Positions 1 to 33,782 of a DNA stretch of 33,782 bases are shown here, piece by piece. The translations under genes and the position numbers were made by a program. Origin of the DNA: Alphaproteobacteria bacterium (GTDB lineage: Bacteria; Pseudomonadota; Alphaproteobacteria; Rs-D84); the NCBI GenBank assembly GCA_016285415.1, contig JAEEQU010000002.1, positions 1 to 33,782 on the forward strand, in the 5' to 3' direction. Each line of letters opens with the position of its first letter. The first letter of the stretch is position 1. Under the pieces are notes generated by a model, which saw nothing but the letters and a program-made list of their open reading frames with translations, was not told the DNA's origin and searched no databases.

Positions 1-2
1 TA

Positions 3-1211
3 TTAGAAATAGAATATCACTTGACCACCAATGGACATTTCTTTGTATTTATCCAATTTGGCCACACCGCCATATCCCCAAATACCTGATTCGGTTTGAT
101 AGTAATCCAAGTTTTTGCCATCGGCACTATCAAAGAACGATGTTTTCGCATACAAGTCCAATGCGAACCAATCATTTGGTTGATATCCAACGGCGGCCTT
201 GATAGATGCCTGATTATGCCAATCATAATTTCCAACCAATGCTTCTATATTCAATGTCCAATCTTCAGACAGAACACTGAACACACCAGCACCCGCTTCA
301 AAGAAGAATGTCCGTGCGGCATCATCGTCATATGCCAAGAACATCGCTTCTTCGTAACCGCCTGCGGTCTTTCCTTTGATACCATTGCCATACATTTCAT
401 CATCAAAATTCATCAACCAACCACGCGCGATACCATAAATAGTTGATTTAGAAACTTTGTATCCGAACTTTAAATCCGCGATAAATTCATTAGCAATATC
501 TTGTTGTCTTTCATAATACCCAGACAATGTAGCAATCCATTTATCATTGTCTGCGAAACGCCATTGTACCCCAGCACCATAGATATTGAAACCACTGTCA
601 TCCATTTTATCATCTGGGGTGGTGCTTTGTGACCAATCAAATTTATATTTGGTTGAATCATAACGCCCCATTAACAATACACCAAAACGATCAGTGATTC
701 CGAAACTGAAATCTTCCTTAATCGCGATTTGATCCATTGTCCATTTTGCTTTTGTATCATCCAATGTGACCCCAGCCGCCGGTGTAATTTCAAAACTGTA
801 CGACGCCTGATTAGACGCGATATCCGTTATAGAACCAAACTTTCCTTCGGTTGGTTGAAAGAACGGATGCGCCAAATAATATTTACGTTTCACGCTTTTA
901 CGAACCGATTTATTTCTGGTTGTTGTTTCGGTACGTGTTGTGGTTGCACCTTGGTATCCGTTGCTATACATCTGGCTTCTGTTTGCCGCTTGCTGACCAT
1001 AATATTGGCCATTTGATGTACCATAGGCACCATAACCACCGGTATTTGAATAAGACCGTGTCGTCGTAGAACGTGTCGTTTGATATTGCGTGTAATTTGA
1101 ATTATTCTGATTACGCGCGGCATACGACACACCCGAATAATTTGCACCAAATGCTGGCACTCCCACGGCCAACACAGCCGCAAAACCCAATGCAGGTAAA
1201 CTTAATTTCAT
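3..1211 (-). CDS. Outer-membrane beta-barrel protein (porin-like) with an N-terminal low-complexity region
   Basis: 402-aa ORF. Signal peptide MKLSLPALGFAAVLAVGVPAFG. About 90 aa rich in N/Q/S/T/Y/G follow. The C-terminal two-thirds show alternating hydrophobic/aromatic beta-strand patterns and end in the typical OMP signature ...GGQVIFYF (terminal Phe). GGAG-type RBS upstream (GGAGAAAATTAAATG). Confidence 0.6.
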   Translation of the reverse strand: MKLSLPALGFAAVLAVGVPAFGANYSGVSYAARNQNNSNYTQYQTTRSTTTRSYSNTGGYGAYGTSNGQYYGQQAANRSQMYSNGYQGATTTRTETTTRNKSVRKSVKRKYYLAHPFFQPTEGKFGSITDIASNQASYSFEITPAAGVTLDDTKAKWTMDQIAIKEDFSFGITDRFGVLLMGRYDSTKYKFDWSQSTTPDDKMDDSGFNIYGAGVQWRFADNDKWIATLSGYYERQQDIANEFIADLKFGYKVSKSTIYGIARGWLMNFDDEMYGNGIKGKTAGGYEEAMFLAYDDDAARTFFFEAGAGVFSVLSEDWTLNIEALVGNYDWHNQASIKAAVGYQPNDWFALDLYAKTSFFDSADGKNLDYYQTESGIWGYGGVAKLDKYKEMSIGGQVIFYF

Positions 1212-1237
1212 TTAATTTTCTCCTTTTTGATAATTAG

Positions 1238-1265
1238 ATTATATCACAAAAACAGTAAATAACAA
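1238..1265 (-). promoter_or_regulatory. Putative sigma70-type promoter for the OMP gene (TTGTTA-16-TATAAT on minus strand)
   Basis: Read by eye on the minus strand: -35 TTGTTA (1265-1260), 16-nt spacer, -10 TATAAT (1243-1238), about 27 nt upstream of the start codon. Confidence 0.3.
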
Positions 1266-1282
1266 AATTAAAAACAGTCAAT

Positions 1283-3496
1283 TTATAAAATTTGACGTTT
1301 GCCCTTGGCATCGGCGGCACTAACTATGCCTTCCTGTTCCATACGTTCCATAAATCCGGCGGCCTTGTTATACCCGACACCCAAACGGCGTTGAATATAC
1401 GAAATTGTTGGTTTTTTATCCCGCAAGACATACTCTTTGGCCATCGCATATAAATCACCACCATCGCCCGATGATATTGCACCACCACCGCTGGCGGCCG
1501 CGTCATCCACGTTATCAACAACGCCTTCCACATATTCCGGTTCACCTTGGGCGCGCAAGAAATCACCGATACGTTGTAATTCTGGATTATCTATGAATGC
1601 CGCATGGATACGCACCGGCAACCGTCCAGATTCACTGAACAACATATCCCCCTTGTCCAACAGGTTTTCTGCACCTTTTTCGCCAAGGGATGTAATTGAA
1701 TCTTGGATACTGCGTGCCTGGAACGAAATACGTGTTGGGAAATTCGCCTTAATCGCACCAGTAATAATTGTCGCATCCGGACGCTGCGTCGCCATAACAA
1801 GATGGATACCCGCCGCACGCGCCTTTTGTGCGATACGTTGCAGACACACATCTACTTCCTTGCGCGCAACATTCATCAGGTCAGCGACTTCGTCAACAAT
1901 AATGACAATGTATGGCATATCCGACAAATCAACTTCCTGTGTTTCATATAATAATTCGCCGGTTTCTTCGTCTGTTCCAACCGCAACCTGTTGTGTAACG
2001 GTTTCGCCTGCCTCACGTTTTGCCGCAACAATTTCGTTATATTGTTGTATATTCTGGGCATTAAACATTTGTAATTGTTTATATCGGTCATCCATTTCAC
2101 GCACCGCCCATTTCAGCGCATTAACCGCCGCCACAGGATCATTTTTCACAATTGGTGTAATCAAATGTGGAATATCATCCCAGAACCCAAAGTCAACACC
2201 CTTGGGGTCAACAATCATTAATTTGCATTTATCCGGTGTAAAGTGATACACAATAGATGTAATAATAGATTGAACGAACACCGATTTACCAGTTCCAGTA
2301 CGTCCAGCAATTAACATATGTGGCATTTTTGCCAAATCAAAATACATTGGCCCACCCGCAATATTAACCCCCAGCGCAAGCGGTATTTTATATTTTGAAT
2401 TTACGAATAAATCATCTTCAACTAATTCGCGGAACCGAACCGTTTGACGATCAAAGTTAACCATTTCCACACCAATTAAATCCGTCCGTGGAATATGTGC
2501 AATACGGATTTTTTCCGTTGCCATTGCACGCGTCATATCATTGACGGTTTTGTTAACATCAACCATCTTGGTTCCACTTTCTGGCTTAAATTCATACAGC
2601 GTAACAATTGGCCCGGGGCGAATACCTGTGACCTTACCCTTAACATTATATTCGGCAAAATGCACCTCTAACAACGATGCCTGACGTTTTAATTCTGGTG
2701 TAACCGTATTCTTACGGAAATTGGAACTTTCCAAAAATTCTGGATCGGGTAATTCATATTCTGCGGCATCACTGTCAGACACTTTTGCAGCAACCTTGCG
2801 ACGCGTTTTTTTACGTGGTTTAACCTCTTCTTCTTCCTCTTCGTCCTCTTCTTCTACTTCTTCCTCCTCTTCCTCAACTTCTTCTTCATCTTCATCGGAC
2901 GGCAATTCTCGCATCAGATGGAACGCGGTCAACACCCAACGCAATACGCGCCATACAATACGAACGATTCGCGCAATATCACCAAAACTGATATGCAACA
3001 ATATGCCGGCAATTATAAAAAACAGTCCCAAACATAAAATCCCAACAACCAGCGCACCACCACCAATAAGTCCCGAAATATCCGCGGCGGCAACCGCACC
3101 GACCATTCCCCCAAATGTTGCCCGTGGTGCAATCATTCCAAAACCCGCGGCACCCAAACAAACGGCGACAAACCCACGCAATATATTATATTCTGGTGTT
3201 CCATCACCACCGCCACCAAGTATCAGATTTATTCCATACCGTCCGAAACATAACAATAAAAATAATGTTGGTACGAACCCAATCATATAACGCAATGTTC
3301 CAACAAAATTCCCCATCAGCGATTGATTACCAAAATTTCCCGCCGCCGATACACCATCTAAATATGGATTATGAAGCAACAATGCCAACACGCCCCACGT
3401 CGCAACCAATGCAACCACCAGTCCGCATAACCTTTTTGCAAAGCCCTTCAAGGCGCCCGAAACACTGTCCGGTAAAAGTTTTGAATTCTCACTCAT
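1283..3496 (-). CDS. ftsK: DNA translocase FtsK
   Basis: 737 aa. N-terminal multi-pass membrane domain and an acidic/basic linker. Motor domain with Walker A LIAGRTGTGKSV and Walker B YIVIIVDEVADL. C-terminal gamma winged-helix ISYIQRRLGVGYNKAAGFMERMEQEGIV. Confidence 0.95.
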   Translation of the reverse strand: MSENSKLLPDSVSGALKGFAKRLCGLVVALVATWGVLALLLHNPYLDGVSAAGNFGNQSLMGNFVGTLRYMIGFVPTLFLLLCFGRYGINLILGGGGDGTPEYNILRGFVAVCLGAAGFGMIAPRATFGGMVGAVAAADISGLIGGGALVVGILCLGLFFIIAGILLHISFGDIARIVRIVWRVLRWVLTAFHLMRELPSDEDEEEVEEEEEEVEEEDEEEEEEVKPRKKTRRKVAAKVSDSDAAEYELPDPEFLESSNFRKNTVTPELKRQASLLEVHFAEYNVKGKVTGIRPGPIVTLYEFKPESGTKMVDVNKTVNDMTRAMATEKIRIAHIPRTDLIGVEMVNFDRQTVRFRELVEDDLFVNSKYKIPLALGVNIAGGPMYFDLAKMPHMLIAGRTGTGKSVFVQSIITSIVYHFTPDKCKLMIVDPKGVDFGFWDDIPHLITPIVKNDPVAAVNALKWAVREMDDRYKQLQMFNAQNIQQYNEIVAAKREAGETVTQQVAVGTDEETGELLYETQEVDLSDMPYIVIIVDEVADLMNVARKEVDVCLQRIAQKARAAGIHLVMATQRPDATIITGAIKANFPTRISFQARSIQDSITSLGEKGAENLLDKGDMLFSESGRLPVRIHAAFIDNPELQRIGDFLRAQGEPEYVEGVVDNVDDAAASGGGAISSGDGGDLYAMAKEYVLRDKKPTISYIQRRLGVGYNKAAGFMERMEQEGIVSAADAKGKRQIL

Positions 3497-3542
3497 GCTA
3501 TGTATTGTATCATAAAAATTTACAAAATAATAGCCCGCACCA

Positions 3543-4193
3543 TTATTTATTTAACTGTTTATTAACGCGTCGCGATAAAATATCTTTGACGATAATTGCC
3601 GTAACCGTTCCAATAAATGCCCCCAGAATAACATCAGACGGCCAATGCGCCCCAACACATACACGCGACACACCAATAATCACCGCCAATATCCAGAAAA
3701 ACCACCGACCACGTGGCGCCAACATTCCAATCATTACCAAACCTGCAAATGCCGCCAATGTATGTCCCGATGGCATAGAATGATAATCATACGCACTGGT
3801 AAACCATTCAAATTCTGGCAACCCCCACATTTCATATAATGCCGGACGGGCACGTCCCAAAATACATTTTATAATCAAACCCACCACAGATGCTGCGCAC
3901 ACAGAACAAAACACCCAAAATGCATAACTGCCACGAACCTTGGTATATGCCTCAAACAAATTGACCTTGGATTTTGTCTGAATAATTTTGCGAACATAAA
4001 AAACGACAACAACCAAGAACGGTATTACCAACCAATTTTTCGCACTGAAAATTTTTCCAAGGATTTTCCACCCGCGCCAATCAAACCCACGCAGGAAATC
4101 ATATACAGGAACATCAAACCAAAATATTCCCGCCAACGTCACTAAACAAGTAATAATAAATGCAACAATTATTCCCGACCATTTATTTTTCAT
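3543..4193 (-). CDS. PAP2-family (acid phosphatase / lipid phosphate phosphatase) membrane protein
   Basis: All three PAP2 motifs are present: KCILGRARP (KxxxxxxRP), PSGH, and SRVCVGAHWPSD (SRxxxxxHxxxD). Several TM helices. The ORF track begins at TTG 4211. I prefer ATG 4193 (MKNKWS...), which has AAGGA upstream and does not overlap the upstream gene's stop. Confidence 0.82.
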   Translation of the reverse strand: MKNKWSGIIVAFIITCLVTLAGIFWFDVPVYDFLRGFDWRGWKILGKIFSAKNWLVIPFLVVVVFYVRKIIQTKSKVNLFEAYTKVRGSYAFWVFCSVCAASVVGLIIKCILGRARPALYEMWGLPEFEWFTSAYDYHSMPSGHTLAAFAGLVMIGMLAPRGRWFFWILAVIIGVSRVCVGAHWPSDVILGAFIGTVTAIIVKDILSRRVNKQLNK

Positions 4194-4203
4194 CTTAAAT
4201 TCC

Positions 4204-5715
4204 TTATTCAAAATTTAATAACCGGCTGTATACCTTGGCATCAGTTAATATTTTAACTGCCACAGACAACGCGACCAAATCTTCATCTTCACCACTGGTA
4301 ATTGTTGGGCAACCACGACGAACCGATTCGGCATCAACGCCTTTGTCCCGATTATAATCATGCGCACGGAAATCATTATTTATTACATTAAGGAAAAATG
4401 CACTTTGTTGCGATGTCGTTCTTATATTAGATAAACAAACCAATGGGAATACCCCGCGTCTGTCTATGACACTTCCCTTCCCTGTCTTTACGGACTTGTT
4501 CATAATCTCTAATATTCCACCATCATTTAATGCCAAATGCGATGCGATACGCGCAATCCCCGCGGTTGGTGTTCCAATTAACACCCCGCGTCCATTTTCA
4601 TAAAACGCACTGGCAATTGCCTCGGCCGTGCCACGTGTCATATTTGAAACGACAACCACCACTGGCGCATTTGTTACCGCATCACCCGCAGGAACAACCT
4701 CTACTTCGTCACGTGCGGTTTCAACCACACGCATAATTGGATGCGGTCCAATGAACAAACCCGCCAATTTTGCCGCGGCGCGTTCATCGTTACCGTCTGC
4801 GGAACGCAAATCCAATATAACACCCGACAGGTCTTTATGTTTGGCCAATGCCTCGGACACAATAGATGTGGCATTATTAGAAATTCTGTTAACAATAATT
4901 TCCAATATTCCCCCATTATCATCATCCATGAACACAACATCCGCATCCGCAATAACAATTGTTGCACGACGAACGACTATGCGACGTGTTCCACTTGGGG
5001 TCAGCAATGTCATCTTTAATGTTCCAGAATTAAATCCAGACATCATTGTTCCAAGTGCCGCATCAGACATATCCGACACCAATGTTCCATTTATTTCGCC
5101 AATTAAATCCCCTGCGGCAACACCTGCATTATCCGCAGGCGAACCCTTGTATACCCCAAGCACGCGGAAATTTCCACGTTCATCGCGTGCACCTTCAATA
5201 CCAACACTGGTCAATATTTTACCATCATTTGTTATTTCGGCATCTTGGGAATAAATATAACGTCCGCTTTCGTCTATGCCACGCATCAGCCCATCAACCA
5301 CGGCACGATATATTTCACCTTCGTCCGCCATGGCCAGATTTTGATCATGTTCGCGCAACTTTAATACCAATGCCGTTGTTATTTCCCCAAATGCATTCCA
5401 ATCACGCGCGGCGGGACGTGGATAATTTGCAATAATAGAATCACCCCACACCAAAACGACACGTTCATCGGTCGCGGCAATATGCGCATTTTGATTCAGA
5501 TTTTCCAAACTTTCAATTGCGATATTTATGTTTTTGCCGCCCCAACTAACACCGTCTAATTTTTCATAAATATCGGCAAAGCCACGTGACATTTCGACAA
5601 CATTTATACCATCTTGAATTGGTTCATCTTCAAAAAATAAACTATCAGAATACGCGGCACCTGCTGCAAAGATTACCCCCAAGATTCCGACAAAAAATTT
5701 TTTTATTTTTATCAT
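4204..5715 (-). CDS. S41-family C-terminal processing peptidase homologue with PDZ domain (active site apparently degenerate)
   Basis: Signal peptide MIKIKKFFVGILGVIFAAGAAYS. PDZ-like segment GVYKGSPADNAGVAAGDLIGEINGT. S41 core blocks GVILDLRSADGN and PVVVVVSNMTRGTAEAIASAFYENGRGVLIGTPTAG. Start moved to ATG 5715, which has GGGGGACGA just upstream. The 27-codon extension in the ORF track would overlap secF. Confidence 0.78.
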   Translation of the reverse strand: MIKIKKFFVGILGVIFAAGAAYSDSLFFEDEPIQDGINVVEMSRGFADIYEKLDGVSWGGKNINIAIESLENLNQNAHIAATDERVVLVWGDSIIANYPRPAARDWNAFGEITTALVLKLREHDQNLAMADEGEIYRAVVDGLMRGIDESGRYIYSQDAEITNDGKILTSVGIEGARDERGNFRVLGVYKGSPADNAGVAAGDLIGEINGTLVSDMSDAALGTMMSGFNSGTLKMTLLTPSGTRRIVVRRATIVIADADVVFMDDDNGGILEIIVNRISNNATSIVSEALAKHKDLSGVILDLRSADGNDERAAAKLAGLFIGPHPIMRVVETARDEVEVVPAGDAVTNAPVVVVVSNMTRGTAEAIASAFYENGRGVLIGTPTAGIARIASHLALNDGGILEIMNKSVKTGKGSVIDRRGVFPLVCLSNIRTTSQQSAFFLNVINNDFRAHDYNRDKGVDAESVRRGCPTITSGEDEDLVALSVAVKILTDAKVYSRLLNFE

Positions 5716-5752
5716 TCGTCCCCCCTGTCCTTCGCACCAAGTGCCACCAATA

Positions 5753-6616
5753 TTAGTATTGTGTTTCACGTATATTAAAGTGGTACAAGATAACATTTGA
5801 AATATACATACTGGTCAATGTTCCCATTATGATAGAGAACGTCATCGCAATCGCGAAATCGCGTAACGCCAAACCACCGAATACGAACAATCCCAACAAC
5901 GCCAACATTGTAGTAATACTTGTCATCAATGTTCGTGATAACATTTCATTAACCGACAAATCAATAACATCATCCATTGGCATTTTATGATACTTTTTCA
6001 CATTTTCATCTATACGGTCATAATTCACGACCTTATCGTTTATTGAATATCCGACACCCATAAGGATAACCGCAATGGCTGTTTGATTAAATTCCAATCC
6101 CATAACCGAAAAGAATCCAAACATCAAAATAAAGTCAAATACCAATGACACAAATGAACCAACCGCATATCCACCACGATACCGTATCCAAATATAAACC
6201 GCCATCAAGATAAACGATACCAATACGGCAAGTATACCACCGCGCACCAATTCACCACCGATTTTTGGTCCAACAATTTGTACCTGGGCATATTCTACGC
6301 GGTCACCCAAAATGTCTTTGATTTCGCGCACGCGTTCATTTTGTTGTGCATCGGTCGCACCCTTGGGCAAACCAACACGAATCAAAATAGATTTATCATC
6401 CACAGATTGTAATTCCGGACTAAACGCGGCCAAATCATGACGCATCTTATCAACAGTATAATCGGGACTGTTGGATGTGACTTCCATAGAAATACCACCG
6501 GCAAAATCAATTCCATAATTTAATCCTTTGATGGACAATGACAGAATTGACAACAACACCAATACCCCGGAAATCCAGTACGATAATTTGCGATACTTCA
6601 TAAAATGCAGTTTCAT
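5753..6616 (-). CDS. secF: Protein translocase subunit SecF
   Basis: 287 aa. GLNYGIDFAGG motif and six TM segments. Lies directly downstream of secD (11-nt gap) with AAGGGG RBS. Confidence 0.93.
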   Translation of the reverse strand: MKLHFMKYRKLSYWISGVLVLLSILSLSIKGLNYGIDFAGGISMEVTSNSPDYTVDKMRHDLAAFSPELQSVDDKSILIRVGLPKGATDAQQNERVREIKDILGDRVEYAQVQIVGPKIGGELVRGGILAVLVSFILMAVYIWIRYRGGYAVGSFVSLVFDFILMFGFFSVMGLEFNQTAIAVILMGVGYSINDKVVNYDRIDENVKKYHKMPMDDVIDLSVNEMLSRTLMTSITTMLALLGLFVFGGLALRDFAIAMTFSIIMGTLTSMYISNVILYHFNIRETQY

Positions 6617-6627
6617 AATTTAACCCC

Positions 6628-8193
6628 TTACTTTTTTCTTACATAACCAATTTTTTTATTTTTACCGCCCATATACCAATCTATTAACAGGCGTGACAAC
6701 CATATACATGTGAACAATGTTGTCATAACCCCAAGTGATAATGTAACCGCGAAACCACGAATCGGACCAGCGCCAAATTGGAACAATATAAGCGCACAAA
6801 TCAAATTGGTAAGTTCACCATCAAGAACGGTCTTCATGGAGCGATTAAACCCAGAATCAACCGCACGCAACGGTGTTGCCCCAGATTTAATTTCATCCCT
6901 AATACGTTCAAACGGTAATATGTTTGCGTCCACCGCCATACCAAGTGTTAACACGATACCGGCAATACCTGGCAATGTTAATGTCGCACCCATCAATGCA
7001 GATACACCAATAATCATGGCAAGGTTCACCATCAAAACAATATCCGCAATCAATCCAAATGCGCCGTATACAATTAACATAAACAGCAAAACAAATGCGA
7101 CACCTATTGCGGAACCAATTTTACCTTGGGCAATGGTATCCGCCCCCAGTCCCGCACCAACGGTACGTTCTTCTATGACCTGCAACGGTGCTGGTAACGC
7201 ACCACTGCGCAACAGAACCGCCAAATCTTTTGCGCCCTGTAATGTAAACCCACCAGAAATCTGACCACGTCCACCAGGTATTGGTTCACGAATTGTTGGG
7301 GCCGATAAAATTTTGCCGTCCAAAACAATTGCAAATCTTTCATTAACGTGTTCAGTTGTCAATTTTGCAAACCGACGTGCACCCAATGAATCAAATACTG
7401 TTGTCACAACCGGCATATTATTTTGATCAAAATCTGCCTGGGAATCTTTTAAACTTTCACCAGAAACTTCCACATGCGTGAATACTGGCAATGTTGCGCC
7501 CAGCATATCCATATACGGCAGATATTCTGTTCCCGCCGGTGCTTCTTTGGATTCTGGTTGCGACCCATTTTCTGCCAATTTTTCATTAACCAAATGGAAG
7601 GTCATTTTTGCGGTCTGGCCAATCAGTTCTTTGATATGTTCCGGATTTGCGACCCCCGGCAATTGAACAAGGATATATTTTCCACCCTGACTTTGTATAG
7701 ATGGTTCCTTGGTCCCCAACGCATCAATACGACGGCGCACAATTTCAATACTACGCGCCAACGCATCCGCAATCATTTCCTTTTTTTGTTTTTCTGTATA
7801 AGAAACCTTTACCGTTTTTCCAGACGTTGAGATGTCAACAGTGCTGCCAAATACACCCTTTAAACGTCCCTTGGTTTTTGACATATCATCCGAATCACGC
7901 AACACAAATGAAATCACCCCATCTGTATTACGCATATCCGTATGTCTGATTAACCCCTTTTGACGATCAACCAATGCACTGCGCACTTCGTCATACAATT
8001 GCACAGATTTTTCTTTTAGCATGGTGTCGGTATCAACCTCTAACAACAATTGCGCCCCACCCTTAAGGTCCAACCCTAATGAAATTGGTGGCATCCATGT
8101 TGGAAAGAACCGTGCCGCATTGGGAGACAAAGTTGGCACCGCCAACAACACCCCAAACACCGCAACAAAAATAATTGCTAACTTTTTAAACAT
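6628..8193 (-). CDS. secD: Protein translocase subunit SecD
   Basis: 521 aa. LGLDLKGG motif, a large periplasmic domain and a C-terminal six-TM bundle. AAGGGGA RBS. Gene order is yajC-secD-secF. Confidence 0.95.
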   Translation of the reverse strand: MFKKLAIIFVAVFGVLLAVPTLSPNAARFFPTWMPPISLGLDLKGGAQLLLEVDTDTMLKEKSVQLYDEVRSALVDRQKGLIRHTDMRNTDGVISFVLRDSDDMSKTKGRLKGVFGSTVDISTSGKTVKVSYTEKQKKEMIADALARSIEIVRRRIDALGTKEPSIQSQGGKYILVQLPGVANPEHIKELIGQTAKMTFHLVNEKLAENGSQPESKEAPAGTEYLPYMDMLGATLPVFTHVEVSGESLKDSQADFDQNNMPVVTTVFDSLGARRFAKLTTEHVNERFAIVLDGKILSAPTIREPIPGGRGQISGGFTLQGAKDLAVLLRSGALPAPLQVIEERTVGAGLGADTIAQGKIGSAIGVAFVLLFMLIVYGAFGLIADIVLMVNLAMIIGVSALMGATLTLPGIAGIVLTLGMAVDANILPFERIRDEIKSGATPLRAVDSGFNRSMKTVLDGELTNLICALILFQFGAGPIRGFAVTLSLGVMTTLFTCIWLSRLLIDWYMGGKNKKIGYVRKK

Positions 8194-8205
8194 AACCTAT
8201 TCCCC

Positions 8206-8529
8206 TTATTTTTCAACATTTGCGACCGCGTTCTTGCTGACCTCTATAACGACGCCTTTGGCAATTTCCATTTCCAGAGTTTTTTCTTTAACACTTTTGA
8301 CTGTGCCATAAATACCAGCCGCCAAAATACAATCGCCGACCTTAATAGAATCAAGCATTTTTTGATATTCGGCCATACGCCGTTTATTTGGGCGAACCAT
8401 AAAGAAATATATGATTACGAAAATAACCAAACAGTAAACAAACAAACCACCCCAACTGCCTTGCTGGGCAACCTGCTGTGCGCCTTGGGTTGCGGTATCA
8501 ACTGCTGTATCTGCTGCTGTAACATCCAT
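8206..8529 (-). CDS. yajC: Preprotein translocase subunit YajC
   Basis: 107 aa with a single TM followed by RPNKRRMAEYQKMLDSIKVGDCILAAGIYGTV (YajC signature). Immediately upstream of secD. GGAG RBS. Confidence 0.85.
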   Translation of the reverse strand: MDVTAADTAVDTATQGAQQVAQQGSWGGLFVYCLVIFVIIYFFMVRPNKRRMAEYQKMLDSIKVGDCILAAGIYGTVKSVKEKTLEMEIAKGVVIEVSKNAVANVEK

Positions 8530-8625
8530 AATTTTCTCCTTTTTTATTATTTCTTACGCCCCAAGAATAGAAAAAAAAGCCCATAAAGTAAAGAAAAAAG
8601 TGGTCCACAGGGGCGCCTATTTCCA

Positions 8626-10362
8626 CTATCTTTCAAACCAACCATCAACTTCGGTCAATGGGATAAATTTATAAACCGGACGGCCATGGTTGCATTCGCC
8701 ACCACGTTCTGTTTTTTCTATATCACGCAACAGCGCGTCCATTTGTTCATAGTTTAATTTTTGCCCTGCCCGCACAGAATGATGGCATGCATGATTTGCC
8801 AATTTTAAATGCAATTTTTCTTTTAAAATACTGGAATGTCCGTATTCGCGAACTTCGTCCGCAATATCATGCAATGCCGATGCCCAATCCATATCCCAAT
8901 CGGACGGCTTTTCAAAAATTGCAACCGCATCATCACCAAACGAATCCAAAACCAAACCACTATCGCGCAATTCATCGGCTATATCCAAAATCGCGGTGAT
9001 ATCTTCACTTTTTAAATGAACAACTATTGGGGTTAATAATGGCTGAACCTTTATCGTATGCGTCCGCATCTTTTCATATGTTATGCGTTCATGGGCGGCA
9101 TGCTGATCAATAACGACCAACGAATCGGCGGTCGCCGCAATTATATACTTATTTGCAATTTGACCAACGACGCGTCCCAATGGTTGCGAATCAAAAATAT
9201 TTTCAACCGATTCGGGTACAGAATTTTTCTTGTTTTCCACAAAATTTGATTGTGTGGTAAATAATTCTTGCCGATTATTATTTGGTTGGTGCACAAACGA
9301 CGTATACGGCGAAAACTGTGGTCTTGACACAATTGGACCAGTAAAAGACATTTTTTTGTTATCGATTGCATCAGTGCTTTTTTCATCAACCATTGTTTGC
9401 GACAAAACATCGCGCAAAGATTTTATAATAAACGAACGAACATGCGTCGGTTCCAAGAAATGAACTTCTGTTTTGGTCGGTGAAACATTTACATCAACAT
9501 GTTCGGGTGGCAATGTTAAATACAATGCGCACAATGGAAATTCACGTGCATGCATAACATCCATATATGCCGCACGCAATGCACCAACCAGAACTTTATC
9601 TTTGACCGGCCGGCCATTTACAAATAAATATTGGTCAACCGATGATGCGCGTCGCAATGTCGGGTCGGATATATAACCGGTTAATCGCATCCCTGTTGTT
9701 GAACCTGACGAAACATCAACCGCATGCATACGCCCCACAACATCATCGCCCATAACGGTTGCGATTCGTTCCAATAATGGCTGATCCTTTGGAAAACGCC
9801 ATTTGTTATTTAAAACAAAGCCAACATCGGTTCGTGCCATCGCAAGCCGTTTTACAACATCCAACACCGCCATTGTTTCGGCACGATCAGAACGTAAAAA
9901 TTTTAATCGCGCAGGCGTTTTTGCAAATAAATTTTGAACGCGTATACGTGTTCCGCTTTGCCAATCAGACGGGCGAATTTCCCCAGTATTGCAATCCAAA
10001 TGCCACCCATTTTCATCGTTTCCGTTACATGTATCAATGGTCATATCAGATACAGATGCAATAGACGGTAATGCTTCGCCACGAAAACCCATAAAATTTA
10101 TATGTAATAAATTGTCATCTGGTAATTTAGATGTTGCATGGCGCATAATACAATTTGCCAAATCTTCTTTGCCCATACCCGAACCATTATCAACCACATT
10201 TATCAAGGTACGTCCGCCATCAACAACATCTATGATAATTTGGTCTGCCCCCGCATCCAGCGCATTTTCAACGGTTTCTTTGACCACGCTGGCACCATGT
10301 TCCACCACTTCGCCGGCGGCAATTTGGTTAATAAGATAATCAGGCAATAATCTTATTGACAC
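8626..10362 (-). CDS. mutL: DNA mismatch repair protein MutL (endonuclease-type)
   Basis: 578 aa with a GTG start. GHKL ATPase motifs QIAAGEVVE and DNGSGM. C-terminal endonuclease motifs DQHAAHERITYE and CNHGRPVY. Confidence 0.95.
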   Translation of the reverse strand: MSIRLLPDYLINQIAAGEVVEHGASVVKETVENALDAGADQIIIDVVDGGRTLINVVDNGSGMGKEDLANCIMRHATSKLPDDNLLHINFMGFRGEALPSIASVSDMTIDTCNGNDENGWHLDCNTGEIRPSDWQSGTRIRVQNLFAKTPARLKFLRSDRAETMAVLDVVKRLAMARTDVGFVLNNKWRFPKDQPLLERIATVMGDDVVGRMHAVDVSSGSTTGMRLTGYISDPTLRRASSVDQYLFVNGRPVKDKVLVGALRAAYMDVMHAREFPLCALYLTLPPEHVDVNVSPTKTEVHFLEPTHVRSFIIKSLRDVLSQTMVDEKSTDAIDNKKMSFTGPIVSRPQFSPYTSFVHQPNNNRQELFTTQSNFVENKKNSVPESVENIFDSQPLGRVVGQIANKYIIAATADSLVVIDQHAAHERITYEKMRTHTIKVQPLLTPIVVHLKSEDITAILDIADELRDSGLVLDSFGDDAVAIFEKPSDWDMDWASALHDIADEVREYGHSSILKEKLHLKLANHACHHSVRAGQKLNYEQMDALLRDIEKTERGGECNHGRPVYKFIPLTEVDGWFER

Positions 10363-10374
10363 GCATTTACCTTG

Positions 10375-10842
10375 TTATTTAAATTTTACTTCTAATATTT
10401 CATATTCGCGTTCACCAGACGGCAAATGAACGATGCATGTATCACCAACACATTTCCCTATCAGCGCCCGTCCCACCGGCGATGTACACGATATAACCTG
10501 TTTGCCATCAGATTCTATATCCGACAATATGCGGCATTGCATACGGTTTCCATCTTCATCTTCACACACAACACGCGCACCAAATACAACACGGTCCCCC
10601 GATAAATTATCAACATCTATGACCGACGCATTATTTATAAAGTTTTCAATATATTGAATACGTTTATCTATTTCGCGTTGCTTTTCACGTGCAGCACTAT
10701 AATCCGCATTTTCTGACAAATCGCCCAATGATCGCGCCCATTGAACAACCTTTAATATTTCTGGGCGGTCCACTTCCTGTAATTGCTTTAATTCTTTAAC
10801 CAGTGCTTCAAAGCCCTGTTTTGAAATTGGTTTCTTGTCCAT
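10375..10842 (-). CDS. greA: Transcription elongation factor GreA
   Basis: 155 aa. Coiled-coil N-terminal domain with GDLSENADYSAAREKQ and a C-terminal FKBP-like domain. Confidence 0.95.
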   Translation of the reverse strand: MDKKPISKQGFEALVKELKQLQEVDRPEILKVVQWARSLGDLSENADYSAAREKQREIDKRIQYIENFINNASVIDVDNLSGDRVVFGARVVCEDEDGNRMQCRILSDIESDGKQVISCTSPVGRALIGKCVGDTCIVHLPSGEREYEILEVKFK

Positions 10843-10897
10843 TTTATCACTTCCTAATGTATATTATAAAGTTGCATTATAAATCTTCATTTTAATT

Positions 10898-10926
10898 TTG
10901 CAATTGGGAAATAAACAGTTTATACT
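10898..10926 (+). promoter_or_regulatory. Putative sigma70-type promoter (TTGCAA-17-TATACT) for the lptF/G-family gene
   Basis: TTGCAA 10898-10903, exact 17-nt spacer, TATACT 10921-10926, 23 nt before ATG 10950. Lies in the divergent greA/lpt intergenic region. Confidence 0.4.
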
Positions 10927-10949
10927 TTTGAGGTAACCAACAAAAAGAA

Positions 10950-12008
10950 ATGGCAACGAGCAGAATATTATCCAGATTTTTATTTCGGCGCTTTTTTTCA
11001 GGCGTCGGTTTGGTGCTACTTATCGTCTGTGGCATTATATATGCGGTAACATTTGTGGAACGGTTGCCCAGTAATCCAAATATATTTGCAACATTAAATG
11101 ATGCGTGGATGCGTCTGGTGGAATATGTGCCGTTATTCTTGCCTTTGGCGGTATTTATGGGAACATTGGTTGCATATTACAATCTGACCAGATCCAGCGA
11201 GGGTGTTATTATGTCTGGGGCGGGCCTGTCGCCATATCAAATTGGCCGACCATTTCTGGTTGGTGCATTTATTGTCGGGGCATTTGCCACCATGGTCATA
11301 AATCCGTATGCCGTCAATATTACATCAAAAAATATTACCAAAGAACACCTGAACCTTGTTGACGGGAAAATTTGGTTACACGAATCTTCGGACGCGGGCC
11401 ATTTAACAATTGTTGCCATGGATATGACACGCGACCAGAAAGATTTGGTATTCAAAACGGCAACCGTATATGTCCAAAATCCTAATTTTGTTTTATTGCA
11501 ACGCATTGATGCCGATAAAATAACTTTATCTGAGACAGGGTTAAAAACCAAACGTGCAAAAATATCTGACACATCGGGTAACATTAAAACATCCGCATGG
11601 GAAAATGAAACATTGATAACCCCACAAACCGTTTTGGATAGATATCTGCAACCAGACCAAATATCATTTTGGAATTTACCCAATTTTATAAAAAAGATGA
11701 CGGCAATCGGGGTATCTGTACGTGGCCATTATGTTCAGTTTTGGACATTGCTGTTTTTACCATTGACCATGATAGCGATGGCGACATTGGGAATTGCGTT
11801 TTCGCAAACACGTCAACGCCGCAATCATTCGTTTGGTAAAAAGTTCAGTTTGGGTATATTAACCTGCTTTGTGTTGTATTTCTTGCTTAATATATTTAGC
11901 GCGCTGGGGGCCAATGGAACCCTGCCGACACTACTTGCGATTATTGCCCCACCCCTTATTATCATTGCGGCATCTGGGGTATTTATTGCAAGTTTTGATA
12001 CAATTTAA
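10950..12008 (+). CDS. LPS export ABC transporter permease, LptF/LptG (YjgP/YjgQ) family
   Basis: 352 aa. N-terminal ILSRFLFRRFF motif. Topology is three TMs, a periplasmic beta-jellyroll insert, then three TMs, typical of YjgP/YjgQ. I cannot distinguish LptF from LptG by eye. Confidence 0.8.
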   Translation: MATSRILSRFLFRRFFSGVGLVLLIVCGIIYAVTFVERLPSNPNIFATLNDAWMRLVEYVPLFLPLAVFMGTLVAYYNLTRSSEGVIMSGAGLSPYQIGRPFLVGAFIVGAFATMVINPYAVNITSKNITKEHLNLVDGKIWLHESSDAGHLTIVAMDMTRDQKDLVFKTATVYVQNPNFVLLQRIDADKITLSETGLKTKRAKISDTSGNIKTSAWENETLITPQTVLDRYLQPDQISFWNLPNFIKKMTAIGVSVRGHYVQFWTLLFLPLTMIAMATLGIAFSQTRQRRNHSFGKKFSLGILTCFVLYFLLNIFSALGANGTLPTLLAIIAPPLIIIAASGVFIASFDTI

Positions 12009-12032
12009 TCTTTTATTTATATGGGGGACGAT

Positions 12033-12164
12033 ATGCCACTGAAAAAGAAAAATTCAAAGCGCAACAAAATCATTATATGGACGGTTGTTATCATATTATT
12101 GGTCCTGATGATAATTTACTTTCCACCAAACCAAAATGTAACCGAGGTTGTATTGCAACAATAA
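12033..12164 (+). CDS. Small (43 aa) single-pass membrane protein, hypothetical
   Basis: Not in the ORF track (<60 aa). ATG 12033 is preceded by GGGGGACGAT. Translation is MPLKKKNSKRNKIIIWTVVIILLVLMIIYFPPNQNVTEVVLQQ: a basic N-terminus and one TM. Its TAA overlaps the xerD ATG (TAATG at 12162-12166). Confidence 0.35.
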   Translation: MPLKKKNSKRNKIIIWTVVIILLVLMIIYFPPNQNVTEVVLQQ

Positions 12165-13030
12165 TGAATCACATAGATATATTCTTAGAAGCACTATCCG
12201 CGGAAAAAGGACGCAGCGCAAACACACTTGCATCATATGCAAATGATTTGCGTCATGCCGATGCCGCGATTTCCGGTGGTTTGGAAAACGCGACCGAACA
12301 AGATATCCAAAAATATCTTGCGGGGCTTGATGCACGTCCAAATTCTGTTGCCCGCAAGGCCAGCGCACTGCGCAGTTTCTATAAATTTTTGATGATTGAA
12401 CACATTATTAAAAAGAATCCTGCACAGAATCTTGAATTACCAAAACGCGGAAAACTGTTACCAAAATTACTAACCACCGAAGAAATTGAATTGTTAATAT
12501 CATCGGCGGGCGATACACGTAATTCGGTACGTTTGCGCGCAATGATAGAATTGCTGTACGCATCGGGTTTACGCGTATCGGAACTTTGCGAATTACCGAT
12601 GACCGCAATTTTAGGTGACCGATTGTTAATCCATGGCAAGGGCGCCAAAGAACGTTTTGTGCCGATGCATGACACCGCAATCGCCGCATTAAATAAATGG
12701 ATTGAAGTGCGTGGTGATAACGAATCTAAATATGTATTTCCAACCAACGCATCATCTGGCCATATAACACGTGATGGTTTTTTCAAGATTTTAAAAAAAT
12801 GTGCGGTACTGTCGGGCATTGAACCAACACGCGTAACACCGCACGTTCTGCGCCATTCATTTGCATCGCATTTATTATCGCATGGCGCAAACCTGCGCGC
12901 AATTCAAATGATGTTGGGGCACGAAGATATTTCAACAACACAAATTTATACCCATGTTCAACCTGAAAAATTGCAACAGGTTGTTTACGAACACCACCCG
13001 CTTTCTGATAAAAAGGAACACAAACAATGA
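12164..13030 (+). CDS. xerD: Site-specific tyrosine recombinase XerD (XerC/XerD family)
   Basis: N-terminal IDIFLEALSAEKGRSANTLASYANDLRH. Catalytic region HVLRHSFASHLL and LGHEDISTTQIYTHV. Start set at ATG 12164, because the upstream 29 codons in the ORF track do not resemble Xer proteins. The XerD-versus-XerC call is tentative. Confidence 0.85.
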   Translation: MNHIDIFLEALSAEKGRSANTLASYANDLRHADAAISGGLENATEQDIQKYLAGLDARPNSVARKASALRSFYKFLMIEHIIKKNPAQNLELPKRGKLLPKLLTTEEIELLISSAGDTRNSVRLRAMIELLYASGLRVSELCELPMTAILGDRLLIHGKGAKERFVPMHDTAIAALNKWIEVRGDNESKYVFPTNASSGHITRDGFFKILKKCAVLSGIEPTRVTPHVLRHSFASHLLSHGANLRAIQMMLGHEDISTTQIYTHVQPEKLQQVVYEHHPLSDKKEHKQ

Positions 13031-13521
13031 TACGGAAATGTGATGTAAAGGGCTGTCCAAAAGCCGGAACATGTCGCGCGCCCAAAACGCGTGAATTGAA
13101 AGAGTATTGGTATTTCTGCCAAGAACATGCCGCCGAATATAATAAAAATTGGAATTTCTATGACGGTATGACACCCGAAGAAATAGAAGAAGATTGGGAA
13201 ATAAGAACCTTTGGTTCACCAATAAACAAACGCAGTTCCCAAGAATCTGCGGAATATTTAAAATTCCTTAGCGATTTTATAAATGGGCGCAGCACATTTG
13301 ATAAAATTCCGCCCAAGAAAAGTATGCCCGCATCTATTATTGCGGCATTTAAGACATTGGATTTACCAATTACGGCATCATGGCGTGAAATTGGGACAAA
13401 ATATCGTGCATTGGCAAAAAAATATCACCCCGATACCGCACATGCATCAGAATCATCTGGTAAAGAATTTACAAAAATTTCATCTGCATACCAGACACTA
13501 AAAAAGCATTTTGGCAAGTAA
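13027..13521 (+). CDS. J-domain (DnaJ-like) protein with N-terminal Cys-rich segment
   Basis: 164 aa. C-terminal J domain with the HPD motif (ALAKKYHPDTAHASESSGKEFTKISSAYQTLKK). N-terminal CDVKGCPKAGTCRAP...FCQEH. The ATG overlaps the xerD stop (ATGA). Confidence 0.8.
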   Translation: MIRKCDVKGCPKAGTCRAPKTRELKEYWYFCQEHAAEYNKNWNFYDGMTPEEIEEDWEIRTFGSPINKRSSQESAEYLKFLSDFINGRSTFDKIPPKKSMPASIIAAFKTLDLPITASWREIGTKYRALAKKYHPDTAHASESSGKEFTKISSAYQTLKKHFGK

Positions 13522-13582
13522 TACTTTTTTATGGCGCGCAAAATCTTGTTATGCTATTGTTCTACGCAAAGGATGAATAGGA

Positions 13583-14488
13583 ATGTATGATATTATTATA
13601 TTGGGTTCCGGCCCAGCCGGATTAACAGCCGCAATTTATTGCGGTCGTGCAAATAAAAATACACTCGTTATGGGTGGCGATACACTTGGCGGCCAAACTG
13701 CCAGTATTGCAACACTGGAAAATTATCCAGGATGGAACGGCACTGGTTTTGAACTTATTGAATTTATGAAAAAACAGGCCGAATCATTCGGCGCAAAAAT
13801 CAAAATGAAATCTGCCGCACATATTGAAAATGGCGCAAATGGCACATTTGTCATCACTGACACATCTGGTGAAAAATATGAAACCCGCGCAATAATTTTG
13901 GCAACAGGCGCATCACCACGCAAACTGGAAATAGATGGCGCACGTGAATTTTTTGGTCGCGGTGTATCTTACTGTGCGACATGCGACGGATTTTTCTATA
14001 GTGGCAAAACAGTATTAGTAATTGGTGGTGGTAATTCTGCATTAAACGATGCGCTATATTTGGCGGACATCGCAAAGACGGTAAAAATTGTTTATCGTAA
14101 ATCGGCGTTTACACGCGCCGAAGCGGTTCTGCGTGATCGCGTTGCCGCAAAAGAAAACATTGAATGTCTGTTTAATACAGATTTAAAGAAAATTTCTGCA
14201 CGTCCAAATTCTGAAACAGGCGAATTAATTGCTACAACTTTGGATGACCAACAAATTGTGTGTGATGGAATCTTTGTTGCCATTGGACACGAAGCAAACA
14301 CAGATTACCTAACCGAAGATATTAAACGTGACGATTTGGGTCGTATTGCACCGGAATCATTACCACGCGGAATATTTGTTGCCGGCGATGTTCATTCAAA
14401 TATAAAAATGCAAATTGCAACGGCGGTTGGCACAGGATGCACCGCGGCAATGGATGCCATCAGTTATTTAAACGCAAACGCACAATAA
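13583..14488 (+). CDS. trxB: Thioredoxin-disulfide reductase
   Basis: 301 aa. FAD motif GSGPAG, redox-active CATCDG, and NADPH motif GGGNSA. Confidence 0.93.
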   Translation: MYDIIILGSGPAGLTAAIYCGRANKNTLVMGGDTLGGQTASIATLENYPGWNGTGFELIEFMKKQAESFGAKIKMKSAAHIENGANGTFVITDTSGEKYETRAIILATGASPRKLEIDGAREFFGRGVSYCATCDGFFYSGKTVLVIGGGNSALNDALYLADIAKTVKIVYRKSAFTRAEAVLRDRVAAKENIECLFNTDLKKISARPNSETGELIATTLDDQQIVCDGIFVAIGHEANTDYLTEDIKRDDLGRIAPESLPRGIFVAGDVHSNIKMQIATAVGTGCTAAMDAISYLNANAQ

Positions 14489-14507
14489 TAACCAAAAGGA
14501 ATAAAAT

Positions 14508-15788
14508 ATGTTGGATATAAAATTTATTCGTGAAAATCCAGATGTGGTAAAAAATGCATGCCGTGTTAAAAATTTTCCTGATGTTGTTGACGATATTCTG
14601 TCTTTGGATGTGCGTGTACGTGAATTAAAAACAATTACACAAACAAAAACGGCCGAAAAAAATAAAATTACAAAAGAAATTCCAACTGCAACAGACAAGG
14701 CACCACTGATTGCGAAATCAAAAGAAATCAGTGAAGAAATTGCAAACGATTTGGCGGAATTGGCCGATAAAGAAACAGTGCTTACCGACCTGTTGCATCG
14801 CGTTCCACAAATTCCATCTGCGGATGCGCCAGTTGGTGCAGATGATTCTGCAAACGTGGAAATCCGCCGTATAGGCACCCCACGCACTTTTGATTTTACA
14901 CCACGTCCACAATGGGAATTGTTGGATATGAATGGCTGGTGGATGCCAGAAAAAATCGCAGGTATTTGTGGTACACGCACATATTGTCTGTGTGGCGAAT
15001 TGGCCGAATTATCTTTGGCAATTCAAACATTTGTAATTCAAAAATTGATTAGTAAAGGATTCAAATATATTGAATGTCCACCAGTAACAAAACCACAAAC
15101 CATATTTAATGCAGGACACTTTATGGGGTCTGATTTATCGGTAATGAATGATGATGTATTTATGTTAACTGGCACCGACAGATGTTTGGCCGGAACCGCG
15201 GAAATTATTTTAAATTCGCTGCATACGGATGAAATTCTACAAGAAAACGAATTACCTATTAAATACGCGGGCTTTTCAACATGTTTCAGAAAAGAAGCTG
15301 GCGCTGCGGGTCGTGACACACGTGGGCTTGTTCGTTTCCATCACTTTGACAAAGTGGAACAATATATTTTCTGTCGTCCCGAAGAAAGCGATGAAATGCA
15401 TGAACATTTGTTAAACAACCTGTGCGAAGTAGTTGAAGATTTGGAATTACCTTATCGTGTAATTGCAAATTCCACCGGCGACATGGGTTTCAACAAAGTT
15501 AAAATGAACGATGTAGAGGCATGGTTCCCATCGGAAAACGCATATCGTGAATTGGGTTCTTGTTCGTCCATTGGTCAATTCCAAGCACGCAGAACGAATA
15601 CGCGTTATCGTGAAAATGCAACAAGCGAAGTTAAATTTGTTGCAACATTGAACAATACTGGTATCGCCCTGCCCCGCGCATTAGTTCCATTGATTGAAAA
15701 CCACCAAAATGCAGATGGTTCTGTAAACATTCCAAAGAAACTGCAAGCACTGATGGGGGGGCGCACAAAAATTGGTGGAAAGCATTAA
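14508..15788 (+). CDS. serS: Serine--tRNA ligase
   Basis: 426 aa. N-terminal coiled-coil arm. Class II motifs FRKEAGAAGRDTRGLVRFHHFDKVE and NNTGIALPRALVPLIENHQ. Confidence 0.95.
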   Translation: MLDIKFIRENPDVVKNACRVKNFPDVVDDILSLDVRVRELKTITQTKTAEKNKITKEIPTATDKAPLIAKSKEISEEIANDLAELADKETVLTDLLHRVPQIPSADAPVGADDSANVEIRRIGTPRTFDFTPRPQWELLDMNGWWMPEKIAGICGTRTYCLCGELAELSLAIQTFVIQKLISKGFKYIECPPVTKPQTIFNAGHFMGSDLSVMNDDVFMLTGTDRCLAGTAEIILNSLHTDEILQENELPIKYAGFSTCFRKEAGAAGRDTRGLVRFHHFDKVEQYIFCRPEESDEMHEHLLNNLCEVVEDLELPYRVIANSTGDMGFNKVKMNDVEAWFPSENAYRELGSCSSIGQFQARRTNTRYRENATSEVKFVATLNNTGIALPRALVPLIENHQNADGSVNIPKKLQALMGGRTKIGGKH

Positions 15789-15793
15789 AAGAT

Positions 15794-15823
15794 AACCGCC
15801 CAAATGGGCGGTTTTATTTATTT
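15794..15823. terminator. Rho-independent terminator shared by convergent serS and the orphan cassette
   Basis: AACCGCCC-AAAT-GGGCGGTT hairpin (15794-15813) followed by TTATTTATTT. It lies 5 nt after the serS stop and abuts the stop (15818-15820) of the minus-strand orphan gene. Confidence 0.6.
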
Positions 15824-16270
15824 AGATCTGCGTTGTTTTTTTGAAAACAACAAAATAAAGTTATCTTTCACCCGCAAAAACGCGTATGCAAATTCCAGAA
15901 TTTCATTTTGTTTTACCAATGCGTTTTCTGGGGAATATTTGCTATACTTTTCCCATTGTTCAACCAATTCACAGAATTTACGATACTGGGCGGCTAAATC
16001 TTTATCAAACATACATTTGCGACTATTTTTATAAACGACATATGATGGCTTTTTGACCCTGCTAGCACTCAGATCCATATTTTCATATGACAAAAATTTT
16101 TTCGGATTCAACGTAACATCACACATATATTGCATTGCCGCATTTATTTCTGCATCACCTTTACCCACATTGCGATTATTTAAATCATACGCAACTAATT
16201 TAACAAAACGTTCTAAAACATCGCTAATTACGGCGTATACATCATCTTTTTTAATTTCTGCGATTGCCAT
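15818..16270 (-). CDS. Hypothetical protein (orphan cassette, downstream gene, 150 aa)
   Basis: Start set at ATG 16270 (MAIAEIKKDD...), preceded by GGAGG (GGAGGCAAATAATATG) that lies in the last codons of the upstream gene. No signal peptide or TM, no His residues, predicted helical, basic C-terminus KKQRRSK. No family recognised. Confidence 0.6.
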   Translation of the reverse strand: MAIAEIKKDDVYAVISDVLERFVKLVAYDLNNRNVGKGDAEINAAMQYMCDVTLNPKKFLSYENMDLSASRVKKPSYVVYKNSRKCMFDKDLAAQYRKFCELVEQWEKYSKYSPENALVKQNEILEFAYAFLRVKDNFILLFSKKQRRSK

Positions 16271-16271
16271 A

Positions 16272-16853
16272 TTATTTGCCTCCGCGTACATTGTACGATG
16301 CCGCGAACCAACGCGCCGGCGCCATACACATAAACACCCGTTCAAAGTTTGTTTTGTCCATTAATTGAACTTGTTTATTAAGTTTCAGTATAGTTTGTGC
16401 TGCACAGTCATCTTTACCGCCATAATATATCCATTGGTCACCAGGTTTATACATTGTGGCCATAACATGATATGAAATTCCTTCGCTTAATTGGTCTATC
16501 ACACTTAATCCTGTCCGCGCCCGCACCAGTTGTTCTACATCTTTCAGTTTTTCAGATACTGTTGGTGTGCCATAATGCACCCCTGGGGTATCATCGTCAT
16601 CTAATCCATTATACGCAATACCATACGGATAGTATAAATACTTTGTTGGATTTTTTATGACTTTACGCAGAAATTCATATGATTGACGGGTGCGATAGTA
16701 CCCTTCTACCACTTGAGTTTTTTCTGCGGGAGTAAAAAATTTTTCGCTGGCAATTCGCGATCCATCAAAATCTAATACTTTTACGACATAATTACCATAG
16801 GTCGTTAACAGACTTTGAATTGTTTTATCCATATCTATGTTTTTTCTACTCAT
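16272..16853 (-). CDS. Hypothetical protein (orphan cassette, upstream gene, 193 aa)
   Basis: ATG 16853 to TAA 16274-16272. Soluble and Tyr/Gly-rich (YYPYGIAYNGLDDDDTPGVHYGTP, KPGDQWIYYGGKDD). No family recognised. The stop is 1 nt from the start of the next gene. Confidence 0.62.
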   Translation of the reverse strand: MSRKNIDMDKTIQSLLTTYGNYVVKVLDFDGSRIASEKFFTPAEKTQVVEGYYRTRQSYEFLRKVIKNPTKYLYYPYGIAYNGLDDDDTPGVHYGTPTVSEKLKDVEQLVRARTGLSVIDQLSEGISYHVMATMYKPGDQWIYYGGKDDCAAQTILKLNKQVQLMDKTNFERVFMCMAPARWFAASYNVRGGK

Positions 16854-16885
16854 TTATTACCATTTTGTCTTTATTTGTACTGTTA

Positions 16886-16913
16886 AATATACCCTACGCC
16901 CGCAAAATGTCAA
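16886..16913 (-). promoter_or_regulatory. Putative strong sigma70-type promoter for the orphan cassette (TTGACA-16-TATATT on minus strand)
   Basis: Minus strand: consensus -35 TTGACA (16913-16908), 16-nt spacer, -10 TATATT (16891-16886), about 32 nt upstream of ATG 16853. Confidence 0.45.
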
Positions 16914-17000
16914 ATTTTTTGTAAAAATACATTATAATTTGTTGAAATCACAAAAATATAGTATAATCTATGTCCTTAGGGCAAAAAAGGGCTAAAAAAC

Positions 17001-18839
17001 ATGAAAATTAGAAATATTGCGATTATTGCGCACGTTGACCACGGGAAAACAACCTTGGTTGATAATATGTTGAAACAAGCGGGGACTTTCCGTGAAAACG
17101 AACGCGTAGAAGATCGCGTTATGGACAGTGGTGACATTGAACGCGAACGCGGAATTACCATATCTGCGAAGCCAACATCTATTTTGTGGAATGATTATAA
17201 AATTAACATCGTAGATACCCCTGGACACGCAGATTTTGGTGGCGAAGTAGAACGTATTTTATCCATGGTTGACGGTGTAGTGTTATTGGTGGACAGTGCC
17301 GAAGGCCCCCTGCCCCAGACCAAGTTCGTATTAAGCAAAGCGTTAAAATTAGGTCTACGTCCTATTGTTTGTATTAACAAAGTAGACCGGTCTGATGCCC
17401 GCCCTGATGAAGTTTTGTCCGAAACATTTGATTTATTTGATAAATTGGGTGCAGATGATGCACAACTTGATTTCCCATATCTTTACGCAGTTGGGCGTGA
17501 TGGATGGGCGGTCCGTAATTTAAATGATGAACACAAAGATTTAACCCCGCTGTTCCAACTTATTATTGATCACGTGCCAGCACCTGATTGTAATGGTTCG
17601 CGTTGTCAATTGAACGCGCCATTTACCATGCTTGCCACAACATTGGAATCAGACCCGTATGTTGGACGAATTCTGACCGGTAAAATTGAATCTGGAACTG
17701 TTCATGTTGGCCAGACGGTTAAAGCAATTAATATGAAAGGCGAATTCATAGAAAACGCCAAAATTACAAAAATTATTGAACATCGTGGAATTGAAAAAGT
17801 ATCACGCGAAAGCGCGTCTGCGGGCGATATTGTTGTTGTCGCTGGGTTTACCAAAGCGACTGTGGCAGACACATTGTGCGACCCATCGGTTACCGAACCA
17901 ATTCCGGCAATGCCAATTGATCCACCAACCCTGACCATGACGTTCTTTGTGAATACATCACCATTGGCTGGACAAAGTGGTAAAAAATTGACGTCACGTA
18001 TGATTGGTGAACGCCTGTTCAAAGAAGCAGAAACAAACATTGCTCTGCGCGTCACACAAAGTGAAAACAAAGAATCTTTCGAAGTATCGGGACGCGGCGA
18101 ATTGCAATTGGGTATTTTAATTGAAACCATGCGTCGTGAAGGTTTTGAACTGTCCGTATCACGTCCGCGCGTTGTTATGCATACCGGCGAAAACGGCGAA
18201 ATGCTGGAACCAATAGAAGAAGTCGTTGTTGATGTTGACGATGAATTCAGTGGTGTTGTTATTGAAAAAATGACAAAACGCAAAGCAACTATCACCGAAA
18301 TGAAGGCATCTGGCGGTGGCAAAACCCGCATCGTATTTTCGGCACCATCACGTGGACTGATTGGATATCTGTCTGAATTCAGAACCGATACACGTGGCAC
18401 TGGAATTATGAACCGCGTATTTGACCGTTACGATACATACCGCGGCCCAATTGTTCAATACCGGCCGGGCGTGCTGGTATCCATGGAGAAAGGAACCACC
18501 GCAACGTATGCATTGCATAATCTGGAACCACGCGGTGTATTGTTCGTCGGACCACAAACCGAAGTTTATTCGGGTATGATTATCGGTGAACACAGCAAAG
18601 AAAATGATTTGGAAGTAAACCCAATAAAAGGTAAAGAATTAACCAATGTCCGCAGTGTAACCGCCGATGAAAAATTATTCTTGGCCCCACCACGCAAAAT
18701 GTCATTGGAAGAAGCCCTGTCATACATCCAAGACGATGAATTAGTAGAGGTTACACCGGCAACAATACGTTTGCGTAAAAAAGAATTAGACAGTGGTAAA
18801 CGCAAAAAACTTGCCCGTGGCAAAGACGAAGTATTATAG
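17001..18839 (+). CDS. typA: Translational GTPase TypA/BipA
   Basis: 612 aa. G motifs AIIAHVDHGKTTLVD, DTPGHADFGGEVER and NKVD. EF-G-like domains with the BipA-specific C-terminal domain. Confidence 0.95.
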   Translation: MKIRNIAIIAHVDHGKTTLVDNMLKQAGTFRENERVEDRVMDSGDIERERGITISAKPTSILWNDYKINIVDTPGHADFGGEVERILSMVDGVVLLVDSAEGPLPQTKFVLSKALKLGLRPIVCINKVDRSDARPDEVLSETFDLFDKLGADDAQLDFPYLYAVGRDGWAVRNLNDEHKDLTPLFQLIIDHVPAPDCNGSRCQLNAPFTMLATTLESDPYVGRILTGKIESGTVHVGQTVKAINMKGEFIENAKITKIIEHRGIEKVSRESASAGDIVVVAGFTKATVADTLCDPSVTEPIPAMPIDPPTLTMTFFVNTSPLAGQSGKKLTSRMIGERLFKEAETNIALRVTQSENKESFEVSGRGELQLGILIETMRREGFELSVSRPRVVMHTGENGEMLEPIEEVVVDVDDEFSGVVIEKMTKRKATITEMKASGGGKTRIVFSAPSRGLIGYLSEFRTDTRGTGIMNRVFDRYDTYRGPIVQYRPGVLVSMEKGTTATYALHNLEPRGVLFVGPQTEVYSGMIIGEHSKENDLEVNPIKGKELTNVRSVTADEKLFLAPPRKMSLEEALSYIQDDELVEVTPATIRLRKKELDSGKRKKLARGKDEVL

Positions 18840-18846
18840 TCAATAC

Positions 18847-18875
18847 TTGCAAATTATGCATCAACCTTGTATAGT
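18847..18875 (+). promoter_or_regulatory. Putative sigma70-type promoter (TTGCAA-17-TATAGT) ending 7 nt before the start codon of the RgpF-like gene
   Basis: TTGCAA 18847-18852, 17-nt spacer, TATAGT 18870-18875. The ATG is at 18883 and there is no purine-rich SD in the 7 intervening nt (TTGAACC). Confidence 0.4.
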
Positions 18876-18882
18876 TTGAACC

Positions 18883-19731
18883 ATGAATACCAAACGGTTA
18901 TTCTTGTTCGCAGGATACAGTGCAGACGGCATTGTTGATGATGCGTTGGTTTATTACGTCAAAACTTTAAATAATTTCGGCGATGTGATTTTATTCCTTG
19001 ATTGTAATTGCAAAAGTTCAGAACTTTCAAAATTAAAACCGTACTGCAAGTATGTTAATGCGACACGGCATGGCGAATACGACTTCGGTTCTTATAAACG
19101 CGGTTTTCAATATGCACGCGACAATAATTTACTTGGAAAATATGATTATGTATATATTGTGAACGATTCGGTATTCGGGCCATTGTTTGATATGTCAGAT
19201 ATAATATCCAAAATGGACACAATGGAATCGGATGCCTGTGGAATTGTTATTTCAAAACATAAAACGCACTCTTTTATGGAATCTTGGTTTGTGCGTTTAA
19301 ATAAAAAAATAGTTCTATCAGATTGGTTTGATGAATTTATATCAGGTGTTACGACACAGCCAACCAAAAATCGTGTTACCGTAAAATATGAACACGGTTT
19401 AAGCAAAATAATTAGTGAACATAATCTATCATGGGACGGCGTTTATATTTGCCATGGACGCTATACATACAATAATCCAAAAAAACTGTTTAAATTGGGT
19501 TGTCCATTTATTAAAAAGGCGTGCTTTACTCGCCACAATGGCGCACTGGGGTATGATATAAAATACATATTAAAAAAATCCGACCATGTCGCAGCAACCA
19601 AGATAAAAAATACAGCAAATCGTATTTATGGTAAAAATTATATGAATTGGTTTTTAACATCAAATCCAATAAAAATCTTGGCGCGCAAAATTGGTTATGC
19701 TATAAAGAAAATAAAGAACGGTAAGATATGA
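18883..19731 (+). CDS. RgpF-like (rhamnan synthesis protein F family) polysaccharide biosynthesis protein
   Basis: 282 aa. LFLFAGYSADGIVDDALVYYVKTL, YDFGSYKRGFQY and YIVNDSVFGPLFDM resemble the conserved RgpF blocks (NDSxFGP). Confidence 0.65.
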   Translation: MNTKRLFLFAGYSADGIVDDALVYYVKTLNNFGDVILFLDCNCKSSELSKLKPYCKYVNATRHGEYDFGSYKRGFQYARDNNLLGKYDYVYIVNDSVFGPLFDMSDIISKMDTMESDACGIVISKHKTHSFMESWFVRLNKKIVLSDWFDEFISGVTTQPTKNRVTVKYEHGLSKIISEHNLSWDGVYICHGRYTYNNPKKLFKLGCPFIKKACFTRHNGALGYDIKYILKKSDHVAATKIKNTANRIYGKNYMNWFLTSNPIKILARKIGYAIKKIKNGKI

Positions 19732-20564
19732 AAAATTTAAAACGTATTGCCGCAATAACAATGGCGCGAAATGATGAATTTTTTCTTTCGCGATGGGTGG
19801 AATATTATGGTGGTGAAATCGGCATTGAAAACCTATACATTATTTTAGATGGCACCGACCAGATCGCACCAAAAAATGCAAAGGGCGCAAATATTATCAA
19901 AATGCCACATACAGATATGTCGCGTGCGACGGGCGATAAATACCGCATTGGTAAAATATCTGAATTGGCATGTGACCTGTTTAATAAATATGACATTGTT
20001 ATCGGATGCGATTCGGACGAATTTCTAATTGTTGATCCGAATACAAGGAAAACATTATCTGAATATTTATCAAACCTTAAATATTCTACAACTGTATCGG
20101 GATTGGGATTAGATGTTGGACAAAATTTATCCAAAGAAAAAAAATTAAATACAAAAAAACCAATGCTTGTGCAACGCTCGTATGCCCTGCTCTCTACACG
20201 ATACACAAAACCCGTTGTCTTATTTAAACCTGCCCACTGGGGCAGCGGTTTCCACCGCGTAAAACACCATAATTTTCATATTGATAAAAATTTATATCTT
20301 CTGCACTTTGGTGCGGTTGATATGGAAATGCTGGTATCCAAGGCACAAAAGAGAGGGCCTGATTGGGTAAACCATCTGCGCCGTCGTGGTAATGGGACAA
20401 TAAATTTGGTCACAAACAAAACACCGCATGGGGAAAGATATATAAAAATTGCCCGCATAATGCAACGTATATGTCGGCCGATTTATGCGATTGGTAAACC
20501 ATGCATGATTGGGATAAAATGGGTTGTAAAAATTCCAACACGTTTTAGAAAGTCGGGGGTATAA
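19728..20564 (+). CDS. Glycosyltransferase, GT2-like (Glyco_tranf_2_4-type)
   Basis: 278 aa. AAITMARNDEFFLSRWVEYYGGEIGIENLYIILDGTD and a DSDEF (DxD-like) motif. The ATG overlaps the upstream stop (ATGA). Confidence 0.6.
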   Translation: MKNLKRIAAITMARNDEFFLSRWVEYYGGEIGIENLYIILDGTDQIAPKNAKGANIIKMPHTDMSRATGDKYRIGKISELACDLFNKYDIVIGCDSDEFLIVDPNTRKTLSEYLSNLKYSTTVSGLGLDVGQNLSKEKKLNTKKPMLVQRSYALLSTRYTKPVVLFKPAHWGSGFHRVKHHNFHIDKNLYLLHFGAVDMEMLVSKAQKRGPDWVNHLRRRGNGTINLVTNKTPHGERYIKIARIMQRICRPIYAIGKPCMIGIKWVVKIPTRFRKSGV

Positions 20565-20565
20565 C

Positions 20566-21579
20566 ATGGGCACACCCAAAAAGATAGACATTGTTTATAG
20601 ATGGGTAGATGGGTCAGATAAAAAATGGCAGGCCGAAAAAGATAAATGGTATAAAAAAATAACCGGCAAAACCCCAATATATAAAGGTTCTGCAACAACC
20701 GAACGTTTCCGCAATAATGACGAATTAAAATATTCACTGCGTTCGGTCGCAGAATGTGCGCCATGGATTAATCATATTTATATCATAACTGGATTTAACC
20801 AGGTTCCAAAATGGCTAAACACGAAACACCCAAAAATAACCATCGTTTCACACGAAGAAATTATGCCAGCGGATGCCCTGCCAACATTTAATTCAACCGC
20901 CATTGAAATGTGTATTCCAAACATCAAAAATTTGTCTGAACATTTTATTCAAATGGCTGACGACATGTTTTTTAATAAACCGGTTAAACCAAGTTTTTTC
21001 TATGACCGCCTTGGACGTGCCAAGGTAAGTTATAATGCATGGTTACATCATCCAAAAAATATTGATAATTGGTTGGCAAAATCAGACGGATGGACAAGGC
21101 GTCTTATACTCGCAGAAATGAAACTCAAAGAACTGTTTGGCAAAAATGTTTTCTTTGCCCGTCCATCACATGGAATTGACCCATATCTAAAATCTGCATG
21201 GTTGGAATATCGTAATCATCCAAAAATGAAACCATTAATTGATAAACAAATTTACAATAAATTCCGCAGTGAATCTGAATTTCCATGTTGGATGTTTTGC
21301 CTATATGCGTTCGTAACAAACCGTGCGGTTCTATATCATTCACGGGCACGCAAATATGGACACCGTAAAATCATAAACTTTATTTATAACATATTGCATT
21401 TCAGACGTATTCGCAGATCTAATATTGTATGTGAAAATGTCGTTCTTGCCCAAAAGGCCATTGCAACGGCGACAACATTTTGCATAAATGACGGGCCAAA
21501 CAATACCCCGGAAATATTACAACAAAACACCGATTTTTTGGAAAAGCGTTTTCCGAATAAATCACCATTTGAAAAATAA
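20566..21579 (+). CDS. Stealth-family capsular polysaccharide hexose-1-phosphoryltransferase
   Basis: 337 aa. Stealth CR1 is IDIVYRWVDGSDKKW. CR2 is ERFRNNDELKYSLRSVAECAPWINHIYIITGFNQVPKWLN...ITIVSHEEIMPADALPTFNSTAIE...LSEHFIQMADDMFF. Downstream CR3/CR4-like blocks are present. GGGGG RBS. Confidence 0.9.
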   Translation: MGTPKKIDIVYRWVDGSDKKWQAEKDKWYKKITGKTPIYKGSATTERFRNNDELKYSLRSVAECAPWINHIYIITGFNQVPKWLNTKHPKITIVSHEEIMPADALPTFNSTAIEMCIPNIKNLSEHFIQMADDMFFNKPVKPSFFYDRLGRAKVSYNAWLHHPKNIDNWLAKSDGWTRRLILAEMKLKELFGKNVFFARPSHGIDPYLKSAWLEYRNHPKMKPLIDKQIYNKFRSESEFPCWMFCLYAFVTNRAVLYHSRARKYGHRKIINFIYNILHFRRIRRSNIVCENVVLAQKAIATATTFCINDGPNNTPEILQQNTDFLEKRFPNKSPFEK

Positions 21580-21580
21580 T

Positions 21581-22195
21581 TTATTGTTTTTTGAATCGGT
21601 CGCAAACAAATTTCAATTGTCGACCGTATTTCAGTATTGCAATTTCACCATTGCATAATAAAAACTTGTCTGGGGTTATAACAATTTCACGCATACCATC
21701 ATTAGTAAATAATGTACCATTAACTGTATCACATTTACCCAAGAACAAATTCAATGTATCGCCCGCATTTAGCCGTACAGCCCCTGAAACCTCAACCCCA
21801 TCAAAATGAAATTTTAAATTATCGGCATCAACACAGCACATATAAACATTGGCAAACACATTGTCTTGTTTTTTCACACCATTTTTTTCACTGGCCATTG
21901 TCCAAACATCAACCGCCAATAATTCCTTTTTGGTGGTATCAATGGTATAACCAACCTCTTCCATTATTTCACGACGCAATGCATCATCTATTGTTTCGCT
22001 ACTCTGCACATGCCCAGACGCCGTCGTATACAGCGTTCCTGTATCTGTCCTGATTTGGAAATATATATTTCCATTTTCATCATACAACCAACAATGCACT
22101 GTTTTATGCCACAAACCATTTTTATGAACATTTTCGCGCGATTCAACACCAATAAAGTTCATATCTTTATCATAAAAATCCAGCATTTCGGACAT
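21581..22195 (-). CDS. Nudix hydrolase with C-terminal extension
   Basis: Perfect Nudix box GHVQSSETIDDALRREIMEEVGY (Gx5Ex7REUxEExGU). Start set at ATG 22195 (MSEMLDFY), coupled to the upstream GT2 stop (TAATATG). The ORF-track start at 22207 is a TTG. Confidence 0.85.
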   Translation of the reverse strand: MSEMLDFYDKDMNFIGVESRENVHKNGLWHKTVHCWLYDENGNIYFQIRTDTGTLYTTASGHVQSSETIDDALRREIMEEVGYTIDTTKKELLAVDVWTMASEKNGVKKQDNVFANVYMCCVDADNLKFHFDGVEVSGAVRLNAGDTLNLFLGKCDTVNGTLFTNDGMREIVITPDKFLLCNGEIAILKYGRQLKFVCDRFKKQ

Positions 22196-22196
22196 A

Positions 22197-23213
22197 TTAT
22201 TTCCCAATAAATTTCAAAACACGTTTTGCCAATTCACGACGTGATGCCGGCGGATTGTCTAATACACCCAATTTATATAAATCTGTAAAAGATTGTTTTG
22301 CGATTTTTAATTCTTCAGCCGTCTTTAAATACTTAATCTTGCGGAATGCCCAATTCACAAAAAACCATAAAAAGTTTTTAGACCATAATTCCATTTGATG
22401 CGAATCTGCTTGGTCATTATACAAAACAAAAGAATCTTTGATACCTGTAATTAAACTCTGCATAATACGCAATTGTTTGGCCGATAATACAATGCCACCA
22501 AAATTTGGAATATAATAATATAATGGCAATGGCATAATCGTAACACGTGGATTACGTAACATAACACGCGACCACCATGGAAAATCTTCAAATAAAATAC
22601 CCTTAATAAATGGAATATCTGCTATTAAACTGCGCCGATAAAGGTTTTTCCAAACCTGACAATGTTTAATCAGCCATTTACGATTTTTGTTAAACGCGTT
22701 ATGCGCACCATCTGTTGCATATTCATAAACATCGTCCGTTGTACGTGTTTTTATTTTGTTTAATTTATACCTTTTCTTGATACCCAATGGCACGACATTG
22801 TCGGTATCCAACCCCAGTTTATGATACACCATCAATTGTGGACGATAAAAACGATCATATGTAAACGAAACTATATCTGAATCATCGCGCACCGCCATCG
22901 CATACGCCAATTCCATTGTTTGCGGGTGAATAAAATCGTCACTATCCAGATACATTATATATTCACCTTTGGCATACGGCATGCCCGCATTACGCGCATC
23001 AGACAGCCCCCCATTTTCCTTGTGCACAACAATAAATCGTTTATCACGTGCAGCGTATTCTTCGGCAATTTCACCAGATTTATCAGGCGAACCATCATCA
23101 ACACAAATTGCTGTCCAATCTTTAAAGGTCTGGTTTAACACACTGTCCAAACAACGACGCAGGTATTTTTCAACCCCATACATTGGGATAATAATTGATA
23201 TTTTTGGCACCAT
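22197..23213 (-). CDS. Glycosyltransferase family 2
   Basis: 338 aa. ISIIIPMYGVEKYLRRCLDSVLNQTFKDWTAICVDDGSPDKSGEIAEEYA and the DSDD motif. Confidence 0.9.
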   Translation of the reverse strand: MVPKISIIIPMYGVEKYLRRCLDSVLNQTFKDWTAICVDDGSPDKSGEIAEEYAARDKRFIVVHKENGGLSDARNAGMPYAKGEYIMYLDSDDFIHPQTMELAYAMAVRDDSDIVSFTYDRFYRPQLMVYHKLGLDTDNVVPLGIKKRYKLNKIKTRTTDDVYEYATDGAHNAFNKNRKWLIKHCQVWKNLYRRSLIADIPFIKGILFEDFPWWSRVMLRNPRVTIMPLPLYYYIPNFGGIVLSAKQLRIMQSLITGIKDSFVLYNDQADSHQMELWSKNFLWFFVNWAFRKIKYLKTAEELKIAKQSFTDLYKLGVLDNPPASRRELAKRVLKFIGK

Positions 23214-23222
23214 AATTTTGTC

Positions 23223-24128
23223 CTACATTTTATTGACCATTTCGTCCGCAAATGTCCCCGGTACAATATTTTTAACCCACGGACTATTATAAGTTGTCTT
23301 TTGAAAGAACGATTCTGATGTTATACGGTCAAAAATTTCTTGGTCAAAAGGTTTATCACCGTATGCCCACCACAACGCATGCGTTGGATCTTGGTCAACA
23401 TGTGGCATTTTTGCGAAATATTTTATGGCACGCGGATCATTTTGCACCAATGTCTTAAATAATAATTGATGCATAAAATAATCAAACGCATGATTTTCAT
23501 GCATCCAAAAATCAATTATCATTGCACGCCACGCATCCAGCAAGTATGCACCTTTGCGTGCACGAATAAAACAGTTTTGCATATAACTGTACGGACTGCC
23601 TACATTTTGCCCGGCCATATATACAAAGAAATCTTGTTCTATAATCCAATCTTGAATTGGGCCTGTTGCAAACCCAGTTGAATCCAACCAAATTCCGCCA
23701 TGCTCGTATAACAATTCTACACGACAAATATCGGCAAAATGTGCATGCTTAATTTTCCCAGCACGACGCTTTGCCATAATTTCTTCGGGCAATGTTATGT
23801 AATCAAAAACTGTATTTTCATCTAATACAACCAGTTCTTGTTTGCAGTGTTTTCTGACACTGCGAAAACACGCCTTGACTAATGGTGGCGCCTTTTCTTC
23901 ACCCTGCAACCAAAGCGTAAATATCTTTTCATTTTTATCATTATTTACAACTTTGCGTTCTGGAATTTTTGCCGCTGCAGGTAAATACCTTTTGAAATAA
24001 CGGGGGATAACATTTGCCAAAATATCACTGCGAACCTGTCTTCTTTTTTCGCGTGAACGCCAAAACCAATTCAACACATGTCCACGCAAAATTATATCTG
24101 ATAATGCCAGTATTCTGCCAAGACTCAT
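23223..24128 (-). CDS. Capsular polysaccharide synthesis protein / GT32-like glycosyltransferase (Caps_synth family)
   Basis: 301 aa. IFTLWLQGEEKAPPLVKACFRSVRKHC and HFADICRVELLYEHGGIWLDSTGF resemble the Caps_synth / Gly_transf_sug conserved blocks. AAGGGGGAA RBS. Only 21 nt downstream of recA. Confidence 0.72.
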   Translation of the reverse strand: MSLGRILALSDIILRGHVLNWFWRSREKRRQVRSDILANVIPRYFKRYLPAAAKIPERKVVNNDKNEKIFTLWLQGEEKAPPLVKACFRSVRKHCKQELVVLDENTVFDYITLPEEIMAKRRAGKIKHAHFADICRVELLYEHGGIWLDSTGFATGPIQDWIIEQDFFVYMAGQNVGSPYSYMQNCFIRARKGAYLLDAWRAMIIDFWMHENHAFDYFMHQLLFKTLVQNDPRAIKYFAKMPHVDQDPTHALWWAYGDKPFDQEIFDRITSESFFQKTTYNSPWVKNIVPGTFADEMVNKM

Positions 24129-24149
24129 GTTTCCCCCTTTTATTTAGGT

Positions 24150-25220
24150 TTATTCTTCTGAAACCGATTCGCCTTCGTCATCAACTGGGGAACCGATTGT
24201 CATTTCTTCGGCAATACCATTTGCCCGCGACATAATCTTATCAAGCAATTCTTGCTGTGCTTCGGGATGGTCTTTTAACCATTGGCGTGCGTTTGCTTCG
24301 CCCTGCCCTATGCGTTCATCGTTATAGGAATAAAAACTGCCTGCCTTATCAATGAAATTGTATTTAACACCCATATCTAAAATTTCACTGATACGGGAAA
24401 TGCCTTCGCCGTACATAATTTTGAAATCAACTGTACGGAACGGTGGTGCGACCTTGTTTTTAACAATTTTAACACGCGTTTCATTTCCGATAATATTTTC
24501 TTTATCTTTGATTGCCCCAGTACGACGAATATCCAACCGAACGGATGCATAGAACTTTAACGCATTACCACCCGATGTTGTTTCTGGGTTTCCAAACATA
24601 ACACCAATTTTCATACGAATCTGGTTAATAAAGATAAGCAATGTATTACTGCGTGAAACACTGCCTGCTAATTTTTTCAATGATTGGCTCATCAAACGAG
24701 CGGTCGTTCCCATAAATGTATCACCGATATTACCTTCTAATTCGGCCTTGGGTACCAATGCCGCAACAGAATCAACAACCACGACATCAACCGCACCTGA
24801 TTTAATCAAGGTGTCTGCGATTTCCAATGCCTGTTCGCCCGAATCGGGTTGCGAGATAATAAGGTTTGCAACATCAACACCCAACTTTTTTGCATAACTT
24901 GGATCCAGCGCATTTTCCGCATCAATATACGCACATGTGCCACCCTTCTTTTGTGCTTCGGCAACCGCATGCAATGCAAGTGTTGTCTTACCAGAACTTT
25001 CTGGACCGTATATTTCAACGATACGGCCACGTGGGTAACCACCGATTCCCAATGCGATATCTAATCCCAATGAACCCGAAGATATTGCTTCTATGCTCTG
25101 CTGGGAACCATCACCCATTTTCATAATTGCTTCTTTACCGAATTGTTTTTGAATTTGCGCCAACGCTGATTCCAGTGCAGGATTTTTTGCACCCGTTGTT
25201 GCGACTTCTTTCTTTGCCAT
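24150..25220 (-). CDS. recA: Recombinase RecA
   Basis: 356 aa. Walker [14 protein letters not shown], Walker [11 protein letters not shown]1/L2 loop regions, acidic C-terminal tail. Confidence 0.97.
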
Positions 25221-25244
25221 AAATAACCCCTTTCTTACACGGCT

Positions 25245-25273
25245 ATACTACAAAGAAAAAAGGTTACTTGCAA
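25245..25273 (-). promoter_or_regulatory. Putative sigma70-type promoter for recA (TTGCAA-17-TAGTAT on minus strand)
   Basis: Minus strand: TTGCAA (25273-25268), 17-nt spacer, TAGTAT (25250-25245), about 24 nt upstream of ATG 25220. It abuts the stop of the upstream MFS gene. Confidence 0.4.
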
Positions 25274-26458
25274 TTACTTTTTAGCAATCAAAATCATAAT
25301 GGAAAGTATCCCCACCGCCGCGGTCACAAACCACACCGCCGATGTTACACCAAACAGTGTAATGCATGCCGCACCAACAATTGGGGCAATCACACTGGGC
25401 AAATTGACACTTGTTCGGAAAACCCCATAAAATCTTGTTTGTTGTGCTTTTTTTGTATTATCAAAAAATAACAAATCGTGTACCGGTTCCATAAATGCCC
25501 CCGAAAATTGCCACAGTATAAATATGGCCAGCAATGGATATCCACTTGCAACAGTTGCCCAAATGGAAAATGCTGCGAAACTGCCAAATCCCAATATTAA
25601 CCATAACTTTTTACCGAATCGCCGCACCAGACGCCCCATCACTTCGGACAATAATAAATACGGGATTATACCGATGGTTAGAACCGTCCCCAATGTATCT
25701 TTGCTAAATCCATTTTCTATGACCACAATGGGTACATATAAAAACCGCATCGCGCGCAGTGAATAAAAACCAAAGTTAATCAAATATGCACGCAACATAC
25801 CTGGGGTTCTGAAAAACAATATTGCATTACGAATCAATGAACGCACTGTGCGTCGCGGACTCATTGGTTTAATTTGTTTGTCTTCTTGGACAATGCGGAA
25901 ATATTTAAAGAACATCCATGCCGCCAAATAAATCGCCGAAGATAAAAAGAACGCCGCCCTGTTACCATGACGTGTTGCAACTATAACCGCCAACATTGGC
26001 GCAAATAGTGCCCCGATATTCGTCCACAGATGATAACGCGAATTAAGGCGCGCCATCCCTGTATCACCCGCAAAATCAGACATAAACAATGGTATCAACA
26101 TCGCAGACAAAGTTATTGCAAAACCACTGGTATAATCCAATACAACAAATGTTCGCGGCAATACCGAAAATCCCATCATGGCGTAACACGCAACCAACAT
26201 TAACAATGCAAAATAGAAAACCTTAACCTTGGAAAACTGGCGGAATATCTCGTTTGCGAACAATGCCACAATCATACAAAACACCGAATAAATCGCGACA
26301 TAAATACCAACAATAGCAGAATTTCTGAATATTTCTAATATAACAAGTGAATAAACCGCATTGTAAATACCATCGGCAAACCCAGTAAACAAACCCAAAT
26401 TTGCAAATGAAAAACCGCTAACCGAACTGCGCGCAGAAATATATTTATCTTTGGCCAT
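25274..26458 (-). CDS. MFS transporter
   Basis: About 394 aa with about 12 predicted TM helices in a 6+6 arrangement and a basic loop between them. Start set at ATG 26458 (MAKDKYIS...), preceded by GGGGGGA. Substrate unknown. Confidence 0.8.
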   Translation of the reverse strand: MAKDKYISARSSVSGFSFANLGLFTGFADGIYNAVYSLVILEIFRNSAIVGIYVAIYSVFCMIVALFANEIFRQFSKVKVFYFALLMLVACYAMMGFSVLPRTFVVLDYTSGFAITLSAMLIPLFMSDFAGDTGMARLNSRYHLWTNIGALFAPMLAVIVATRHGNRAAFFLSSAIYLAAWMFFKYFRIVQEDKQIKPMSPRRTVRSLIRNAILFFRTPGMLRAYLINFGFYSLRAMRFLYVPIVVIENGFSKDTLGTVLTIGIIPYLLLSEVMGRLVRRFGKKLWLILGFGSFAAFSIWATVASGYPLLAIFILWQFSGAFMEPVHDLLFFDNTKKAQQTRFYGVFRTSVNLPSVIAPIVGAACITLFGVTSAVWFVTAAVGILSIMILIAKK

Positions 26459-26530
26459 AAAAAATCCCCCCAACATACTATTTGGTATTTTTTTATATGA
26501 TACCACAATTTCGGGGGAATCGCAAAGGCA

Positions 26531-26558
26531 CAAAAAACGCACCAAATGGTGCGTTTTA
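26531..26558 (-). terminator. Rho-independent terminator after secB
   Basis: Hairpin ACGCACC-AAAT-GGTGCGT (26537-26554) flanked by an A-run and a T-run. On the minus strand it is followed by TTTTTTG, 2-3 nt after the secB stop. Confidence 0.55.
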
Positions 26559-26559
26559 A

Positions 26560-26997
26560 TTATTTTGCTTCTTGCTTTTGATTTCTTTTTTCATACAAAT
26601 CTGCAAAATCAACCTGTTGCATCGCAAATGGTGGGAATCCAGATTCCGCAGTCAAACGCGTTACCAATGCACGAACCGCCGGGAACAACAATGTCGGAAC
26701 ATCAATCAACAAAGTCCGTTTCTTTGCATCTTCGTCTTTTTCTTCTTCCATCTGAACAAGGCCAGAATATGTCGCCTCTATTAAAAAGATAGATTTCCCA
26801 TCTGCTTTTAATTTGGAATGAATTTTTGTAATCAAATCAACCATAAACAGATTCTTTTCAGATCCTTTGACCTGCATATCTATATTGATTTCCAATTCTG
26901 CCTGACCATTGTCCTGCTTAAAGAACAAATCTGGTACGTTTGGGCTTTCAAAAGAGATGTCTTTCAAAAATTGAGATATGATATTGAACTTTGCCAT
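26560..26997 (-). CDS. secB: Protein-export chaperone SecB
   Basis: 145 aa. N-terminal FNIISQFLKDISFESPNVP and LLFPAVRALVTRLTAESGFPPFAMQQVDF are typical SecB blocks. Confidence 0.9.
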   Translation of the reverse strand: MAKFNIISQFLKDISFESPNVPDLFFKQDNGQAELEINIDMQVKGSEKNLFMVDLITKIHSKLKADGKSIFLIEATYSGLVQMEEEKDEDAKKRTLLIDVPTLLFPAVRALVTRLTAESGFPPFAMQQVDFADLYEKRNQKQEAK

Positions 26998-27079
26998 TAC
27001 GATTGCTCCTTTTTTTATGACCAGTTTTATGATAATATAACACTAAAGAGGAATTTTACAAGTGGGGGAGACAAATAAA

Positions 27080-28186
27080 ATGAAATACAAGTTTCCAAGG
27101 GTTATTTTTCGTGGTCTAAGTGCCATATTTTTAGGTGTTTTATTAACTTCGTGCGATTTATCCACCCCGACACATACTGGTAACGATTCGGTATTTCCAT
27201 CGGGTAATTTGCGCGCTGTTTCGTATTCGGAACTGCCTGATTGGGACAAAGACGATGTCAGATATGCACTTCAGGCATTTCGCAATTCATGTAAAGCAAA
27301 AATACAATACAATGGTCGCGTAATCCCCGACCGCGCATTATTTGAAGAAAAATGCAATATGTTACCCAGTGCCAGTGCCGACAATGCAACTGTGCGGGCA
27401 TGGTTTGAATCAAACTTTCAACCATACAAAGTATTTAATGAAAATGGCGGGTCCAAGGGAACATATACCGGATACTATTCACCGGTTATCCCAGGGTGCC
27501 GAACCAAAACCGCCGAATGCAATGAACCATTGATGGGCATTCCGACCGACGGCACAAACTTCAAAGGCGTACCAAAGAAAAAGATTGTTGAAAATAAAAT
27601 TGGGCGCGTTCTGTATTGGGCGAATATCGTTGATGTTCAAAATATTCAAATCCAAGGCAGTGGTATGTTAAAATTGTCCGATGGCAAAATGGTTAAATTA
27701 AACTTTGCCGCGGTAAACGATATGCCATTTAAATCCATTGGTGAACAATTGCGTAATCGTGGTATTCGACCCGAAGGTGGCTATTCTGCCGATGCCGTAT
27801 GGAAACATTTAAAGAAAAATCCAAAACTTGCTAAAGAAGTTATATACAACAACCCACGCTATGTATATTTCTATGAATCTGTGCCACCAGATGTGATTGG
27901 AAAACTTGGGACACCGCTTTCAAAAATACGCAGTGTTGCAATGGATGATTCGCTGTATACATTGGGATTGCCCGTGTACATCAATACGAACCTTTCCAAC
28001 GGCCAAAAATTTAGACGTCTTATGATTGCCCAAGATACCGGCAGTGCAATCCGCGGTTGGATACGTGCTGACATATTCTTTGGCAAAGGTGACGAAGCAT
28101 ACAATTATGCCCACGGTCAACATGCCCAGGGCGAAATGTATATCCTTATGCCAAAAGAATATAGTTATGTCAAACCAAGAAAATAA
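27080..28186 (+). CDS. mltA: Membrane-bound lytic murein transglycosylase A (lipoprotein)
   Basis: Lipobox LLTSC. MltA-domain blocks (GYYSPVI...). C-terminal 3D domain with AQDTGSAIRGWIRADIFFG. ATG 27080, with GGGGGAG 9 nt upstream, is preferred over GTG 27062. Confidence 0.85.
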   Translation: MKYKFPRVIFRGLSAIFLGVLLTSCDLSTPTHTGNDSVFPSGNLRAVSYSELPDWDKDDVRYALQAFRNSCKAKIQYNGRVIPDRALFEEKCNMLPSASADNATVRAWFESNFQPYKVFNENGGSKGTYTGYYSPVIPGCRTKTAECNEPLMGIPTDGTNFKGVPKKKIVENKIGRVLYWANIVDVQNIQIQGSGMLKLSDGKMVKLNFAAVNDMPFKSIGEQLRNRGIRPEGGYSADAVWKHLKKNPKLAKEVIYNNPRYVYFYESVPPDVIGKLGTPLSKIRSVAMDDSLYTLGLPVYINTNLSNGQKFRRLMIAQDTGSAIRGWIRADIFFGKGDEAYNYAHGQHAQGEMYILMPKEYSYVKPRK

Positions 28187-28502
28187 ATTTGATCCAAATG
28201 AACGCGCCGCACGTCCGCAAACAATTGCCGGCGTGTTGGGTCGTTTTTTCAAACGAATTGGTGTGCGTGCATCTGATTCTGATTTGGTCGCACGCTGGCC
28301 AGATATAATCGGCCCAGAAATATCAAATTTGGCATCTATTTGCGCAGTAAAAAAAACACGTTCTGGTGGATACAATATTGTTTTACGGCCAAAAAATCCG
28401 GCGCATACACTAAAATTATCGTATATGACCGAAGAAATAAAAAAGAAGATAAATAATTATTTTGGATCCACCTGCGTTGAAAAAATAACATTCAGGAAAT
28501 AA
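28167..28502 (+). CDS. DUF721-domain protein (DciA-like family)
   Basis: 111 aa from ATG 28167 (MSNQENKF...). The pattern IAGVLGRFFKRIG...LVARWPDIIGPEISNLASICAVK...NIVLRPKNPAHTLKLSYMTEEIKKKINNYFG...VEKITF matches the DUF721 layout (W..ivG...a.h..p). It overlaps the mltA 3' end by 20 nt. Confidence 0.62.
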   Translation: MSNQENKFDPNERAARPQTIAGVLGRFFKRIGVRASDSDLVARWPDIIGPEISNLASICAVKKTRSGGYNIVLRPKNPAHTLKLSYMTEEIKKKINNYFGSTCVEKITFRK

Positions 28503-28504
28503 AT

Positions 28505-28996
28505 ATGGCAACACGCATTTTGGGCATAGACCCAGGGCTTTTACATACAGGTTGGGCGGTAATTGATACCGCCGGTTCATCCCGTCATTATGTGGCCAGT
28601 GGTGTTATATTACCCAAGAAAACTGGTCCACTGGCCGAACGTCTTGCCATTATTTTTAACGAGGTTTCAAAACTCTGCGATACATTTTCGCCAAATGAAT
28701 GCAGTATGGAAATAACCTTTGTAAATAAAAACCCAACAACAACACTTATACTTGGACATGCACGCGCCGCGGCAATGGTTGCTATTGCGGTCAAAGAGAT
28801 TCCGATATCTGAATACGAACCAAATCGCATAAAAAAGATTTTAACAGGCGGTGGACATGCCGACAAAACGGCGGTTGATAAAATGGTACGTATATTATTG
28901 CCAACGGCGAATCCGAAAACCGCGGACGAAAGCGATGCTATCGCAATCGCATTGGCCCACGCAAACACAACAAACTTCGCAAAATTTATTTCATAA
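28505..28996 (+). CDS. ruvC: Crossover junction endodeoxyribonuclease RuvC
   Basis: 163 aa. ILGIDPGLLHTGWAVID (catalytic Asp), SMEITFVNKN (Glu), and DESDAIAIALAHA (catalytic Asp pair). Confidence 0.93.
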   Translation: MATRILGIDPGLLHTGWAVIDTAGSSRHYVASGVILPKKTGPLAERLAIIFNEVSKLCDTFSPNECSMEITFVNKNPTTTLILGHARAAAMVAIAVKEIPISEYEPNRIKKILTGGGHADKTAVDKMVRILLPTANPKTADESDAIAIALAHANTTNFAKFIS

Positions 28997-29036
28997 CAAA
29001 ACTTTTTATATCATCATTTATTTTTTGCTTAAAATA

Positions 29037-29065
29037 TTGACAATTTGTATAATTTGTCTTATATT
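29037..29065 (+). promoter_or_regulatory. Near-consensus sigma70 promoter (TTGACA-17-TATATT) for the orphan gene
   Basis: TTGACA 29037-29042, exact 17-nt spacer, TATATT 29060-29065. Followed by a roughly 45-nt leader and RBS AAAGGGAG before ATG 29118. Confidence 0.55.
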
Positions 29066-29117
29066 ACAATTATACGAAACAGAAACTAGTATAATTTTAT
29101 AACAAAGGGAGTAGAAA

Positions 29118-29576
29118 ATGGCAAAAATACAAGAAATTGGTTTTCACGCAACATTTTTAGTTCCAACCTATGATTTAGGTGATAAAACAAGATTTATTAC
29201 CACCCAAAACGCATATTCAATTGATAACAAAGCTTATAAATCAATAGATGTTTGGCTGATTCAGGCTGTTGAAGGTCAAGAAACAGAATCTATGTTACAA
29301 TCTTTAAGACAAGAACAATTAAATGGCGAAAAAGAAATACGACGCACAAAAAAAGACGCAAGTTTACCTGCATACGAAAAAGATAAAAGAATAGGTTTTC
29401 TTAGACATTATGCAAAACTGATGAAAACCTATTTAACAGATTATTATCGTGGCGATATGCAACACACGCCAGATCCAGAATTTATAGATATTGCAAAATC
29501 TAATCTGGCCACCATAAATTGTAATGTGGACAAGGCAATATATTTATGTGGAATAAGTCATCTTATTGAACGATAA
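29118..29576 (+). CDS. Hypothetical protein (orphan, 152 aa)
   Basis: Strong RBS (AAAGGGAGTAGAAAATG). No signal peptide or TM. Charged central region (EQLNGEKEIRRTKKD). No family recognised. AT-rich, with 4 of 8 Arg codons AGA. Confidence 0.6.
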   Translation: MAKIQEIGFHATFLVPTYDLGDKTRFITTQNAYSIDNKAYKSIDVWLIQAVEGQETESMLQSLRQEQLNGEKEIRRTKKDASLPAYEKDKRIGFLRHYAKLMKTYLTDYYRGDMQHTPDPEFIDIAKSNLATINCNVDKAIYLCGISHLIER

Positions 29577-29578
29577 AA

Positions 29579-29605
29579 AGCGGGCGCAAATGCGCCCGTT
29601 TTTTT
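29579..29605. terminator. Bidirectional rho-independent terminator (orphan gene / yebC)
   Basis: CGGGCGC-AAAT-GCGCCCG hairpin (29581-29598), with AAAAAG upstream and TTTTTTT downstream. It lies between the convergent stops at 29576 and 29624. Confidence 0.75.
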
Positions 29606-29623
29606 ATCATACCAACCACTAAA

Positions 29624-30340
29624 TTATGCCGCGGCGGTAAATACTTTTTGAACATCGTCGTTGGCATCCAATGCATCAACAAGACGTTCAACTTTTTCCC
29701 ATGTTTCTTCATCAACATCCATCGGCATATTTGGAATCCATGTCAATTCCGCGCTTTCTGGTTCACCCAAAACATCTGCGATTTTCTTTTGAACATTCAT
29801 AAAATCGTCTGGTTTTGTTGTGATGATAAAACCCTCTTCGGTTGTTTCCAAATTATCTGCATCCGCGTCCATAATGATTTCCATCATTTCATCTTCGGTT
29901 TTACCAATAGACGATGGATACAAAATTTGGCCGGCACGTGTGAACATAAATGCAACACTGCCCTCTTCGCCCATATTACCACCATGCTTGGAAAAGATAT
30001 TACGAACCTCTGGCACGGTGCGACGTGGATTATCGGTTAATGCCTCTACAATAATTGGCACTGCACCTGGACCGTAACCTTCGTACCGAACAGAAACATA
30101 ACTTTCGGTATTTGAACCCGATGCCTTTTCAATTGCACGTTTAATATTATCATTCGGCATAGAATTTTTACGTGCCTGTAAAATAGCCAAACGTAGGCGC
30201 GGGTTATTATCGGGATTTTTATCACCCAATTTCGCCGCCATAGTAATTTCACGCGCCAATTTTGTAAACAAACCACTGCGCGCTGCATCCGCCAGCCCCT
30301 TTTTGTGCTGAATATTATGCCATTTGCTGTGTCCACTCAT
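29624..30340 (-). CDS. yebC: YebC/PmpR-family DNA-binding transcriptional regulator
   Basis: 238 aa. N-terminal MSGHSKWHNIQHKKG and the family-wide conserved architecture. Confidence 0.93.
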   Translation of the reverse strand: MSGHSKWHNIQHKKGLADAARSGLFTKLAREITMAAKLGDKNPDNNPRLRLAILQARKNSMPNDNIKRAIEKASGSNTESYVSVRYEGYGPGAVPIIVEALTDNPRRTVPEVRNIFSKHGGNMGEEGSVAFMFTRAGQILYPSSIGKTEDEMMEIIMDADADNLETTEEGFIITTKPDDFMNVQKKIADVLGEPESAELTWIPNMPMDVDEETWEKVERLVDALDANDDVQKVFTAAA

Positions 30341-30343
30341 AAT

Positions 30344-30372
30344 TTGACCTTTTTATTTTATTAGATTAAAAT
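30344..30372 (+). promoter_or_regulatory. Putative sigma70-type promoter for ruvA (TTGACC-17-TAAAAT)
   Basis: TTGACC 30344-30349, 17-nt spacer, TAAAAT 30367-30372, then RBS AAAGGA and ATG 30394. Confidence 0.45.
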
Positions 30373-30393
30373 AACTGGGATAAAGGATAGCAA

Positions 30394-30969
30394 ATGATTG
30401 GAAAATTGCAAGGCATTGTTGATTATATTGGCGATGGGTTCATTATTTTGATGGCGGGTCCCGTTGGATATCGGGTCTATACCCCAGAAACATTGACCCC
30501 AAAAGCTACCGTTACCCTGTGGATTGAAACAATTGTCCGCGAAGATTCAATTCGTCTATTTGGGTTTTCTGCGCTTGCCGGGAAAAACCTGTTTAATATG
30601 CTGACCAGTGTATCTGGTGTTGGTCCAAAGGTTGCATTGGCAATTATGGGGACAATCAAAACCGATACATTGATGACCGCAATTGCAACAGGGGATGCAA
30701 AAACTATCGCAACCGCCCCAGGCGTTGGCAAAAAAATGGCCGAAAAGATTATTGTTGAATTAAAATCCAAGGTCGGCGGCGCATCATTTGATTTTGGTGC
30801 ATCCGATTCGGGTGGCGCGTTGCCTGATTTGCTGTCTGCATTAGAATCGTTGGGATATCGCCGTATGGATATTGTTGAAATGGCGCAGAAACTGGTTGCA
30901 CAAAATCCAGATGCCGACATATCAAAACTTGTTCCAATGGCATTAAAGGAAATCAGTGGCAATAAATAA
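30394..30969 (+). CDS. ruvA: Holliday junction branch migration complex subunit RuvA
   Basis: 191 aa. MIGKLQG start, OB fold, HhH motifs GVGPKVALAI and PGVGKKMAEKI, C-terminal domain III. Confidence 0.92.
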   Translation: MIGKLQGIVDYIGDGFIILMAGPVGYRVYTPETLTPKATVTLWIETIVREDSIRLFGFSALAGKNLFNMLTSVSGVGPKVALAIMGTIKTDTLMTAIATGDAKTIATAPGVGKKMAEKIIVELKSKVGGASFDFGASDSGGALPDLLSALESLGYRRMDIVEMAQKLVAQNPDADISKLVPMALKEISGNK

Positions 30970-32267
30970 TGACAAATAACGACACAATTTTTGCACTATC
31001 AAGTGGACGCGGAAAATCTGGCGTTGCGGTGATTCGTATTTCTGGGGATAATCTTGAACCTTTTGCCGAAAAAATTATTGGCCACACGCCAGTACCACGG
31101 CATGCGTATTTTACGAACCTGACCGACGATATGGGCGAAATAATTGACCAATGTGTTGTTCTATACTTTGCCGCACCAAACAGTTTTACCGGCACCGATA
31201 TTATTGAAATTCAATCACATGGTGCACCGGCGGTAATACTTAAAATATTTGAATTTCTGCGTGGGTCTGGCATGCGCATTGCAACGCCCGGCGAATTTTC
31301 ACGTCGCGCATTTTATAATGGTAAAATGGATTTATCAGATGTTGACGGTCTGGTCGCACTATTAGATGCACAAACCGACAAACAACGCATCAGTGCATTA
31401 AAATCTATGATGGGCGGCGACAGTGATATTTATACCGAATGGCGCAATCAAATGTTAAAAATATCGGCATACGCCGCCGCCATGACAGATTATAATTCAG
31501 ACGATTTACCTGGTGATATAGACACAACAATTAACGAACATATAAAAACGCTCTATACGGCGGTATCTGCCGCATTGGGCAAATATAAAACATCACGCGC
31601 AATTACATGCGGGATTAATATCGCAATTGTCGGCGAAACAAATGTTGGTAAATCATCACTGTTTAATCGTATTGTTGGTTCTGCCCGTGCAATTGTATCT
31701 GATATTCCGGGAACCACGCGCGATGTCGTGTCGGCGACAATGGATATCGGTGGATATATGGTAAATATATCCGATACGGCGGGTATTCGTGATGCAACCG
31801 ATACAATTGAACGAATCGGCATAGAACGTACCGCATCAGAAATTGAAAATGCCGATATAGTGATTCATGTAATAAATCCAAACGATAAATATACCAAGAT
31901 TAAATCGGATGAAATCTTGGTTATAAATAAATCGGATACAACCAACATACATAATTTTGATGATGCAATTTATACGTCGGCAAAAACAGGCGATGGCGTT
32001 GCCGATTTAATGTCAGAAATCAAAAATCGTATAACCCAGATAACAGGAAACGGCGAATCGGTTTTAATGATAAATGCCCGCACATACGACCTTGTCAAAA
32101 CCGCCGCAGACGAATTAAAGAACGCGATGGAACTATCAAATGGCGATTACGATATCTTGTCCGAACATGTCCGCTATGCCGCCGACGCAATCGGCAAAAT
32201 ACTTGGGGTCATCGGCACAAACGAAGTACTGGATATGACATTTTCACAATTATGTTTGGGGAAATAA
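30969..32267 (+). CDS. mnmE: tRNA modification GTPase MnmE (TrmE)
   Basis: 432 aa. N-terminal DTIFALSSGRGKSGVAVIRISG. G domain GETNVGKSSLFN, DTAGIR, NKSD. C-terminal CLGK motif. The ATG overlaps the ruvA stop (TAATG). Confidence 0.95.
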   Translation: MTNNDTIFALSSGRGKSGVAVIRISGDNLEPFAEKIIGHTPVPRHAYFTNLTDDMGEIIDQCVVLYFAAPNSFTGTDIIEIQSHGAPAVILKIFEFLRGSGMRIATPGEFSRRAFYNGKMDLSDVDGLVALLDAQTDKQRISALKSMMGGDSDIYTEWRNQMLKISAYAAAMTDYNSDDLPGDIDTTINEHIKTLYTAVSAALGKYKTSRAITCGINIAIVGETNVGKSSLFNRIVGSARAIVSDIPGTTRDVVSATMDIGGYMVNISDTAGIRDATDTIERIGIERTASEIENADIVIHVINPNDKYTKIKSDEILVINKSDTTNIHNFDDAIYTSAKTGDGVADLMSEIKNRITQITGNGESVLMINARTYDLVKTAADELKNAMELSNGDYDILSEHVRYAADAIGKILGVIGTNEVLDMTFSQLCLGK

Positions 32268-32294
32268 AAAACGGTCGCAATCTGCGACCGTTTT
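32266..32294. terminator. Bidirectional rho-independent terminator (mnmE / acyl-CoA ligase)
   Basis: A-run, then CGGTCGC-(AATCT)-GCGACCG hairpin (32272-32290), then TTTT. It lies between the convergent stops at 32267 and 32308. Confidence 0.7.
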
Positions 32295-32307
32295 CACTAA
32301 CCACCCT

Positions 32308-33782
32308 TTATTCTTTACGAATCGGATATTTACCATCAATTAGATTCTTGCGAACGACGTGATGTTTTACCTTTTGCGTACTGGTCATCGGCAAATCTTC
32401 GGTTGTCATCGCAAAGTGCGTCACCCATTTATAAGATGCGACCTTTTTGTTTGCTGCGGCGACCGCTGCGGACAATTTTTCCATTGTCATGCCCTCTTCT
32501 ACGCTAAACACACCATACGAAACGGTTTTATCTTTGATTTTATGTTCAAACACCGCAACATTTTTAACCCCCGGAATAGTTATGAACAATCCTTCTAATT
32601 CGTCTGGGTAGACATTTTTACCACTGTCCAAAACAATCACTTGTTTTTTACGACCGGCAAAATGCAATTCACCGTTTTTATCCATTGATACCATATCACC
32701 GGTATTAAAGAACCCGCGTTCATCAAATACATCCTTGTTGGCTTCTTCATTATTCATATATCCACCAAAGACCTGATTCCCCTTTAACCATAAAATGCCA
32801 ACCCCATCTGCATTTTTATCACGAATTTCAACAACGTTATTTGATGTTGGCCCACCAAACGCAAACGGCACACGACCCTTGCATGGTTTGGAAATACAGA
32901 TTGGTCCAACGGTTTCGGTCATACCATACCCTTGGATAAATCCAAGCCCCAGTGATACAAAGAAATTTTCAATTTCTGGTTTTGTTGCCGCACCACCCGC
33001 AACCAACAGTTTTGCACGTCCACCAAAGATATCCAAAATTGGTTGCTTTACTTTATCAACAAGTTTGCCCAAACCGATCTTGCTTAACAATTTTTGATGT
33101 TTCATTATAAACGAGAACAAGAACCATTTATGCTTTGCCTTGATTCCGTCAATAATTTTGTTGCGGAAAACTTCAAACAACCGTGGAACCGCCGGAATGA
33201 CATGCGGACGATATTTTTTGAAATCCGCCATCAATTCTTTTGGGTTAATTGTTGGCTGAAGCAAAACACCTGCACCATATTGCACTGTTGCCAAAACTTC
33301 TACGGCAAACCCGAATACGTGATACATCGGCAAGAACCCATACAAAATATCACCTGAGGTAATATATTCACGCATATCCAACAAAGATTTTGCACACTCT
33401 GTTAAATTATAATGTGTCAGTGGTACAACCTTTGGTGTACCGGTTGACCCTGATGTAAATGATAATGTTGCAATTTCCGAATCTGGCAAATCTGCCGGTT
33501 TAAGTTTCGGATTTACATCCCCATCATCCGCCGTAATATCAATAAATGTGAAATTATCTGTCTTGTAAAAGAACGATTTTTCCGCACAAACAAATTTGCA
33601 CTTGGTTATTTTCGCCATATTGTCATATTCAAATGGCGTTAAGTTGGTATCCAGTAATAAAACCTTGCCACCCAAAAACCAAATTGCAAATAACGTTATT
33701 GGAAATGCGGGAATATTATGTGACAAAATACCAACAACATCGCCCGATTTCACCCCCGCATCATGCAATGTCGCCGCACGAC
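32308..33782 (-). CDS. AMP-dependent acyl-CoA synthetase / long-chain-fatty-acid--CoA ligase (5' end beyond window)
   Basis: AMP-binding motifs FTSGSTGTPKVV, GYGMTET, and FNTGDM...GRKK. The reading frame stays open to the window edge (...RAATLHDAGVKSGD), so the TTG start in the ORF track is probably internal. Confidence 0.85.
   Translation of the reverse strand, partial: RAATLHDAGVKSGDVVGILSHNIPAFPITLFAIWFLGGKVLLLDTNLTPFEYDNMAKITKCKFVCAEKSFFYKTDNFTFIDITADDGDVNPKLKPADLPDSEIATLSFTSGSTGTPKVVPLTHYNLTECAKSLLDMREYITSGDILYGFLPMYHVFGFAVEVLATVQYGAGVLLQPTINPKELMADFKKYRPHVIPAVPRLFEVFRNKIIDGIKAKHKWFLFSFIMKHQKLLSKIGLGKLVDKVKQPILDIFGGRAKLLVAGGAATKPEIENFFVSLGLGFIQGYGMTETVGPICISKPCKGRVPFAFGGPTSNNVVEIRDKNADGVGILWLKGNQVFGGYMNNEEANKDVFDERGFFNTGDMVSMDKNGELHFAGRKKQVIVLDSGKNVYPDELEGLFITIPGVKNVAVFEHKIKDKTVSYGVFSVEEGMTMEKLSAAVAAANKKVASYKWVTHFAMTTEDLPMTSTQKVKHHVVRKNLIDGKYPIRKE

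Follow-up and report, generated by a model that had tools for sequence, protein, structure and literature searches.

A vertically inherited pair of orphan genes at a fixed chromosomal site, the typA-serS slot, of a ruminant-gut alphaproteobacterial lineage

Two small genes, ORF1 and ORF2, lie between serS and typA in a 33,782 bp stretch of alphaproteobacterial DNA (contig JAEEQU010000002.1; hereafter the window), and we favor the view, at a probability of about 0.6, that they constitute a vertically inherited, lineage-restricted bicistronic operon in a fixed chromosomal slot, whose products would form a heteromer through N-terminal helical hairpins and to which no activity is assigned. We find no support for reading the pair as a mobile toxin-antitoxin or defence cassette. 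What is new is the sequence families only, and a new kind of biological system is not indicated.

ORF1 (16272-16853, minus strand) belongs to a small orphan family and encodes a soluble protein of 193 aa with a pI of 8.9, and ORF2 (15818-16270, minus strand) is a clade-specific partner encoding an all-helical, Lys-rich protein of 150 aa with a pI of 9.2. The coordinates and strands confirm that both lie on the strand opposite to the two housekeeping neighbours, serS (14508-15788, plus strand) and typA (17001-18839, plus strand), as the first-pass annotation of this DNA had described. Both proteins are basic, Tyr-/Lys-rich and soluble; a signal peptide is absent from the pair, and the 19-residue Kyte-Doolittle maxima of 0.64 and 1.21 bear out the earlier reading that neither has a transmembrane-like segment. 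ORF1 had also been described as rich in Tyr, Gly and Asp; Tyr is indeed elevated (8.3% vs 3.4% background), but Gly is not (7.3 vs 7.6) and the excess of Asp is marginal (7.3 vs 6.1). The reported lack of His in ORF2 holds for the window sequence but is not a conserved trait, because the orthologs contain His. Motifs of the ORF1 family are I-D-x-D-K-T-I, [DNE]PKKYLY, L-S-E..H-V, W-x-Y, L-N-K and F-A together with a basic tail, and the C-terminal tail of ORF2 is basic and invariant.

The earlier description of a self-contained operon of two tightly coupled orphan genes, served by a promoter and a terminator of their own, is supported. The best promoter-like site in the region is a predicted sigma-70-type slot promoter, TTGACA-16-TATATT (16886-16913, minus strand); the near-consensus match noted previously is real, with agreement at 11 of 12 positions, and the overall number of promoter-like sites shows no enrichment (9 found vs 7.4 expected). 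The TTGACA box is at the equivalent position in six of the eight aligned relatives (the window and loci L006, L010, L015, L016 and L018), its position is kept whichever gene leads the slot operon, and no strong palindrome or operator is evident overlapping it. Back-to-back with this site is a putative promoter, TTGTTG-17-TATAAT (16939-16967, plus strand), probably typA's own; it falls in a block that does not vary between cassette types, the one such block in the intergenic alignment. At the other end of ORF1, the codons for its C-terminal Gly-Gly contain a GGAGG Shine-Dalgarno for ORF2 (16279-16283, minus strand), followed by TAA, one base and the ATG, with the junction reading GGAGGCAAATAATATG and leaving a gap of 1 nt. 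This junction is kept as GGNGG-N-AAATAATATGG in four orthologous loci (GGNGG is present in L001, L006 and L010 besides the window), confirming the tight coupling that had been read from the window and extending it to its relatives. Residues G191, G192 and K193 of ORF1 are invariant in the window's clade, and the terminal G-G-K is missing in distant ORF1-family members without ORF2. An intrinsic terminator hairpin (15794-15813) is bidirectional and common to ORF2 and serS, as proposed, and is found in all 13 loci examined, with compensatory changes in the stem. A search of the window against Rfam identified no RNA family.

Neither protein could be placed in a known family from inspection alone, and this is borne out by Pfam, NCBIfam, PHROG, PADLOC and PDB searches; the profile searches came back null and the structure searches gave only noise. 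There is no match for the pair at E ≤ 1 in Pfam, NCBIfam or PADLOC, and nothing recurrent in these or in PHROG for the pair, all 29 family members of ORF1 or the partner genes. No relatives of ORF1, ORF2 or the 29 relatives of ORF1 were found among PDB sequence profiles. With PADLOC, ten other slot proteins gave only two chance-level matches (E = 0.011 and 0.022) and the distant anchors gave none. AlphaFold models from alignments of four sequences have low confidence (pLDDT 54 and 68), and Foldseek against PDB and BFVD returned noise at E ~1, a HEPN chain with E = 1.6 and TM 0.33 included. No phage, plasmid or viral relatives of the pair were found, and an association of the pair with phages or plasmids was rejected because no copies were found there. 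A literature search found no paper that mentions the assemblies or accessions.

In a set of 1.84 billion proteins the ORF1 family counts 29 representatives. Almost all are 170-222 aa long with full-length matches, and most have a pI of 8.4-9.4. Invariant motifs persist at ~30% identity and the C-terminal domain is conserved family-wide, and in the basic C-termini it is the charge that is conserved and not the sequence. The family occupies the slot between typA and serS in 12 of the 14 contexts sampled, in a ruminant-gut alphaproteobacterial lineage, and we verified that typA and/or serS flanks the family gene in the window clade and in L014-L019, L022 and L025-L029; two members (L011-L013) are located outside the slot. 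All relatives are known from short metagenome contigs, and those with readable context either share the backbone synteny or come from ruminant/gut metagenomes. Neighbours in the window and related loci include XerD, a DnaJ-like protein, TrxB, SerS, TypA and polysaccharide genes, and further RecA, SecB, MutL, GreA, LptF and RuvABC. Across all sampled relatives the ORF1 family thus anchors the slot without exception. Conservation at this position across relatives, which the first-pass annotation had said would argue against an accessory pair, holds for ORF1, whose slot is filled in every sampled lineage member, but not for the clade-specific ORF2; accessory status is thus not supported for ORF1. 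The comparative genomics it had proposed shows a slot that is fixed for the ORF1 family, and the pair was not found in defence islands, phages or plasmids.

Both are genuine genes that evolve under purifying selection, as indicated by dN/dS ratios of ~0.22 (ORF1) and ~0.13 (ORF2), and no ortholog (four for ORF1 and three for ORF2, 68-76% identical) has a broken reading frame. No segment of the genes has dN/dS >1 and positive selection was rejected for this reason, with orthologs too few for site models. The pair is vertically inherited and not inserted. It had been proposed to be of foreign origin because of its lower GC content, and the lower GC is genuine (0.33 and 0.39 vs 0.40 and 0.44), but the foreign origin is rejected: GC3 of the pair (0.30 and 0.31) equals that of serS (0.31) and trxB (0.30), and the drop sits in codon positions 1 and 2, which points to amino-acid composition rather than to foreign DNA. 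Moreover, dS of the pair (0.5-1.1) matches that of the flanks (0.35-0.85), which argues for vertical inheritance, and a search for flanking direct repeats or att sites found nothing convincing. ORF1 identity falls monotonically with SerS identity, from ~70% where SerS is 95-97% identical to 27-37% where SerS is 85-92%, and its non-synonymous rate is roughly ten times that of SerS. In L017 a 34% ORF1 type lies beside a 97.7% TypA. Swapping of ORF1 itself as a cassette was considered and rejected as unnecessary, since ORF1 tracks SerS at a rate ratio of ~10 and TypA changes too little to act as a clock.

The remaining content of the slot varies. It consists of one to four small orphan genes, always with the anchor family, separated by gaps of 1-64 nt without repeats, and there are at least seven layouts among genomes whose SerS is ≥85% identical. 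ORF2 homologs are found only beside ORF1 and only within the window's clade; elsewhere among the relatives the anchor is joined by unrelated partners, by a second recurring partner family (L017, L022 and L026) or by nothing, and it stands by itself in at least four lineages (L014, L015, L027/28 and L029). A locus engaged in conflict would likewise show fast evolution and turnover of partners. Membership of ORF2 in the second partner family was rejected (z = 0.0), as was a 'C-x-K helix' motif, seen by eye, linking the C-terminal half of ORF2 to the remaining partners (z ~0 for all).

There are hints of a shared N-terminal element. ORF1 residues 7-74 (16632-16835, minus strand) form a predicted two-helix hairpin ending in NPTKYLY (helices 8-36 and 42-67 in the low-confidence model), and ORF2 residues 10-61 (16088-16243, minus strand) are colinear with it by hhalign, with LNPKKFLSY in ORF2 aligned to NPKKYLY. 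The hhalign score of ORF2 against the hairpin is 23.5, compared with 12.2 ± 2.4 for column shuffles (1 of 300 reaches 23.5) and at most 17.6 for control tiles of real proteins. The program's own probability is 9-12% for the match of ORF2 residues 10-61 and 9-15% for N-terminal homology, which is weak by its own calibration, and a reversed ORF2 profile still scores 18.5, indicating that helix periodicity contributes to the score. The profile of the second partner family scores 25.9 (shuffles 11.7 ± 2.1, with 0 of 80 reaching it; reversed profile 11.5). Expressed as z values, the hairpin match is 6.3 for ORF2, 3.7 for L017_up149 and ~0 for controls. Between ORF2 and the second partner family themselves there is no match. 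Each of the two has a weak, control-beating match to the ORF1 hairpin, which we take as a hint that partners may arise from, or dock onto, this module.

Taking these features together, we envisage an operon whose transcription would start at a strong sigma-70 promoter lying back-to-back with that of typA, with translation of ORF2 probably coupled to that of ORF1 so that the two products are made in roughly stoichiometric amounts. An N-terminal two-helix hairpin that is derived from, or matches, that of ORF1 may be carried both by ORF2 and by the second partner family, and the two soluble basic proteins would most likely join via their hairpins into a cytoplasmic heteromer, a step that we propose purely by inference. 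The C-terminal alpha/beta domain of the anchor may supply the conserved activity, which the partner would modify. A bolder version, which seems to us decidedly improbable, is that the slot is the sole locus of an undescribed modular system of ruminant-gut Alphaproteobacteria with reduced genomes, acting in conflict (interbacterial, phage or host-protist), with a hairpin-bearing anchor and swapped partners. The hairpin would then be an assembly or targeting module in the anchor and all partners, local duplication followed by divergence would exchange the C-terminal domains, and the system would be a functional analogue, not a relative, of the PE/PPE-, Esx- or LXG-type paired helical families. 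The slot proteins may be likened to PE/PPE, WXG100/Esx pairs and LXG toxins with helical partners in having tandem genes, a possibly shared N-terminal helix-turn-helix hairpin, differing C-terminal parts, paired coupled expression, fast evolution and local turnover. However, those families rely on the type VII secretion systems of Actinobacteria and Firmicutes, whereas here the host is alphaproteobacterial and no secretion genes are in view; there is no sequence or fold match to them, and a WXG or YxxxD/E motif is absent from the slot proteins.

The first-pass annotation had read the locus as a toxin-antitoxin, abortive-infection or small anti-phage module, acquired horizontally, in which one product would be toxic or an effector and the other would neutralise or sense. 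The pair does resemble type II toxin-antitoxin systems in having two small, adjacent, same-strand genes that are predicted to be co-transcribed (1-nt gap, single promoter and terminator of their own) and cytoplasmic products, and the orphan sequences, the evolution faster than that of the flanks and the turnover of partners between relatives fit as well. We nonetheless consider it distinctly unlikely. No known toxin superfamily (RelE/ParE, MazF/CcdB, PIN, HipA, Doc/Fic, HicA, GNAT, HEPN and others) was found in the pair by Pfam, NCBIfam, PADLOC, PDB or fold searches, nor were the antitoxin DNA-binding domains RHH, HTH, AbrB and Phd/YefM; PADLOC is null for the pair, eight other slot proteins and the distant anchors; and at 193 and 150 aa the genes are largish for such systems. 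The position is fixed and the inheritance vertical, rather than mobile or patchy, the promoter has no evident palindromic operator, and ORF1 occurs without ORF2 or any partner, so that neither mutual dependence nor obligate co-occurrence of the two genes is seen. The slot is like defence islands and accessory hotspots in that its content varies between close relatives within conserved core flanks, but the neighbours are housekeeping genes and there are no known defence genes, integrases, tRNA genes, repeats, or phage or plasmid relatives. Comparison with an integron-like cassette array is similarly limited: there is a common conserved promoter, but the short gaps lack repeats and the only recombinase is the housekeeping xerD, three genes away.

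A polymorphic effector-type family directed at a host, protist or competitor is highly doubtful, although it would account for an N-terminal module common to three otherwise different slot families, with the hairpin as a targeting or export module, the C-terminal region as variable cargo and ORF2 as a co-effector or chaperone. C-terminal partners do turn over rapidly, and the host belongs to a lineage that is restricted to the gut and probably has a reduced genome. The basic C-termini, which keep charge and not sequence across the family, could serve as a secretion signal, and such tails on slot proteins are a non-specific feature. Against this, there is no signal peptide, no secretion-system genes occur in the 34-kb window or any related locus, toxin, enzyme and eukaryote-like domains are absent, trafficking domains such as PAAR, Rhs, LXG, MAFB and CdiA were not detected in any slot protein, and selection is purifying overall. 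The C-terminal domain of the anchor is also conserved, unlike that of polymorphic toxins. The pairing of a secreted effector with its chaperone, which the first-pass annotation had named as a look-alike, is neither supported nor contradicted by the genes of the window and related loci. Unlikely too is an abundant, lineage-specific, housekeeping-like cytoplasmic factor, perhaps nucleic-acid-binding and nucleoid- or ribosome-associated, with ORF2 as a recent, weakly constrained add-on. An anchor found universally at a single locus, behind a strong conserved promoter that adjoins typA, and the purifying selection on two basic, soluble, Tyr-/Lys-rich proteins would suit such a role, as would the family pI, but AT-rich genomes commonly give a basic pI, and such factors rarely fall to ~30% identity while SerS keeps 85-92%. 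ORF2 is moreover under tighter constraint than ORF1 (dN/dS 0.13 vs 0.22) with a conserved junction, which argues against a casual add-on. That the genes are spurious or decaying ORFs without function is barely credible: curated libraries lack homologs and the taxonomic range is narrow, but dN/dS of 0.13-0.22 at dS 0.5-1.1, frames that are intact throughout, motifs kept at ~30% identity and conserved Shine-Dalgarno, promoter and terminator leave this reading effectively refuted by the selection analysis.

The operon interpretation that we prefer places these genes among taxonomically restricted orphan families, which they resemble in being confined to one narrow lineage, with no detectable homolog outside it, known from metagenomes only, unannotated, and functional as judged by purifying selection. 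Orphan families of such size are common in metagenomes. The slot departs from them in its fixed place between two housekeeping genes, its conserved expression signals, its constant anchor with swapped partners and its possible shared N-terminal module. If correct, the interpretation would define two or three protein families without known relatives in a lineage of uncultured gut symbionts that probably have reduced genomes and are abundant in ruminants. The anchor-plus-partner architecture, if true, would be a compact case of the birth and replacement of small proteins at one chromosomal site, and one that is naturally replicated, with at least seven layouts among close genomes under conserved expression signals.

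The two genes between serS (14508–15788, + strand) and typA (17001–18839, + strand) are present as first described, with ORF1 (16272–16853, − strand; 193 aa) and ORF2 (15818–16270, − strand; 150 aa), and the best-supported interpretation is that they form a vertically inherited, lineage-specific bicistronic operon predicted to be well expressed. They are tightly coupled, the 3′ end of ORF1 (GGA GGC AAA TAA) being separated by 1 base from the ATG of ORF2, and the junction is kept as GGNGG-N-AAATAATATGG, which explains the invariant C-terminal GGK of ORF1 in the clade. With 11 of 12 positions matching, the proposed promoter, TTGACA-16-TATATT (16913–16886), is the best candidate in the region, where promoter-like matches are not enriched as a class (9 found vs 7.4 expected). 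Alignment of the intergenic region beside typA reveals a single invariant block, TTGTTG-17-TATAAT on the typA strand (16939–16967), with the TTGACA box some 25 nt farther on in six of eight loci, regardless of which gene comes first. We note that the annotated start of one family member (P0017; L025 99–122) is only 23 nt past this putative typA-promoter block, and the 20 additional residues at its N-terminus are therefore probably due to over-calling. The terminator shared with serS also held up: the hairpin at 15794–15813 is scored as a terminator in both orientations and is found in 13 of 13 loci, with stems that differ by compensatory changes (CCGCCC/GGGCGG, ACGCCC/GGGCGT, TCACCC/GGGTGA, GACCGTTC/GAACGGTC, and TGCCC/GGGCA).

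An ORF1-family gene (the anchor) lies between typA and serS in 12 of the 14 distinct contexts with sufficient flanking sequence, at odds with the accessory insert expected from the first-pass annotation. This slot was verified in the window clade (L001–L010) and in L014–L019, L022, and L025–L029, with the backbone order MutL-GreA-LptF-XerD-DnaJ-like-TrxB-SerS, the slot, and TypA. Outside the slot, in L011–L013 (205–732, 653–1195, and 354–896, respectively), the anchor-family gene lies ahead of a YjbR and flavodoxin cluster in convergent orientation; another lineage may here carry either a paralog or a relocated copy. The window is ordinary chromosome, encoding FtsK, SecDF, MutL, GreA, LptF, XerD, TrxB, SerS, TypA, RecA, SecB, MltA, RuvC, YebC, RuvA, MnmE, and polysaccharide proteins. 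The gene at 13027–13521 (+ strand), which begins with a 4-nt overlap of the xerD stop, encodes a conserved 164-aa protein that is Cys-rich at its N-terminus and carries a DnaJ domain at its C-terminus; it is syntenic in all related loci. At the edge of the window, an ORF of 402 aa (3–1211, − strand) lacks a Pfam family. In the L001 metagenome contig, serS is called as two ORFs of 130 and 311 aa (798–2107, − strand), which indicates a frameshift or assembly error.

The anchor's partners turn over. ORF2 homologs are found only beside ORF1 and only in the window's clade. Elsewhere (partners named by position relative to the anchor and length in aa) the anchor is alone in L014, L015, L027/28, and L029, follows up157 in L016, up157a and up157b in L018, and a gene of at least 88 codons in L019, is flanked by up149 and dn117 in L017 and by up287 and dn318 in L022, and precedes dn123, dn264, and dn139 in L026; none of these partners matches Pfam or PADLOC. 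Three of them, up149, up287, and dn264, constitute a second, orphan partner family with a unit of about 140 aa that is single in L017 (2296–2745) and internally duplicated in L022 (168–1031) and L026 (1059–1853). The L017 protein matches both halves of the L022 protein (E = 1e-6 and 5e-5), which is in turn 32% identical to the L026 protein (E = 1e-30), and the family precedes the anchor in two lineages and follows it in one. In L018 and L019, SerS is 95% and the anchors 70% identical, and the anchor-upstream genes (L018 5454–5927; L019 2–268) have no recognisable kinship; partner replacement here is faster than anchor divergence.

Foreign origin had been proposed from low GC content, and composition gives no sign of it. 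Overall GC is 0.39 and 0.33 for the pair vs 0.40 for serS and 0.44 for typA, but GC3 (0.31 and 0.30) is the same as in serS (0.31) and trxB (0.30), and the deficit is confined to codon positions 1 and 2 because the proteins are rich in Lys, Tyr, and Asn. Between the window and L001, four flanking genes are 95–97% identical and ORF1 and ORF2 about 75%; dS relative to the window is 0.35–0.85 for flanking genes and 0.5–1.1 for slot genes, with dN/dS of 0.005–0.045 for flanking genes, 0.22 for ORF1, 0.13 for ORF2, and 0.10–0.15 for the adjoining polysaccharide genes. No segment of ORF1 or ORF2 has dN/dS > 1. Across loci ORF1 identity follows SerS identity monotonically (about 70% at SerS 95–97%, and 27–37% at SerS 85–92%) with a rate ratio of about 10. 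Together these values argue that the pair is inherited rather than imported, and is functional but loosely constrained. A 152-aa ORF (29118–29576, + strand) between ruvC (28505–28996) and yebC (29624–30340, − strand), without a Pfam match, is compositionally far more anomalous (GC 0.32, GC3 only 0.18, surrounding 500 nt 0.29) and is the better candidate for recently acquired DNA. L010 shares 98.7% identity with the window in TypA but 78%, 79%, and 56% in the RgpF-like, GT2_4, and Stealth products of the polysaccharide genes beside typA (18883–21579, + strand; L010 5269–7950), and this rapid divergence marks a variable surface-polysaccharide locus.

The compact, coupled architecture had suggested a toxin-antitoxin, abortive infection or defence module. 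However, four of the five testable defining features of toxin-antitoxin modules are lacking, the two features of known defence systems that could be tested are likewise absent, and we consider this reading improbable; that the pair encodes effector-type proteins appears slightly less probable still. The proteins are, as proposed, not placeable in a known family: Pfam, NCBIfam, PHROGs, PADLOC, and PDB sequence profiles return nothing for either, and 29 ORF1 relatives give no recurrent match to the first four. Weak AlphaFold models built on 4-sequence alignments suggest a two-helix N-terminal hairpin followed by an alpha/beta part for ORF1 (low confidence, pLDDT 54) and an all-helical ORF2 (pLDDT 68, pTM 0.66), with best Foldseek E values of only about 1 against PDB and BFVD. 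Without detectable relatives in any curated resource, the families are new at the sequence level, with no sign of a new kind of system, and small orphan families are common in metagenomes. Hydropathy shows no transmembrane segment, and both proteins are basic (pI 8.9 and 9.2). The reported Tyr richness of ORF1 is borne out (8.3%, with 6.7% in ORF2, vs 3.4% background), but neither Gly nor Asp stands out, and the absence of His from ORF2 applies to the window copy but not to its orthologs.

An indexed search of 5.8 billion proteins found only four ORF1 and three ORF2 clusters (68–76% identity), and an exhaustive profile search of 1.84 billion proteins 29 ORF1 representatives, nearly all 170–222 aa and matching full-length at about 30% identity. 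They share I-D-x-D-K-T-I, [DNE]PKKYLY, L-S-E..H-V, W-x-Y, D..A-E.I-L.L-N-K, and F-A motifs and a basic tail. One protein (P0032, 939 aa) has nine matches to profile positions 138–157 and is probably a repeat protein matching the W-x-Y-Y segment by chance. Among species-representative genomes, only one that originates from water-buffalo rumen, 'MAG: Alphaproteobacteria bacterium RGIG8096', gives a match, and all remaining sources are ruminant or gut metagenomes. According to PMC8199421, the ruminant gut is characteristically home to uncultured Alphaproteobacteria of the order RF32, whose reduced genomes measure about 1.6 Mb.

Anchor and partners may share an N-terminal module. By hhalign the ORF1-family profile is colinear with ORF2 (residues 7–74 with 10–61, including NPKKYLY and LNPKKFLSY), scoring 23.5 vs 12.2 ± 2.4 for column shuffles (1 of 300 as high; z = 6.3 for residue shuffles) and a mean of 12.1 (maximum 17.6) for 65 real-protein tiles of this window, although reversing the ORF2 profile lowers the score only to 18.5. 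For the second partner family, positions 1–76 align to 1–64 with a score of 25.9, reached by none of 80 shuffles (11.7 ± 2.1; reversed profile 11.5). The program's own probabilities for these matches are only 9–15%, and no match exists between ORF2 and the second partner family; we regard true homology as marginally the likelier explanation. In the best-supported interpretation, the ORF1-family protein is the constant component of the operon, with ORF2 a clade-specific partner, predicted to be translationally coupled, that may associate with ORF1 through the common hairpin. The pair is not a strong surprise and opens no long-standing question, but its fixed slot, constant anchor, swapping partners, and possible common module set it apart from run-of-the-mill hypothetical proteins.
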